The translations under genes and the position numbers were made by a program. The notes below the pieces were generated by a model. It was not told where the DNA came from. It saw only the letters and a program-made list of their open reading frames with translations, and did not search any database. Positions 1 to 64,000 of a stretch of DNA of 64,000 nt are shown here, piece by piece; positions within the stretch are counted from its first letter, which is position 1; every line of letters starts with the position of its first letter. Origin of the DNA: Fidelibacterota bacterium (lineage in GTDB: Bacteria; Fidelibacterota; UBA2242); NCBI GenBank assembly GCA_016782645.1, contig JADHYC010000004.1, positions 612 to 64,611 of the forward strand. The letters are read 5' to 3'.

Positions 1-639
1 TTACCCATTGGCGAAGATAAAAAAGATGAAAATTCTCAAGGAGTAAATGTCGATATCAACTACAAAACCATTATACTTAAAAAGTTCGCTATTACATTCA
101 ATCAAGCGTTTTACTACACGAATATTAACAATGCACTCATTTCCCAACCTGATTCATTATTAAAAGGAATTTTATCCTACGAAAACGCAAATGCACCCCT
201 GGAAACTAGAGGTTTCGATACTAACACTACATTTGCCTTAAATGAACTTGCTTTATTTATTGACTATACCTATACAGATGCACAAAAAAGATACGACAAT
301 ACATTTCCTAATTTGGAATTAACCCCAAAACATAAATTAAACATGACCCTGACTTATGAAGAAGAAGATAGTTGGCGAGCAGGGATAGAGGCTTTTTACA
401 CAGGTAAGCAATATTTAAGTGACCAAACGAAAACACGCGATTATTGGACTGTCGGTTTGATGGTACAAAAAATATTTGAGCATTTCTCAATAGCCGGAAA
501 TGTAGAAAATTTATTCGATGTAAGACAAACAAGGTTTGAAAACGTGATAATTCCACCCTATGATAAACCTACCTTTAGGCAGATATACGTGCCTTTAGAT
601 GGTATCGTTGCAAATGTTGTTGTGAAAATAAAATTATAA
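1..639 (+). CDS. TonB-dependent outer-membrane receptor, C-terminal portion (5' end lies outside window)
   Basis: Frame 1 is open from base 1 to the TAA at 637-639. The translation (…FYTGKQYLSD…NLFDVRQTRFENVIIPPYD…VVKIKL) has the alternating-hydrophobic beta-strand pattern and aromatic/hydrophobic C-terminus typical of TonB-dependent receptor barrels. Confidence 0.55.
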   Translation, partial: LPIGEDKKDENSQGVNVDINYKTIILKKFAITFNQAFYYTNINNALISQPDSLLKGILSYENANAPLETRGFDTNTTFALNELALFIDYTYTDAQKRYDNTFPNLELTPKHKLNMTLTYEEEDSWRAGIEAFYTGKQYLSDQTKTRDYWTVGLMVQKIFEHFSIAGNVENLFDVRQTRFENVIIPPYDKPTFRQIYVPLDGIVANVVVKIKL

Positions 640-1035
640 AGGAGAAAAAAGTCCCAAATCTTATATAAATGTGCAAATGGATTCTGCATTGCCAATTTAT
701 TTCCCCATTATATGTTGGGTTTTAAGTACTTCCCTTATTTTATAATAACCTTTCAAAATCAATTATCAATTCTAAGTATTGTCCCCTGTTTTCCTAAATT
801 ACGATTAGAATCCATAAAAAATATTCATGATCGTATTAAAGCAGGAATTTACTCATTGACAACTATACTAATCTAAAACCCAATTATAAAACACATAAAT
901 AAATGTTTGCTATACTAACAGGAAGCAATGCTGTAAACAGTAGGTTATCATTGTCAAAAGATCCCTTTATAAAATTCAATATAATCAGAGGATGTTTATT
1001 AAAAACTCATACTTTATTTTTATTCTGGAATTTAT

Positions 1036-2322
1036 TTACTTCCTTAAATCCTTATTTATCTCACCAGCTTTCTTTAAGCCAATTTTTGTTAACACTGGTC
1101 CTATAATCTCAAAGAAAATACAGGTTGCGGTAACGGTAGTTATTACTATTGCACCAAGTTTATCTCCTGAAGTAATATTACTTCCATTAACAACTTCTAC
1201 AATTTTACCAAGACCCTTGAATTCATGTTTAACAATGAGAGCCAAACCGATAGCAACACCTGCCTGAGATAAAATCCCCAACCCAAGATATTTTCTTATT
1301 TTATCTTCAGCCTTACCAACTATTGCACCTATTTTTGCACCTGCGATGAGCCCACCCGAACGAGTTAAAATATATACAATTCCTAAAATCCCAAGTGAGG
1401 GCAGGGCATTTAAATAAAGATTAGCTCCCGCCAAAGTGAAAAACAGAATAAAAAATAAAGGCATAACAAGCGGCAACCTATCATGTATTTTTTGAAGTAA
1501 GGAATGAGACTGAGTATTGACAACTATCATTCCAAATACCATATTTGTAAGAATAAGAGAGAGATTAAAAACCTTACAAATTCCATTTGAAGCAAGAATA
1601 AATCCAATAGTTAAAATTAAAATATCCTCCGCACTCCGCATCTTTCTTGCTAATAAAGAAAATATTGTCGCAATGATTCCACCAAGTAATAAACTAAGTA
1701 TAATTTCTTTAAATGGATAAAGCATCATTAACCAAAAATTCTCAGAAACCACACCTGTTTCACTTAAAAGAACAACACGAACGATAGCCGCAGCAAATCC
1801 AAAAATAATTATTCCCAAACCATCATCAAAGCCAACTACGGTATAGAGCGCCTTAGTTAAGCTACCTTTTGCTTTATATTCCTGGATCACGGCAACCGTA
1901 CCAGCCGGAGCACTGGCTGGAGCTATTGAAGCAAAAATTAGTGCAAGCGATAAATTACGAGTCAATAAATACGATCCTAAAAATACTACTATAAACGCAC
2001 CAAAAGATTCAGCAAAAATTACGTAGATAATACCAACACCAAACTTTCTTAATGCGGAAAATTTAAGTTCCAGGCCAATACTCAATGCAACAAAACCTAA
2101 AGCTATTTCAGTAATAAATGATAACTGCTCTTGCAAATTGCTATTCAACAAATTTAAAAATGAGGGACCCAAAATGACACCAAAAAGCATATAACCTATT
2201 ATTGAGGGTAACCTTATAAACCTCATATTACGGCCAAAGTAAAATCCGAATATAACTATAAGCCCAATCAATAAGAGTCCTGGTATTGTAAAGCTATTTA
2301 AATAGTCTGTTAATCCCTCCAT
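1036..2322 (-). CDS. monovalent cation:proton antiporter (Na+/H+ exchanger / CPA family), about 12 predicted TM segments
   Basis: 428-aa very hydrophobic ORF. The N-terminus (IIGYMLFGVILGPSFLNLL) and glycine-rich TM segments are typical of Kef/NhaP-type CPA transporters. It starts 13 nt after the upstream EIIA-like gene on the same strand. Confidence 0.6.
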   Translation of the reverse strand: MEGLTDYLNSFTIPGLLLIGLIVIFGFYFGRNMRFIRLPSIIGYMLFGVILGPSFLNLLNSNLQEQLSFITEIALGFVALSIGLELKFSALRKFGVGIIYVIFAESFGAFIVVFLGSYLLTRNLSLALIFASIAPASAPAGTVAVIQEYKAKGSLTKALYTVVGFDDGLGIIIFGFAAAIVRVVLLSETGVVSENFWLMMLYPFKEIILSLLLGGIIATIFSLLARKMRSAEDILILTIGFILASNGICKVFNLSLILTNMVFGMIVVNTQSHSLLQKIHDRLPLVMPLFFILFFTLAGANLYLNALPSLGILGIVYILTRSGGLIAGAKIGAIVGKAEDKIRKYLGLGILSQAGVAIGLALIVKHEFKGLGKIVEVVNGSNITSGDKLGAIVITTVTATCIFFEIIGPVLTKIGLKKAGEINKDLRK

Positions 2323-2335
2323 TCCAAAATCCTAT

Positions 2336-3148
2336 TTAGATATTAAGTGAACCGCTCAAATAAAAAACGTCATGTACTAAAACCATAATACCTGATTTTT
2401 CCTCTAACTCTTCAATAATCATATTGATTCTTCGTAATACATCATTTGAAAGAGATTTTTTCACTCCGGCTATTATTACTCGACTGAAACCTTTCTCTTT
2501 ATCGCTCCAAAAACTAGAAAAAAGTGGTAACGAATAAAGATATCTACTTGCATTATTGGCTTCAATAACAGAAACCGAACAATCATCGGTCTCAGTAAAT
2601 ATCTCAAGTATGTCATTAAATCTTTCTTCCAGTTGAATAACCACATAAAATAGACTGTACTCTTTTGTTTCTTTAATTTCTTCCTCAATAACTGTATGGC
2701 GTAAAAAGCTTTCACGAACAACTAAAGAATTTTTACCTAATAATATTTCATTCACTCTTTCTTGAACGCGTAAAACACTGGAAATTTTAGATAATAACCG
2801 TATGTGCTCATTTCTCTTGGCTTTTGGCACAATAATAAAAACAAATAGTTTTGTTTTCTTGCCATCTAATGATTCAAAATCAATTCCATCTGGAACGGTT
2901 ATAATACCTACTACAAAATCAGATATTCCTTCTAAAGCACAATGAGGAATAGCAATACTATTACCAAATCCGGTCGAACCTAATTTCTCCCTATCGATTA
3001 ATCCTTGAAAAATCTCGTCTTCAGTTTTATCATTAAGTATGGAATTCCTTTTGGACAATTTCACAATTTCTCTTAACATTGAAATCTTATCAGAAGGTTT
3101 AAGTTCAACCTGAATACATTCTTCGTGTAAAATTTCAGATAAATTCAT
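2336..3148 (-). CDS. PTS EIIA type-2 (PtsN/EIIA-Ntr-like) domain protein with about 120-aa C-terminal extension
   Basis: N-terminal 150 aa match the EIIA-2 fold signature (…LGSTGFGNSIAIPHC…, active-site His in IPHC). Operonic with the antiporter (13-nt gap). Confidence 0.6.
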   Translation of the reverse strand: MNLSEILHEECIQVELKPSDKISMLREIVKLSKRNSILNDKTEDEIFQGLIDREKLGSTGFGNSIAIPHCALEGISDFVVGIITVPDGIDFESLDGKKTKLFVFIIVPKAKRNEHIRLLSKISSVLRVQERVNEILLGKNSLVVRESFLRHTVIEEEIKETKEYSLFYVVIQLEERFNDILEIFTETDDCSVSVIEANNASRYLYSLPLFSSFWSDKEKGFSRVIIAGVKKSLSNDVLRRINMIIEELEEKSGIMVLVHDVFYLSGSLNI

Positions 3149-3613
3149 AAACTATCTCCTATGAAATAAGGTCTTTAATAATAGTAATTATTGCATAATG
3201 CATTATAATCGTAATAATTTAGCAAAAGAAATAACCCTATATTTGAGAATTGAAAAACAACAAACAGTGAAAGTAACAAATAGAACATTAACAATAAACG
3301 AAAATAATTTATTATATTATTGGCAAAGAATCAAAGATACTTTATTTTCCAATCTACAAGAAAAACCAGAGAAATTTAAAGAGAGACAAAACAAAATCAG
3401 TTTGATTCTGAAATTAATCTTAGCGAATTTCATAATAGATTATGTTGGTAGATTAGTTGATATCCAAGCAAGCCTCACTCGGCTTTTAATATTCCTCACC
3501 TTTTACAAAAGGCCTAATTCATTGTTTTGATAATAAAAATATGTAATTAATTTTAACCAGAATCTTTGAATAGCGGTTAAATAGAATTACAATTGAGATA
3601 AAGGCACAAAAAT

Positions 3614-5371
3614 ATGTTAAAAAGAACAGTAACATGTGGCGAATTAAGAAGAGAAAATTTAAGGCAAACTGTTGTTCTTAATGGTTGGGTAAATCGCAAA
3701 CGGGATCACGGCGGACTAAGTTTTATAGATTTGCGCGATAGATATGGTCTAACGCAAGTCGTCTTCGATCCTGAAGTGGGAGAAAAACTTCTAAATAAAG
3801 CTAAGAAGTTGGGTGCTGAAGATGTTGTGGCTGTTAAAGGAGTTGTAAGGATTCGCCCTCAAGCCTCCCCAAATCGTGAAATGTCCACAGGTGAAATTGA
3901 AGTTCTCGCACAAGAGTTAGAAATTCTGAATAAATCAAAACCTCTTCCATTCCTTATCACTGACCGCTCTACGGGTCTCGAAGACTTGCGATTAAAATAC
4001 AGGTATCTTGATCTGCGTACAAAGGACTTACAACGAACAATTGCTATCAGACATTCCGCCGCTCAAAGTGTACGGAAATATTATACAGAGAATAATTTTT
4101 ACGAAGTTGAAACTCCTTTTTTAATGAAAAGTACTCCTGAAGGAGCAAGAGATTATCTGGTACCAAGCAGAATTAATAAAGGCAAATTTTATGCTCTTCC
4201 TCAATCTCCTCAAACTTACAAACAACTCTTGATGATCTCAGGATTTGATAAATATTTTCAGATTGTTAAATGCTTTCGTGATGAAGACCTTCGAGCTGAC
4301 AGACAGCCGGAATTTACACAGATTGATGTCGAAATATCCTTCGTGGAAGAAGAAGATGTGCTCAAATCTACAGAGTCAATGCTCAGACAGGTATTCAAAG
4401 AAGTAATCGGAATTGAACTGGTAAATCCCTTCCCACGAATGACCTACGAAAATGCGTTCAAACTTTACGGCACTGATAAACCTGATCTGAGATTCGGAAT
4501 GAAAATCCATAAAATTAATAAAATTGCTGATAAAACCGATTTTAAAGTCTTCAAATCAGTAATTAATAATGACGGAATCATTGCAGGAATATGTGTCCCC
4601 GGCGGAGCAAAACTCTCCAGAAAAGGAATTGATGAACTAACAGAAAAGGCTCGGATTCTTGGTACAAAAGGGCTGGTGTTTACAAAAATCACTGAAAATG
4701 GCTTAGAGGGTGGAATTGCCAAGTTCCTCTGTTCTGCTATTAAAGAAATTAACCAGGAATTTAAAGCAAACATCGGTGATTTATTGCTATTTGTAGCAGA
4801 CCAGAAAAATATTACATATCCGGTACTCGGAAATCTGCGATTAGAGGTCAGAAAAAAATTAGATTCGATACCAACAGATTCTTTTAAACCGGTTTGGGTA
4901 ACACACTTTCCCCTGCTGGAGTGGAGTGAAGAAGAACAGCGGTATGTTGCAACTCATCATCCGTTTACTTCATCCGTTCCGGAAGATATGAAGTTTCTGG
5001 ATAAAGAACCGGAAAAAGCCCATTCCCGCTCCTACGATATTGTAATCAACGGACAGGAAATTGGTGGTGGAAGTATTAGAAATCATACTGTAGAGATGCA
5101 GGAAAAGATGTTTGAAGTCTTGAAAATAAGCAAACAAGAGTCACGTAAAAAGTTCGGTTTCCTCTTAGATGCTCTTTCTTATGGCGCCCCACCACATGGT
5201 GGAATAGCTCTCGGATTTGACCGGCTTGTAATGATCTTAGCGGGAGTTGGTAATATCAGGGAGGTAATAGCTTTTCCCAAAACAACAAGCGCTTCTTCTC
5301 TAATGGACGGCTGTCCTACAGATGTTGATAAGCAACAGCTGAAAGAATTAGGAATTACAATAAAATACTGA
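3614..5371 (+). CDS. aspS: aspartate--tRNA ligase
   Basis: 585 aa. Class II aaRS motifs (FRDEDLRADRQPEFTQID, GGGSIR, GFDRLVMIL) and N-terminal OB anticodon-binding domain. Stop is TGA. Confidence 0.95.
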   Translation: MLKRTVTCGELRRENLRQTVVLNGWVNRKRDHGGLSFIDLRDRYGLTQVVFDPEVGEKLLNKAKKLGAEDVVAVKGVVRIRPQASPNREMSTGEIEVLAQELEILNKSKPLPFLITDRSTGLEDLRLKYRYLDLRTKDLQRTIAIRHSAAQSVRKYYTENNFYEVETPFLMKSTPEGARDYLVPSRINKGKFYALPQSPQTYKQLLMISGFDKYFQIVKCFRDEDLRADRQPEFTQIDVEISFVEEEDVLKSTESMLRQVFKEVIGIELVNPFPRMTYENAFKLYGTDKPDLRFGMKIHKINKIADKTDFKVFKSVINNDGIIAGICVPGGAKLSRKGIDELTEKARILGTKGLVFTKITENGLEGGIAKFLCSAIKEINQEFKANIGDLLLFVADQKNITYPVLGNLRLEVRKKLDSIPTDSFKPVWVTHFPLLEWSEEEQRYVATHHPFTSSVPEDMKFLDKEPEKAHSRSYDIVINGQEIGGGSIRNHTVEMQEKMFEVLKISKQESRKKFGFLLDALSYGAPPHGGIALGFDRLVMILAGVGNIREVIAFPKTTSASSLMDGCPTDVDKQQLKELGITIKY

Positions 5372-5404
5372 GCATGAAATTCTCTTTATTAAGGATTAAA
5401 CATA

Positions 5405-6352
5405 ATGGCATCAAAAGTTATTGAATTAAAGGGAGTAAATCCATTTTTAGTTTTTGGAGTAAATGATGTTTTTCTTAAACTTATTGAGGAAAAATTCCCG
5501 TTAAAAATCTTTGCACGGGGGAATAAAATAACCCTCGAAGGTGAGGACAAACATATTCAGCAGGTAGATCGAATCTTAGGGGAAATGCTCTTAACAATTA
5601 ATCAAAAAGGATTTGTAAATGAAAATGATCTTAGAGCATTAATCAACGTAGAAATCAGTGGAGAAAAGTTAAAAGGAGAAATCACTCTGGATACTGTTAT
5701 TCTATTTACAAAAAACGGCACTATTAAGCCGCGTTCACCCAATCAGGAAAGATATTACCGATCCACTCTTAAAAACGATATTGTTTTCGGTATAGGGCCG
5801 GCTGGAACTGGTAAAACGTACCTGGCAGTTGCGATAGCTGTGGCTGCATTCCGTAATCATGAATTTAAACGGATAATACTTACCCGTCCAGCGGTGGAAG
5901 CTGGTGAAAGTCTGGGATATTTGCCAGGAGACCTTAAAGAAAAAATCGAGCCGTATCTTGCTCCACTATATGATGCTCTTCACGATATGTTACCAATGGA
6001 AAAAGTGAAATCTCTAACAGAACAGCATATTATTGAAATTCTACCATTAGCTTATATGAGAGGTAGAACGTTGAATAGTGCATTTGTTATTCTCGATGAA
6101 GCTCAGAACACAACCAGTATGCAAATGAAAATGTTTCTCACTCGAATCGGCGTTAACTCGAAAGCAATTATTACAGGTGATATTACACAAATAGATATTC
6201 CTAATAAACAGAATTCGGGATTGATAGAAGCTAAAAATATCTTAAGCAATATAGACGGTATCGATTTTATTTATTTCGACGAAGGAGATGTCGTTCGACA
6301 TAAACTGGTAAAGGATATTATTATAGCTTATAACGGTAAAAATGAGGATTAA
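5405..6352 (+). CDS. phoH: PhoH-family ATPase
   Basis: Walker A GPAGTGKTYLAV and a conserved PhoH C-terminal region (ILDEAQNTT). Confidence 0.9.
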   Translation: MASKVIELKGVNPFLVFGVNDVFLKLIEEKFPLKIFARGNKITLEGEDKHIQQVDRILGEMLLTINQKGFVNENDLRALINVEISGEKLKGEITLDTVILFTKNGTIKPRSPNQERYYRSTLKNDIVFGIGPAGTGKTYLAVAIAVAAFRNHEFKRIILTRPAVEAGESLGYLPGDLKEKIEPYLAPLYDALHDMLPMEKVKSLTEQHIIEILPLAYMRGRTLNSAFVILDEAQNTTSMQMKMFLTRIGVNSKAIITGDITQIDIPNKQNSGLIEAKNILSNIDGIDFIYFDEGDVVRHKLVKDIIIAYNGKNED

Positions 6353-6413
6353 AAATCACAAATAAACCAGTTTTAAGCGAAGCCAAACCAAACGGATTTA
6401 TCTTCATTAACGA

Positions 6414-7967
6414 CTAATCCTTGATCAAAATATCAGCAGTCATCTCTTTGGGAATTTCCAAACCAAGTAAATATAAAACCGTAGGTGCAATATCAGACAA
6501 TTTCCCTCGGTCAAGAATTTTTTTAATCTCGTAATCTCTGGCAACGTATATTAATTCAACAGGAAATGTCGTATGGCTTGTCTTCACCATCGCTGTTTCA
6601 TAATCTACCATCTGTTCTGAATTGCCGTGATCAGCCGTAATAAGGATGTGAGAATCTAATTCCAGAAGTCCTTTAATTATTTTCCCCACACATTCGTCTA
6701 CAATTTCCACTGCTCGTTTTGCCGCATTAAAATCACCGGTGTGACCAACCATATCGCAATTTGCATAGTTGATCACTATAAAAGTATATGGATTATCTTC
6801 GAGACGTTTTAACAGCGCTTCGGTTACATTATATGCCTCCATTTCGGGATGGCTAGCGAAAGTTGCCGGATCGAACCGACTTTTTATCTCTACCTGATCT
6901 TCATTAGGAAAAGGTGTTGTTGATTTTCCATTAAAGAAGCTTGTCACATGTCTGAATTTCTGAGTTTCTGCAATGCGTAATTGTTTTAAACCTGCTTTTG
7001 AAATCACTTCACCCAGCAAATTATTCATCGCACCGCTGGAACCCATTGATTCCAGCATATAGTCTTCAAATTCATCATAGTACTGAGTGAAACCAACATA
7101 GATAACCTTCGGTTTCACCTTTAAGTTTCCCGGATAGTTCGGATCAACAAATGCTCTTGAGAGTTGTATCGCCCTGTCCTGTCGGTAATTTGTATGAAGG
7201 ACACAATCTCCATCAGACATATATTCATATCCACCAATGCAATAAGGTGGAATATATTCATCAAACATATCTACATTGTCAGGTGTTTTATCATTTTCGT
7301 ATGACTCTTTTATAGCAGCTTCAGCGTTTGGTACCTTTCGACCTTCTCCGTTAACTATACAGTTATATGCAATATCCGTAATATCCCAATTCTTAGACCT
7401 ATCCATACCATAATAGCGTCCCATAATAGTACCGATCCTGCAGTTGCCGACCTTCTGCATTACTCTATTCAATTTAGCGATATATTCAAGAGTACTCCGA
7501 GGAGGAGTATCGCGTCCATCTAAAAATGGATGTATAATGATCTCGCCATCCGGAAATTCACTTCTTGCTCTTTGCATGATCTTAAACAGATGTTCCTGAT
7601 GAGCATGAACTCCCTCATCCTGTAACAAACCAAACAGATGAAGTCGGGAATTGTTCATTTTCCAATTTTTCACAAGATTTTTCCAACTCTCAACTTGGAA
7701 AAACGAACCGTTTCTAAACCCTTCGTCAATTCTTTTAAGTTCCTGAACAACGATACGACCCGCTCCCATATTGAGGTGACCAACCTCGCTTGAACCCTGA
7801 TAATCTGCTGGTAAACCCACTGCCTCACCTGAAGTTTCTACTACAGTCCATGGATATTTTTCTTTATATGAATCAATGTTGGGAGTATCAGCTGCCATTA
7901 CAGCATTTCCAACAGGATTTTCATTTATACCCCAGCCATCGCGAATTATTATACATACTGGACGCAT
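6414..7967 (-). CDS. gpmI: 2,3-bisphosphoglycerate-independent phosphoglycerate mutase
   Basis: 517 aa with iPGM signatures (MRPVCIIIRDGWG, ITADHGN near C-terminus). Confidence 0.9.
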   Translation of the reverse strand: MRPVCIIIRDGWGINENPVGNAVMAADTPNIDSYKEKYPWTVVETSGEAVGLPADYQGSSEVGHLNMGAGRIVVQELKRIDEGFRNGSFFQVESWKNLVKNWKMNNSRLHLFGLLQDEGVHAHQEHLFKIMQRARSEFPDGEIIIHPFLDGRDTPPRSTLEYIAKLNRVMQKVGNCRIGTIMGRYYGMDRSKNWDITDIAYNCIVNGEGRKVPNAEAAIKESYENDKTPDNVDMFDEYIPPYCIGGYEYMSDGDCVLHTNYRQDRAIQLSRAFVDPNYPGNLKVKPKVIYVGFTQYYDEFEDYMLESMGSSGAMNNLLGEVISKAGLKQLRIAETQKFRHVTSFFNGKSTTPFPNEDQVEIKSRFDPATFASHPEMEAYNVTEALLKRLEDNPYTFIVINYANCDMVGHTGDFNAAKRAVEIVDECVGKIIKGLLELDSHILITADHGNSEQMVDYETAMVKTSHTTFPVELIYVARDYEIKKILDRGKLSDIAPTVLYLLGLEIPKEMTADILIKD

Positions 7968-8282
7968 ATTTTCCTCTTTTCTAAAATCTAGGAATGTTTT
8001 CTCTTAAGTATTTTTATATTTTCTTTATATAGTGATAATTTCAAAAAAATCCCTTGTAAAGTTTTGATGCCCACTGGTGTCAGGTTTCATTTTTCGAGAC
8101 TAATTAAAAATCTTTAGAAATTTACAATTTGAAATATGAAATTCTCTCACTTTTCTCTTCTCTAAATTTCCTTTTCAATTTGATCCGCCGTCTGGCGGAT
8201 TGATATTTGCTCCAAAGGAGCCTCTTCGAGGCAATTTAAAATTCTTTTACTTATACCATATTCCCTTCTACCTTAATAACCT

Positions 8283-9929
8283 TTACAATGTCTTAACCAC
8301 CTTATCCATATCTGAAACTACATTTTGACTCGCTTTAGTAAGGCTGGAATTCATTATCTTTTCAAAAAATTTACTTTTTGCCTCTTCCTCAACTGTTTCA
8401 CATCCTTGAACAATTATTAATCCTTTACTGATAACAATTTGAGCAACTTCTGATATGAAAATTCTTAGCATTGCCGACAATTTACCAGCATCCAGATTGC
8501 CATGTTCAATAAGATTTGCCACCTTTCTTACAAACGCGGCAGCTACTTCGGTATAGGTTATAATGTCAGAAAGTAAAAATTGAATATGCTGCTGGCGTGT
8601 TAACCTCTGTTTATGAGCAAACATTATCAAATCATTGAGAATATTAAGAGAATCTCCAATTATTTTTGCATTGATATCTTTTACTTTTCCAGCAATATCT
8701 TCCATTTCTCTGGCAAGATTGTTGTAATATTGACCCTTGCTTCTTACAGTAGTTCGCCAGCGAAATAGGTATATTATATTCTGCTGAATCTCACTAGTAC
8801 CTTCATAGATAGTCGTGACTCTGACATCCCTCTTGATTTTCTCCACTTCATATTCACGCATATAGCCATATCCACCATGCGCTTGAATTGCAGACTCTGC
8901 TGCTGCATTCCCAATTTCAGTGGCAAAATATTTAGCAATTGAACCCTCTACCATAATATCAGTATCACCTGAATCAATCCTACTGGCAATTTCTTCAATG
9001 TACATCCGCGCAGCTCCCAATCTTACAATATGAGGAACTATGAGTTTGTGAGAGTACCCCTGTTTTTCAATTAATGGGGAACCAAACTGAACTCTTTCTT
9101 TAGCAAATTTAATGGATTTTTCTATTGCTGAAAGTCCGGCTCCCAATCCAAATGCGGCAACCATAAGGCGAGTATATGCAAAAACCTCGTTTGCCTGTTT
9201 CATTCCATTACCAGGAACACCACCAATAATATTTTCAGCCGGAACCATGACATTTTCAAAAGTTAGTGCCGCCGTATTTGCACTTCGAATTCCATGCTTA
9301 TGTTCATGTTCACCTCTGACAAATCCTTTAGAATTTCCTTCTACTATGAAAAACGTTGGTTCCTCGGGAGCCTTTGCCAGTACCGAAAAAAATTCAGCAA
9401 ATCCGCCATTTGAAATAAATTGTTTGCTGCCATTTAATTTATACCAAGAAATTTTTCCTGATTCGTCTTTAATTGGCTCAGCCTTTGTTTTTATCGCTTC
9501 AAGATTACTGCCTGCTTCAGATTCGGTTACTGCATAAGCTACGATAGCACCCTTGTCAACTATTTTTCCAAGCCATTTTTTCTTCTGTTCTTCTGTTCCG
9601 GAAAGCAGGATTGGTTCTACACCTAAATGAATAGCCAGAAACGCAGTGGAAACGCCAAGACAGATTTTCGCTAATTCTGTTGAAACATGAAATGTATCCA
9701 CTACTCCACCACCAAGCCCACCATATTCTTCAGGAATAAAAACCATCTGTAAACCGACTCGCTCGCTAAGCAATTCCTTTATAATATCCAGTGGAAACTC
9801 TTCACTTTCATCCAATTTAAGGATTTTATCACGAGATAGAAGTTCTTTATGTACTGATCTGATAGTATCTAGAATCATTTCTCGTGTTTCAATATCAAGC
9901 CCGGCTTTCTCTGTCATATTTTCCTCCAT
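8283..9929 (-). CDS. acyl-CoA dehydrogenase (long form with C-terminal extension)
   Basis: ACAD motifs (YEGTSEIQ, GGYGYMREY), 548 aa. Divergent from tldD and upstream of etfBA. Confidence 0.85.
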   Translation of the reverse strand: MEENMTEKAGLDIETREMILDTIRSVHKELLSRDKILKLDESEEFPLDIIKELLSERVGLQMVFIPEEYGGLGGGVVDTFHVSTELAKICLGVSTAFLAIHLGVEPILLSGTEEQKKKWLGKIVDKGAIVAYAVTESEAGSNLEAIKTKAEPIKDESGKISWYKLNGSKQFISNGGFAEFFSVLAKAPEEPTFFIVEGNSKGFVRGEHEHKHGIRSANTAALTFENVMVPAENIIGGVPGNGMKQANEVFAYTRLMVAAFGLGAGLSAIEKSIKFAKERVQFGSPLIEKQGYSHKLIVPHIVRLGAARMYIEEIASRIDSGDTDIMVEGSIAKYFATEIGNAAAESAIQAHGGYGYMREYEVEKIKRDVRVTTIYEGTSEIQQNIIYLFRWRTTVRSKGQYYNNLAREMEDIAGKVKDINAKIIGDSLNILNDLIMFAHKQRLTRQQHIQFLLSDIITYTEVAAAFVRKVANLIEHGNLDAGKLSAMLRIFISEVAQIVISKGLIIVQGCETVEEEAKSKFFEKIMNSSLTKASQNVVSDMDKVVKTL

Positions 9930-10206
9930 AAAACTTGTGAATCTTGAATACCTTCGATTATCAAAATTGGGCTAATTTAATACAGATCGTTTCAAACTCG
10001 AAATAAAAATCGTTGGCAATCAATAGAAAAATATTTTTATGAAGATATTGTCCTTCAATGAAAAAACTTTTAACAAACTGTAACTAAGGTTCTACGGACA
10101 ACAATTTAAAATGATTGTTTCATTTTCAATAGTTTACTAAAATTCAGCATGATTTCTCAGCATAATATTTAAACTAATGTAAATTCCGTGCAAATAGGAG
10201 GCGAAA

Positions 10207-11736
10207 GTGAAGCGGAGGGAATTCTTAAAAAAAAGTTCAATTATAACTGCTGGCATTGCTTCTACACCGTGGTGGTGGAATGCCTGTCAACCGAAAAGTT
10301 TAACAAAAGGATCAGTTCAGGATATGGAAGTACTCTTTAACGTTTCAAAATCTGGAATGAAAGAACTAATTTCTTATGCTCTTTCCAACGGTGGTAACCA
10401 TGCTGATATCTTCTTTGAATACCGCATTAATTCATCGCTGCGTATGGAAGAGGATATTATCAAAGATGCCAGCCGCGGTATTATAATGGGAATGGGTGTT
10501 CGTGTTATAAAAGGCGATCAAGTTGGGTATGCTCATACCGATGATTTCAGCTTTGACAAAATGAAAGAGGCTGCAATGGCAGCTTCTCACATTGCAAGTA
10601 GTTTAGTATCTGCTCAGATAGCACCAATAAAACAATGTAGAAAAAAGAATCTGTATGAATTGGAAGAACTCAGCATTGATGCTGATTTAAAAGAAAAAAT
10701 ATCTCTTATTGAGAGAGCAAATAGTGCGGCAAAGAAATTTCATTCTAAAGTCTCAAAAGCATACGTTTCTCTCTCTGATGAGATGAAGCAGATTATGTAC
10801 ATGGATTCCGATGGGAAATACTTTACTGATGTTCAGCCGATGTTATTACTCAGATGCTACATAGTTGCAGAAGATGGAACTAACAGGCAAGGTGCGAGTA
10901 TGGGAAAAAGTCAACGTACTGGACTAAATTATTTCTCAGAAAAAGGCAATTCTCCTGAATCAATAGCAGAGGATGCTGCAAAGATTGCTGTAACAAATCT
11001 TGATGCAAAGCCTGCACCGGCTGGTCCACAGGTGGTTGTTCTTGGTCCTGCTGACAGTGGAGTTTTGCTGCATGAAGCAGTTGGTCATGGTCTTGAAGCC
11101 GACTTTAATAGAAAAGGCTTGTCCAATTTTTCCAATAGAATTGGTGAAAAAGTTGCTTCAGAGCATTGTACAATTGTTGATTCGGGACTATTTCCCAATA
11201 TGCGTGGTTCAATAAATATTGATGATGAAGGAAATTTACCGACTGAAGCCGTTCTAATTGAAAACGGAATTCTAAAAGGCTACATGCACGATAATATTTC
11301 GTCGAAGATCATGAAGGCTCAGCCAACAGGAAACGGACGCCGCCAATCATACAGCTTTCCACCCATACCCCGTATGACAAATACATATATGCGTTCCGGC
11401 TCTTATGACCCCGAGGAAATAATTAAATCCGTTGATTATGGGGTATACGCTAAGTGCTTTAGTGGTGGGCAAGTTGACATAACAAAAGGAGACTTTACCT
11501 TTGGTGTATTTGAAGCCTATCTGATCGAGAACGGCAAAGTAACCGCTCCGCTTAAGGATGTAACTCTTATCGGCAATGGACCTGATGTGATGACAAAAGT
11601 AACAATGGTAGGAAATAATATGGAATTTACAAAAGGTGGATGGACCTGTGGTAAAAATGGTCAAAGGGTACCTGTTGGAGTAGGTATCCCAACTGTCAAA
11701 GTTAGTGAAATCACCGTTGGTGGAACAAAAGCTTAG
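10207..11736 (+). CDS. tldD: TldD-family metalloprotease with Tat-like signal (RREFLKK)
   Basis: GTG start 5 nt after AGGAGG. HEAVGHGLEADF metal-binding motif. Followed 9 nt later by the pmbA paralog. Confidence 0.85.
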   Translation: MKRREFLKKSSIITAGIASTPWWWNACQPKSLTKGSVQDMEVLFNVSKSGMKELISYALSNGGNHADIFFEYRINSSLRMEEDIIKDASRGIIMGMGVRVIKGDQVGYAHTDDFSFDKMKEAAMAASHIASSLVSAQIAPIKQCRKKNLYELEELSIDADLKEKISLIERANSAAKKFHSKVSKAYVSLSDEMKQIMYMDSDGKYFTDVQPMLLLRCYIVAEDGTNRQGASMGKSQRTGLNYFSEKGNSPESIAEDAAKIAVTNLDAKPAPAGPQVVVLGPADSGVLLHEAVGHGLEADFNRKGLSNFSNRIGEKVASEHCTIVDSGLFPNMRGSINIDDEGNLPTEAVLIENGILKGYMHDNISSKIMKAQPTGNGRRQSYSFPPIPRMTNTYMRSGSYDPEEIIKSVDYGVYAKCFSGGQVDITKGDFTFGVFEAYLIENGKVTAPLKDVTLIGNGPDVMTKVTMVGNNMEFTKGGWTCGKNGQRVPVGVGIPTVKVSEITVGGTKA

Positions 11737-11745
11737 GGGATTGAT

Positions 11746-13092
11746 ATGAAAGACATAAAAAATCTATCTGAATATATAATTGATAAAGCTCTCAAGCAGG
11801 GAGCCGATGATGTTGACGTTATTATAAGAGAATCAAGCAGCTCAAATATAGAAATTCGCCTGGGAAAAATAGAAGAACTCAAGCAGGCAAATCCTAAAGG
11901 GTTGGGAATAAGAGTCTTTAAGAATAAACGAAAAGCATTGACATATACCAGCGATCTTCGTCTTGAATCAGTAAAAAAACTTGTGGCACAAACAGTTGAA
12001 ATGGCTGATATCACAAATCAGGATGAATTCAGTGGACTTCCAGAGAAAGAACTGCTTGGGATTGCTGATGTCAATTTGTCACTTTATGACAAGAAACTTG
12101 AAACTATGTCTATTGAGGATAAAATTAGAATAGCTAAAGAAGTCGAAGAAATCGGAATGGCTCAGGATCCGCTGATCAACAATTCCAGCGGTGCCCACTG
12201 GAGTGATTCAAAAAGTAGAGCAGTCCTTGCTAACTCTCGAGGTTTCTTCGGTGAACAGGAATATTCTTCATGTTATTTTAGCCTATCACTTGTAGCCGAA
12301 AAAGATGGAGTGAAGCAGACTGATTATTGGTGGACAAGCAGTCGTTTCCTCGATAGGCTCGATTCAGTTGAAAACATTGCAAAAGAGACTGCCCGAAGAA
12401 CGGTCAGGAAAATTGGTGCAATAAAGCCAAAGACTAAAAAAGTTCCCGTAGTCTTTGACCCGGAAGTGGGAAAAGATTTTCTAAATATCATCTCTTCTTC
12501 TGTTATGGGAACGAGCATTTATAGAAAAAGCTCCTTTTTAGTAGACAAACTGAACAAACAGATAGGTGTTGGGAATTTAACAATAACTGACGATGGAATT
12601 TTAAAAGACGGTCTGGGTTCAAGGCGATTCGATGGTGAAGGTCTGCCAAGTAGAAAAAATATTGTTCTCGATCATGGTATTTTAAAAACATACTTATGCG
12701 ATTGCTATTCAGCAAGAAAACTCAAACACCCACCTACAGGAAGTGCTAGCCGAGGCACTAGTTCAGGTCCAAGCCCAAGTACAACTAACTTCTATATGCA
12801 AAATGGTAATGTACCACCTGAAGAAATAATAAAATCCGTAAAAGAAGGACTTTATCTTACAAGTGTGCACTGGGTTGGTGTAAATTATGTTACAGGTGAC
12901 TATTCACGCGGTGCAGAGGGAATATGGATTGAAAATGGAAAATTAACCTATCCGGTACAGGAATTCACAGTTGCCGGCAATATGCTCGACATGATGAAAT
13001 CAATAGAGATGATAGGAAATAATTTAACTTTTAGAGATTCAACTAATGCTCCAACTTTTTTAATTAAAGAAATGATGATTAGTGGAAGTTAG
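11746..13092 (+). CDS. pmbA: PmbA/TldE-family protease partner
   Basis: 448 aa, TldD/PmbA family fold. Adjacent to tldD on the same strand. Confidence 0.85.
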   Translation: MKDIKNLSEYIIDKALKQGADDVDVIIRESSSSNIEIRLGKIEELKQANPKGLGIRVFKNKRKALTYTSDLRLESVKKLVAQTVEMADITNQDEFSGLPEKELLGIADVNLSLYDKKLETMSIEDKIRIAKEVEEIGMAQDPLINNSSGAHWSDSKSRAVLANSRGFFGEQEYSSCYFSLSLVAEKDGVKQTDYWWTSSRFLDRLDSVENIAKETARRTVRKIGAIKPKTKKVPVVFDPEVGKDFLNIISSSVMGTSIYRKSSFLVDKLNKQIGVGNLTITDDGILKDGLGSRRFDGEGLPSRKNIVLDHGILKTYLCDCYSARKLKHPPTGSASRGTSSGPSPSTTNFYMQNGNVPPEEIIKSVKEGLYLTSVHWVGVNYVTGDYSRGAEGIWIENGKLTYPVQEFTVAGNMLDMMKSIEMIGNNLTFRDSTNAPTFLIKEMMISGS

Positions 13093-13252
13093 GGAAGTAG
13101 GTGGGAATCAGTAAGCAGTGGCTTGAAGTAGTAGGCAGTAAGCAGTATGTAGTAAGGAGGAGAGGACAAGAAAATAATTATTAAAATCAAAAAAGGAAGA
13201 ACTAATTCCATCATTCCAAATATTTGGTAAAACATTTTAAAACAGGGAGAAT

Positions 13253-14011
13253 TTGATAGTGAATATCGTAGTCTGTGTGAAAAATGTACCTGATTCTGAA
13301 ACAAGGATAAAAATTCTATCTGATGGTGTTTCAATTGACGAATCCATGATAAAATTTGATACCAATCCCCATGATGAATATGCGCTTGAGGCAGCTGCCC
13401 AATTAAAAGAAAAACTTGGCGGCGAAGTAACTGCAATCTGTCTCGGTGATGATAATGTAACATCCACAATTAAAAGATGTCTTGCTTGTGGTGCTGATAA
13501 TGCCATTCATCTTGTTGCTCAAAACAGTAGAATGGCAGATTCACTTGTTGTGGCGCAGGCTTTAGCTGATGAAATAAAAAACATTTCATTTGACATTATT
13601 CTATGTGGGAAGCAGGTTTCCGATACTGATAGTCACCAGGTTGGAGGACTGATTGCTCAGATCCTGGATGTTCCCTGTATTTCAATGGTTAACGAGATTT
13701 CTGTATCTGATAAAAACGTTACAGCAAGCAGGGATGTAGAAGGAGCAAAAGAAATTCTTGAATGTTCTTTGCCATGTGTTCTAACTGCTGAAAAAGGCTT
13801 GAATAAACCACGCTATCCTTCTCTAAGAGATATAATGAAAGCGAAGAAAAAAGAGATTAAGAGAAAAGAAATAATGTTAAATCAGGGTGGAATAGAAATA
13901 CTCAGTATGGAATATCCACCTCCAAGAAATGCAGGAAAGATAGTCGGCGAAGGACCGGAAGCGGTTTCGGAACTTATAAAGCTATTAAAAGAAGAAGCCA
14001 AAGTTTTATAA
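13253..14011 (+). CDS. etfB: electron transfer flavoprotein beta subunit
   Basis: VVCVKNVPD… ETF-beta N-terminus. Start could instead be the GTG at 13259. 252 aa. Confidence 0.85.
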   Translation: MIVNIVVCVKNVPDSETRIKILSDGVSIDESMIKFDTNPHDEYALEAAAQLKEKLGGEVTAICLGDDNVTSTIKRCLACGADNAIHLVAQNSRMADSLVVAQALADEIKNISFDIILCGKQVSDTDSHQVGGLIAQILDVPCISMVNEISVSDKNVTASRDVEGAKEILECSLPCVLTAEKGLNKPRYPSLRDIMKAKKKEIKRKEIMLNQGGIEILSMEYPPPRNAGKIVGEGPEAVSELIKLLKEEAKVL

Positions 14012-14311
14012 AAATGAATACTGTATTCTCAATAACAGATAGAACATAATGAATGAGTCTACTTAAAAAAGAATTGAAAGAGAAATATCTATACTTAATT
14101 TTTAAAATTGTAAAAGCTGTTTGCCGTGGGCATCCATCTTTTAACGGAAAAACAGTTCTGAAAAGCTTTAACTTATTATTAACCCGCCAACCGGTAGGAC
14201 TGAAAATACCTACCTCAAAATTTGTAACCGTTCTAATAGCTTGCTCTAATCTATGAGAGATTTTTCTCTTTAATAAATTCACCTATAACAAGAAATTATT
14301 GTAAAGGAACA

Positions 14312-15283
14312 ATGATGGACATATTGGTTTTTGCTGAACAGAGAGATGGAAAACTTAAAAAAACCGCCTATGAAGCTGTCTCAGTAGGATGCTCTATTGC
14401 TGATGAATCAAAAGGAAAACTAACGGCAGTAATTGTCGGTGCTAATAAAAGAAATCTTGCAAAAGAATTAGGGAAATTCGGAGCAAGTAATATTTTAGTT
14501 GCCGATGATGAACGTCTTGGCAAGTTTGTACCTTCTGCTTATTCCCGGGTGGTTTCCTCAATAATAAAGAACCAAAATCCCGATGTAGTTCTATTCCCAT
14601 TTTCCTCAATGGGAAAAGATCTAATGCCATCCGTTGCTGCTCGGCTTGGAGTTAGTGCGGCATCAGATTGTACAAAAGTCGAAATCAGTGATGGAGAAAT
14701 CATTTGCCATAGACCTGTATATTCAGGAAAAGCAGTTGCAAAAATCTCTTTTTCAAATAAACCTGCTGTTATTTCATTAAGACCCAATACATTTTCTATC
14801 ACTGAAAAGCCGGTTTCAACAAATATTACAGAGCTTGAAATTGAATTGTCTCCCAATGATTTTCTTACCATTATAAAAGAAATTGTGTCGGCTGAAAGCA
14901 AACGTCCTGATCTTACAGAGGCGGATATCATTGTTGCCGGTGGTAGAGGAATGGGTGGCTCTGAAAAATTCTCCATTCTTGAAGAACTGGCTGATCTTCT
15001 TGGAGCTGCGGTAGGGGCAAGTAGATCTGCTGTAGATGCCGGATGGAGACCTCAGAAAGACCAGGTTGGACAAACCGGCCAAACTGTTTCACCCGATCTC
15101 TATATTGCATGCGGCATTTCCGGCGCTATTCAGCACATAGCAGGTATTTCTTCTGCAAAATATATTGTTGCCATAAATAATGATACTGAAGCACCAATCT
15201 TTAAAGTTGCAGATTACGGTATTGTTGGCGATCTTTTTGAAGTTGTACCAGCAATGATTGGCGAATTGAAAAATGTGCCCTAA
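14312..15283 (+). CDS. etfA: electron transfer flavoprotein alpha subunit
   Basis: 323 aa. FAD-binding C-terminal motifs (IVAGGRGMG, PDLYIACGISGAIQH). Confidence 0.9.
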   Translation: MMDILVFAEQRDGKLKKTAYEAVSVGCSIADESKGKLTAVIVGANKRNLAKELGKFGASNILVADDERLGKFVPSAYSRVVSSIIKNQNPDVVLFPFSSMGKDLMPSVAARLGVSAASDCTKVEISDGEIICHRPVYSGKAVAKISFSNKPAVISLRPNTFSITEKPVSTNITELEIELSPNDFLTIIKEIVSAESKRPDLTEADIIVAGGRGMGGSEKFSILEELADLLGAAVGASRSAVDAGWRPQKDQVGQTGQTVSPDLYIACGISGAIQHIAGISSAKYIVAINNDTEAPIFKVADYGIVGDLFEVVPAMIGELKNVP

Positions 15284-15373
15284 ATTGTATCGCTATTTTA
15301 ATTGTACCCTACAATCACTGGAAAAATCCCGGTTACTAAAAAAACGGATTTTACATTAAATAAAGGGTGTGTC

Positions 15374-16447
15374 ATGAATAATTCACTGGACGAAGATTTA
15401 CCAATAACTACTATTGCGGTAGATGCTATGGGTGGAGATTTGGCGCCAACGGAACCTGTACTGGGTGCAGCTCAAGCTACATTGGAATCAACTGCTCATG
15501 TTATACTTGTTGGAGATAAAATCCGCATTCTTGATTTATTGAATGAGACAGAGTATAATGCTAACCAGATAGAAATTATCCATACTGATGAATTCATAAC
15601 TAACGAGGATATTCCTCAACAGGTTATCAAAAAGAAACCTAAGGCTTCAATGATTTTAGCGGCTAAACTCTGCAAAGAGGGCGCCGTTCAAGGATTAGTA
15701 TCAGCGGGAAATACAGGGGCGTACGTTTTATCAGCTTCACGATATGTTCCTCGAATAGTTGGTGTACGAAAAACAGCGATAGCTGCGGTTTATCCAACCC
15801 AGAATGCCCAAAAAAGAGATGACCATTTTGCCCTATTATTAGATGTAGGAGCTAACGTGCACTGTGCCACGGAAGATATGGTTCAATTCGCTTTGATGGG
15901 AATGATTTATGCATCTAATATAAAAGGTCTTCCTGACCCTACGATCTCTCTCCTTAATATCGGCAAAGAATCTTATAAAGGCGGTGATATGCTTTCACGA
16001 GTTTATAAAATACTTGATGGGCTTCCGAATGTTAATTTTGTGGGTAATATTGAGGGTGATGATGTAATGAAAGGACTTGCGGATGTTGTTGTCACGGAGG
16101 GATACGTTGGAAATATAGTTATGAAAACTATAGAAGGAATTGCGGAAACACTTTCCCATCTTGGAAGGTATGCATTTAAGCATAGATTTCTATGGAGATT
16201 AGGGCTTATTGCTCTATCCAGTGGTATTAGAACCTTGAAGCAGCTTACTGATTATTCAGAATACGGAGGAGCTCCTTTATTAGGATTTCAGAATGTTGTT
16301 ATCAAAGCACATGGACGATCAAAAGCAAAAGCTATTACAAATGCTATCAAATTAGCAGCAAAATCATACCGTGATAATATTTGTGGAAAAATATCTAATG
16401 AAATATCTCAATTTGAATCGAATACATTTATAGATGACATAAAATAG
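15374..16447 (+). CDS. plsX: phosphate acyltransferase PlsX
   Basis: IAVDAMGGD motif near the N-terminus. The ATG at 15374 is preferred over the upstream TTG at 15302 used by the ORF track. Confidence 0.85.
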   Translation: MNNSLDEDLPITTIAVDAMGGDLAPTEPVLGAAQATLESTAHVILVGDKIRILDLLNETEYNANQIEIIHTDEFITNEDIPQQVIKKKPKASMILAAKLCKEGAVQGLVSAGNTGAYVLSASRYVPRIVGVRKTAIAAVYPTQNAQKRDDHFALLLDVGANVHCATEDMVQFALMGMIYASNIKGLPDPTISLLNIGKESYKGGDMLSRVYKILDGLPNVNFVGNIEGDDVMKGLADVVVTEGYVGNIVMKTIEGIAETLSHLGRYAFKHRFLWRLGLIALSSGIRTLKQLTDYSEYGGAPLLGFQNVVIKAHGRSKAKAITNAIKLAAKSYRDNICGKISNEISQFESNTFIDDIK

Positions 16448-16663
16448 AACTTCTAATAACTTTAGCCTGAGAAGTAACAAACCACAGATTTTTTTGTGTT
16501 TCAATAATTAAAATGACTTCGGGTAAATGAAACAACTTGTGAATTTATCACCTTTTCCAATAAAGCTGTTGTTTCTATTTTAACATTGTAATAAAACTTA
16601 CTCTGCATTAAATTTTTCTGAAAGCAAGAAAAATTTAAAACCTGTAAACTATTAGGGAATTGC

Positions 16664-18208
16664 ATGTCAAAATTTTCACTTGTTAAAAGCGCTGCGGTAT
16701 TAGGAATTGACGCTTATATTGTTAATGTTGAATGTAATTTAAGTCGTGCAGAGCTTCCTCGTTTTATAACTGTCGGATTACCCGAAGGGGCTGTCCGTGA
16801 AAGCAAAGAACGGGTTTGGGCAGCAGTAAAAAATATGGGTTATTATATCCCAAGCAATAAAATCGTTGTGAACCTCGCTCCCGCAGATATCAAAAAAGAG
16901 GGTAGTGCTTTTGATTTACCTATTGCTATCGGGATTTTATGTGCAGCCAATCTTGTCCCAAAAGACAAATTGAAGGATTATATTATGCTGGGAGAGCTTT
17001 CCCTCGATGGGGCATTACGCGGTATTAAAGGCACATTGCCAATTTCAGTTTCTGTCAAGGATTCCGGAATAAAGGGAATAATTCTTCCCGTTGAAAATGC
17101 CAAAGAAGCCGCGATAACTGGTGAGCTCTCAATTATTGGGGTAAAATCACTTCGGGAAACTATAGATTTCTTAAATGATGATTATTCACCGGAACCATTT
17201 CATATTGATGTTCAGGCTCTTTTTGAAGAGCATCGACGCTACCAGTTGGATTTTTCTGATGTAAAAGGACAGGAAAATGTGAAACGGTCACTTGAGGTAG
17301 CAGCGGCTGGTGGGCATAATCTGATTATGATTGGTCCTCCCGGTTCCGGAAAAACAATGCTTGCCAAGCGGTTTCCGTCGATTTTACCGAATCTTACTCT
17401 CGAAGAAGCGCTTGAAACCACAAAAATCCACTCTGTTGCAGGTCTTATCCCTTCCGGTCAGGGAATTATTGCTACGCGGCCATTCAGGTCGCCTCATCAT
17501 ACAATTTCTGATGCCGCACTCGTCGGTGGAGGAAAAATTCCTCGACCTGGAGAAGTTAGTTTAAGCAATCATGGAGTTCTCTTTCTCGATGAATTTCCTG
17601 AGTTCAAAAAGAACGTTCTAGAAGTTTTGCGTCAACCACTTGAAAATGGAACTGTTACAATATCACGAGCACAAATGTCACTTACTTATCCATCTTCCTT
17701 TATGCTTGTAGCCGCAATGAATCCATGTCCTTGCGGATATTCTACCGATCCTAATAACGAATGTACCTGTTCCCAATCTCAAATACAAAAATATATGTCT
17801 CGAATCTCAGGTCCATTGCTTGATAGAATTGATATTCATATTGAAGTTCCCGCTGTCAGATTCTCTGATCTTGCAAGTAAATCTCCGAGTGAGACTTCCA
17901 AGTTCATTCGTGAACGCGTTCAAAATGCAAGAGAAATTCAAACAAAACGGTTTAAAGAACTCAAAGGAGTTTATGCCAATGCACACATGGAAACCAAGCT
18001 GATAAAAAAATATTGCCAGATCGATAAAGCAGGGGAATCTCTTCTTAGGACTGCAATTACCAAACTCGGGCTGAGCGCAAGGGCTTATGACAGAATTTTA
18101 AAAGTATCCAGAACAATTGCAGATCTTGCTTGTATGGAACAAATAAGACCAGAGCATTTGAGCGAAGCAATTCAGTACAGGAGTCTCGATAGGCAACTAT
18201 GGCTTTAA
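16664..18208 (+). CDS. comM: YifB/ComM-family Mg-chelatase-like AAA+ ATPase
   Basis: 514 aa. N-terminal Lon-like domain, Walker [12 protein letters not shown], Cys-rich insert (CPCGY…CTC). Confidence 0.9.
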
Positions 18209-18350
18209 TGGAAAAACCAAAAATTACACTAATTTACCGGGAAAGAATGAATGACAATTAATTAGCGAAAATTAGCGTTTATTCGCGGTTAAAAAATTAT
18301 ATTTACAAAAATTATCTACAATACAGTGGCAAATAATTCAGGATATTTAC

Positions 18351-18863
18351 CTATGATTTCTTATCTGATTCTATCTGCTCGTCGGATTTGCTTTTTTTAC
18401 TAACCTTAAACTCACGAATAATAATAAAAATACCAATAAGCGCCAGGATGAGTGGCCAACCCTTCGAAAATAAATCACTCTCTTTTCCAATACCTGTAAA
18501 AATTAGTATAACTCCTGGGATCAAAGGCCACCAATGAGATTTTTTCTCATATAGATAGGCAATTACATAAATTACTACGAAACCGATACCAAGACCGATT
18601 AACTCAAGATTACCAGAACGTCCAAAAACTGTTCCCAGTCCAAGCCCCAACAATAAGCAGCCTGGAATTAGAAAACCGTATTTCTTCTTATAAAAGTAAG
18701 CTATTAGAAATCCAGCGCCGAACAAGAAAAACATTAATGCTTCGCTGTATCCCTCAGCATACTGCAGTACGAAAAAAATTACACCTAACACAATAAGAAT
18801 AATACCTGTAGCAAACTTTTTACTGATTCGCTTCTTCACTGTTTCCTCCTCTTTTATCAACAC
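18351..18863 (-). CDS. hypothetical integral membrane protein (4 TM)
   Basis: 170 aa hydrophobic ORF with Lys-rich termini. No recognisable motif. Confidence 0.5.
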   Translation of the reverse strand: MLIKEEETVKKRISKKFATGIILIVLGVIFFVLQYAEGYSEALMFFLFGAGFLIAYFYKKKYGFLIPGCLLLGLGLGTVFGRSGNLELIGLGIGFVVIYVIAYLYEKKSHWWPLIPGVILIFTGIGKESDLFSKGWPLILALIGIFIIIREFKVSKKSKSDEQIESDKKS

Positions 18864-19027
18864 AACAATGTATTAATAATGAATTTTAAATGGTAAACAT
18901 TTTTTTAGCGGGATATTCCCAGTGCAGGTCTTCTTCATATTATTGGAAGCAATTTTTTTCTTTATTAGATTTAATGTATGTTAATAGCCGCTATAATAAA
19001 TTCTCTTAAAATGAATATGGAGGAAAA

Positions 19028-21676
19028 ATGAAAACAATTTTTTCACGTTATGTGTTTAGATACATACTCATTTTAGTATTGGTTTGCTCTTATGTTAGCA
19101 TAGGTTATTCTAAGGATGACGCTGAACAGAAGCAGGAAATTCCCATTTCATCGTGGTTATTATCTGGTACAATACCGCAACCATTGCCTGTATTCAATGA
19201 AGATAAAAACATAGAAGGCAAGACATTCGCCCTCAAAGACCTTCTCAAATTCGATCAAGCTAATATTAAAAATTTATTACCGGCAAGAGGCGAAAAATTT
19301 GGATGGAGACCCAACTTAGACCTCCAATGGGAAAAAGTGACAGCAGATTCGAGCAATACTATTACTTTCTTAAGCGAAAGTGGAAATATCCCTGAAATCA
19401 ACTATCTGGCAAGTTATATAAATGCGAAGCGCTGGACAAAGGCTAATCTTGAAATTAGTGGAGCACACCTATTCCAAGTTTACATGGATGGTGAGTTGCT
19501 AAATTCCAAAACAAGTTTTGATACACTTAAAGAAAATGATAATCAAGATAAACAAAGCAATATCTCCCATGAAATCAAATTGGAAACAGGGAAACATATT
19601 CTCCTTATTAAATCACTGCATGATCCGGAAAATAACATGCCCTGGAACATCAGTGCTACTCTGAAATTGAGCGAAGACTTCCCAAAAGATGCTCTACAAA
19701 TCAGCACTTCACCAAGGCACGTCATGAACATGAAACATCTATTATACACACCTATAATCTCAAATATTTCTATTTCGCCAGATGGGGATATTGTAGCAAT
19801 TGCATTGACTCATTATGCTCCACCAGATAACGATAAAGAGTCATGGCTTGAATTGCGCAAGGTTTCTGATGGCAGTCTAATACAAACTTATCGTGGTGGC
19901 ATGAGTATTTCAAATATTAAATGAGCACCTGTTGGCAGAAAATACTCCTATACAAGTAACAAAGAAGAAAAATACACTCTTTGGATAGTTGACCTTGACA
20001 AAGGTACTACAACAGCGTTGCTGGAAAACATCAAGGATTTTGGTAGTTACTCCTGGGCACCTGATGGTTCATTCATAATTTACAGTGTAACAGAAAAAGC
20101 CCCTGAAGATAAAAACGGTGTACATCGCTTAAAAGGGATGGAAGATAGACAACCACATTTGAGGAACAGAAACTTTTTGTATATTGTGAATTTACCACAA
20201 GGAACCAGACGACGTTTAACAGCAGGGGAAATTTCTACTGATTTAAATTCAGTAAGTCCTGATGGTAAAAAAATCATATTCAGCCACCTGCTCTCAAATT
20301 ATGAGGAGAGGCCCTTTTCAAAAACTCAGTTCTATATTCTCAATCTTGCTACCTTGAAATTGGATTCACTCTGGACAAGTAAATGGCGTGGATACGTGCA
20401 ATGGTCGCCAGATGGGAAAAAGCTGCTGGTAATTGGCGCTCCAAGCATGTTTGGTGATATTGGAGTAAATGTTCCTGAAGGAACGATTCCAAATGATTAC
20501 GATACACAGGCATATATTTACGATTTCAAAACCGGAAGTATTGAACCAATTACACGAGATTTCGATCCACAAATCAACCAGGCTATCTGGAGCAAAACAG
20601 AGAACGCCATCTATTTTCGAGTTACTGACCGATCCTACGGCAATCTCTATAGGTATGATCTCAAGAAAAAACGATTCAATCTAATTAAAAGCGAAGTTGA
20701 AGTAATGCGCCGTCTGGATATTGCAAATAACAAAGCTGTTGCCGTTTATTACGGTTCAAGCGCTGCGGTACCTTATAAAGCCTATATTATGGATTTGAAA
20801 AAGAAATCACGCCTTCTGATTGATCCCGGCAAGAAAGATTATAAAGACGTTGTTTTAAGTAAAGTTGAACGGTGGACATTCAAGAATGAACGCAATTTTG
20901 AGATTGAAGGTCGTATCTACTACCCACCTAATTTTGATCCAAAGAAAAAATATCCATGCATTGTCTATTACTATGGAGGTACAAGCCCTGTCACACGCGA
21001 TTTCGATGGACGCTATCCCAAGAATCTCTACTCAGCTCAGGGTTATGTCGTATACGTGATGCAGCCCAGTGGTGCAACCGGCTTTGGGCAGGAATTTTCA
21101 GCACTGCATGTGAATGAGTGGGGAACTATTGTAGTAAATGAGATTATTGACGGAACTAAAAAGCTCCTTGCGGCACACCCATTCATTGACAAAAGTCACG
21201 TAGGTTGCATCGGAGCATCTTACGGCGGATTTACAACGGAATTGTTATTAACTAAGACGGATATATTCTCTACGGCTGTATCTCATGCAGGCATCAGCTC
21301 AATTGCCAGTTATTGGGGAGAGGGATATTGGGGCTATGAATATGGCGCTGTCGCTAATGCAAATAGTTTTCCCTGGAATAAAAAGGAGTATTTTATCAAT
21401 CAAAGCGCACTCTTTAATGCTGACAAGATCAATACACCAATTTTGCTAACTCACGGTATGGCAGATACGAATGTTCCGCCCGGCGAAAGTATCCAACTCT
21501 ATACTGCACTCAAACTACTTGGTAGAGAAGTTGAACTTATCCAGTTTAATGGGGAGAATCACTTCATCCTTGACTACAATAAACGCAGCCAATGGACAAA
21601 ATCTATAATGGCGTGGTTTGACAAATGGCTTAAAGAACAGCCTCAATGGTGGGACGACTTATATTTAAGTGAGTAG
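19028..21676 (+). pseudogene. S9-family serine peptidase (beta-propeller + alpha/beta-hydrolase) interrupted by one in-frame TGA at 19922-19924
   Basis: ORFs 19028..19924 and 20018..21676 are in the same frame. The sequence between them (APVGRKYSYTSNKEEKYTLWIVDLDKGTTTALLEN) continues the propeller repeats (WAPDGS, VSPDGKK, WSPDGKK). The C-terminus has an S9 catalytic region (GASYGG…) and the N-terminus has a signal peptide. Confidence 0.7.
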
Positions 21677-21697
21677 CTTATTTATACTTATTCCGAA

Positions 21698-21722
21698 ATT
21701 GTCCCGACGGGTCGGGACAATT
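21698..21722. terminator. perfect 10-bp-stem palindrome (TTGTCCCGAC-GG-GTCGGGACAA) between convergent genes; candidate bidirectional terminator
   Basis: Located 22 nt after the S9 peptidase stop and upstream of the end of the minus-strand gene 21862..22161. Confidence 0.4.
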
Positions 21723-21861
21723 GGATAAGAAACTACGTTTTTCTAACATCAGTGTCATGTATACAATATAAGAATCAACGTTACAAATTTCGTTATCACA
21801 TGGAGATATCTACGACACAAAACACCCCGAATAACCAGGGTAAAGAGTGAATATTTGCGAA

Positions 21862-22161
21862 TCATTCCTTATTTACCAGCTTCTTAAGAATCGAAATAAT
21901 GATTTTGTTTTCTCTTGTCCTTTTCATCAGAATAACATACAGTAGAATTAAAACAATCCCCATCAGAATACCAGGTAATCCAATCCAGTACACCGCTTTA
22001 TCCACTAAATGTTGGTATAAATATATCATTGTTGCCACTATGAGAATACATCCAACAAGCAGAAAAATATTAGAAAAAACAGCTAATCTACCTTGTTCAT
22101 GCTCACGCTCTAAAATATCATAGAGATATTCCTGTTCCTCTTTTGATAATTCTTTAGACAT
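21862..22161 (-). CDS. small membrane protein (2 TM), hypothetical
   Basis: 99 aa with charged N-terminus and two hydrophobic helices. Confidence 0.45.
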   Translation of the reverse strand: MSKELSKEEQEYLYDILEREHEQGRLAVFSNIFLLVGCILIVATMIYLYQHLVDKAVYWIGLPGILMGIVLILLYVILMKRTRENKIIISILKKLVNKE

Positions 22162-22447
22162 TTACACACTCCATTTCCATATTAATAATAAATTAAGAAT
22201 AGAGTCTTAAATAACAAACTAAACGGTTAAAAATATTAAAATTGAAATGTCACAGATTATATGCAAAAATATGGTTATTTAACTGCTTGTCCAAGACAAC
22301 AAAATTTTCAACAAATCTATTAAATTGTTTTACCATTTATGCACTCCAAGAAATACCCACATCTCCAAACTCTGAATTGTGAAAAATCACTACTTTGTTG
22401 ATTTTCAACAAATAGAGATGTATATTCAAAAAAATTTGAGAGCAAAA

Positions 22448-23218
22448 ATGAAAAAATTATCAATCATACTCAGCATTTTAATCCTTATTATTGTTGGAAA
22501 TCTCACTGCTCAGGATCAACCTGTATATCCCCAACCTACAGACCTCATAACCATACCAACAGCAGGTATCATACCTCGTGGAGCATACTCAGTCAATGTC
22601 AGGCTTTCTCAAAACGGCGGTCTTATGACAGGAATATCGGCAGGTATTTCAAGCAGATTCATGTTTGGTATTTCCTATGGTGGATCTCAAATTATAGGCG
22701 ATCAAAAAATCATCTGGAACGCACAACCAGGGGTCGAAATTAAGTACAGATTTAGCGAGGAAAATACAAAATTACCTGCAGTGCTTTTAGGTTTTAATTC
22801 TCAGGGATTCGGAGCCTATATAGAAACTACTAAACGTTATGAAACCAAAGCCAAGGGATTTTATGTAGTTGCCAGTAAAAACTACCATTTTTTAGGTAAC
22901 CTCGGGATACATGCAGGTGTAAATTACAACCCTATTGAGGATGGAGACGGAGATAAGGATCCTTCTTTCTTTATCGGGCTAGATAAAGATATCAATCCGG
23001 AAATTTCTTTCTTGGTTGAATACGACGCAGCTTTAAATGATAATGAAACAAATGAAATATCTCTGGGAAAAGGAACTGGTTATCTGAATGCAGGTATTCG
23101 TTGGACATTAGTACAGCACTTTCACTTTGAGCTCGATTTCAATAATATCTTATTAAATCGTGAAAGTATTAATTATTTGACACGCGAACTGAAAATAACA
23201 TTTGTTGAATTTTTTTAA
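22448..23218 (+). CDS. outer-membrane beta-barrel protein (porin-like), hypothetical
   Basis: Signal peptide MKKLSIILSILILIIVGNLTAQ, alternating-hydrophobic strands, C-terminal …FVEFF. Start moved to the internal ATG with a signal peptide. Confidence 0.55.
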   Translation: MKKLSIILSILILIIVGNLTAQDQPVYPQPTDLITIPTAGIIPRGAYSVNVRLSQNGGLMTGISAGISSRFMFGISYGGSQIIGDQKIIWNAQPGVEIKYRFSEENTKLPAVLLGFNSQGFGAYIETTKRYETKAKGFYVVASKNYHFLGNLGIHAGVNYNPIEDGDGDKDPSFFIGLDKDINPEISFLVEYDAALNDNETNEISLGKGTGYLNAGIRWTLVQHFHFELDFNNILLNRESINYLTRELKITFVEFF

Positions 23219-23324
23219 TAAAATTGACACTTATCATTACTCTGCAAGGGCCTGTGGGAAAATATAACTATGATACAATATTACTAATTAGGAACTCAAA
23301 ACGCTAATAAGTGAGGGGGAAACT

Positions 23325-24107
23325 ATGAGGAATTGTACAAAACAGAGATTCCTATTTTTAACATTAGCAATTTTAATGCTGCTCTCATTTTCTCTTGTCT
23401 TTGCTCAAACTGGCAAGTTAAGGACACTGCTCGACGAAGCTGAAAAACTACATGATGCAAATGATTATAGCGGCACTATGCTAAAATTGAGGGAGGCAGA
23501 AAAAATCGATAGTGACAATCCGGAAGTTCTCTGGAAAATTGCAAGAGCATATTTTGATTTTTCAGACCAAGAGCCGGATAATGAAGATGTTCAAAAAGAG
23601 AATTTATATCCAGGCTTTGAATATGCAAAAAGATGCATTGAGATTGCTCCTGATGTCGCAGATGGACACCAGTACTATGCAATTCTTATAGGTCGGATAG
23701 GAGAAATTGAAGGAACAAAACAAAAAATCAAAAACTCTTATGCTGTAAAAGAGCATACTCTGAAAGCCATTGAGTTAGACCCTGACGAGCCCGCTAACTA
23801 TCACGTCATGGGGCGCTGGCATTTTGCCTTATCTGAGCTTAGCTGGATTGAAAGACAAATTGCCGCTGTAATATATGCTACTCCACCAAAAGCATCATTT
23901 GAAGAAGCAGAAAAGTTCTTCTTAAAAGCACGGAAACTTGAGTATGATGACATTCGACATGTTCTGTGGCTAGGAAAAACATACATCGAACTCGATAAAG
24001 AAGATCAGGCAAAGAAGATGCTTGAAACTACTCTCAAAATGAAGGCTGAAAGTGATTCAGATAGGGCAATGCAAAATGAGGCAAGAGAGCTGCTGAAAAA
24101 ACTATAG
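23325..24107 (+). CDS. secreted tetratricopeptide-repeat protein
   Basis: Signal peptide followed by TPR-like helices (LWKIARAYFDF…, WLGKTYIELDKEDQAKKMLE). Confidence 0.6.
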   Translation: MRNCTKQRFLFLTLAILMLLSFSLVFAQTGKLRTLLDEAEKLHDANDYSGTMLKLREAEKIDSDNPEVLWKIARAYFDFSDQEPDNEDVQKENLYPGFEYAKRCIEIAPDVADGHQYYAILIGRIGEIEGTKQKIKNSYAVKEHTLKAIELDPDEPANYHVMGRWHFALSELSWIERQIAAVIYATPPKASFEEAEKFFLKARKLEYDDIRHVLWLGKTYIELDKEDQAKKMLETTLKMKAESDSDRAMQNEARELLKKL

Positions 24108-24126
24108 TAAAATATTGCCTTTAAAA

Positions 24127-24276
24127 TGAAGGTGTTTAAAACTTTATTTAAAATAATTGGACTGTTTGTCTTTATAGGGTTAGTGTTATATTTCTTCAAA
24201 GACACTATCCTGAGACTCCTGGATTTACATGACCATAAGAGCAAAGAACCGACAGAGCAAAAAGCTGAATAAAACA
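24127..24276 (+). CDS. possible small single-TM protein (49 aa)
   Basis: ATG…TAA ORF, MKVFKTLFKIIGLFVFIGLVLYFF…, not in the ORF track (<60 aa). Low support. Confidence 0.25.
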
Positions 24277-24647
24277 TAGCCAGGAACTTTAATTTCAAAT
24301 TTCAAATTTGTCAGTGCCAAAAGACTAATAAAACATAGCCTGGAACCCAGATACTTTTGACTTATATTTTAGTGGCTGAGCTGTAACATATCTAAAAGAC
24401 TCCCTTGAAATTTGAAAGTTTTATAAACATCTATTTTACGATATTATGTGTATAATGTAAGGAGAACAAATAAGAAATAGATCATTAATCCTATGTCTAT
24501 CCCTTCCTTATTTCCAATACTGCTTTATTTTTTCTGTTTCCAAACTTGCAAATAGGTTAATACAATTATTCAATGAAATTAATACCATGTATGTAATTGC
24601 TAAAAAATTTTATCTACTCTCTATTATTCTTAAAAAAGAGGTCAATT

Positions 24648-26696
24648 GTGAAAAAGTTAAACTTGCTTTCAATATTTTTTCTCACTTTTCTAATTACAAC
24701 TACACAATTATTTAGTAAAGGAAAAAACATGAATTTAAACCTCATGCCTGTACCTGCTCAAATTACACTAACAGGTGAAAAATTCAGGCTAACTGATTCT
24801 TTCACACTCGCTGTCAAAGGAGAAGCTGGTGACAGACTATACAAAGGCTCAACGCGTGTATTAAGAAGGCTCGCCGGTCGTACGGGCCTATTTTTCCCTC
24901 AAGATTTTATTACAAAAGAAAGCTGTAGCGACACCGCTGACTTTATTATTAAAACCAATCGTGAGGGACGTGTTGCATTACACGAAGATGAAACTTACCA
25001 ATTAACAATTACAAAAGATAAAATTGAGATTGCTGCTGAAACAGACATTGGTGCTCTTAGAGGATTAGAAACATTTCTGCAACTATTAAGTGTTGACGAT
25101 AAAGGATACTATTTCCCTACCATTAAAATTGATGACTATCCTCGTTTCCCCTGGAGAGGACTGCTTATAGATGTTAGCCGCCATTTCATGCCCGTGAATG
25201 TAATTAAACGCAATTTAGATGGATTGGCAGCTGTGAAAATGAATGTTTTGCACTGGCATCTGGTTGACGATCAGGGGTTTCGTGTCGAATGCAAAACTTT
25301 CCCAAAACTGCACGAAAAAGGTTCTGATGGTTTCTACTACACTCAAGGACAGATCAAAGATATAATAGCTTATGCAGATGACCGAGGAATAAGAGTAATC
25401 CCAGAGTTCGATGTTCCCGCACATGCAACCAGCTGGCTTGTTGGGCATCCTGAACTTGGAAGCGCTCCTGGTCCTTACGCGGTAGAGAGAAATTGGGGAA
25501 TTAAAGACCCCACTATGGACCCTACTAAGGAAACAACCTACGAATTTCTTGATAAATTCTTTGAAGAAATTGCAGCATTGTTCCCAGACGAATATATGCA
25601 CATTGGGGGAGACGAGAACAGTGGTAATCATTGGAATGCTAATGAAAGCATTCAAGCATATATGAAAGAAAATAACATTCCCGATAATCATACACTTCAA
25701 AGTCACTTTAATCAACGTATTTTACAAATACTTACAAAACACGGTAAAAAAATGATAGGTTGGGATGAAATTTTTCATCCGGACCTGCCTAAAAATATTG
25801 TTATCCATTCATGGAGAGGACAGGAATCACTCGTTGAATCAGCGAAACAGGGCTACAATGGTATATTATCAAACGGATACTATATTGATTTGATCCAACC
25901 GGCATTCTATCATTACCTGAATGATCCAATCCCTGAGGATTCACCACTTACTGAATCAGAAAAGAAAAATATTCTCGGTGGAGAAGCAACTTCATGGGGC
26001 GAGCTGGTAACCTACGAGACGGTCGATTCCCGTATCTGGCCTCGAACTGCAGCAATAGCCGAACGCCTCTGGTCTCCTCAAAATGTTAAAGATGTTGAAG
26101 ATATGTACCGCCGTTCGGAGGTTGTCAGTATTCACCTTGAGGAATTAGGATTAACCCATATTAAAAACTATGAAATGATGCTTCGGCGACTAACTAACAA
26201 TGCAGATGTCACAACTTTGAGAAATCTGGTTGATGTAATCGAACCGGTAAAAAAATATAACCGCCATTCTCAAGGCATTAAATATACTTCCTATTCTCCT
26301 TATACCAGGATTGTTGATGCGGCAAGACCTGAATCAATGAAAGCCCGCCGATTCAACAAACTTGTAGATGAACTAATAGCAAATAAAAAAGATGCTTCTA
26401 CTGACGAAATCAAGTCAATGCTTAATCTCTGGAAAAACAATCACAAGGAATTAGTCAAGACTATAAGAGTTTCCCCTGTTATTAAAGAAATTGAAACACT
26501 CTCAGAAGATTTAGCTGCAATCTCAGGAATCGGACTAAAATCAATTAATTATATTACTAAAGGAAAGAAAGCACAAAAAAGGTGGGTTAAAAAAAGCATG
26601 AAAATGTTGGAGAAATCTAAAGAGCCAAGAGGACAAACAGAATTAATGGTAGTTTCTGGTATTGAAAATTTAGTCAGGGTAGCAGGCAAGGATTAA
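24648..26696 (+). CDS. beta-N-acetylhexosaminidase, glycoside hydrolase family 20
   Basis: GH20 catalytic motifs (HWHLVDDQGFR, HIGGDE). GTG start 7 nt after AAGAGG gives signal peptide VKKLNLLSIFFLTFLITTTQLFS. Confidence 0.85.
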   Translation: MKKLNLLSIFFLTFLITTTQLFSKGKNMNLNLMPVPAQITLTGEKFRLTDSFTLAVKGEAGDRLYKGSTRVLRRLAGRTGLFFPQDFITKESCSDTADFIIKTNREGRVALHEDETYQLTITKDKIEIAAETDIGALRGLETFLQLLSVDDKGYYFPTIKIDDYPRFPWRGLLIDVSRHFMPVNVIKRNLDGLAAVKMNVLHWHLVDDQGFRVECKTFPKLHEKGSDGFYYTQGQIKDIIAYADDRGIRVIPEFDVPAHATSWLVGHPELGSAPGPYAVERNWGIKDPTMDPTKETTYEFLDKFFEEIAALFPDEYMHIGGDENSGNHWNANESIQAYMKENNIPDNHTLQSHFNQRILQILTKHGKKMIGWDEIFHPDLPKNIVIHSWRGQESLVESAKQGYNGILSNGYYIDLIQPAFYHYLNDPIPEDSPLTESEKKNILGGEATSWGELVTYETVDSRIWPRTAAIAERLWSPQNVKDVEDMYRRSEVVSIHLEELGLTHIKNYEMMLRRLTNNADVTTLRNLVDVIEPVKKYNRHSQGIKYTSYSPYTRIVDAARPESMKARRFNKLVDELIANKKDASTDEIKSMLNLWKNNHKELVKTIRVSPVIKEIETLSEDLAAISGIGLKSINYITKGKKAQKRWVKKSMKMLEKSKEPRGQTELMVVSGIENLVRVAGKD

Positions 26697-26797
26697 ACCT
26701 TGATTATTCACCGCTCCAGAGGAGTCCCTTTGGGGCAGATGTCGCAAAGAGCGCAGAGTCAATCACCTCGTTAATGTAAATACTTGAAATAGATTTT

Positions 26798-27574
26798 TTA
26801 TTGCTTTGCAGATCGACACAGCGAATAATAGATATCCCGTTTCGCATCGTACCATCCCTCGACAATCACGGAGTTCCTGAGTGTTATATCATAAGACTGC
26901 CGCAAGATTTTAGATTCTATTGTAAATCTATCATCTCTTTGAACAGTATGAATAGATTCTGCTTCAATTTCTATATTTTTCCCTAAATCAAACCGTGCAT
27001 ATTCATCGGCATCTTTCCAAGCTCTTACCCAGGAAGAATATCTTGCAACTATCCCAACACCATAAATCCAATCTTTTGAGGTAGGTAATTCTCTTATCCA
27101 TTCAGGCTGAGAACCCCACACTTTTGGCTTTGTTGAATCAAACGAAAGTTTCCCTGTCGATGGATATGCTAACAAAATAAAATATCCATCTTCAGTTAAT
27201 AAAGAATCAACAATGCTGAAATTATTTTTGATCTGAATCAGAATTGATTCTTCATAAGATTGCTCAAAAGTGGGATTTAAAAGCCTTAACTTTCCATCCG
27301 CAAGCTCTTCAACTTCAAAAATTAATTGAATCTGTTTTTGCTTCGCCATGTTCTTCAAAGCAAGGTTTATCGCTACTTGCTCAGCTATAGTAACATCTTG
27401 ATACTTGCCTGAATAACCAACAGAAAACATTGTACCAGCCGGAGCTTCAGGGAGTTGCTCAAACCAGGAAGAGATTACCGTCTGAGATAAAGCCTCCGAA
27501 AGGATCCTGTTGGGAAAAGCTCCGCAAAGTTGTATTACAGCTATTGTAAAAATTACAATACTTTTTCTTTTCAT
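26798..27574 (-). CDS. secreted LPP20-fold protein (paralog 1)
   Basis: Signal peptide. C-terminal block PEWIRELP…DWIYGVGIVARYSS…A…A matches the LPP20/FlgP-like 'PEW…GVG…A…A…A' pattern. Confidence 0.55.
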   Translation of the reverse strand: MKRKSIVIFTIAVIQLCGAFPNRILSEALSQTVISSWFEQLPEAPAGTMFSVGYSGKYQDVTIAEQVAINLALKNMAKQKQIQLIFEVEELADGKLRLLNPTFEQSYEESILIQIKNNFSIVDSLLTEDGYFILLAYPSTGKLSFDSTKPKVWGSQPEWIRELPTSKDWIYGVGIVARYSSWVRAWKDADEYARFDLGKNIEIEAESIHTVQRDDRFTIESKILRQSYDITLRNSVIVEGWYDAKRDIYYSLCRSAKQ

Positions 27575-27819
27575 AATGAAAATACGACCAAACTTGAGTC
27601 AAGTCTTATTAAATTACTTCACCCAATCAATCCTTGATTTGATATTTAGACTAACTTCCATAATTCACAATCTTTTAGTGACTTAACTTAAGTTTGGTTG
27701 ACTTCTGAGAATTCTATAAGATAAACTATATATCATAAGAGATTTGTTCAGAATGGCAAAGAAAGGAAAAGCCTACCCATCCCGAAGTATTGTGACGGGC
27801 AGGCATTTAAGTACTCTTT

Positions 27820-28374
27820 TTACTCTCCTATAGCTTCCAGCTTATCAATCTCTTTTTCAAGGTCATCAAAACTCAGATTGGCTTTCGCCTCGTTATAGAG
27901 TGCTTTCTGTTTTTTTGCCTCATTCAATGTTTCCTGAATTAACGAATTCAAGTTATATTCTGCCAAAGAATAAGCGTGGTATTGACTTCCCTCAGTTTTC
28001 ATCTCTCTTTTGGCAATTCGACACCCACGTAGCACCGTATTAGCAACCTGTTTACTCACTGATGAAGTAAACTCGAGAGCCTCAGCGTCTTCTCCGAGAC
28101 CACTCTGCTGCATGAAGTTTTTCAGCATATTCGAGACTTTTACCTCGATTACTCTCGAGATACCATCTCTTGCACGGGCATCTGAAGCTTCTTTTGCAAG
28201 AGCCATGCTCATCTTTGCTGCATCTCCGGCTTCATAGATGACATCTTCAGCCTGTGGTGGATTAAGGTACCACTCAGGAATTTCCTGCATTTTAGCTTTG
28301 GGTTTTCCACCCCCGCAATTTACAAGCATCAGTGCCAATGGAATCAACATCGCTAAGATTAAAACTTTCTTCAT
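27820..28374 (-). CDS. LPP20-fold lipoprotein (paralog 2)
   Basis: Start at the ATG with GGAGA RBS gives lipobox MKKVLILAMLIPLALMLVNC. PEWYLNPPQAEDVIYEAGDAAKMSMALAKEASDARARDGI motif. C-terminal coiled coil. Confidence 0.6.
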   Translation of the reverse strand: MKKVLILAMLIPLALMLVNCGGGKPKAKMQEIPEWYLNPPQAEDVIYEAGDAAKMSMALAKEASDARARDGISRVIEVKVSNMLKNFMQQSGLGEDAEALEFTSSVSKQVANTVLRGCRIAKREMKTEGSQYHAYSLAEYNLNSLIQETLNEAKKQKALYNEAKANLSFDDLEKEIDKLEAIGE

Positions 28375-28427
28375 AACTTTTCTCCTTCTGTTAAGCATTT
28401 GTTTCTAATTATAATATACTTTTTCTA

Positions 28428-29795
28428 TCAATTAGCTGCACTTTGTAAAAAGGCAGCAAATTTCTTCTTTGATATTTTCAAGTTCTTGTGAGACTTTTCT
28501 ACTGCTGCCTGTCGAGACCCTTCATTCAGTCCTTTTCCCTTTGCTTTAAAAGAGGCTATGGTTTTACCATCAGAACGATCAATGAGGCTCAGCTTCACAA
28601 CAGATTCGACATAAAACTGTTTACCCATTGGAGAATCTATTTCTTTTTCATTGAAAACAGCAACATTACCCTCTATAACAAAAGGGGCGTCATCAGAAAC
28701 CGAGTAACCATTTTCACTAACCAAACCGGCAAATTTATCCTCAATATTTTTGTATCTGCTCCCACTTTTGTCAACGATATGAATAAAAAAATCAAGGGGT
28801 TCGATTTCAAAAAAATAATGAATAAATATCTCCGATTTAGAAATCAAATCTTTGAAAATATCCGGCAGTCTTGCCATATTTAGAGAGATAATCACTGCAC
28901 CATTTTTACCTATATCATCGGTTGGAACGGCAACAACTCTGAATTCGGCAAAACCATCTGAATTGGTCTCTTTTTTTGCAATCAATTCTCCATTATCATA
29001 TTTCGCTAAAACAGGGAATCTATCCACACCAATCTTCTCTCTGGTCTCAGATTCGTAAAAAACTTTTACTACTAAAGGCATTGACAAAACAGTACCTGAT
29101 TTACCCTTTTGATTTTCACCTGATACAGCAGTTAATTCAATATGAGAAAATAGATCACGCATCTCTGCCAAAATCCCCGGTCCGGTGAACTGCTCAATTA
29201 CAGGGTATTTCTTTCCGGATAAAGCAGTGTAAAGTGCACCTTTTGTGTAAAACTCTGGAATGCAATTTTGTGCATCTATATAATTTTCTACAGACGCAAA
29301 TATCTTTCCCTCAGAAGAAAGTTTTCTAGCACTTCCTACCAATTGTTCAGTTTCTGTTAGAATTTCTCCCATCTCAACTTCAATTCCTGATAAATATTTC
29401 GATTTATTGAGCACAGCAAGTATGTAATACTTTCCTTTTACCTTTTTTACCTTTGCTATCTCAATCCCAGCTATAGTTTCCGAAACTACAGATTTGGTTT
29501 GCGACTTTACTTCAGAAGTTATATATCCCTTATCTCCCTCACGAAATTCTGATTCAATTGTTTCAAGTTCCGACTCAATCTTAACCCTTATCTGTTTAGC
29601 AACATCCGCTCTTGCAAGCTCAATTGCTTCTGTTTTGTTATCTGCAATTCCAACACCCAGGAAAAAATTTGAAGAAGGATACTTTTTATGTTGATTTGTC
29701 TTTGCCCACTCCGGAACCTGAGCAAAAACGGAGGTAAAATTCAATAAAAAAAACATTCCTAAGATGAAGATATTTGAGTTCTTGTGCACAATCAT
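28428..29795 (-). CDS. secreted protein with N-terminal LPP20-fold domain (paralog 3) and about 300-aa extension
   Basis: Signal peptide. VPEWAKT…FFLGVGIADNKTEAIELARADVAKQIRVKI. 29 nt from the downstream gene. Confidence 0.55.
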   Translation of the reverse strand: MIVHKNSNIFILGMFFLLNFTSVFAQVPEWAKTNQHKKYPSSNFFLGVGIADNKTEAIELARADVAKQIRVKIESELETIESEFREGDKGYITSEVKSQTKSVVSETIAGIEIAKVKKVKGKYYILAVLNKSKYLSGIEVEMGEILTETEQLVGSARKLSSEGKIFASVENYIDAQNCIPEFYTKGALYTALSGKKYPVIEQFTGPGILAEMRDLFSHIELTAVSGENQKGKSGTVLSMPLVVKVFYESETREKIGVDRFPVLAKYDNGELIAKKETNSDGFAEFRVVAVPTDDIGKNGAVIISLNMARLPDIFKDLISKSEIFIHYFFEIEPLDFFIHIVDKSGSRYKNIEDKFAGLVSENGYSVSDDAPFVIEGNVAVFNEKEIDSPMGKQFYVESVVKLSLIDRSDGKTIASFKAKGKGLNEGSRQAAVEKSHKNLKISKKKFAAFLQSAAN

Positions 29796-29800
29796 CTCCT

Positions 29801-31069
29801 TTACTCTTCAACAACATTAAGAAGTATCAGTTTGCGAGATATGGATACTTTTTTAACCTCTCCATTTCCCTTATAATTCTTCTTAAAATAGCGATAAATA
29901 TCTGTTGAAGATCTATACTGCTCTGGATTGCACCAAAACTGAACATCATAAGTATAATCAGCAACCACATTCTCTTTATATGTTTTTGAAACCTTTTTAA
30001 CAACATCGCTTACCGAAAATATTATATCTTCAGAATCGTCCATATTGAACACATCACTAACCGTAACAATCATTTTGTACTGAATGCCTTGTTTCAGGTC
30101 CTTTTTCCAGTAATTCATGATACGACTTAAAACCTTATCAATTGCGTCATTCATTGCTTCTTCAATAAGTACAGCGTCAGGTACCAACCTCTCATGACTA
30201 TATCCGGTTTCCGTGCCAAGAAGCCGTCCGGTCGTAGTCTCGTATGCCCTACATGCTACAATGCCTTTTTTTACTCTGCTTGATCCGAGCATCCGTGATT
30301 CGATAGAAACATTATAACTCATATAAACATCACTGCCAATTGATAGTGCCAATAGATAGCCATAATCTTCCTCAGCACCCTCAAGTGCATATTGAGTAGC
30401 AGTTAATTTCTGTATCACCTGCTGCTGCTCAGGAACAATTACTTCATATTTTCTTACGGTTAAATAAGACTCGATGACTTCAGCTGCCTTTTTCAAATTG
30501 GGATCTGTTTTAAGGAGTTCTATCGGTGCCGTTTCACCCTTTGCTTCAGGTATGACCATTATAGATGGTAAGCCAACGGAACCGGCTATCGTTGATTCCT
30601 CAGAAAGGACTCCTTTATTAACAAGACTTTCGGTTATTAATGCCTTATTGATTCTGTAGGTTTTCTCAATTTTTAACTTCTTTCCACCTTCTATCTTGAG
30701 ACGCTTATCGTAATATTCTGCCTCCCATGCAATAAAATTCCGAATGTTACTTTTTATAAAAAACTCTTTCTGTATTTTCTCAAATGCTATCCTTTCTTCA
30801 TCTGTTTGAATCAAAGGGTCTGAACCACCAAGTAAAATAAACCATACTGCTGCTTTCATGGCGTCTGTATTTGCGCTTTTGTCCAATACTTTTGCTTTAG
30901 GTTTTCTGTGCTTTCTATCAATTCCATATCCTGTAGCACGAACCATGACCTCGCTCGGAGAAGTGCTTTCCAATAAAACCACTTCTCTCGAACGTGGAAG
31001 GTTTGATTTTCCCATTACAAGAGATGTGCTTAAAAATAGTGTTGCCATGAAAAGTATTTTTTTCATCAA
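29801..31069 (-). CDS. secreted hypothetical protein (envelope cluster member)
   Basis: 422 aa with signal peptide MMKKILFMATLFLSTSLVMG. 5-nt gap to the neighbour, so operonic. Confidence 0.5.
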   Translation of the reverse strand: MMKKILFMATLFLSTSLVMGKSNLPRSREVVLLESTSPSEVMVRATGYGIDRKHRKPKAKVLDKSANTDAMKAAVWFILLGGSDPLIQTDEERIAFEKIQKEFFIKSNIRNFIAWEAEYYDKRLKIEGGKKLKIEKTYRINKALITESLVNKGVLSEESTIAGSVGLPSIMVIPEAKGETAPIELLKTDPNLKKAAEVIESYLTVRKYEVIVPEQQQVIQKLTATQYALEGAEEDYGYLLALSIGSDVYMSYNVSIESRMLGSSRVKKGIVACRAYETTTGRLLGTETGYSHERLVPDAVLIEEAMNDAIDKVLSRIMNYWKKDLKQGIQYKMIVTVSDVFNMDDSEDIIFSVSDVVKKVSKTYKENVVADYTYDVQFWCNPEQYRSSTDIYRYFKKNYKGNGEVKKVSISRKLILLNVVEE

Positions 31070-31077
31070 ATTCTCCT

Positions 31078-32823
31078 TTAAAAAATCTTTAATTTACTTT
31101 GTAGTATTGCAACTGGGTTAAAGGGCAACGTCGGCGGAGAAAAATGGATATAAAAACCATATGTGGGCCCGAAACTGTATATTTTAGGGACTGCCCAGTC
31201 TACTAAGTTATCCATATCTACTTCGTCCTCATCGTACTTTACAGTCCACCAATCCATTGGGGGAAACAAATTAAAACCTGCAAAAACGCCAACATTGCAA
31301 TCAATATTTACTGCATATTCAAGTCCAAGGTTAAATCTCAGACCAAGACTATTATTAGAAATAGTTACATCTTCACCTTCATAATAATCGTTACTGTGAA
31401 AATCGTATATAGAAAGAACTTGAATGCCAGCAAGTCCTTCTCCGTGTAATGCAAATTGTCCCAAATATACTTTCTTCATAAAACCAACATATCCATGAAA
31501 AACTCCTGCAACACGATTAATTGTTGGAGTATTAGAAAAAAGATCGAGACCACTATCATATATCCGACTATTAATTGGCACAGCACCAGCCGATCCACCT
31601 AATATAAAAAAAGTCTGCCGTTTTTTTGTAAACTGCGCAATATTCCATTGAATATCCATATCAATTCCTATTGCACCTCCTTTGTAATCATCAAAATAGA
31701 CAAGAAATTCTTTATCGGTGTTCAAAACAACACCCTCTTCTATATTCATAGTAAACCATCTCGGCTTCACAGCAATATCTATTCCTAATCTTGGATGTTC
31801 AATAATCATCATTCCTCGAACCCAATCACCTTTTTTGATAGCCCACGCCGAAGAAAGTTGCCCGGCAGATTTTCTGTTATCCGTAACTGTGCCCACGCGC
31901 ACAAACCCCGACTTTTCAAAGCGGATTTTACCATCATTCGACTCTACCCATTCACCCACAAAGAAGGGTTCATCCATCTTTATACCTTCTGCTTTTCCAA
32001 GTGGAAAGCGAATATTTCTTTTCACAACCTCGGCAATTGGTGACTGAAGTTTGAAAATATCTATCTCACGCGTTCTAACTTGCAGGTTCATAGCAAGTGT
32101 CTGTGCTGCTGACCGAAATGCTGAATTATGGTTTTCATCGCTTGCTTCTCCTCTGGCAACGATTTTCTCTATCTTTTCAACACCTGGGTTATCTCCTGCT
32201 ATAAGATGATACCAGATCAGCCCACCTTTTATAGAGACCGTTATTTCTTTTTTATCTTCATCCTTCTTGTCCTTACCTTTTTCAACTTTGTACTTAGAAA
32301 GAAATGGGACATATAAGTATGACGAATTCATTACCTGTTCCAATTGTTCGGCAGTAATTCCCATTTCCTTCGCTTTGAGAACAATGAAGGAATTTTTTTG
32401 GACCTCAGTTACAAGATTTCTTGCTCTAATCTCCTTTTGGACATCTAAAATTTTAATAAGCTCTGAAGCAATGGTTTCATCAATGAGATCACCAATTTCT
32501 GATTCAGAGTAACTCCCTCCCATCGAATAAGAGTTTTTAAATGAACTCTGAACCTTTTCCGGAAGAGGATTATAGTCGAAACGGGCGATTTTGATTCCAT
32601 CGTGAATAGCTGAAAGAAAATATCTTTCGTTTCTATCCGGAAGATGAATTCCTCTTTTAGTAACAAGTAAAACATCGACGTATGATATGGATTTTCGAGT
32701 GTATTTCCCAGTCTGAGCAAATCCGCTACTTACCAGTACAAAAATAAAAATTAGAAAAAAGATTTTTCTTATCCATACCATATTCTTTTGTGGAAGTAAT
32801 TCAGAATCGCTTTTAGAAATCAT
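31078..32823 (-). CDS. hypothetical envelope protein with predicted C-terminal beta-barrel
   Basis: 581 aa with N-terminal signal/TM (FFLIFIFVLVSSGFAQ). C-terminal 250 aa alternate hydrophobic/Gly-rich strands ending …KLKIF. It is the first gene of the five-gene minus-strand cluster. Start may be the internal Met (MVWIRK…). Confidence 0.5.
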   Translation of the reverse strand: MISKSDSELLPQKNMVWIRKIFFLIFIFVLVSSGFAQTGKYTRKSISYVDVLLVTKRGIHLPDRNERYFLSAIHDGIKIARFDYNPLPEKVQSSFKNSYSMGGSYSESEIGDLIDETIASELIKILDVQKEIRARNLVTEVQKNSFIVLKAKEMGITAEQLEQVMNSSYLYVPFLSKYKVEKGKDKKDEDKKEITVSIKGGLIWYHLIAGDNPGVEKIEKIVARGEASDENHNSAFRSAAQTLAMNLQVRTREIDIFKLQSPIAEVVKRNIRFPLGKAEGIKMDEPFFVGEWVESNDGKIRFEKSGFVRVGTVTDNRKSAGQLSSAWAIKKGDWVRGMMIIEHPRLGIDIAVKPRWFTMNIEEGVVLNTDKEFLVYFDDYKGGAIGIDMDIQWNIAQFTKKRQTFFILGGSAGAVPINSRIYDSGLDLFSNTPTINRVAGVFHGYVGFMKKVYLGQFALHGEGLAGIQVLSIYDFHSNDYYEGEDVTISNNSLGLRFNLGLEYAVNIDCNVGVFAGFNLFPPMDWWTVKYDEDEVDMDNLVDWAVPKIYSFGPTYGFYIHFSPPTLPFNPVAILQSKLKIF

Positions 32824-32936
32824 GGTTGCTCTACTCTATTACTAATATAATTCTTTTTTGCATTGTGGTTTAATTTCATCTTAAACTTTTTAGATGTCAA
32901 TCTTTTTCTTTTTGATGTCTATTTTAAATATAAATG

Positions 32937-32965
32937 TTGACTTTGTGTGATTTGAGTCATAAAAT
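32937..32965 (+). promoter_or_regulatory. near-consensus sigma70 promoter TTGACT-N17-TAAAAT upstream of the LTD giant gene
   Basis: -35 at 32937-32942, 17-nt spacer, -10 at 32960-32965, ATG at 32987. Confidence 0.45.
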
Positions 32966-32986
32966 TCATTCAAACAGAAAATCTTT

Positions 32987-35900
32987 ATGATTCGCAATAA
33001 TCTTTCAAATATTGTGCTATCTTTTTCTCTATTGATCCAGGCGCAGTTTGCATTTGGTCAAATAGTAACTTTTAACGAGGTAATGTTCGATGCCCTTGGT
33101 GCCGATTATTATGACGAATTTATCGAGATAGTTAATTACAGCGATTCAACCATATCTCTTCACGGAGCTTATTTATTAATAAATGGTAATGTAGATACTT
33201 TAGACTTTCCAAATTCAGACACTCTTGCACCAAATTCCTATGCACTTATTCTTGATAGAGGCTACTTAATAGGAACTAATTCACACACTTATGATGAGCT
33301 CATTCCAGATAGCACATTATTATTAACTATTCAGGATAATTCTTTTGGGCTTTCGAACAGTGAGTCCAACACTCTATTTCTTATTTCAGAATCCGGAGAC
33401 ACCCTCAGCTTTGTAATCACGACACCTGACCAGGATGCAGGTTATTCGGATGAGAAGATTATAATAGACGGACCTAATGATCCGGGGAATTGGGGTAATA
33501 GCACAACTTTACTTGGAACCCCTGGTTTTAAAAATAGTATATTCCCTAAAGATTATGACCTTGCAATTACAGGGTTTGAAGTAACAACTCCTCAAGAACT
33601 AATCGAAGCAGGAAAACCCGTTGAATTCACTTTAACTGTAACAAATACCGGGCTTTTACACTGTTTGGAAGCAGAAATTTTATTCGGTCAAGACATCAAC
33701 TGTGACTCAATCTTACAATCGGGTGAAATTCTTTTTTCTACAATCAAATCCATTAATGCAGAAGATTCGCTCGTTTTCTTTCCTTCTATTCTTAATCCCC
33801 ATTCTGGTATCTCTTCATTGATCGCAACTGTTATCCTTGAAGAGGATGAATCTTTAGAAAATAATGTAGCATTTCTCAAGCTTCATGTACCTTTTGCAGA
33901 AAATTGCATTGCAATTAATGAGTTTATGTATTATCCCAATCCCGAATTTGGTGGAGAATGGGTTGAACTTTTCAATACATCGTCAGATACATTGAACCTG
34001 AAAGACTGGACAATTTCCGATAAATCAAATGAAGCTATTTTAACACAAAATAATTTCTTTTTGCCACCAGCATCTTATGCAATAATTGCAGATGATTCCT
34101 CACTCTTAGAATACTGGAGTATTAATGATTTTTTCATAGATTGCTTATCTCAATTGCCCACCTTAAATAATACTTCAGATTCTATAATTATCCGGGAATT
34201 GTGCGGAAGAACTATTGATGCGATTGGATATTCAAAAACCTGGGGCTATGCACAAGGGACCTCCTTAGAAAGAAAAAATCCTTTTACAAATAGCAGCGAT
34301 CCTGAAAACTGGGGTTTGTCAACCTCAGATAATGGCGGGACACCCGGCCTACCAAACTCTATTCTTCTAGAGGAATACGACCTTAAATGGTGTCAGGATA
34401 GTTTATATATTTTCCCTGATCACCTGCTTCCGGGTGATACAGCAAACCTCCGAATTGTTCTTCAAAACAACGGGCTAAATAATGCCTGCGATTTTTCTAT
34501 CAAAATCCGTCACCACGAAAATATAGAATCGATTGAGCAGAGCCCTATCATATTACAAAAGTTTTATTACGATACTCTTAAATCTTTTCAGCTCTTATAT
34601 GATACTCTAAAATGGAAAATCAATTCTGCAGGGATGGCTTATCTTCATTACAATATCAATTTTTTACCAGACAACGACCTACAAAATAATGAAGTGTTAT
34701 TGCCTATTCATATCGGATATCCGGATAAAAGCATTGTTATCAATGAGATCATGTATCTTCCTGACGCTGGAGATCCGGAATGGTTTGAGATTTTCAATCG
34801 AAACAATCAAATAGTAAACCTCAAAAATTGGTACTTCAAAGATTCAAACAGCACACTTCATTCAATAACTAATAGCACAGTTCATCTAAAACCAGATTCT
34901 TTTGCTATAATAGCATCCAATGAAAATTTCTACTTAAGATACCCAAATTTTAACGGACAATTAATTCTGCCGGAATCGTTCCCTTCTTTGAACAATATCT
35001 CAGATTCACTGGTAATTATTGATGGTGTTGAACATCATATAGATGCGTTACAGTATTCATCTAACTGGGGAAGTGCAACTGGTATATCTATCGAAAGAAT
35101 AAATCCAGATGGTTTAACTAACAGTCAGTCAAACTGGGGACTTTCCCAGGAGAATGACGGAGCTACTCCAGGCTATGAAAATTCCATTGCTGTTAAAAAT
35201 TATGACATTGCTATTGATTCAATTTTCATTAGCTATTCAAATGTTAAATTGATTGAAGGAGATTCCTTATACATCCATTTAGCGATTAGGAATACAGGGC
35301 TAATTGAAATAAATAATTTTCAGATTCAAATTAAAATTCAAAAACCTGGAGCTTCACCTCTGCCTAATAGCTTCCTGGATACGACGATCACTGTTTCTGT
35401 ACTCATTTATCCGGGAGAATCGTTAGCACAAAATTTTATAGTAGATTCAATACCTGGTGGAATCCATATCATTACTGGTAGTATTATCCTCGATCTTGAC
35501 GAAAATAATTCAAACGATAATAACAGCTGCAAGTTATACGTAGGATACCCTGAAAATTCTGTAATAATAAATGAAGTAATGTATTCACCAGAAAGCGGTG
35601 AATCAGAATGGTTCGAAATTTTTAACCTGAGTAACTCACAAGTCGATCTTAACGGCTGGCAGTTCAGAGATGCTAATGGAAAATCTAATCTTCTTGCTGA
35701 CACAACAACTTATCTCCTGCCCAACAGCTTTATCGTAATTGCTGCAAATAAAGATTTCTTACAATGTTATCCTGATTTTAATGCCGATCTAATTACACCC
35801 TCAAATTTTCCAACATTAAACAACACCTCAGATTCACTTTTTCTTATTGATGCAATAGATTATAATATAGAAATGATTTACTATAAAAAAGATTGGGGCG

Positions 35901-37996
35901 GCGGGGATGGTGTTTCTTTGGAAAGGCGTAATCCACATTCCTTTGCTCTCGATGAGAATAACTGGGGGAGTTCAATATCTGAAGTAGGAGCCACTCCCGG
36001 TCTTCCAAATTCAATATTGAAGTACGACTTTGATCTATTGATCGTTCCCTCATCATTTCTATTCGTTGATTCTATTGCAAAAGTCGGTCAATCCGTTTCT
36101 TTCAAACTTTCTGTAAAAAATAATGGGATTCTACGTTCAAATCCCTTTTCCGTGGAGATATTCAATGATCGAAATAAGGACAGCACCGTTTCACATACTG
36201 AACTCGTTTGGAGTTTATACAATATTCCACCACTTCTACCGGATTCTGTAATAACACTCAGTGGAGATATATATTCCGAAAATTCAGGAAAAGCTAATTA
36301 CATTGCTTTAATTACGACGAGTTTAGAAGAAAATCCGAATGACAATATTTCTTATGCAAATTTACTTGTCACATTTGCATACAATTCCCTTGTTTTAAAT
36401 GAGTTCCTGCCATACCCAAACATAGAGCAAACTGAATTCATTGAGTGTGTTAATATTAGTGATAACGTGATTGACATTTCAGGCTGGAGCTTATTAAACA
36501 ACCGCAGTTGTACAACACTGAATTGCCACACGCAAATACCACCCTATGGTTATCTTGTATTAGCAAAAGACAGCTCATTTTTTAATTATTTCCCTCCATC
36601 AAATGCAACAATCACAATTCCTCAAAAATGGCTTAGTTTAAACAATACATCAGATAAAATAATACTTAAGGATTTAACAGGAAAGACAATAGATTCTTTA
36701 TTATATGACGATACATGGAACTTAAAATCCGGAATATCTTTTGAAAAAATCTTTCCATATCTCAAATCTAATAATGAATCTTCCTGGTCCCTATCAACTA
36801 ATGAAAATGGTGCTACTCCCGGAGTTTTAAATAGTGTCACACCTTTAGCTTATGATCTTTCATTGGACTCACTCGAAACTTCTTCTGATATTGGAGATAC
36901 TTCCTCAACTTTTTCGATTACTTTCTTCATCACTAATTGCGGACAAACAGACTGTTACAATGCCTGTATCAAACTTTTTGAATCCAGCAAGCAACAACTG
37001 AAAATGTTAGAATCAATCGAAATTGAAGAATTATCTCCCGGTGAAAACGACACTCTAAGCTGTTTAATTGGACCATTTCAATCAGGTACACATAATTTCA
37101 TCGCTGCTATTGATTGGGAATATGATGAGTATTCAAAAAATGATACACTTAACTTTTCAATCACAATCTCTTTCAGAGGAGAAACGATACTTATTTCAGA
37201 ATTTATGCCTGACCCTATTGATATTAATACTTCCAACAATTCAATTTCAGAATACATTGAGCTATACAACCCAGGCATGGACAGTATATGTATTAATGAA
37301 TGGCATATTTCTGATAACAATACAGCAAAACCAGTAGAGATTTTTCATCAGAATCTATTGCCACCACATAAATACTTTATAGTAGCGTCAGATTCATCTA
37401 TATTCAACTTTCCTTGCATTAATTACTTTAACACAGTCATTCTACACAATTTCCCATCTCTAAATAATAGTGAAGATGCAATATTTATTACAGACCCCTC
37501 TGAAAAAGTAATAGATAGCCTTCTATACAATGCTACCTGGAAAATAACAAAAGGTATTTCACTGGAAAGGATTTATTTTAACAATCCAAACTCTTATAGC
37601 AACTGGCGATCATCTTTGTCAACCTATGGTGGAACACCGGGGTCTGAAAATAGTGTTACCATAATAAATTCCTTAAAAAAGGCGGGTATAAAAGCGGAAC
37701 CAAATCCATTTTCGCCTGATGGAGATGGAATTGACGATGAAGTTGCTTTCCACTATCAACTTCCTTTCCCATCAGCAAAAGTCACGATAGAGATTTATGA
37801 TTTAGCTGGACGACTAATTTATCGTCTTGCTCATAATTTACCTACTTCATCTGAGGGCGCTATTTTCTGGAATGGAGAGAGTAAATACGGAAAAAGAGCA
37901 AGAATTGGATTGTACATCGTCAGATGCTCTGCAACTGATATCGGTACCAGTAAATCTGTGGCTTATATCACTACTGTAGTACTTGCAAGAAGATAG
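32987..37996 (+). CDS. giant secreted protein: six lamin-tail-domain (LTD) modules alternating with CARDB/Ig-like domains, C-terminal FlgD-Ig/Por-type sorting domain
   Basis: LTD cores INEVMFD…, INEFMYYPNPEFGGEWVELFNTS, INEIMYLPDAGDPEWFEIFNRN, INEVMYSPESGESEWFEIFNLS, LNEFLPYPN…EFIECVNIS, ISEFMPDP…EYIELYNPG. Each is followed by …SLER/SIER…NWG…GTPG…NS. The C-terminus is NPFSPDGDGIDDEVAFHYQLPFPSAKVTIEIYDLAGRLIYRL. Confidence 0.75.
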   Translation: MIRNNLSNIVLSFSLLIQAQFAFGQIVTFNEVMFDALGADYYDEFIEIVNYSDSTISLHGAYLLINGNVDTLDFPNSDTLAPNSYALILDRGYLIGTNSHTYDELIPDSTLLLTIQDNSFGLSNSESNTLFLISESGDTLSFVITTPDQDAGYSDEKIIIDGPNDPGNWGNSTTLLGTPGFKNSIFPKDYDLAITGFEVTTPQELIEAGKPVEFTLTVTNTGLLHCLEAEILFGQDINCDSILQSGEILFSTIKSINAEDSLVFFPSILNPHSGISSLIATVILEEDESLENNVAFLKLHVPFAENCIAINEFMYYPNPEFGGEWVELFNTSSDTLNLKDWTISDKSNEAILTQNNFFLPPASYAIIADDSSLLEYWSINDFFIDCLSQLPTLNNTSDSIIIRELCGRTIDAIGYSKTWGYAQGTSLERKNPFTNSSDPENWGLSTSDNGGTPGLPNSILLEEYDLKWCQDSLYIFPDHLLPGDTANLRIVLQNNGLNNACDFSIKIRHHENIESIEQSPIILQKFYYDTLKSFQLLYDTLKWKINSAGMAYLHYNINFLPDNDLQNNEVLLPIHIGYPDKSIVINEIMYLPDAGDPEWFEIFNRNNQIVNLKNWYFKDSNSTLHSITNSTVHLKPDSFAIIASNENFYLRYPNFNGQLILPESFPSLNNISDSLVIIDGVEHHIDALQYSSNWGSATGISIERINPDGLTNSQSNWGLSQENDGATPGYENSIAVKNYDIAIDSIFISYSNVKLIEGDSLYIHLAIRNTGLIEINNFQIQIKIQKPGASPLPNSFLDTTITVSVLIYPGESLAQNFIVDSIPGGIHIITGSIILDLDENNSNDNNSCKLYVGYPENSVIINEVMYSPESGESEWFEIFNLSNSQVDLNGWQFRDANGKSNLLADTTTYLLPNSFIVIAANKDFLQCYPDFNADLITPSNFPTLNNTSDSLFLIDAIDYNIEMIYYKKDWGGGDGVSLERRNPHSFALDENNWGSSISEVGATPGLPNSILKYDFDLLIVPSSFLFVDSIAKVGQSVSFKLSVKNNGILRSNPFSVEIFNDRNKDSTVSHTELVWSLYNIPPLLPDSVITLSGDIYSENSGKANYIALITTSLEENPNDNISYANLLVTFAYNSLVLNEFLPYPNIEQTEFIECVNISDNVIDISGWSLLNNRSCTTLNCHTQIPPYGYLVLAKDSSFFNYFPPSNATITIPQKWLSLNNTSDKIILKDLTGKTIDSLLYDDTWNLKSGISFEKIFPYLKSNNESSWSLSTNENGATPGVLNSVTPLAYDLSLDSLETSSDIGDTSSTFSITFFITNCGQTDCYNACIKLFESSKQQLKMLESIEIEELSPGENDTLSCLIGPFQSGTHNFIAAIDWEYDEYSKNDTLNFSITISFRGETILISEFMPDPIDINTSNNSISEYIELYNPGMDSICINEWHISDNNTAKPVEIFHQNLLPPHKYFIVASDSSIFNFPCINYFNTVILHNFPSLNNSEDAIFITDPSEKVIDSLLYNATWKITKGISLERIYFNNPNSYSNWRSSLSTYGGTPGSENSVTIINSLKKAGIKAEPNPFSPDGDGIDDEVAFHYQLPFPSAKVTIEIYDLAGRLIYRLAHNLPTSSEGAIFWNGESKYGKRARIGLYIVRCSATDIGTSKSVAYITTVVLARR

Positions 37997-38087
37997 CAAA
38001 ATTTTATACTTGATTTTTACCTCAATTAACTATAAAGTAACCCAAAATTAATGTGAAATTAAGATTAATCAAAAAAAGGAGAAAATA

Positions 38088-39200
38088 ATGAAAAGATTTT
38101 TGAAAGTTTTCTGTGTTTTTCTGATTGTATTTGCCTTTTGTGCCGGTACAATTTCTGCCCAATCTCTTGAAGAGAGATTACAGTCAATGGCAAAAACCAA
38201 TGCGAAATTGTATGTAACACCACTTGTAACTGCATTTGGATCGGGAATGAACAGCGGTTGGTTTCACTCTGCAAAACCTCATAAGCTACTTGGCTTTGAT
38301 GTTGGCGTAAGAATAATGGCAGTTACTTTTCCTGAAGATCAAAAAGTTTTCGATTTTGATATTTCAGCACTCGACTTTACAAATTCAATCACTATTAATG
38401 AAAGTAGCTATGACATTACACTAGCCGCTACCGATTTATATCCTGAAACTGAAGTACCCACCTTTTTTGGAGAAAGTGAAGCGGGCAAAATTTCTGCTAT
38501 ACCCAATGCAAATATAGTTAGTTTAATTGAAACGCAATTACTTAATCAGGGTGTGCCCCAGCAAGTACTCGATCACACCGATACTCAGGATAAACTAAAC
38601 AGTTTTGCTGAACTAATCCCAGACATTCCAACACCCGCAGGAACTGGCTTGGAAATGCTACCTTTGATCGTTCCACAGGCTGCGATAGGACTATCCTTAC
38701 CTATGTTACCGATAAAGGCAGAAATCGTTGTAAGAGGATTACCGGAGATAGAGTTGGAAGATGTTGGGAAATTCAAATTTTTCGGGTTGGGCGGTAAACT
38801 TGCTCTTGACCCCTTCATTCCCATTCCTATGTTTCCAATTAATATTGCTTTGGGTACATACATTCAGAAGATGACCATTGGAGATGTATTTGAATCCAAC
38901 CACTCCCTTTTAAGCTTACAAGTTGGTAAAGATCTCAATTTAGTTCTCCTTGCACTCGGAGTATATGCAGGTGTCGGTTTAGAAAGCTCTAACGTAAAAA
39001 TCAACTATACATACTTTAATGAAGACGACCCGGAAGATATCTTTAATAACACCGAAATCAAATTTGATATAAAAGGTGACAATAAATTCCGGACAACTGT
39101 AGGTGCGCGTGTTAGACTGGCAGTTCTCAACATCAGTGCTGATTACTCAATGGGTGCCGATAATGTTCTCACAATTGGTGCAGGACTTTCAATAAGATAA
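38088..39200 (+). CDS. secreted/outer-membrane hypothetical protein (possible partner of LTD giant)
   Basis: Signal peptide MKRFLKVFCVFLIVFAFCAGTISAQ. Gly/Ala-rich beta-strand segments. 91 nt downstream of the giant gene, same strand. Confidence 0.5.
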   Translation: MKRFLKVFCVFLIVFAFCAGTISAQSLEERLQSMAKTNAKLYVTPLVTAFGSGMNSGWFHSAKPHKLLGFDVGVRIMAVTFPEDQKVFDFDISALDFTNSITINESSYDITLAATDLYPETEVPTFFGESEAGKISAIPNANIVSLIETQLLNQGVPQQVLDHTDTQDKLNSFAELIPDIPTPAGTGLEMLPLIVPQAAIGLSLPMLPIKAEIVVRGLPEIELEDVGKFKFFGLGGKLALDPFIPIPMFPINIALGTYIQKMTIGDVFESNHSLLSLQVGKDLNLVLLALGVYAGVGLESSNVKINYTYFNEDDPEDIFNNTEIKFDIKGDNKFRTTVGARVRLAVLNISADYSMGADNVLTIGAGLSIR

Positions 39201-39237
39201 ATTTTTACTAATTTTACACTACTTAATTACTGTTATT

Positions 39238-39275
39238 AACCTTCCGAAGGTTTGAAACCTTTGGAAGGTTTCTCT
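39238..39275 (+). terminator. tandem hairpins AACCTT-CCG-AAGGTT and GAAACCTT-TGG-AAGGTTTC followed by a T-rich tract
   Basis: Directly 3' of 38088..39200. Confidence 0.4.
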
Positions 39276-39391
39276 ATATAATGTATGCTTTCTATTCTCC
39301 CTAATATTTTTTCTTATCAACCGGCTAATTTCCCTGAAATATTACATATAATTTTTTAAATTTTGCATCATGAAAGAAAGGTGTTTGAATT

Positions 39392-40144
39392 ATGAGTAAA
39401 TGGACGGGAACTCTAATAGGTGGCGGAATAGGCTGGGCTCTTTTTGGTCCTCTTGGTGCATTATTTGGTGCTTATATTGGCAGTATGTTTACCAGAGAGG
39501 CTTCAATAAAGGGAGCTTACTTTCATCCTCGTATAGAACAGGAGGAAATTCATTATAAAGAAACACATGCTGGTGACTTTGCCGTAGCTATGCTTTCTTT
39601 ATTCGCATACGTCTCAAAATCTGATAAACAGGTGAAATCATCAGAGGTTCAATATGTGAAACAATTCCTTGTAGATAAATTTGGTAAATCTAATGCACAA
39701 GACCTTATGTATCTTTACAAAGAGATTCTCAATAAAGATTACAACATCGTCGACATATCCAGTCAAATCAGATCACACATGAATTATTATTCACGACTTG
39801 AGCTCCTGCATATACTCTTTGGTATTGCCAAAGCTGATGGAATCATCTACCCTTCTGAAATTTCAGCAATCAATGAAATCGCTAATAGTATGGGTATCTC
39901 TACAAAAGACTACAACTCTATCAAATCAATATTTATTGGAGACTCCAACCAGGCATACAACATTCTAAACGTCAACCCAAATGATGATACAGATACAATA
40001 AAAAAAGCATATCGGGAATTAGCGATAAAGTATCATCCGGATAAAGTTGCAAATTTAGGACCTGAAATTCAGCAACTCGCCGAAGAGAAATTCAAATCAA
40101 TTAATAATGCATATCAAGCAATAAGAAAAGATAAGGGATTTTAG
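39392..40144 (+). CDS. djlA: DjlA-like co-chaperone (N-terminal TM, TerB-like domain, C-terminal J domain)
   Basis: Glycine-zipper TM at the N-terminus. C-terminal J-domain AYNILNVNPNDDTDTIKKAYRELAIKYHPDKV. Confidence 0.7.
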   Translation: MSKWTGTLIGGGIGWALFGPLGALFGAYIGSMFTREASIKGAYFHPRIEQEEIHYKETHAGDFAVAMLSLFAYVSKSDKQVKSSEVQYVKQFLVDKFGKSNAQDLMYLYKEILNKDYNIVDISSQIRSHMNYYSRLELLHILFGIAKADGIIYPSEISAINEIANSMGISTKDYNSIKSIFIGDSNQAYNILNVNPNDDTDTIKKAYRELAIKYHPDKVANLGPEIQQLAEEKFKSINNAYQAIRKDKGF

Positions 40145-40306
40145 ATCATTTATTTTAAACCGGTACATTTCCCCTTTTTGCATAATTATTACGTATTGCT
40201 ATCATCTTCAAGAGAAAAACTTAAAATTTAAAGACAACTAAAAACTCTATCAGAGAGTCTTTTAAACAATGAGGATGATTTAATAAAACCAACAAGGAGG
40301 TAATTT

Positions 40307-42460
40307 ATGAATAGGAAATTCATTCTGGTTTTTTTGCTTTTAGTGTTATTCTCTTTAAGCGTAAATATTTTTGCAGATGAAGGAATGTTCCTTCTCAATC
40401 AAATCCCGAAGAAACTTAAGGGATTCGAACTTAAACCGGAAGATTTTTACAGACCGGGTGGCGGCGGGTTATCAGATGCTGTCATTATGATGAGTGGTGG
40501 AACCGCTTCTTTCGTATCGCCGAGAGGGCTGATTTTAACGAACCACCATGTTGCTTACGATGCTATTCAAAAAAATTCCAGTCCTGAAAAAAATTATCTG
40601 GAGGATGGATTTTATGCAAAGAGTATAGAAGAAGAATTACCAGCGCCCGGTTATGAAGCATTTGTAACACTCAATTTTGAAGACATCACAGAACGAGTTA
40701 TGTCTGCTGTAACTGATGAAATGACAGCAATAGAGCTAGCAGAAGCTATTAGAAAAAAGATGGCAGAAATCGAAAAAGAAGAAGAAAACCTTGAAAAGGG
40801 AACTGAGGGGCGTGTCATATCCATGTTAGATGGTTCCTCTTATTACCTCTTCACATATTTAAAGATCAAGGACATACGGCTGGTCTATGCACCTCCAAGC
40901 TCAGTTGGTAATTATGGTGGAGATATTGACAACTGGATGTGGCCCCGCCATACCGGGGATTTTTCCTTTATGAGAGCTTATATTGGGCTAGATGGAGTAC
41001 CTGCAGAATACAGCAAAGAAAATGTTCCATATAATTCTAAAACATATCTTCCAATTTCAAGCAAAGGAGTAAAAAACGGCGATTTTACATTTATCATGGG
41101 TTATCCTGGTCATACTATGAGATACAGAACCTCTAATTCTGTTGATTGGAATCAAAACCTATCTTACCCTTTTGGAATCAAAATGTTTCAATCCATTATA
41201 GATATCCTGGAAGAAGAAAGCAACGACAATGAAAAATTGGCTATTAAATTGTCTTCAACAACTAAAGGATTGAATAATGCTCTGAAAAATTATCAGGGAA
41301 TGGTAGAGGGTTTGAAGAAATCCAATATCCTAGCAAGGAAAAAAATCCAGGAAAGAAAATTAACCCAATTCTTAGAAAAAAACCCCGAACTTAAAAAAAA
41401 GTATGGAGATGTCCTCCCCTCACTAAGGCAACTTTACAAAGAACACCTCGAAGGATACGAAACTGACAGCTATTTGCAATTCATGACTTTTACCCAAACA
41501 GTATCTTATGCTACTACTATTCAAAAATGGAGCGAAGAAAAGGGGAAACCCGATTCTGAAAGAGACCCACGTTATATGGATTACCAGATACCGAGAATTA
41601 AGAAAAGAATGGAGGTATCTGCAAAAGATTACGATGCACCGACTGATGCGAAAGTATTTAAAATATTCCTATGCAAAATGGCAGCTCTTCCTAAAGATCA
41701 ACATGTAGATTTTCTGAGGGAAATAATTGGGGATAAGACAGGTAAAGAGGCTGAAAGTGCAATTAGCAACTTTATAGACGATTTATACGGCAAAACAAAA
41801 CTTACCAACATTGAAGACCGCATGAAAATGTTTGATATGACCACTGAGGAACTTAATGCCCTTAATGATCCATTTATTGGATTTGCCAAGAAAGCCAATG
41901 ATGAACTCGATAGACTTAAAAAGAAAAATGATTACTTTAATGGCAAAATAACAAAACTCCGACCTGAATATTACAAGGCTTTATTGGAATGGAAAGGCGG
42001 GGATATGTACCCGGATGCAAACAGAACAATACGCTTCACTTACGGAACCGTCAAAGGCTATTTCCCGAGAGACGGAATTTACTACAAACCTATCACTGCA
42101 TTGAGAGGAGTCATTGAAAAGCACACCGGTGAAGAGCCTTTTAATGCTCCTAAAAAACTCATCAAACTATATAAGAAGAAAGACTACGGAAAATATATGG
42201 ATAAGGTCATCAAGGACGTGCCAGTTGATTTCCTTGCAACAACCGATATCACTGGTGGAAATTCTGGAAGTCCAATCATGAACGGAAAAGGCGAAATTAT
42301 TGGATGTGCATTTGACGGTGACTACGAATCTATGACAAGTGATTGGCAGTACAGCGACAGGTTAACAAGGACGATTAGCGTAGATTCCAGATACATACTT
42401 TTTATCTTAGATAAGTTTAGTGGTGCTGAGGAGCTACTTGACGAGTTAACTGTTTATTAA
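40307..42460 (+). CDS. S46-family dipeptidyl-peptidase (DPP7/DPP11-like)
   Basis: Signal peptide. Catalytic-triad regions LTNHHVAYDAI … GGNSGSPIMNGKGEIIGCAFDG. 717 aa. Confidence 0.85.
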   Translation: MNRKFILVFLLLVLFSLSVNIFADEGMFLLNQIPKKLKGFELKPEDFYRPGGGGLSDAVIMMSGGTASFVSPRGLILTNHHVAYDAIQKNSSPEKNYLEDGFYAKSIEEELPAPGYEAFVTLNFEDITERVMSAVTDEMTAIELAEAIRKKMAEIEKEEENLEKGTEGRVISMLDGSSYYLFTYLKIKDIRLVYAPPSSVGNYGGDIDNWMWPRHTGDFSFMRAYIGLDGVPAEYSKENVPYNSKTYLPISSKGVKNGDFTFIMGYPGHTMRYRTSNSVDWNQNLSYPFGIKMFQSIIDILEEESNDNEKLAIKLSSTTKGLNNALKNYQGMVEGLKKSNILARKKIQERKLTQFLEKNPELKKKYGDVLPSLRQLYKEHLEGYETDSYLQFMTFTQTVSYATTIQKWSEEKGKPDSERDPRYMDYQIPRIKKRMEVSAKDYDAPTDAKVFKIFLCKMAALPKDQHVDFLREIIGDKTGKEAESAISNFIDDLYGKTKLTNIEDRMKMFDMTTEELNALNDPFIGFAKKANDELDRLKKKNDYFNGKITKLRPEYYKALLEWKGGDMYPDANRTIRFTYGTVKGYFPRDGIYYKPITALRGVIEKHTGEEPFNAPKKLIKLYKKKDYGKYMDKVIKDVPVDFLATTDITGGNSGSPIMNGKGEIIGCAFDGDYESMTSDWQYSDRLTRTISVDSRYILFILDKFSGAEELLDELTVY

Positions 42461-42716
42461 TAAAAAGTTACTCGAAACATATCCAATCCTCAAAACACTT
42501 TTAAGAGAATTCGGGAGACTGTTCTACACATATATTGTAACTCTTCTGCATATTAAAGACGGTTTAATATGAGAATCTTATGCTAATAAATACCTAAAAG
42601 AAGTTCAAGAGTGTGAGAATTCTTGGAAACAGAAAAAACAATACGCTTTTATATAAGAGCTATCTCTTTAAAACTACCTGAAAAGAGTATGAAAACATAA
42701 TTAACAAAATCTCAAT

Positions 42717-43511
42717 ATGGTCTTACCTTTTAAAAAAATTAAGTCAAAACTAAAAACCACAATTCTCCAGCCTGAGATTATACATTTTAAATCCATTGAT
42801 TCAACCAATAAATATCTTTTAGACAAGCACAGCTATCCAAACGGAACAGTTGTGCTTGCTGATTTTCAGACTGCTGGAAGGGGAAGACGGCAAAGGATTT
42901 GGCAATCTCCGGAAGCCGAGTCACTACTGTTTTCAATTTTCTTAAATGAAAACATACAAACTATCCCTCTTTATCTATTCACCTTCCTTGCTGCAGTTAG
43001 CGTATATGAAGGTTTACTTCCATTCGTTCCTCAAAAGCATCTTGCATTGAAATGGCCCAATGATGTCTTAATCAATGGAAAAAAGGTCTGCGGAATTCTT
43101 GTTGAAACTAAAACATCTGCTAATAGAATAACCTCTATCGTCATTGGTATTGGTATAAATATCAATCAAAATTCAGAATTTTTCAAGGGCGAATTAAAAA
43201 ATGCTTCTTCGCTTTTTTGCTCAAAAGGCTGTAAATTTTCACGCATGGAAGTTTTTTCGTCTGTTCTCATATCTATTGACAAAAATCTAACGGAACTTAA
43301 TCAACGTGTCTATACAGATGTTTTAGCAAAATGGAAAAATTATTGCCCTTATTTTGGGGGGAAAATTAAAGTAGATGATAACAAAAATATCTATGAAGGG
43401 ATTTTCAAGGATATCTCACAAAATGGGGGGCTAATTTTAGAAACAGATGGAAAAGAAAAAATCTTCTATGCTGCTGATGTTTCTATAATAAAGGAGAACA
43501 GGAATTTATAA
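42717..43511 (+). CDS. birA: biotin--[acetyl-CoA-carboxylase] ligase
   Basis: GRGRRQRIWQSPE biotin-protein-ligase motif. 264 aa (no N-terminal repressor HTH evident). Confidence 0.8.
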   Translation: MVLPFKKIKSKLKTTILQPEIIHFKSIDSTNKYLLDKHSYPNGTVVLADFQTAGRGRRQRIWQSPEAESLLFSIFLNENIQTIPLYLFTFLAAVSVYEGLLPFVPQKHLALKWPNDVLINGKKVCGILVETKTSANRITSIVIGIGININQNSEFFKGELKNASSLFCSKGCKFSRMEVFSSVLISIDKNLTELNQRVYTDVLAKWKNYCPYFGGKIKVDDNKNIYEGIFKDISQNGGLILETDGKEKIFYAADVSIIKENRNL

Positions 43512-43656
43512 TTGCAAATTGTTGATTATAAATTTCAAATTAATTCTTAAGAGTTCTTTATGAAGGAAATTTTAACCTTTTCAGGAATATATTATCTGAA
43601 CATCTGATAATTCGCAATTTGATATTTTCAATTTACAATTACAATGGAGTTTTTAT

Positions 43657-44427
43657 ATGTTATTAGCAATTGACATAGGTAACACAAACACCTTCTTAGG
43701 GATCTTTGATAAGAATAAATTGGTAGAGAGTTGGAGACTCGTAAGTTCCCATACCCGTACCGTAGATGAGTACTGGATCACCGCAAAACTATTATGCAAT
43801 GATGCAAATATTAGTACTCGTGATTTAGATGGAGCAATCATAGGCTCTGTTGTTCCTGAATTAACCCATAATTTTACAGCAATGTCAAAAAAGTATCTCT
43901 CTATTGAACCAATTATCGTAAATCATACTTTAAATCTCTGTTTAAAATTTCTTGTTGAAGAACCTGCAGAAGTGGGTGCAGACAGAATCTGTAATATCGT
44001 AGCCGGTAGAGAACAATGTCCTTTTCCTCTTGTTATTGTAGATTTAGGAACTGCTACAACTTTTGATGTGCTAAATGAAAATGGTGATTACATTGGTGGT
44101 GCGATTGCTCCGGGTCTAACAACAGCATCTCGTGAATTAACACGAAAAGCAGCACAACTCTATAAAATCGCACTCGAATATCCTGACCACATTATTGGAA
44201 AAACCACAAAAGAACACATGCAAACCGGAATATTCGTTGGTCATATTGCTATGATTGAAGGAATTATCGAAAGGATCAAAACAGAGATTAATTGCAGTTC
44301 ACTTTATGTTCTTGCAACAGGTGGATTTTGTGAAGAGATAAAAAAACATTCGCAAATAATAAAAGAGGCAAATCCACTGTTAACACTTGAAGGACTGTGC
44401 TTGATTTATAATAAAAACATAAAGTAA
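43657..44427 (+). CDS. coaX: type III pantothenate kinase
   Basis: MLLAIDIGNTNT… ASKHA N-terminus and conserved DRI/GTATT motifs. Confidence 0.9.
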   Translation: MLLAIDIGNTNTFLGIFDKNKLVESWRLVSSHTRTVDEYWITAKLLCNDANISTRDLDGAIIGSVVPELTHNFTAMSKKYLSIEPIIVNHTLNLCLKFLVEEPAEVGADRICNIVAGREQCPFPLVIVDLGTATTFDVLNENGDYIGGAIAPGLTTASRELTRKAAQLYKIALEYPDHIIGKTTKEHMQTGIFVGHIAMIEGIIERIKTEINCSSLYVLATGGFCEEIKKHSQIIKEANPLLTLEGLCLIYNKNIK

Positions 44428-44450
44428 TTCCATTCCAGAGGAATAACATA

Positions 44451-45410
44451 ATGAAATATATACAGCTTGGTGAACGAGGTCCTAAGATTTCAACTATCGG
44501 ATTTGGCGCCTGGGCAATTGGCGGTACGAATTGGGGTAAAACTGATGATGAAGTGTCAAAACAAGCGATTCGGAAAGCACTTGACTCCGGCGTGACATTC
44601 ATTGATACTGCCGATGTATATGGCTTTGGTCATTCGGAAAACCTCATTTCTGAAATTCTAAAAGAAAGAGGAAAACAGAACATCGTTATTGCAACAAAAG
44701 CAGGAAATGATTTTTATTTTGCAAGTGAAAAGGACAATAAGGGCTATGGCCAAATTCGCCAAAGCTATGATAAAAAATATTTAATTTTTGCAGCTGAACA
44801 GAGTTTAAAAAGGCTCGGTGTTGATTTCCTTGACATTCTTCAGTTACACTCTCCTGACACCGATAAACTGGATAGAGATGAACCCTGGGAAGCCCTACAA
44901 AAACTTAAAGAAGATGGCAAAATCAAACACGCCGGTTGGAGCATTCAGTCATTTCAAGAAACGTCACAGGCATTTTTACTTGATAAGTACCACAATATCA
45001 TTGATACAATTCAGGTGCGTTACAATCTTTTAGAACGTGAAGCAGAAAAAGTACTATTCCCAAAAGCAATACAATATGGCATCGGTGTGATCGTTAGAAT
45101 TCCACTTCTCTTTGGCTTGCTGACGGGGAAATTCAACCGCAAAACTACATTTGGTGAAGATGACCACCGTCGAATGAATCTCTCCCCTAAAAAACTGGGT
45201 AAATACCTTAAACAACTTGAAAAATTCAAACCTTTCTTCGACAAATATCCTAACCAAACAATGGCACAAACAAATTTACGGTTTTGCATATCCCATCCAG
45301 CATGCCATATGGCTATCCCTGGTGCAAAAACCTCACAGCAAGTAACTGATAATTGTGCTGCTTCTGATCTCGGCTCGATTCCTTTTGAAAATATCCCTGC
45401 ATTAGTTTAG
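44451..45410 (+). CDS. aldo/keto reductase family oxidoreductase
   Basis: IGFGAWAIGG, AKR catalytic-tetrad context. 319 aa. Confidence 0.85.
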   Translation: MKYIQLGERGPKISTIGFGAWAIGGTNWGKTDDEVSKQAIRKALDSGVTFIDTADVYGFGHSENLISEILKERGKQNIVIATKAGNDFYFASEKDNKGYGQIRQSYDKKYLIFAAEQSLKRLGVDFLDILQLHSPDTDKLDRDEPWEALQKLKEDGKIKHAGWSIQSFQETSQAFLLDKYHNIIDTIQVRYNLLEREAEKVLFPKAIQYGIGVIVRIPLLFGLLTGKFNRKTTFGEDDHRRMNLSPKKLGKYLKQLEKFKPFFDKYPNQTMAQTNLRFCISHPACHMAIPGAKTSQQVTDNCAASDLGSIPFENIPALV

Positions 45411-45551
45411 AAAACGGTAGTAGATTATTTCTAATATTTCCAAATCAATGTGCACAAAAGTCCTATTACAATCTCCTATAAAAATGTCATCAGATCATAA
45501 ACCAAAAAAATTTACATGACTTCTATTATCTAAGACTCTAAATTTGAAACC

Positions 45552-46310
45552 ATGAATAAGCCGTTTTTAAGTTTACTGATTGTATTTTCACTTTCCGGGT
45601 TCTCCCTTGCACAAACGAATGAATTTCATGAGGAATACAAATATCGCGTAGATTTTTTATTTATTCCCTCGCTAGATATAACAATGAAAATCAGCTGCCC
45701 TACTCAACTCCAGAAAAAGAATGTAAAGATGCTTGAATTTTATACTCATACAAAAAAGGTGTTTAACCATATTTTCCAGATTAATAATTACTATAAATCT
45801 GTATATGACTCTAATAATTTTTCTATTTTTTATAGTGAAAAAATTATTGAGCAACCAAATGTTCGGCAAACCTTAACTGCTAATTATAGTGATACACTTG
45901 TAAAATATTCCAATAAGAAATCCTTGACTCTTCCCAAAAACACTCACAACTTCTTTTCACTTTTAATGCATGTTCGAAAGATAAACATTGATGAAATGGA
46001 AAAGCAAATCTTCCCTGTTGATATTGAGGGACATCTATATGAGGCAAGATTTAAGTATTTGGGAGAGGATATCATTGTTGTGGGCAACAAAGGAATTTTA
46101 ACAGATAAAATTGAAATTACACTTTTCGCTTTAAATACTGATCAGCCGGCAGTTACAGAGATTACAGATGTATTTAACTGGAAGATTGCTTCCAATAAAG
46201 GAAAAAGAAAAATCTGGATTGAAAAAAATAAGCCTCGACGAATAATAAAAACTGAATTCTATCTTTCACCGACGTGGCTAACTGCAAAATTGGTGGAATA
46301 TGAAAAGTGA
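45552..46310 (+). CDS. secreted hypothetical protein
   Basis: Signal peptide MNKPFLSLLIVFSLSGFSLAQ. No catalytic motif recognised. Confidence 0.5.
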   Translation: MNKPFLSLLIVFSLSGFSLAQTNEFHEEYKYRVDFLFIPSLDITMKISCPTQLQKKNVKMLEFYTHTKKVFNHIFQINNYYKSVYDSNNFSIFYSEKIIEQPNVRQTLTANYSDTLVKYSNKKSLTLPKNTHNFFSLLMHVRKINIDEMEKQIFPVDIEGHLYEARFKYLGEDIIVVGNKGILTDKIEITLFALNTDQPAVTEITDVFNWKIASNKGKRKIWIEKNKPRRIIKTEFYLSPTWLTAKLVEYEK

Positions 46311-46692
46311 AATTCTTAAAAAAATAGGCTCATTCTTTTACCGCTTCTGGAAAGTGATACTTATATGGATTATTCTATTCATTTTTATACTGCTTGGACT
46401 TCATTTCGGTCTGGATAAAAAAGTCATTGCTGTTTTTGCATTAATATTTGGAATTTTTAGTCATGCCTTCGCAGGACTAATATCTATCATCGCTATAATC
46501 CCAATAATTGGACCACTTATTGTCAGAGTATTATCCTTACCTGTATTCTGGCTACTTAATGCTGTTGGGTATTATGTCTCTGTTGTTGCAATTAAAAAAG
46601 GATACAGCAAAGATGTAATTAATTATAGAATTATTACAATAATTTTCCTCGTGGGATTCACCGTCGGGTTTCTAATTGCAAAGTTGATATAA
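46300..46692 (+). CDS. small integral membrane protein (3-4 TM)
   Basis: 130 aa hydrophobic. Overlaps the previous stop by 11 nt. Confidence 0.5.
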   Translation: MKSEILKKIGSFFYRFWKVILIWIILFIFILLGLHFGLDKKVIAVFALIFGIFSHAFAGLISIIAIIPIIGPLIVRVLSLPVFWLLNAVGYYVSVVAIKKGYSKDVINYRIITIIFLVGFTVGFLIAKLI

Positions 46693-46693
46693 T

Positions 46694-48727
46694 TCATTTT
46701 ACTACTTTAGCGCTGAACATCATATCACCCTTCTCAATTCGATAAACCACATCCATTCCTTCAACTACTTCACCAAATCGTGTATAATCGAAATCCAAAT
46801 GAGGTTGGGGAGAAATTGTTATAAAAAATTGCGAGCCTTCAGTATTTCGACCTGCACTCGCCATTCCTACTGACCCTGCGCTATAGCCTATTGGCGAACT
46901 TTCCGTCAACAGTGTGAAATCCGGTCCTCCCCATCCATCTCCACGAGGATCACCGCCCTGAATAACAAAATTCGGTACTACTCTGTGGAAATTTAAACCG
47001 TTATAAAACCCCCTATCTACAAGATCTAAAAAAGCAGAACTTGTAAAAGGAGCATAATAACCGTCACACTGTATAATAATTGTCCCTTTATCTGTCTCAA
47101 TCTTTACAAGAGGCGTCAGACCGTGTTGAAATAGTTTAGACAATCCAGGCTGCCTCGATGAAATAAATTGTTCATCGGGATAGAAGCTTTCATCTAATTC
47201 ATAGAGAGATTCTATGACTTCTTTAGATTTCTCTCTTACGGCAAGAAAATTACTGGTAAGAAAGGGTTTGATATAATCAAGAGCATCCTTCGGTCGAAGC
47301 TTCTCAATGGTTTTTAAAATCTCCAGTGTCGCTTCCGCATTCAAATAGCCATCGATATTTTCCATTGCATTGTAGAGGACAGATATAACAGGTATAAAAT
47401 CACCAACAGGATCACGCATTGCAGCTGCAGAAAGTGCAACTTTTGCAATATCTTTGCTTCTTAATCCAATTTTAGTAATAGTTAAAAGACTATCAAATTC
47501 CAGCTTATTTTCTAAGACTAGCTGCTTCGAAACGTTTAATAATCCGTCAAATGCTGGAGTTGATATCGAAGCTCTCCGGTTTTGTGATAATTCTCTTAAA
47601 ACATCAATTGCGTCTTCCTTTCCCCACTTCGAAAGTCCGACAATTTCATATTCCAATAAGTAATCGGGAAGCGGAAAAATATTTAAACTTCTTATGGATT
47701 CAAAACCATACTTTGAGATTAAAAACTGTATTGCCGCACCCCTGATACACTTTGAATGATTCTCAAGCAAACTATAAACAAATTGCAGCTGCTCTTCATT
47801 CAAATTTAACTCTACCGGGTAATTATCTAGTGCTGTGGCAATTACATGTGGATTTGAATCGTTAATAGCCTCAAACCAGAGTAAATCACTTCCCGGAATA
47901 TTTTTAAGTGCTTTAGCTACTTCTATCCTTACCCTCCAATTTTCATCATTAAACAGTTTTTGAAAAACTGTAAGTTTATTACTAAAAGCAATGTTCTTCA
48001 GTATAATAGCAATTCTAGCCCTAACTTCCGGGTCAGAACAAGAAGCTGCCTTTATCAATGAGTCTATATAGGGCAGAAGAATTTTGGTCTGTTTTACTCT
48101 ACTAAGTGCAGCAGCAGCACATCTTCTGTTTATAAAATCACCCTCGTTTAAATTTGAAATAGAATATTTAACTCTACCGAAAGTAACAACTCCTCTATCA
48201 AAAAAATTGACTAAAGAGGGAAGAAAAAGATTAGCCGATTCACAATCATCACAATTGTAAACTAAATATCTAACAGTTTCAATATCACCTATATTACCTA
48301 ACGATATCAAAATCTGCTTTTTTACATTGTAATCTTTTTCATATTTTAGGACCTCCATCAACAGTCTGCGGGAGTTCGAACAATCTAGCAATCCAAGTGA
48401 AAAAACAGCGCCCAATCGAACTAATGGTGAATTATCATTTAATAAACTTACTATTTGGGGTGCAATCAATGTGTCCAAGCTATTTCCAGACGCTAAAGCC
48501 AATCTGAACCTTATAGTTTTTGAAGAGAAAAGAAAATCATTAAATCTGGAATTAAGGTGTCTATTATTCTGAAGATAAAGTATCGTCTTCTCTTCTTGGG
48601 AAAAAGGTTCTTTTGAGCAAGAAAAGAAAAATAAAGAGATAATAATTAAACTTATAATATTGAAAACTTTTATCTTTTTCAATCCTTCCAGAAAGTAGAG
48701 ATATATGCTCCAGCACCAAGACCGCAC
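46694..48727 (-). CDS. HEAT-repeat lipoprotein fused to C-terminal cyclophilin-type peptidyl-prolyl isomerase
   Basis: C-terminal 170 aa contain cyclophilin motifs (FHRVVPNFVIQGGDPRGDGWGGP, SVGMASAGRNTEGSQFFI). The upstream 450 aa are HEAT/armadillo-like helical repeats. Lipobox …SLFFFSCS. The start may be the TTG at 48682 rather than 48727. Confidence 0.75.
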   Translation of the reverse strand: MRSWCWSIYLYFLEGLKKIKVFNIISLIIISLFFFSCSKEPFSQEEKTILYLQNNRHLNSRFNDFLFSSKTIRFRLALASGNSLDTLIAPQIVSLLNDNSPLVRLGAVFSLGLLDCSNSRRLLMEVLKYEKDYNVKKQILISLGNIGDIETVRYLVYNCDDCESANLFLPSLVNFFDRGVVTFGRVKYSISNLNEGDFINRRCAAAALSRVKQTKILLPYIDSLIKAASCSDPEVRARIAIILKNIAFSNKLTVFQKLFNDENWRVRIEVAKALKNIPGSDLLWFEAINDSNPHVIATALDNYPVELNLNEEQLQFVYSLLENHSKCIRGAAIQFLISKYGFESIRSLNIFPLPDYLLEYEIVGLSKWGKEDAIDVLRELSQNRRASISTPAFDGLLNVSKQLVLENKLEFDSLLTITKIGLRSKDIAKVALSAAAMRDPVGDFIPVISVLYNAMENIDGYLNAEATLEILKTIEKLRPKDALDYIKPFLTSNFLAVREKSKEVIESLYELDESFYPDEQFISSRQPGLSKLFQHGLTPLVKIETDKGTIIIQCDGYYAPFTSSAFLDLVDRGFYNGLNFHRVVPNFVIQGGDPRGDGWGGPDFTLLTESSPIGYSAGSVGMASAGRNTEGSQFFITISPQPHLDFDYTRFGEVVEGMDVVYRIEKGDMMFSAKVVK

Positions 48728-50910
48728 ATTGGAACAGCTCCCTGGTAGTCAGTATTGTATTCATCGTAAAGTTCAGGTATCAAATTAAAGTTCTGAGTTG
48801 CTTGATCATTAATCCAGCTGCGCAGTCTATATGCTTTATTGAAGTTTGTTACCTTTTTCAATGCTGAAATAACCCTTAAGTTGAAAAACACACATTCTTG
48901 CCTGTCATACCAATCTTCATTTGCAATTCTACGATAGCCGCGCGGAGAGTTTTTCATACATAAATATTTATCAAATGCAGCGAGAGTTCCTTTACTTACT
49001 TTGTCTTGCGGATTAAAAATCCAATTAAGAGCTTCCACAGAAGAAATATCCATATATGATTCGACGTCACGGTCTTCAAGATTTCCTTTCAAGGTATTTT
49101 CTTCCGGATCGAACAAATTCTTTTCTACGTTAATTCTAATTTTATTCGCAAAATCCTCGTACCGGTCTGCTCGATCTTCATCATCAATCAAACGAGCTAA
49201 CCAGGAAGCATCAACCAAACCACGATAAGCACATGCAGAAGTGTAAGTATAATGTTTACCCGGAAGATGTCTCCGGTATGGACCCGAATCAGACCTTATA
49301 AGTCCCGTTTCATCAACTAACGTCACCAGCACATCGGCAATCTGACGGGAGATTTTTGGCCAGTAATACTCTAAGAATTTTAAGTCCTCAGTAACTTCAA
49401 TATAGTGACGCAAGTTCCAGAGTGTTAAACCAAAACCATCAATCTCAATATTAGGTCCATTTTCATTACGGTATGAATTTTCAACACCATTGCCGAAATA
49501 TTGAGATACTGAAACAGCGTAATCTTGTCCAATACCATGATCTTCACCATACCACATGAAATGTTTATACTGCCCATTACGGCTATTCATAATAAACTGC
49601 AAAGCTGCAAGCGCCTCTTCTATATGACCAGTATATAACAGCGCGTTAATAGAATGGGCTTGATCTCGCACCCGGCTCATATTATATCCCGATGGTGGAA
49701 GAGATGCAATGATTTGACCACGAGTTGGGAATTCTTCTCTGCACTGCCCCATCTTTAATATAGCCAGGGACTGAAGATACAATCTTCTCCCATTTGGAAC
49801 TGTTATGTCCGGTATTAAAGTACATTCATGCCAGTCCCGCCACCAATTAACCTCCTCAATAAGTGCAGAAAATCCGGGATGTCTATTTTTAAACTTTCTC
49901 AAAAACACATAAGAATTGGGAGACTTATCATAGTAGAGAAAAACGGTGAGCCATTTGCGATTACCTTTCTGATAAGCCCATTTGCCAACATTAACATTTA
50001 TATCCTTACCAATAATTTCAAAATTTAAAGAAAGGCCATCTATATCATCTCCCTCGATAACTACAAAAAATATCCACATCGGCTTATCAACCGTAAAAGG
50101 ACAGAAGGCATATTGAGTTAACTTGAAGTTTTCACCTTCCAATTCATGCTTTATTATACCTGTTCCCTCAACAAAACCAGCTTTTTTAGAGGACAAACCT
50201 GAAAGTGGAATTTCTTCATCATCGCTAAACAAAACAGTTCTGGCATAATTTATCAAAAGTGGTGTTTCGGTCTGATCGTCGTATTTCTGATAAATATGAG
50301 GATAAAAATGAGCAAATTTGAGATTATTAACATCATAATTAGCAGCAGCAATTCCATTGGTGAAAGGAATTTGATAATACGACCGACGGGGAACCTCTTT
50401 TATATAGGACTTCTCTGTCTCTGATTCCGTAATGATTTTTAAAGGACCTTTGTAGATTCCTCCTTCAAAGCTTTCATCATATACTTTAATCGCAAGAACG
50501 TTGTGGGTTTGTAGAATTCCATTCGGAATAGAATAAAACCGATTAGTATTCCAAGCTGTAGAATAATTGGGAGGAAATGCTCCTGTCGCACCTATCTTCT
50601 CACCATTCAGAAATGTCTCATCAACATCGTCAATACGTCCTAAAACGAGAATAAGTGAATCCTGCCCAATTACCGAAGAATCTAAAGAGAAATGATACCG
50701 ATACCATGCGTATCCATCATACCCTTCATAGTCCTGGTCCTCCCAAAAAGAAGGAACCTTTATAGAATACCAAGATGAATCATTATATCCGATTTTTAAC
50801 CATGTTGAATCATCCCCAAGCTTGAATAGCCATTTGCCTTTTAAGGGAATTTCCCCATATAAGGCAGAAAGTAACAATAGAGATGCAAGAATTGTCTTAA
50901 TAAATTTCAT
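48679..50910 (-). CDS. glycoside hydrolase: N-terminal galactose-binding-like domain plus (alpha/alpha)6-barrel, GH15/GH63-like
   Basis: Signal peptide. N-terminal W…WYRYHF sugar-binding-domain pattern. C-terminal helical-hairpin region (…GLTLWNLRHYIEVTED…) resembles glucoamylase/glucosidase six-hairpin folds. The assignment is approximate. Confidence 0.5.
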   Translation of the reverse strand: MKFIKTILASLLLLSALYGEIPLKGKWLFKLGDDSTWLKIGYNDSSWYSIKVPSFWEDQDYEGYDGYAWYRYHFSLDSSVIGQDSLILVLGRIDDVDETFLNGEKIGATGAFPPNYSTAWNTNRFYSIPNGILQTHNVLAIKVYDESFEGGIYKGPLKIITESETEKSYIKEVPRRSYYQIPFTNGIAAANYDVNNLKFAHFYPHIYQKYDDQTETPLLINYARTVLFSDDEEIPLSGLSSKKAGFVEGTGIIKHELEGENFKLTQYAFCPFTVDKPMWIFFVVIEGDDIDGLSLNFEIIGKDINVNVGKWAYQKGNRKWLTVFLYYDKSPNSYVFLRKFKNRHPGFSALIEEVNWWRDWHECTLIPDITVPNGRRLYLQSLAILKMGQCREEFPTRGQIIASLPPSGYNMSRVRDQAHSINALLYTGHIEEALAALQFIMNSRNGQYKHFMWYGEDHGIGQDYAVSVSQYFGNGVENSYRNENGPNIEIDGFGLTLWNLRHYIEVTEDLKFLEYYWPKISRQIADVLVTLVDETGLIRSDSGPYRRHLPGKHYTYTSACAYRGLVDASWLARLIDDEDRADRYEDFANKIRINVEKNLFDPEENTLKGNLEDRDVESYMDISSVEALNWIFNPQDKVSKGTLAAFDKYLCMKNSPRGYRRIANEDWYDRQECVFFNLRVISALKKVTNFNKAYRLRSWINDQATQNFNLIPELYDEYNTDYQGAVPMCGLGAGAYISTFWKD

Positions 50911-50998
50911 ATAGTAAATATCACATCAATTATTTAAAATTTCAATCACATTAAACAGATTTACCCAGATAATTTTACACATTTTTAAAATTCCATAC

Positions 50999-51853
50999 CT
51001 ATTTTAAAAGCAACTTATCTATTTCCCTGGCAACCTCTAAAAAAATCTTCGTTATTGAAGATTCTTTATGAGTTAGCACCTCAGGCATCCCTAAGTCTGA
51101 AGTTATGGTCAAATCCGGATCAAGAGGTATCGCTCCTAATAATGGTACTCCAAGACGCTTGCTTTCAAGCTCTCCACCCTGCCCTTTAAAAACTTCTATC
51201 TCTTTACCACAGTGAGGACAACGCAAGAAGCTCATATTCTCAACTATTCCCAGAACAGGAACGTTCACCTTTTTAAACATATCAGCGCCTTTTTGAACAT
51301 CCAAAAGCGCAAGGTCCTGAGGCGTCGTTACCATAATAGCACCACTCACCTTGATCCTCTGCACCATACTTAACTGCACATCACCAGTCCCCGGTGGTAA
51401 ATCTATTATGAGATAATCAAGACTTTCCCATTCCGTATCATCAAAGAATTGATTCACTAATTTCGCAACCAATGGGCCCCTCCAGATTACCGGTGCATTC
51501 TCGCTCACAAACATTCCGAAAGATAAAAAACACATCCCATATTTCTCAATAGGCTGAATTTTTCCATTTAAAACATTTGGAGGTTTATGTATCCCCACCA
51601 TCATGGGTAAACTTGGACCGTAAACATCAAGATCAAGAACGCCAACTTTCTTACCAATAGTGGAAAGAGCGGCAGCAATATTAACTGCAACTGTAGATTT
51701 ACCAACCCCACCTTTTCCACTGGCAACTGCGATAACATAATTGACACCTGGAATTTTTGCTTGATGAGCCCAGGGATCTTGAGCTTTAACTTTTGGTTGA
51801 ACGGGGCACTGTTGCTTTTCAGTTCCCTGAGTATTCAAAGATGCTTTACTCAT
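50999..51853 (-). CDS. mrp: Mrp/NBP35-family Fe-S cluster carrier ATPase
   Basis: Walker A VASGKGGVGKST and CPHC motif (RCPHCGKE). Confidence 0.9.
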   Translation of the reverse strand: MSKASLNTQGTEKQQCPVQPKVKAQDPWAHQAKIPGVNYVIAVASGKGGVGKSTVAVNIAAALSTIGKKVGVLDLDVYGPSLPMMVGIHKPPNVLNGKIQPIEKYGMCFLSFGMFVSENAPVIWRGPLVAKLVNQFFDDTEWESLDYLIIDLPPGTGDVQLSMVQRIKVSGAIMVTTPQDLALLDVQKGADMFKKVNVPVLGIVENMSFLRCPHCGKEIEVFKGQGGELESKRLGVPLLGAIPLDPDLTITSDLGMPEVLTHKESSITKIFLEVAREIDKLLLK

Positions 51854-51940
51854 AGTAATTTCCTCATACTTTCAAGTAATAATTGATTTATCTCTTCTGC
51901 TCTGAACTTTGCTTCCCTTTTTAAAACCTCCTATAAAAAT

Positions 51941-52630
51941 CTAATACGTAATTTCTCCAATACTTCCTTCAAGTTCAAGCAACTTCCGCTTTAGTTCTAT
52001 CCCTCCAGCAAAGCCCGTTAATTTACCCTTTGAACCAATAACACGATGACAGGGAATAATAATTGGTAAAGGATTACGTTTTAGTGCTCCTCCGACTGCC
52101 CTTGTCGCTTTCGGTTTTCCCATCCATTCAGCAATTTCCATATAGGAAGCTATCTTCCCAAATGGTATAAGCTCTGTCCAATACAGAACCTGAAGTGAAA
52201 ATAATGAAGAAATCAAAGTTGTATCAATTTCAGGGAGTTGAAAAACCCTTCCTTCATTAAAATATCTTTTAAGGTCAGACAATAGTTTGACTCCAAATGA
52301 AGGTAATTGGGCACCAACAATCATCAGTCCTTTTGTTCTGACCCTATTTTCAGCTTTTCTAAAATGATTCTTTATTATACTTACTGACAAAACACCTTTT
52401 TCACTGCAAATAATTTGAAAATCCACATTAGCTCTGCCAATTCCTATGAAAACTCTCTTTGAAGAAAAATTTAAATCTATTACAAACCCAGCCTCTGACA
52501 TACATTCCTTCAAAAGATTCTGGCATTTCGAACAACTTCTCCAATGCTCAAAATAACTAATTTCTTCAGAAAGTGATAAATTGTGATTTGCAATTTCCTG
52601 AGCTAAAGTTCTTGATACATGATCTGTCAT
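51941..52630 (-). CDS. ogt: methylated-DNA--protein-cysteine methyltransferase (Ogt) with extended N-terminus
   Basis: C-terminal active site IPCHRVIGS in a helix-turn-helix context. 229 aa (about 60 aa longer than typical). The start overlaps the upstream stop as ATGA. Confidence 0.8.
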   Translation of the reverse strand: MTDHVSRTLAQEIANHNLSLSEEISYFEHWRSCSKCQNLLKECMSEAGFVIDLNFSSKRVFIGIGRANVDFQIICSEKGVLSVSIIKNHFRKAENRVRTKGLMIVGAQLPSFGVKLLSDLKRYFNEGRVFQLPEIDTTLISSLFSLQVLYWTELIPFGKIASYMEIAEWMGKPKATRAVGGALKRNPLPIIIPCHRVIGSKGKLTGFAGGIELKRKLLELEGSIGEITY

Positions 52631-52869
52631 GGTTTATACAATTCTAAACCTTTGTAATATAGATTCTTTAGTTCTTCGCTTATACTTCCATCCGGGAGCA
52701 TCCAATCAGAGTAGGGTTCACCACTTTCTTCCATTTGATAGCGAATACAATATTTTCGGTCTCCTTTGCAATATGACTCTATCCATTTCATATCGAGATT
52801 GCCATCTTCATAGAAACTTCTCAACGGACAAACCGGAAACCATTTACACTCTTTACGAAACATCTTCAA
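52627..52869 (-). CDS. small Cys-containing hypothetical protein (80 aa)
   Basis: Four Cys (CKWFPVC … CKGDRKYC). Translationally coupled (ATGA) to ogt and 15 nt after the acylase gene. Confidence 0.5.
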   Translation of the reverse strand: MKMFRKECKWFPVCPLRSFYEDGNLDMKWIESYCKGDRKYCIRYQMEESGEPYSDWMLPDGSISEELKNLYYKGLELYKP

Positions 52870-52883
52870 TCTTCAGCGAAATA

Positions 52884-55292
52884 TTAAGGTTTTAATGTCA
52901 ATACCTTTGCTCCTTTTTTCATTAACCTGAACCTGTTTGTAGTTACTATCTTGTACTGTCCAGAATTATATAAAGGAGCTTGGTCATCGTAATTCGGATG
53001 TTTTGGGATACCACTCTGACCAGTTGGAATAACGCTGTAAATATTCTCAAGGTCATCAAGTGGCATAACAAACCGTAAAGAAGGTCCATCTTTTGTTTCG
53101 AAGGGTTCATTAAGACTGAATGCACCACAATTAACCGTTACACCTGAACCGGGTGACGGAAAAGGCCCAACATTAAAACCAAATAATTTGTTAATAATTC
53201 CTACTTTCCCTAGCGGGTGATTGTGAGTAAGCGTATGGATTTTACCCCACTCCCATTCTGAAAAATTTGGTGAATAGTCTTTTACTAGGAACTTAATAGC
53301 ATTTTCAAAAGATTTCAGGAGAATATCCTTTCGCCTCTCTACCACATTTCTCGTAAGAATATTATCAAACCAGGATGATTCACCCCGTTTAAGTAATTCC
53401 ATGCTATTCCGAATCGAGAAACTCGAAAAGTTTAAAAACTGCTCAAAGATATCTTCACCTGCAAGATCCATTTCATCTTTGTAGATTAACTTCATCATTT
53501 CAACTATCATAGTATTAAAAATAGTGGCTTCAAAAGAATTTATATTTTCATAAAAATCCCATACTCTAAGATATTTATAAGCCTTAATTTCCAGGAGGTC
53601 AGTTAATTCAGTATCCGGCACCACTTCAAAGAAATATTGTAAAACCTCTTTTGCATAGAATGAATAATCATCAAGCTGAAGTTTTTTCATATCTTCAATA
53701 GAAAATTTCTTATTCCTACTTAAAACTTCTACTATTCTACGAAATCTATATTGAGGTTCATAGTGATTGGAAATGTAATATGGATAATCATCTCTAACAA
53801 ACTTAACATTTGCGGATGCTACAAATCCACTCCGAGGGTTTAATACGAATGGTATTTCATTGTAGGGAACATATCTTCGCCATGTATATTTCGGATCATC
53901 TCCCTGGAGAGGAAGAAGCATTTCCCCTCCTTTTCTGATAGGGACATTTCCCATTGAGACAAGAGCTATGTTACCATATACGTCAGCATACGCAACATTT
54001 TGACCCGGAACTTTGTAGTATTTTGCCGCTTCTCTAAATTCCTTCCAATTCCTTGCCCGATTAATATCCAGCATACCTTTAAATTCATCCGAAAAATCCT
54101 GTCCTGTCCATCTAAACGAAATTGCTTTATCTGAATTATTAAGTAGTTTGTGGATGTTATTAATTATCGGCCCGTTACGAGTAGAATATACTGTAACTGT
54201 GGTATCGGTTCTCCCTTTTATCCGGATTGTTTCTTCTCGTGTAATCACTGATTCCCATTTTCTATTATAAAGATATTTATCTCTATCAGGACTTAGAGTT
54301 TCTACATAAAAATCAACCTCGTCGGTCATCATGTTCGTAAAGCCCCAGGCAATATTTCGATTGTGTCCAATTACTACTCCAGGCAAACCCGGAAATGTAA
54401 CCCCAACAACATCAATGTCAGGACTTACGAGATGAACTTCAAACCATACCGCTGGTTGAGAATAACCAAAATGAGGATCATTACATATAATTGGTGCACC
54501 ACTCACAGTTTTCGTTCCCGATACTACCCAATTATTACTTCCAACATGTGAGGATTCAATTCCAAGAAATTTACTAACGGCAGAGTTCTTACTCCTGAAA
54601 TCACTTAAAATATCTGAAAAATCTGTAGAATAATCTGGAATTGATTCGGGCCAATCTTTTAAAAAAGTAGGAAGTACCTCTCTGGTTTTTTCAGCACCAT
54701 AAATCTCAAGAAGTTTGTAAAAGACAATCTCTGCATTCCAGGATTGAGTAAGATCCCAACCCATAAGTCGAACAAACGAGACGCAATTACGGGGTTCCCA
54801 TTTAATCGGTTTATACCTGCCTATTCTGAATTCCACGGGAAGATTATGTTCATTGAGATCTATATAACTATTTACTCCTTCAACGTACGCCTTTATTATA
54901 TCAATTACTTCAGGGTTCAGTTTAGGTGTAATTTCTCGAGCTATTTGTCTAATCCCTAATATTCGCAGGAAAATATCCAATTCAACTAGTTCGCTACCAA
55001 ACGCTTCAGACAACCTACCCTCTGCTACTCTTACCATTTGATCCATTTTAAAAAGACGATGAGAAGCGTGAATATAACCAAGAGCACAAAATAGATCGTG
55101 ATTATTTTCTGCATAAATGTGAGGAATACCAAAACCATCAGTTATTATTTCAACATTTGCGTGAAGCGCTGGTAGGATTTTTATACCCTCTTTTTCAGGT
55201 AATTTTACATGGAAATATAATTTAAAAAATACTAATGCAATTATAACTAATGGAAAAATAATGTACAAAAGCCATTTTATCCACTTCTTCAT
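52884..55292 (-). CDS. penicillin/AHL-acylase family (Ntn-hydrolase S45) protein
   Basis: 802 aa with N-terminal TM/signal. Beta-subunit nucleophile context SNNWVVSG… and ICNDPH motif characteristic of the penicillin amidase family. Confidence 0.85.
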   Translation of the reverse strand: MKKWIKWLLYIIFPLVIIALVFFKLYFHVKLPEKEGIKILPALHANVEIITDGFGIPHIYAENNHDLFCALGYIHASHRLFKMDQMVRVAEGRLSEAFGSELVELDIFLRILGIRQIAREITPKLNPEVIDIIKAYVEGVNSYIDLNEHNLPVEFRIGRYKPIKWEPRNCVSFVRLMGWDLTQSWNAEIVFYKLLEIYGAEKTREVLPTFLKDWPESIPDYSTDFSDILSDFRSKNSAVSKFLGIESSHVGSNNWVVSGTKTVSGAPIICNDPHFGYSQPAVWFEVHLVSPDIDVVGVTFPGLPGVVIGHNRNIAWGFTNMMTDEVDFYVETLSPDRDKYLYNRKWESVITREETIRIKGRTDTTVTVYSTRNGPIINNIHKLLNNSDKAISFRWTGQDFSDEFKGMLDINRARNWKEFREAAKYYKVPGQNVAYADVYGNIALVSMGNVPIRKGGEMLLPLQGDDPKYTWRRYVPYNEIPFVLNPRSGFVASANVKFVRDDYPYYISNHYEPQYRFRRIVEVLSRNKKFSIEDMKKLQLDDYSFYAKEVLQYFFEVVPDTELTDLLEIKAYKYLRVWDFYENINSFEATIFNTMIVEMMKLIYKDEMDLAGEDIFEQFLNFSSFSIRNSMELLKRGESSWFDNILTRNVVERRKDILLKSFENAIKFLVKDYSPNFSEWEWGKIHTLTHNHPLGKVGIINKLFGFNVGPFPSPGSGVTVNCGAFSLNEPFETKDGPSLRFVMPLDDLENIYSVIPTGQSGIPKHPNYDDQAPLYNSGQYKIVTTNRFRLMKKGAKVLTLKP

Positions 55293-55304
55293 TGCAATTC
55301 CACT

Positions 55305-56504
55305 TTATGATGTTTCAATTTGCCTTATCAATTCTAATGAGAAATCAACTGCAAGTTGAATTGTCTCATAATCGATATTCTCAATCGTATCAGTGTACCA
55401 GCGCCAGTTTGGAATATTTCCATCATCGTCAAGAGCAATAAGCGTAGTGCACGGGTAGCCCTGTTGTGCAAAAACAAGTGCGTCGAAGTATGCACATCTG
55501 TACTCGAGAGGTTGAATTTTTAAAAATTCATCCCTTGATGTAATTACAGCACATTTATCAATAAATATTTCATTATATTTCCAGAATAATAACATGCCCT
55601 CACCAGTTACATAATGGAGATTGCCTTTACCAACATTATCAATATTTATTACATAAGTATTACCCGGATTTAAATCTGATTTATAATTGTCTATGAAATG
55701 TTTTACTCCTTGAATTCCTGCTCCCTCACACCCGGTAAATACTATCCACAGGTCGGTATTTTGTAAAGGGTGTTTCTTCAAATCATTTAAAATTTCAAAT
55801 ATTGCAGCAACACCTGACCCATTGTCATTAATACCGGGAACGAATTTATGAGCAAGTTCTCTATGAATATGAATAAATATGTTTACGATTTGATTAAGTG
55901 CAAGTAACACACAAATAAGTTTAAACCACCAAAAATCTGCCCAGTATTGACCTAAAAATGCCCAAGGTATTGTTACTGCGCTCACAATTGTATTAAAGAC
56001 AAAATTCTCTCTGAATGATTTCACCATTGAAGGGGAAAAAATCATAGAAGCACGCTCTGAGTCATAATGAGCCATCAGTATAAGATTTCTCTTAGAAACG
56101 CTATATTTTGGAGGAATTCTACCAATAATATTTTGTGATGTTCGCTTTGGGATAAATGGTCTAAACGGCGTTGACCTTCCCATAAAATGTCTGAAAAACG
56201 ACAAAAATCCAATAAGTACAAATGCTGTCCCAAGAAAAGACAACCATGGGCTCATTAAAATCCCTGCCATCATAAAAAGTGAGAATAGAATAACTTCCCA
56301 TGAATAACTTGAGATCGCTTTAAAAGAATCGAACGACCCTTTAATACCCATTTCCTTCAGTACATTTTTAAGAAATTGTGCTGCTGATTTCTCCTCTTTC
56401 GTCGTTGTTCCTCTGCGAGGAAGATTTGAAAATTTTTCGAGAATTTGTTTTCCTTTCATAGTGCAATAAATATAATTCATTTTCCATGGAGCAACAAGAA
56501 ACAA
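55305..56504 (-). CDS. M28-family metallopeptidase with N-terminal membrane region
   Basis: M28 metal-binding context (…MAHYDS…, NDNGSGVAAIFEI, FTGCEGAGIQG). The start may be an internal Met. Confidence 0.7.
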   Translation of the reverse strand: MFLVAPWKMNYIYCTMKGKQILEKFSNLPRRGTTTKEEKSAAQFLKNVLKEMGIKGSFDSFKAISSYSWEVILFSLFMMAGILMSPWLSFLGTAFVLIGFLSFFRHFMGRSTPFRPFIPKRTSQNIIGRIPPKYSVSKRNLILMAHYDSERASMIFSPSMVKSFRENFVFNTIVSAVTIPWAFLGQYWADFWWFKLICVLLALNQIVNIFIHIHRELAHKFVPGINDNGSGVAAIFEILNDLKKHPLQNTDLWIVFTGCEGAGIQGVKHFIDNYKSDLNPGNTYVINIDNVGKGNLHYVTGEGMLLFWKYNEIFIDKCAVITSRDEFLKIQPLEYRCAYFDALVFAQQGYPCTTLIALDDDGNIPNWRWYTDTIENIDYETIQLAVDFSLELIRQIETS

Positions 56505-56559
56505 TAATTTATTTTCATTTAATTTTTTATATGATAAATTACACCCGCTTTTTAGCAGT

Positions 56560-56632
56560 GGCTCGGTAGCTCAGTCGGTAGAGCAGGGGACTGAAAATCC
56601 CTGTGTCGGCAGTTCAATTCTGTCCCGAGCCA
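56560..56632 (+). tRNA. tRNA-Phe (anticodon GAA)
   Basis: 73-nt cloverleaf: acceptor GGCTCGG/CCGAGCC, D arm GCTC-AGTCGGTA-GAGC, anticodon stem-loop GGGGA-CTGAAAA-TCCCT (GAA at 34-36), T arm GGCAG-TTCAATT-CTGTC, discriminator A. Close to E. coli tRNA-Phe. Confidence 0.95.
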
Positions 56633-56642
56633 CACTCCAAAC

Positions 56643-56680
56643 CCTTTGTAAATCAACAGTTTACAAGGGGTTTTTTATTT
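56643..56680 (+). terminator. rho-independent terminator after tRNA-Phe (CCCTTTGTAAA…TTTACAAGGGG + T6AT4)
   Basis: 11-bp near-perfect stem followed by TTTTTTATTTT. Confidence 0.6.
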
Positions 56681-56709
56681 TCTACATTTCAGGTGAAATG
56701 TAGCCAATA

Positions 56710-56760
56710 GGGACAAATAGGGACATACTGGGACATAGGGTAGTGACTTTTTGGTGACTT
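56710..56760. repeat. phased direct repeats GGGACA x3 (10-bp spacing) and GTGACTTT x2 next to the attL side
   Basis: GGGACA at 56710, 56720, 56730. GTGACTTT at 56743 and 56753. Helical-turn phasing suggests recombination-directionality or integrase arm-type sites. Confidence 0.45.
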
Positions 56761-56835
56761 TAGCAGGATACATTTCCTGTGTAAGTGGATATATTTCCGT
56801 AGTTTGTGAGGTGTGGGGACAGGGTTATATGAAAA

Positions 56836-56866
56836 TAAAAAAAACCCGGACGGAAATCCGGGTTTA
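56836..56866 (-). terminator. rho-independent terminator of integrase gene (CCCGGATTTCCGTCCGGG + T8 on minus strand)
   Basis: Plus-strand sequence AAAAAAAACCCGGACGGAAATCCGGGTTT lies 21 nt beyond the int stop. Confidence 0.6.
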
Positions 56867-56886
56867 ATAATAACTGCGGAGAAAAT

Positions 56887-57915
56887 TCAACGATATTTTA
56901 TCAATCCATCAAGTGCTTTAACACCGCTTAATAAATTGTCTTCCAATAGGTCGGCATAATGCTTTTCAGTAACTTTAACTGAGGAGTGTCCCAAGAGTTT
57001 TGATACAGTAAAGATATCTACTCCTGATTGTACAAGCAGACTACCATAAGTCTTCCGAAACGTATGAATATTGGCATTCTCAATACCGGCGGCTACGTAG
57101 TACTTATGTATCTTTTTAAACAGATATTCATAATTAAAGTCAAAGGGCTGTTCATGTTTTTCTGCAAACTTGCGACGGTCAAGTATTTCATATACTGTAT
57201 CATTAATAGGGATGAACCGGATCTTATTTCTCTTTCCAATTAATTTGATTCTTCTTCTTTGAAGATCAACATTGTCCCAGGTAAATCGTACAGGTAATAT
57301 TTCTTCTCTCCTGGCGCCGGTATGGAGGTACATTAAGATTAAATCGCGGTAATTTGGATCGTCGGTAACATCCAATAACCGATTAATTTCATCGATGGTA
57401 AGAAACCGAATACTATGTTCTTTTTGTTTTGGTCCATTTAATCCTTTTGTAGGATTGTTTTCAAGATAACCATGTTTGATCATGAAGTTGAAGAATGCTC
57501 TCAGGGTTCTGATCTCGATACCAATCGTGGCGGGTGTTAAACCATCAGTTTTATATCTTTTATTGATATAGCCTTCCATGTCTTTTAATCCAATTGAACG
57601 CACGGTTAGGTTTCCGATATAATTCACAAAGGGCTTATATACCTTTTTCTCTCTTTTAATGGTTGATGCTTCTTTTTGTGTTTCCATAACTCTCAGATAA
57701 TGTAAGAAAGCCCTTTCGAGGGTAATCTTTTTATCGCTACCGTTGTCAAGTCCGAGTAATATTCTGGACTTTTTATACTCGATCTGTTTTGCTAAGGCTT
57801 CTGCTGTTTTTCTGTCACAATATAGGCTCTTAACATGTCGTTTTCCATCAGAATCATAATAGTCAATTTTATATCCTTCACCCTTGCCAGTGATAATTTT
57901 TCTAATCGATGCCAT
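56887..57915 (-). CDS. int: tyrosine-type site-specific integrase
   Basis: C-terminal catalytic region HTFRKTYGSLLVQSGVDIFTVSKLLGHSSVKVTEKHY (R…HxxR…Y). The ATG at 57915 is preceded by GAGGAGG. The ORF-track TTG at 57942 is less likely. Confidence 0.85.
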   Translation of the reverse strand: MASIRKIITGKGEGYKIDYYDSDGKRHVKSLYCDRKTAEALAKQIEYKKSRILLGLDNGSDKKITLERAFLHYLRVMETQKEASTIKREKKVYKPFVNYIGNLTVRSIGLKDMEGYINKRYKTDGLTPATIGIEIRTLRAFFNFMIKHGYLENNPTKGLNGPKQKEHSIRFLTIDEINRLLDVTDDPNYRDLILMYLHTGARREEILPVRFTWDNVDLQRRRIKLIGKRNKIRFIPINDTVYEILDRRKFAEKHEQPFDFNYEYLFKKIHKYYVAAGIENANIHTFRKTYGSLLVQSGVDIFTVSKLLGHSSVKVTEKHYADLLEDNLLSGVKALDGLIKYR

Positions 57916-58108
57916 TGATGACCTCCTCGTAATATTTGTCAATAGATTTGATTTCTTGAATAATTTGCTCCAGGTTGGATTCTTTAATCCTGATACCAGA
58001 GCCTACTCTGTAGACTTGAATGTTGTTTTCATGTACAAGTCTCCGCAGTGTCTTGACAGACACATCCAGCAATGCTGCTGCTGATTTGAGACTGTACAAC
58101 TGTTCCAT
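57902..58108 (-). CDS. excisionase-family helix-turn-helix DNA-binding protein (Xis/AlpA-like)
   Basis: 68 aa, LKSAAALLDVSVKTLRRLVHENNIQVYRVGSGIRIKESNLEQI matches the excisionase/MerR-type HTH_17 pattern. Overlaps the int start by 14 nt. Confidence 0.65.
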   Translation of the reverse strand: MEQLYSLKSAAALLDVSVKTLRRLVHENNIQVYRVGSGIRIKESNLEQIIQEIKSIDKYYEEVINGID

Positions 58109-58349
58109 TTTTCTTATTCCTTATTTTAATTTGATTTCGTTTTGTTAAAGACCTTTCACTCGTATAACTACCTACAAGTAGTTTTTAAATTGAGAGTAGC
58201 GCGTTGCTGCTTACGGCTTCACCAATATTCCAGCACGCAAATGAGTGTTTTGTCCAATTGGCTAACTGGTAGCCGCTTTTACTCAATTAATACTACAACT
58301 CACAAAAATTTGCGTGAATTAATGTATATGCATGGTTATTAAGTATTTA

Positions 58350-58640
58350 CAGACTGTGTATAGACTTTTTAAAACCGTGGTTTTATACACAAAATGTTAT
58401 AGTTTAGGTACAATAAAGGGGCTAAACAGCCCCTTTTAGTGTATCTAATGACATACTCTAATTAGATGATTATACGTAGGTTATGTATTGATATTTTAAA
58501 GTTGTGTATAGTAAATCGGTTATACACAGAAATAACCGGTAAAAACAGGTAGATTTTTACGTTTTAGGCGTAATTTCCACCCAATTGGGCCCAAAATCAG
58601 AGTTTTCGTGTATATTTGTGTATGAATTTTGTGTATAATT
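58350..58640. promoter_or_regulatory. 680-bp gene-free control region with at least 7 copies of TGTGTATA / TATACACA in both orientations
   Basis: Copies at 58356, 58384 (inverted), 58504, 58521 (inverted), 58609, 58618 (degenerate) and 58631. Lies between the leftward int/xis and rightward replication genes, so probably operators and divergent promoters. Confidence 0.5.
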
Positions 58641-58788
58641 TTTATCCAAATATAAGGTAATAAATACCGTTGATTTTACACTGTAAAAAATTCTCTGAAA
58701 AAAATTCCATTTTAAAAATAATTGTGGTTTTCCATAAAATAATTGATTTTCCTCTTGATTCTTTGCCCAAAATGTAGTATATTAAAGT

Positions 58789-59289
58789 ATGGGGCAAAAG
58801 AATTATTCACGACGTTTACTCCTAACGGATCCGAAAAATTTTGGTCTGGAATTTTCCGGGAACAGCCTGGAAAATTTCCTGAAATCCTACGAGGATAGGA
58901 AAATTTTACCCCGCCCGATCACAATCGGAGATAGATCTCTAAAAAGAGGAACCAAAAGAGGATACTATTTTCCGGTCTTTATTGAAATGATAAAGGATCT
59001 GCAGTATCTTCGGGGTACAAAAAAATACAGACCCCTGGGTATCAAAGAATGGTTAGAAAATAAGTATGCCCGTGTATATAATTTATATGACATCGCGGAA
59101 CTGTTCCGATTGCAGTTTCTGCCAGAGAGTGTATTAGTTGAATATTTAAATAACTCTCACCTAACTAATACCCAGAAAGATAAAGTGATGGCGTTTTATG
59201 AAAACCATCCGAGTTATCAGGAGGTAAAAAAGAGCATTCTTAATATGCTCTCTCAGATAAACATCAGCAGTGAGGCTGATATGAGATAA
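58789..59289 (+). CDS. hypothetical protein of mobile element
   Basis: 166 aa, basic. First rightward gene after the control region. Confidence 0.5.
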   Translation: MGQKNYSRRLLLTDPKNFGLEFSGNSLENFLKSYEDRKILPRPITIGDRSLKRGTKRGYYFPVFIEMIKDLQYLRGTKKYRPLGIKEWLENKYARVYNLYDIAELFRLQFLPESVLVEYLNNSHLTNTQKDKVMAFYENHPSYQEVKKSILNMLSQINISSEADMR

Positions 59290-59651
59290 TGATAAACAAC
59301 ATATTTTTATTATACAAAGATGCCGGTCTGCTCTATTCATGGAGCGATTGGCATTGTTTTATTTTAAATCAGGAATCAAAAATGAACACAACAATAACAA
59401 CTGATTTTTATTTAACAGCATACCTGTTAAGTGAAAATATACCCCTTGTAAAACATACGAGGAGTAATAATAAGTCAACTTTTGAATTTACCGGCGATAA
59501 TATTTCAGAAATCATGGAGAAATATTATTCCGGCAATGCGATGGTTTCAATAAATAAATACGCTGAAGCCATGCGAGAATTAAAAAACATCATGTACAAT
59601 GATACATCTATACACCAACCAATAAACAACTATGAAAGGAAATATTCTTAA
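59289..59651 (+). CDS. hypothetical protein of mobile element
   Basis: TAATG overlap with the upstream gene. An alternative start is the ATG at 59380 (MNTTITTDF…) with an AGGA RBS. Confidence 0.45.
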   Translation: MINNIFLLYKDAGLLYSWSDWHCFILNQESKMNTTITTDFYLTAYLLSENIPLVKHTRSNNKSTFEFTGDNISEIMEKYYSGNAMVSINKYAEAMRELKNIMYNDTSIHQPINNYERKYS

Positions 59652-61653
59652 TGATACGATTGAGTTATCATTAATTGAAAAGAACTATAATGGCAGCCAG
59701 AACATCTGGTTTGAAAGTAAAAAAATACAGATTAAAGACCTTGAAAAGATATTTAAAACAAAAAATTACTCAACGATTAAATGGCGTGATGGAAACAGAA
59801 AAGAAAACAACTTTCTATCCTCAGCAGGATATATAGTTGATATTGATGAAGGACTTTCAATACACGACGCCGAGACACGATTAAAAAAGCATAAACTAAA
59901 TTATATCATTGCTCCGAGCAAGAGCCATACACCGGAAAAGCACCGCTATCATATAGTATTATTATTTAACCGAACGGTTAGATCAATAAATACCTATAAG
60001 AAAATAGCAAAACATCTTACATCTGAATTATTTCCGGAATCCGATCAAAATGTTTCTGATGGCGCCAGGTATATTTACGGATCACCGGATACAGTTAATG
60101 CCACATCATGGTTTGAGGGTAATTATTTTGAAGTTGATAAATTTGGTGAACTGTGGGATTCATCATTAGAGTTTATGGATTCAGATGATAATACATTAAC
60201 TGTAGGAGATCTGGATGAATCTGAAAAAACTAAAATACATTGTCCGTTTCACAATGATGAGAACCCATCGGCATTTGTAGAATATTCAGCCAGAAGTGAT
60301 AACTGGTATATATACTGCTCATCATGTGGTAAAACCTTCTGGAAAGAGAAAAATGCTAACCCCAATGAAGTCAAATGCAAGGACCTCTGGTCACACACTG
60401 ATAATGTTTACCAATTTGGTATTGCCGGAGAGGAGTTCTTCATTGAAAGAGTAGGATTGAAAAAGTTTTATGCAATGACTGGCTCCAGTAAACCAACGGA
60501 AAAGGAAAATATATACCGATATCTTATAAAACATAAACATATTCCACATATCACCCGTGTAGATCACCTTGCTGATATAGATGCTGATAAATCATATTAT
60601 AATGTTAATCTTAGCGAAGGAGTCATAAAAGTTCATTATTCAGGTATTGAAGACAAGATAAAGGATAACCAGTTCGTAGAAAATTATCTTGAAGATACTT
60701 TTAAACAATATAAAGATTTTATCAAAGAGTACCTGGCAGTGTTCTGCTATACCAACTACTTGAAACTTCCTACTCTTGTTCTATCTGGTGATAGAGGAAC
60801 CGGGAAGTCAACATTTGTAGAGATTGTAGGCGATATTTTTAAACCTTTGACTACAGAGTGGTGCGGCAATGAAAGTAATTTTACACCTGAAGTAGAGAAG
60901 AAATTGTTGATAGTAGAAGAGAATGATATTGTTCACAAATCTCAGTACAAGACCTTAAAAAAGTATTCCGGCCAAAAATATTCCAAAGTGAACAAGAAGT
61001 TCACTCCGGTATATTCGGTTCGGAATAATATGAATATTATTCTTCTATCAAATGATGCGATTGCTTTGTACGTAAAAAAAGAAGAATTGCCCGCTGATGG
61101 AAAAAATAATCAGTTCCTCGTATTCGAATTTCAACAGTTTAAAGGCCCTATTGATGCTTCCATTCAAGATAAGATCCTTGATAGATTAGGACATTATATC
61201 AGGACTGAATTAAAATCAGTTTATGATCATCTTAACTTTTCGAGTTACAGGTACAGTATAAATGTACCTATTACAGATGCTGAAAAGGCTTTGTTTAGGA
61301 ATAATGCAACTGATATAGAATTAGACACCGACAAGTTTATACAGCAATTGAATGATCTTTATAACAGCAAATCGGCAACAATTGAACCGGGTTTTATTGA
61401 TGAAGGGTTCTTGGTAGCATCAGTTTTTGACACAATATATTTTGTTGAGAAAATCCGTAATAAGGTTATCAGAAATCTTTACTCAAGGCGTTTTTTGAAG
61501 GACATTGAGCCAATAAAGAAGCAGATTAACAAAAAAAGATTATATTGTTATACCATGACTGATAGGCTTAAGAATGAAATTACAAAATCTTTTAGTTGTA
61601 AATCAGCGCCTGAAAATAGAAATCAACTAAATTTAGGCTATGAAAAGCAATAA
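59632..61653 (+). CDS. replication protein: primase-type N-terminal domain, Zn-ribbon, SF3 (D5/P4-alpha-like) helicase
   Basis: HCPFHNDENPSAF…CSSCGK zinc motif, Walker A GDRGTGKST, Walker B LLIVEEND. 673 aa. Followed immediately by iterons. Confidence 0.75.
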   Translation: MKGNILNDTIELSLIEKNYNGSQNIWFESKKIQIKDLEKIFKTKNYSTIKWRDGNRKENNFLSSAGYIVDIDEGLSIHDAETRLKKHKLNYIIAPSKSHTPEKHRYHIVLLFNRTVRSINTYKKIAKHLTSELFPESDQNVSDGARYIYGSPDTVNATSWFEGNYFEVDKFGELWDSSLEFMDSDDNTLTVGDLDESEKTKIHCPFHNDENPSAFVEYSARSDNWYIYCSSCGKTFWKEKNANPNEVKCKDLWSHTDNVYQFGIAGEEFFIERVGLKKFYAMTGSSKPTEKENIYRYLIKHKHIPHITRVDHLADIDADKSYYNVNLSEGVIKVHYSGIEDKIKDNQFVENYLEDTFKQYKDFIKEYLAVFCYTNYLKLPTLVLSGDRGTGKSTFVEIVGDIFKPLTTEWCGNESNFTPEVEKKLLIVEENDIVHKSQYKTLKKYSGQKYSKVNKKFTPVYSVRNNMNIILLSNDAIALYVKKEELPADGKNNQFLVFEFQQFKGPIDASIQDKILDRLGHYIRTELKSVYDHLNFSSYRYSINVPITDAEKALFRNNATDIELDTDKFIQQLNDLYNSKSATIEPGFIDEGFLVASVFDTIYFVEKIRNKVIRNLYSRRFLKDIEPIKKQINKKRLYCYTMTDRLKNEITKSFSCKSAPENRNQLNLGYEKQ

Positions 61654-61654
61654 A

Positions 61655-61841
61655 GTGTCCAGAGTGTCCATGAAGTGTCCAAGAAATATGCGTGCTTTGG
61701 ACACCGTAAATCACTGTATATTAATAAGATAGAACAATGTGTCCAGAGTGTCCATAGAAAATATATAGAAAAAAAATAATTATAATTATGATTACTAAAA
61801 AATACTTTATATTGTCAAAAAACACTGGACACTTTGGACAC
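61655..61841. repeat. iteron array: GTGTCCA x5 direct (61655, 61664, 61675, 61739, 61748) and TGGACAC x3 inverted (61698, 61826, 61835); putative origin of replication
   Basis: Starts 2 nt after the replication gene stop. 9-10-nt phasing. Followed by an AT-rich tract incl. (TA)7 at about 61893-61906. Confidence 0.65.
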
Positions 61842-62078
61842 TTTTTAAACCATGCAGCAAGATATTTAAAGTAAAAAAAAGCATTTTTGGCGTTTTCCTA
61901 TATATATATATAGGAACTCGCCAATTTTGCCTTTTTTGAAAAAAGGAGAATAAAATAATGAATTTATTTGTCCAAAAACCCCGGATTTTAAAAACCAAAA
62001 ACTAGTATGCTAAAAGTAAAAAGATGTAATTTTCACGAGGAGAAGTTGAGGAAAACAATACCTAAAAGGAGTCAATAA

Positions 62079-62252
62079 ATGAAATATTTTAAAAAATCAA
62101 AAGTGAAATTAACAGGCGTTTCACTTGAAGATAATGATATCCAGGTACCTGATAAAGTCGAGGTATCAGAGCGCATGCACAAGGACAAAATCGGGGGATT
62201 GTTTGCACCCTTGAGTAAGAAGGAAATAAAAGTAGTGAAACCCAATAATTAA
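62079..62252 (+). CDS. possible small protein (57 aa)
   Basis: AAAGGAG RBS 7 nt before the ATG. MKYFKKSKVKLTGVSLEDNDIQVP…. Below the ORF-track size cut-off. It conflicts with the minus-strand ORF 62089..62316, which lacks any signal. Confidence 0.35.
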   Translation: MKYFKKSKVKLTGVSLEDNDIQVPDKVEVSERMHKDKIGGLFAPLSKKEIKVVKPNN

Positions 62253-62638
62253 AATCTTCCCTATTTTCAAAAGGAGTCTCTGCAGGGCGGTTTAATATAA
62301 TACGGGGTACCAACATCCCCAGCAGAGCAAAGTAAAAATGCTTTTTATACTGGAAAACGATTCCCAGAAATTTTTTTATATTTTTTTCAGACTTCTATTA
62401 AGCGATTTCTCCAACCACACAACTCATCATGTAGAATGGAATACGGGTTTAAATTTAACGATTTTCTACTTGGTACGGATATCTCACTAATTTACCTGAA
62501 AGCCAGGGAAGATAAACCGGTAATAAAAAGAGAGTGTTGATTCCTATAAAAGCGACCAATTTCATATAACGGTTCTGTGTATAAGCCGTTACGCAGCTAT
62601 GGATTATACACATTGTTGTAGCCAGTTTAATTAAGCTA

Positions 62639-63184
62639 TTATTGTATCTTTTTTATAGTCACAACAATCCAATCCCCCTCTAATACCATTTTTGTAGTAC
62701 AACCATAATCTTTTGAAATTTGTTCATGGGATCCATTCATCATTTGAAACAATTCATCAGATGTAACTCCCCATCGCCCCTCGTACCCCATGTTCTTAAA
62801 ATAAGAACCCGAAGGAATCTTAAAGATCAGCAAACTGTCTGATTCTTTTTCAATTACACTTTTCGAATCAGATTCTTTTATGAATTTAGACCAACTATTC
62901 AAGAGCCTTTGGGCATAGTTTTTAAAACTAGCTGCACTGCCACTTGATGCTCTTTTCGATGCTCTTGACTCTGCAAATAATTTTCCATAAAACGCCCCAT
63001 ATTCATAAGGGGATACATTATGGCTTTTAGCGAAACGGATTCCTGGTATAAGGTGACTCCAGAAACTATTGACCATACTATTATGTTTCTGTTCAACAGA
63101 ATATTCAGGGATCGTAAACATTTCTTGACATAGGACGGTTGCTGAAAATGAAATACAAATTGTTAATAAAATGAGTTTCTTCAT
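62639..63184 (-). CDS. secreted hypothetical protein (element cargo)
   Basis: Signal peptide MKKLILLTICISFSATVLCQ. AAAGGA RBS. Confidence 0.55.
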   Translation of the reverse strand: MKKLILLTICISFSATVLCQEMFTIPEYSVEQKHNSMVNSFWSHLIPGIRFAKSHNVSPYEYGAFYGKLFAESRASKRASSGSAASFKNYAQRLLNSWSKFIKESDSKSVIEKESDSLLIFKIPSGSYFKNMGYEGRWGVTSDELFQMMNGSHEQISKDYGCTTKMVLEGDWIVVTIKKIQ

Positions 63185-63428
63185 CGTTGTGATCCTTTTA
63201 AGGTTTATGTGGTTTAGATATCAATTTTATCATGTAGTTTTTAAATTGGCTACAACGGTTGGGGGATATGGGAAGTTCGTCCAGTCAGGGCGAATTTGTG
63301 TGAAAGACCCGCAGGGTCGTGAACCCCATATCCCCCTGTTGTGCGACCGTTGTTTGGCGTTTTTGTTAATTATCATTTATCATACAAATATATATATTTG
63401 TTTAAGATTGAGCATTATTCTTCCATTG

Positions 63429-63635
63429 TTACCATATGACCCCAAGAGCTGCCAAGATTCCTAAAATGATGAGAATTACCCCTACAACCACGTAAAACCC
63501 ATGTACCTTCTCACCCCAAAGCATCTTTGACCGAGCAACCATAAGCCGATAAACAATAAAATTGCTTTTTAACAGGGCAGAGACTAACATAAACAAACCT
63601 ATTGCAATAAATGCTAATCCCCATATTGACTCCAT
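63429..63635 (-). CDS. small two-TM membrane protein (holin-like size), hypothetical
   Basis: 68 aa. Strong RBS AAGGAGGTG 8 nt upstream. Two hydrophobic helices. Confidence 0.55.
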   Translation of the reverse strand: MESIWGLAFIAIGLFMLVSALLKSNFIVYRLMVARSKMLWGEKVHGFYVVVGVILIILGILAALGVIW

Positions 63636-64000
63636 ATTCTATTCACCTCCTTTTTCATTTATTGTAAGTAGTGACGAAATATCTAGCCACCTACCTTTTT
63701 ACCCTTTAAAGTTACATTTTTCGATGACATCTTTATCGCACAGTATACACATCTACAAATGAATATAAATATATTATGGAAATGCTTAGCCAAACAATGT
63801 CGTACAACGTTAGTGTAAACGCCATATTGCGTGTATTTTTACTATATCTGTTCTAATAATGGCACATATACTCCATATTTGGGAGGATATGTACCATAAT
63901 CTCATTATTGATAAATTTATTTTATTCATTTGTAGCAAGTTTTAAACTGTCTATTGGACTTTTTATTTTATTAAATGCACTTTTAGTAATATGTGTATAA

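What the first reader, a model, noticed from the sequence alone, without database searches (positions are those of the whole stretch)
61655..61910. Iteron-type origin immediately 3' of the primase-helicase gene
Eight copies of the heptamer GTGTCCA (five direct, three inverted) at 9-10-nt phasing begin 2 nt after the replication-gene stop. They are followed by an AT-rich tract and a (TA)7 run. In P4 the alpha primase-helicase binds octamer iterons in ori and in crr (located right after alpha). SaPI ori is an iteron-AT-iteron unit right after rep. This is therefore a strong candidate cognate Rep-iteron pair.
Basis: partly seen in the sequence, partly recalled or inferred. Interest (0 to 1): 0.65.

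Follow-up and report, generated by a model that had tools for sequence, protein, structure and literature searches.

The report
Iteron replication origin after primase-helicase gene
Directly after the primase-helicase gene of a small integrated mobile element in an uncultured marine bacterium lies a block of short repeats flanking an AT-rich stretch; about 100 related elements have the same layout with different repeat sequences, so it is very probably the element's own replication origin, built like those of staphylococcal pathogenicity islands.

Summary
Eight of the 11 GTGTCCA copies in the 64-kb window lie in 61655-61841 (P ~1e-21).

Layout: three direct copies start 1 nt after the stop codon, then one inverted, then two direct. 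A 71-nt spacer of 87% AT follows, then two inverted copies. The (TA)7 run is separate: it is the tip of a terminator-like hairpin (61874-61937).

The 673-aa protein has an SF3 helicase core, a CHC2 zinc site, an AEP-like N-terminus and a predicted C-terminal winged helix. Its closest solved folds are NrS-1, poxvirus D5/E5 and SaPI5 primase-helicases.

Comparison with relatives is decisive. In 98 related loci (Marinimicrobia, Ignavibacteriota, Bacteroidota and others), 71% have at least 4 copies of some heptamer at the stop codon, against 0.7% of control windows. There are roughly 15-25 motif types, all in the same layout of opposed sets around an AT-rich gap. Iteron similarity tracks the C-terminal domain (partial Mantel p = 0.0002-0.0007). 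It does not track the helicase core or the neighbouring DUF5659 protein.

The layout matches the published SaPI origin. Verdict: a cognate Rep-iteron origin, and a new member of a known kind in an uncharacterised family of small elements (about 6 kb where both flanks look like host genes). Replication and binding are untested.

The parts
59632..61653 (+). Gene for the 673-aa replication protein (P0001). It has an AEP-like N-terminal domain, a CHC2 zinc site, an SF3 helicase core (DUF5906) and a C-terminal winged-helix-like domain (residues ~586-642).
   Evidence: ORF. Pfam DUF5906 E = 3e-13, with a weak CHC2 zinc-finger hit. Invariant D70, D72, H99, D138, C204, H207, C229, C232 and Walker A residues in 42 homologues. 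AF2 model pLDDT 86, with a1-b1-a2-a3-b2-b3 order at 586-642. Foldseek matches to NrS-1, MPXV E5/VACV D5, SaPI5 PriRep and ASFV PrimPol.
59289..59651 (+). DUF5659 gene, which overlaps the start of the primase-helicase gene. It is a conserved partner in the replication module; its function is unknown.
   Evidence: Pfam DUF5659 E = 3.5e-9. A homologue lies immediately upstream of the primase-helicase gene in 63 of 86 loci. It shows no covariation with the iterons.
61654..61683 (+). Left iteron triplet, three direct copies: AGTGTCCAG AGTGTCCAT GA AGTGTCCAAG. The heptamers start at 61655, 61664 and 61675.
   Evidence: The same three positions (+1/+2, +10/+11, +21/+22) are occupied in L011, L025, L082 and L086.
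61698..61704 (-). Single inverted iteron (TGGACAC on the + strand).
   Evidence: It is conserved at +43 to +46 in L011, L082, L086 and other loci.
61739..61754 (+). Direct iteron doublet (GTGTCCAGAGTGTCCA) bordering the AT-rich spacer on the left.
   Evidence: repeat family D3. Conserved at +86 to +97 in relatives.
61755..61825 (.). AT-rich spacer, 71 nt and 87% AT. This is the predicted DNA-unwinding element.
   Evidence: Among 47 non-redundant relatives, 35 have a 55-125-nt gap of at least 70% AT between opposed iteron sets. The composition is conserved but the sequence is not.
61826..61841 (-). Right iteron doublet, inverted relative to the left sets (TGGACACTTTGGACAC on the + strand).
   Evidence: inverted repeat I14: arms 61652-61670 and 61826-61844, 19 nt, 95% complementary. 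Two to four inverted copies occupy this position in relatives.
61874..61937 (.). A 64-nt palindrome whose tip is the (TA)7 run (61899-61912). It has an A-run upstream and a T-run downstream. It is a probable bidirectional intrinsic terminator that closes the rep operon after the origin, and is not part of the iteron/AT unit.
   Evidence: I1; RNA fold -26.6 kcal/mol, z = -7.1.
56887..58108 (-). Integration module of the same element: tyrosine integrase (56887-57942) and excisionase-family HTH_17 protein (57902-58108). It lies next to tRNA-Phe (56560-56633, + strand).
   Evidence: TIGR01764 excisionase, E = 3e-11.

Best explanation
The region 61654-61841 is the vegetative replication origin of a small integrated mobile element of a Candidatus Marinimicrobia bacterium. 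The element lies next to tRNA-Phe and carries an integrase, an excisionase, a DUF5659 gene and the primase-helicase gene; its right end is unknown.

Proposed mechanism:
1. The C-terminal winged-helix domain of the 673-aa primase-helicase recognises the 9-bp iterons (AGTGTCCAR). These form two opposed groups: six on the left, beginning 1 nt after the protein's own stop codon, and two on the right.
2. The groups flank a 71-nt spacer of 87% AT. Helicase hexamers assemble on each side in opposite orientation and melt the spacer.
3. The SF3 motor unwinds outwards and the N-terminal primase domain makes primers. Host polymerase then copies the excised circle.
4. The hairpin carrying (TA)7, 33 nt further on, ends transcription of the rep operon.

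Shown here: the repeat cluster and its geometry; its conservation at this position in the protein family, with many different repeat sequences; the helicase fold; and covariation between the iterons and the C-terminal domain.

Inferred only: binding, melting, double-hexamer loading, priming and replication of the excised form.
For: - Local enrichment: 8 of 11 window copies lie in 190 nt, P ~1e-21.
- Family-wide conservation: in 98 related loci the top heptamer within -60 to +260 of the stop codon has at least 4 exact copies in 71% of loci and at least 5 in 48%. The figures for 3,900 control windows from the same loci are 0.74% and 0.13%.
- Position: a copy lies within 25 nt of the stop in 45 of 47 non-redundant loci.
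- Diversity with a constant layout: there are 26 top heptamers, roughly 15-25 distinct iterons once register shifts are merged. The layout stays the same, with opposed sets around a 55-125-nt gap of at least 70% AT, in 35 of 47 loci. The closest relative, L035 (61% identity), has the same layout with degenerate TGGCTGT/TGGACTG units.
- Selection on the repeats: origins of elements whose proteins are only 35-40% identical align with every iteron column invariant and the spacers variable.
- Specificity: partial Mantel tests give iteron vs C-terminal domain (controlling for helicase) r = 0.22-0.23, p = 0.0002-0.0007. The other tests are null: iteron vs helicase (controlling for the C-terminal domain) and iteron vs DUF5659, r = -0.02, p = 0.63.
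- Linkage to the rep gene: the iterons stay at the rep stop codon while the integrase and tRNA positions vary. The integrase is upstream in some loci and at +380 to +650 in L009, L010, L011 and L084. Lineages with a different N-terminal domain keep the layout.
- Protein: SF3 helicase with Walker A, a zinc site and AEP-like acidic/His residues. AF2 model pLDDT 86 with winged-helix topology at 586-642. Foldseek matches NrS-1 (E ~1e-15), poxvirus E5/D5 and SaPI5 PriRep 7OLA (E = 4e-9). The C-terminal segments give weak but recurrent winged-helix Pfam hits: HTH_27 in 7 of 28 members, plus ScpB and MCM_WH.
- Precedent: SaPI origins have this same description (PMC9371898). pRN1 needs an inverted-repeat element just downstream of its prim-pol/SF3/winged-helix gene (PMC4234260).
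Against: - There is no experimental evidence of any kind.
- No circular or episomal contigs were found among 117 loci.
- No homologue exists on any sequenced plasmid or phage, so replicon function has not been shown for any family member.
- The winged-helix assignment rests on a predicted structure and sub-threshold Pfam hits. The profile search against PDB sequences was not significant (best hit AdcR, E = 0.13), and the stand-alone model of the C-terminal domain failed (pLDDT 41).
- The covariation is modest (r ~0.2-0.3). It could partly reflect physical linkage, because the C-terminal coding region lies next to the iterons.
- GTGTCCA is shared by proteins only 35-40% identical to the window protein, while closer relatives (51-61% identical) use other iterons. 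The recognition code is therefore not simple.
- The N-terminal domain has no Pfam primase hit.
- The right end of the element and its att sites were not found.
Confidence: 0.8

Rival explanations
1. The repeats are a functional protein-binding array tied to the rep gene, but not the initiation site. They could be a copy-control or incompatibility locus that titrates or handcuffs Rep. They could also be an operator bound by another element protein such as DUF5659, or by a host factor. Initiation would then happen elsewhere, for example in the 58.1-58.8-kb intergenic region that holds the TGTGTATA repeats.
For: - A second repeat family (TGTGTATA, 11 copies against 2.2 expected) occupies the large intergenic region upstream of the rep operon and recurs at 62576-62612.
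- DUF5659 is as tightly linked to the module as the iterons are.
- P4 needs a second iteron site (crr) that is not the start site (my own knowledge; the held papers did not confirm it).
Against: - The array includes an 87% AT spacer flanked by opposed sites, which is the geometry of an unwinding origin rather than an operator.
- DUF5659 shows no covariation with the iterons (r = -0.02, p = 0.63).
- No second GTGTCCA cluster exists in the element.
- The TGTGTATA pairs look like palindromic operators between divergent promoters.
Confidence: 0.1
2. The repeats are recombination or packaging signals: arm-type sites for the integrase and excisionase, or a pac/cos-like site used when a helper phage mobilises the element.
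For: - The element has a tyrosine integrase and an excisionase, and its att sites were not located.
- Satellite-like elements need a packaging signal, and none was identified.
Against: - The cluster keeps its position at the rep stop codon while the integrase and tRNA lie 3-5 kb upstream in some relatives and immediately downstream in others.
- A different repeat (GGGACA x3 at 56708-56737) sits where arm sites are expected, next to tRNA-Phe and the integrase gene.
- The repeat sequence covaries with the Rep C-terminal domain.
- No terminase or capsid gene is present.
Confidence: 0.04
3. The cluster is a chance or slippage-derived simple repeat with no function.
For: None beyond the general AT-richness of the intergenic DNA.
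Against: P ~1e-21 locally. The layout recurs in about 100 loci with different repeat sequences. Iteron columns are invariant across elements whose proteins are 35-40% identical.
Confidence: 0.01

Closest known systems
SaPI/PICI replication origin with its Rep or PriRep self-loading SF3 helicase (Staphylococcus aureus pathogenicity islands; PMC9371898)
   Same: - Iterons lie immediately downstream of the rep ORF.
- The centre is AT-rich, with at least two iterons on each side pointing in opposite directions.
- Rep is an SF3 helicase with a C-terminal winged-helix domain, and in SaPI5 it is fused to a primase.
- NrS-1 helicase is the closest structural homologue of both proteins.
- Both sit in a small integrase-bearing chromosomal island.
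   Different: - There is no detectable sequence homology to SaPI Reps; the match is by fold only (7OLA, E = 4e-9, 13% identity).
- The iteron unit is 9 bp with a 7-bp core, rather than penta- or hexanucleotides.
- The host phyla are different and uncultured (Marinimicrobia and FCB-group relatives).
- No repressor, terS or capsid-remodelling genes were found, so phage inducibility is unknown.
- A conserved DUF5659 partner gene has no SaPI counterpart.
pRN1 ORF904 replicon (Sulfolobus plasmid; PMC4234260, PMC2777425)
   Same: - A single polypeptide combines a primase domain, an SF3 helicase and a C-terminal winged helix.
- A small gene is co-transcribed upstream (orf56 there, DUF5659 here).
- The essential cis element is an inverted repeat around a ~58-nt loop shortly downstream of the rep stop codon. 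Here the 19-nt arms at 61652-61670 and 61826-61844 are 95% complementary.
- pRN-family elements also occur integrated in chromosomes.
   Different: - The pRN1 origin is described as lacking iterons.
- ORF904 has a recognisable prim-pol Pfam domain, whereas the N-terminus here matches no Pfam model.
- pRN1 is archaeal and this element is bacterial.
- orf56 is a CopG-type repressor and is not related to DUF5659.
Satellite phage P4 alpha protein with ori and crr
   Same: A multifunctional protein combining primase, SF3 helicase and a C-terminal winged helix, which binds short repeats at the origin (as summarised in PMC4234260 and PMC2777425). It belongs to an integrative satellite.
   Different: - The P4 primase is the bacterial Toprim/DnaG type. 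Here only a weak CHC2 zinc-ribbon match was found and no Toprim domain.
- P4 uses two separated iteron regions (my own knowledge). This element has one cluster.
PICMI minimalist marine satellites (Vibrionaceae; PMC10803314), tycheposons (bioRxiv 10.1101/2020.12.28.424599) and VEIMEs (PMC9618062)
   Same: The element type matches: small marine integrative elements with an integrase, an AlpA/excisionase-type regulator, a primase or primase-helicase and a few unknown genes. PICMI115 is 6.1 kb with six genes. Tycheposons target tRNA genes and carry a 2-4-kb replication module.
   Different: - No origin of replication or iterons are described in those papers.
- The hosts and proteins are different.
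- No evidence here of phage induction, of packaging as concatemers, or of presence in viral fractions. Only two weak hits were found in IMG/VR.
Classical iteron plasmids (RepA, pi and TrfA type)
   Same: Repeated initiator-binding sites lie next to an AT-rich unwinding region, and the sites are element-specific.
   Different: In those plasmids the initiators are WH1-WH2 proteins without helicase activity, and the iterons are ~17-22 bp and direct (my own knowledge of these plasmids). Here the initiator is itself a helicase, the repeats are 9 bp, and they form opposed sets.

Membership tests
SaPI/PICI-type Rep-adjacent iteron origin | Iterons lie immediately downstream of the rep open reading frame | tested here: met
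   The first unit starts 1 nt after the stop codon. A copy lies within 25 nt of the stop in 45 of 47 non-redundant relatives.
SaPI/PICI-type Rep-adjacent iteron origin | AT-rich region near the centre, with iterons on both sides | tested here: met
   A 71-nt spacer of 87% AT at 61755-61825 lies between six copies on the left and two on the right.
SaPI/PICI-type Rep-adjacent iteron origin | [quoted passage not shown] | tested here: met
   Copies at 61739 and 61748 (+) face copies at 61826 and 61835 (-). The same holds in 35 of 47 non-redundant relatives.
SaPI/PICI-type Rep-adjacent iteron origin | Rep is an SF3-type hexameric helicase with a C-terminal winged-helix domain | tested here: met
   Fold matches to NrS-1, D5/E5 and SaPI5 PriRep. 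Predicted a1-b1-a2-a3-b2-b3 topology at 586-642 with pLDDT 79-91. Weak winged-helix Pfam hits. This is prediction level only; hexamer formation was not tested.
SaPI/PICI-type Rep-adjacent iteron origin | Rep binds its cognate iterons specifically and melts the origin; rep plus ori replicate autonomously | not testable with these tools
   Only indirect support: iteron similarity covaries with the C-terminal domain.
SaPI/PICI-type Rep-adjacent iteron origin | Sequence homology of Rep to SaPI Rep/Pri-Rep proteins | tested here: not met
   The profile search of PDB sequences finds only NrS-1 (E = 6.6e-9) and not 7OLA. The similarity to 7OLA is structural only, at 13% identity.
Phage satellite (PICI, PICMI or P4-like) | Helper-phage-dependent induction and packaging; packaging or capsid-redirection genes in PICI and P4 | tested here: inconclusive
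   No terminase, capsid or Sid/Ppi-like hits in Pfam, PHROGs or NCBIfam for the element's ORFs. Only two weak hits in IMG/VR. PICMI-type satellites also lack such genes, so their absence is not decisive.
P4 alpha / ori-crr system | Toprim (DnaG-type) primase domain | tested here: not met
   No Toprim hit in any of 42 members. Only a weak CHC2 zinc-ribbon match appeared, in 12 of 42.
P4 alpha / ori-crr system | Two separate iteron regions (ori and crr) | tested here: not met
   There is a single GTGTCCA cluster. The other three window copies are isolated and lie outside the element.
pRN1 ORF904-type replicon | N-terminal prim-pol (PF09250) domain | tested here: inconclusive
   No Pfam hit to the N-terminal ~190 residues. 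However, D70-x-D72, H99 and D138 are invariant, and full-length fold matches to AEP-primase-bearing MPXV E5 and ASFV PrimPol were found.
pRN1 ORF904-type replicon | Origin is a large stem-loop without iterons, downstream of the rep gene | tested here: not met
   The position downstream of rep and the inverted symmetry are shared (I14), but here the arms are made of iterons.
Classical iteron plasmid origin (RepA/pi type) | A WH1-WH2 initiator without helicase activity, and direct ~17-22-bp iterons | tested here: not met
   The initiator candidate is an SF3 helicase. The repeats are 9 bp and form opposed sets.

The most novel reading that the evidence does not exclude
The window element could represent a previously undescribed family of minimal integrative replicons, widespread in Marinimicrobia, Ignavibacteriota, Bacteroidota, Zixibacteria and related uncultured lineages. 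Members are about 6 kb where both flanks look like host genes.

Its conserved core would be DUF5659, then the primase-helicase, then the iteron origin. That core has diversified into roughly 15-25 mutually orthogonal pairs of Rep C-terminal domain and iteron. These would act as incompatibility groups and let several elements share one cell; three with different iterons occur in one MAG.

The elements may be PICMI-like phage satellites of uncultured marine and sediment bacteria. The natural set of Rep-iteron pairs would give a readable winged-helix recognition code. It would also give ready-made replicons for phyla that have no genetic tools.
Probability: 0.4. Interest if true: 0.65.

Novelty: new member of a known kind. 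Interest (0 to 1): 0.5.

Why it matters
No replicon, plasmid or satellite has been characterised for Marinimicrobia, and few exist for Ignavibacteriota. This module of rep gene plus about 200 bp is compact and self-contained, and comparison with relatives defines it well. It could be synthesised and tested directly as an origin.

The family provides roughly 15-25 natural variants of one architecture, each with its own repeat sequence. That is useful for three things:
- working out how a helicase-attached winged helix reads DNA;
- studying incompatibility between co-resident elements;
- building orthogonal vectors for FCB-group bacteria.

It also extends the SaPI-type arrangement, a self-loading SF3 helicase with its origin at its own stop codon, from Firmicutes to distant uncultured phyla. 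This links the SaPI and pRN1 replication models.

Tried and rejected
- **att sites and element ends.** No direct repeat of 12 bp or more links the tRNA-Phe region to the DNA right of the origin. None was found in 11 relatives with adjacent tRNA or tmRNA genes either. The right end is undefined. The shared contig ends at window 56561 and 63308 (L032, L033) probably reflect assembly-graph branching at conserved RNA-like sequences rather than element ends.
- **Circular contigs.** None among 117 loci.
- **Stand-alone AF2 model of the C-terminal domain.** pLDDT 41; discarded.
- **Profile of the C-terminal domain against PDB sequences.** Nothing significant.
- **NCBIfam.** No family for the replication protein, DUF5659, ORF166 or ORF57.
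- **Plasmid and phage collections.** No homologue. IMG/VR gave only two weak hits at 26-27% identity.
- **Rfam.** Only the tRNA.
- **(TA)7 as part of the unwinding element.** Rejected in favour of a terminator-like hairpin.
- **Arm-type-site and DUF5659-binding readings.** Considered and down-weighted.
- **Direct confirmation of P4 crr details.** The held literature did not provide it. That comparison rests partly on my own knowledge.

Full report
**The observation**

GTGTCCA occurs 11 times in the 64-kb window on both strands, against 3.9 +/- 2.1 in dinucleotide-preserving shuffles. Eight copies lie between 61655 and 61841: five on the + strand (61655, 61664, 61675, 61739, 61748) and three on the - strand (61698, 61826, 61835). 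Using the background rate outside the cluster, the Poisson probability of eight or more copies in 196 nt is about 1e-21. The 8-mer AGTGTCCA occurs six times in the window, all inside the cluster.

The stop codon of the 673-codon ORF is at 61651-61653, and the first extended unit starts at 61654.

The anatomy needs three small corrections:
- Spacing within the sets is 9, 11, 9 and 9 nt.
- The AT-rich tract (61755-61825, 71 nt, 87% AT) lies between the sixth and seventh copies. The layout is therefore three direct, one inverted, two direct, the AT spacer, then two inverted.
- The (TA)7 run (61899-61912) is separate from this unit. It forms the tip of a 64-nt palindrome (61874-61937) with an A-run before it and a T-run after it. 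That palindrome folds at -26.6 kcal/mol (z = -7.1) and looks like a bidirectional intrinsic terminator.

**Context**

The cluster belongs to a small integrated element. From left to right the window shows:
- tRNA-Phe (56560-56633);
- a tyrosine integrase (56887-57942, - strand);
- an excisionase-family HTH_17 protein (57902-58108, - strand);
- a 680-bp intergenic region;
- on the + strand, ORF166, a DUF5659 protein and the 673-aa protein with a DUF5906 core.

The 673-aa protein is identical to a hypothetical protein of a Candidatus Marinimicrobia MAG. Independent assemblies contain the same element. I could not find att duplications, so the right end is unknown.

**The protein**

In an alignment of 42 homologues several residues are invariant:
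- D70-x-D72, H99 and D138, an AEP-primase-like set;
- C204, H207, C229 and C232, a zinc site;
- the Walker A motif.

Pfam recognises only DUF5906 and, weakly, the DnaG-type CHC2 zinc ribbon. The first ~190 residues match no model.

An AlphaFold2 model built on the alignment is confident (mean pLDDT 86). Residues 586-642 follow the canonical winged-helix order a1-b1-a2-a3-b2-b3 at pLDDT 79-91. Foldseek against the PDB gives the NrS-1 phage primase-helicase C-terminal region (E ~1e-15), poxvirus E5/D5 primase-helicases, SaPI5 primase-helicase 7OLA (E = 4e-9) and ASFV PrimPol. By sequence profile, only NrS-1 is found.

The isolated C-terminal segments give sub-threshold but recurrent winged-helix Pfam matches: HTH_27 in 7 of 28 members, plus ScpB, MCM_WH and DnaD_N. 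The profile search against PDB sequences was not significant. A single-sequence model of the domain failed and was discarded.

**Comparative test**

I collected 29 genomic loci and 80 metagenomic loci that encode relatives at 34-61% identity. They come from Marinimicrobia, Zixibacteria, Ignavibacteriota, Bacteroidota and others.

In 98 loci with enough downstream DNA, I counted the most frequent non-low-complexity heptamer within -60 to +260 of the stop codon. I compared this with 3,900 control windows from the same loci:

| Exact copies of the top heptamer | Loci | Control windows |
|---|---|---|
| at least 4 | 71% | 0.74% |
| at least 5 | 48% | 0.13% |

In most loci this is the densest repeat cluster of the whole 7-14-kb stretch.

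The repeat differs between lineages. Examples are GTGTCCA, CTGTCCA, ACAGCCA, GCAGCCA, TTGCCCA, GTGCCTG, GGTGCCA, TGTCAGG, TGTAGGT, AGTGGCT and AGACCAT. Among 47 non-redundant loci there are 26 top heptamers, roughly 15-25 distinct iterons once register shifts are merged.

The layout is constant:
- A copy lies within 25 nt of the stop in 45 of 47 loci.
- In 35 of 47, opposed sets flank a 55-125-nt gap of at least 70% AT.
- Many loci reproduce the window's exact order of orientations.
- The closest relative (61% identity) has the same layout with degenerate TGGCTGT/TGGACTG units, so the exact counts understate the rule.
- Five origins of the GTGTCCA type, from hosts in different phyla with proteins 35-40% identical to the window's, align with every iteron column invariant. 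Their spacers conserve only composition.

Homogeneity within an element, divergence between elements, and a fixed geometry are what selection for binding by an element-encoded protein would produce.

**Which protein binds**

The cluster follows the rep gene and not the recombination module. The integrase lies 3-5 kb upstream in some relatives and directly after the iterons in others. tRNA genes occur on either side. Lineages whose N-terminal domain has been replaced keep the layout.

A DUF5659 gene directly precedes rep in 63 of 86 loci and was a plausible alternative binder. Partial Mantel tests on non-redundant loci separate the candidates:

| Comparison | Partial r | p |
|---|---|---|
| Iteron vs residues 590-645 (C-terminal domain), controlling for helicase core | 0.22-0.23 | 0.0002-0.0007 |
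| Iteron vs C-terminal domain, controlling for DUF5659 | 0.31 | 0.0003 |
| Iteron vs helicase core, controlling for C-terminal domain | about 0 | not significant |
| Iteron vs DUF5659 | -0.02 | 0.63 |

The effect is modest. Linkage between the C-terminal coding region and the adjacent iterons could contribute to it. It still points to the C-terminal domain as the specificity determinant.

**Mechanism and comparison with known systems**

The published description of SaPI origins fits this locus point by point (PMC9371898):
- 6-12 short iterons lie immediately downstream of the rep ORF.
- The centre is AT-rich.
- At least two iterons on each side point in opposite directions.
- They are read by a winged helix in the C-terminal domain of a self-loading SF3 helicase.

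SaPI Reps and this protein also share NrS-1 as their nearest structural neighbour.

The domain order of the protein, the small co-transcribed upstream gene, and an essential inverted-repeat element just after the stop codon recall pRN1 ORF904. That origin is described as lacking iterons (PMC4234260 and PMC2777425).

P4 alpha is a looser analogue. Its primase is of the Toprim type, which was not found here, and P4 uses two iteron regions, whereas this element has one.

As an element, the closest parallels are minimalist marine islands such as PICMI115 (6.1 kb; int, alpA, prim and three unknown genes) and tycheposons. No origin is described for either.

I therefore file the locus as working like a SaPI-type origin and as a new member of that kind. 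It is not a homologue of SaPI Rep by sequence, and it is not a demonstrated satellite.

**What remains open**

- Nothing here shows binding, melting or replication.
- No episomal contig and no plasmid or phage homologue was found.
- The family is modest in size: 145 clusters at E <= 1e-30 among 1.84 billion representatives.
- The right end of the element and its att sites are undefined.

My confidence that the cluster is a selected cis-element tied to the primase-helicase gene is about 0.95. My confidence that it is the origin bound by the protein's C-terminal domain is about 0.8.

Noticed in passing
window 56708-56737: Three direct copies of (T)AGGGACA at 10-11-nt spacing lie 75-105 nt beyond the 3' end of tRNA-Phe, beside the end of the integrase gene. 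They are candidate integrase arm-type sites and are distinct from the GTGTCCA iterons.
   Followed up: partly
window 58355-58391, 58503-58528, 58630-58637, 62576-62612 (also 63744, 63992): TGTGTATA occurs 11 times in the window against 2.2 expected. Nine of the 11 copies lie between 58355 and 63992. Three inverted pairs of the form TGTGTATA-N(10-21)-TATACACA lie between the excisionase gene and the rep operon, and again to the right of ORF57. They may be operator sites of an element regulator, and they suggest the element reaches at least 62612.
   Followed up: partly
window 63249-63344 (+): A very stable three-way hairpin (RNA fold -51.3 kcal/mol, z = -5.2) with no Rfam match. Two independent ENA assemblies both end inside it, at window position 63308. 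It may be an unannotated small RNA or a strain-variable junction.
   Followed up: partly
L004, L005, L006 (MAG JABIFX01, Neomarinimicrobiota SI053_bin30): One genome bin carries three related elements whose iterons differ (TGTCAGG, GGTAGGT, GGCAGGT). This fits divergence that avoids incompatibility, if the binning is correct.
   Followed up: no
L004, L040, L044, L050, L061 and relatives: -64 to -21 relative to the stop codon: In several lineages two or three iterons lie inside the 3' end of the coding sequence. The protein's C-terminal tail is therefore encoded by its own predicted binding sites.
   Followed up: no
L018, L022, L023; proteins P0130, P0137, P0138: Some relatives match only from residue ~247 onward and are 700-750 aa long, so they have a different N-terminal domain. 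They keep the same iteron layout, which shows modular exchange of the primase part.
   Followed up: partly
L011 ~3350-3370, L025 ~8055-8075, L082 ~4935-4955; window 61712-61730: A semi-conserved non-iteron block (TCAATG-N3-TACGGTA) lies between the single inverted iteron and the second direct pair in several GTGTCCA-type origins. The window has TCACTGTATATTAAT at that place. It may be a site for a host factor.
   Followed up: no
window 62079-62252: A small ORF (57 aa, MKYFKK...) with a good ribosome-binding site follows the origin. A 67%-identical homologue sits at the same place in the closest relative (L035/L038), and similar MKYF... ORFs follow the origins of L004-L006. No family match was found.
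   Followed up: partly
L017 ~9190-9370: In this Ignavibacterium locus the iteron cluster (TTGTCCA/GTGTCCA) lies about 1 kb downstream of the apparent end of the gene. This may be due to a frameshifted or rearranged gene.
   Followed up: no
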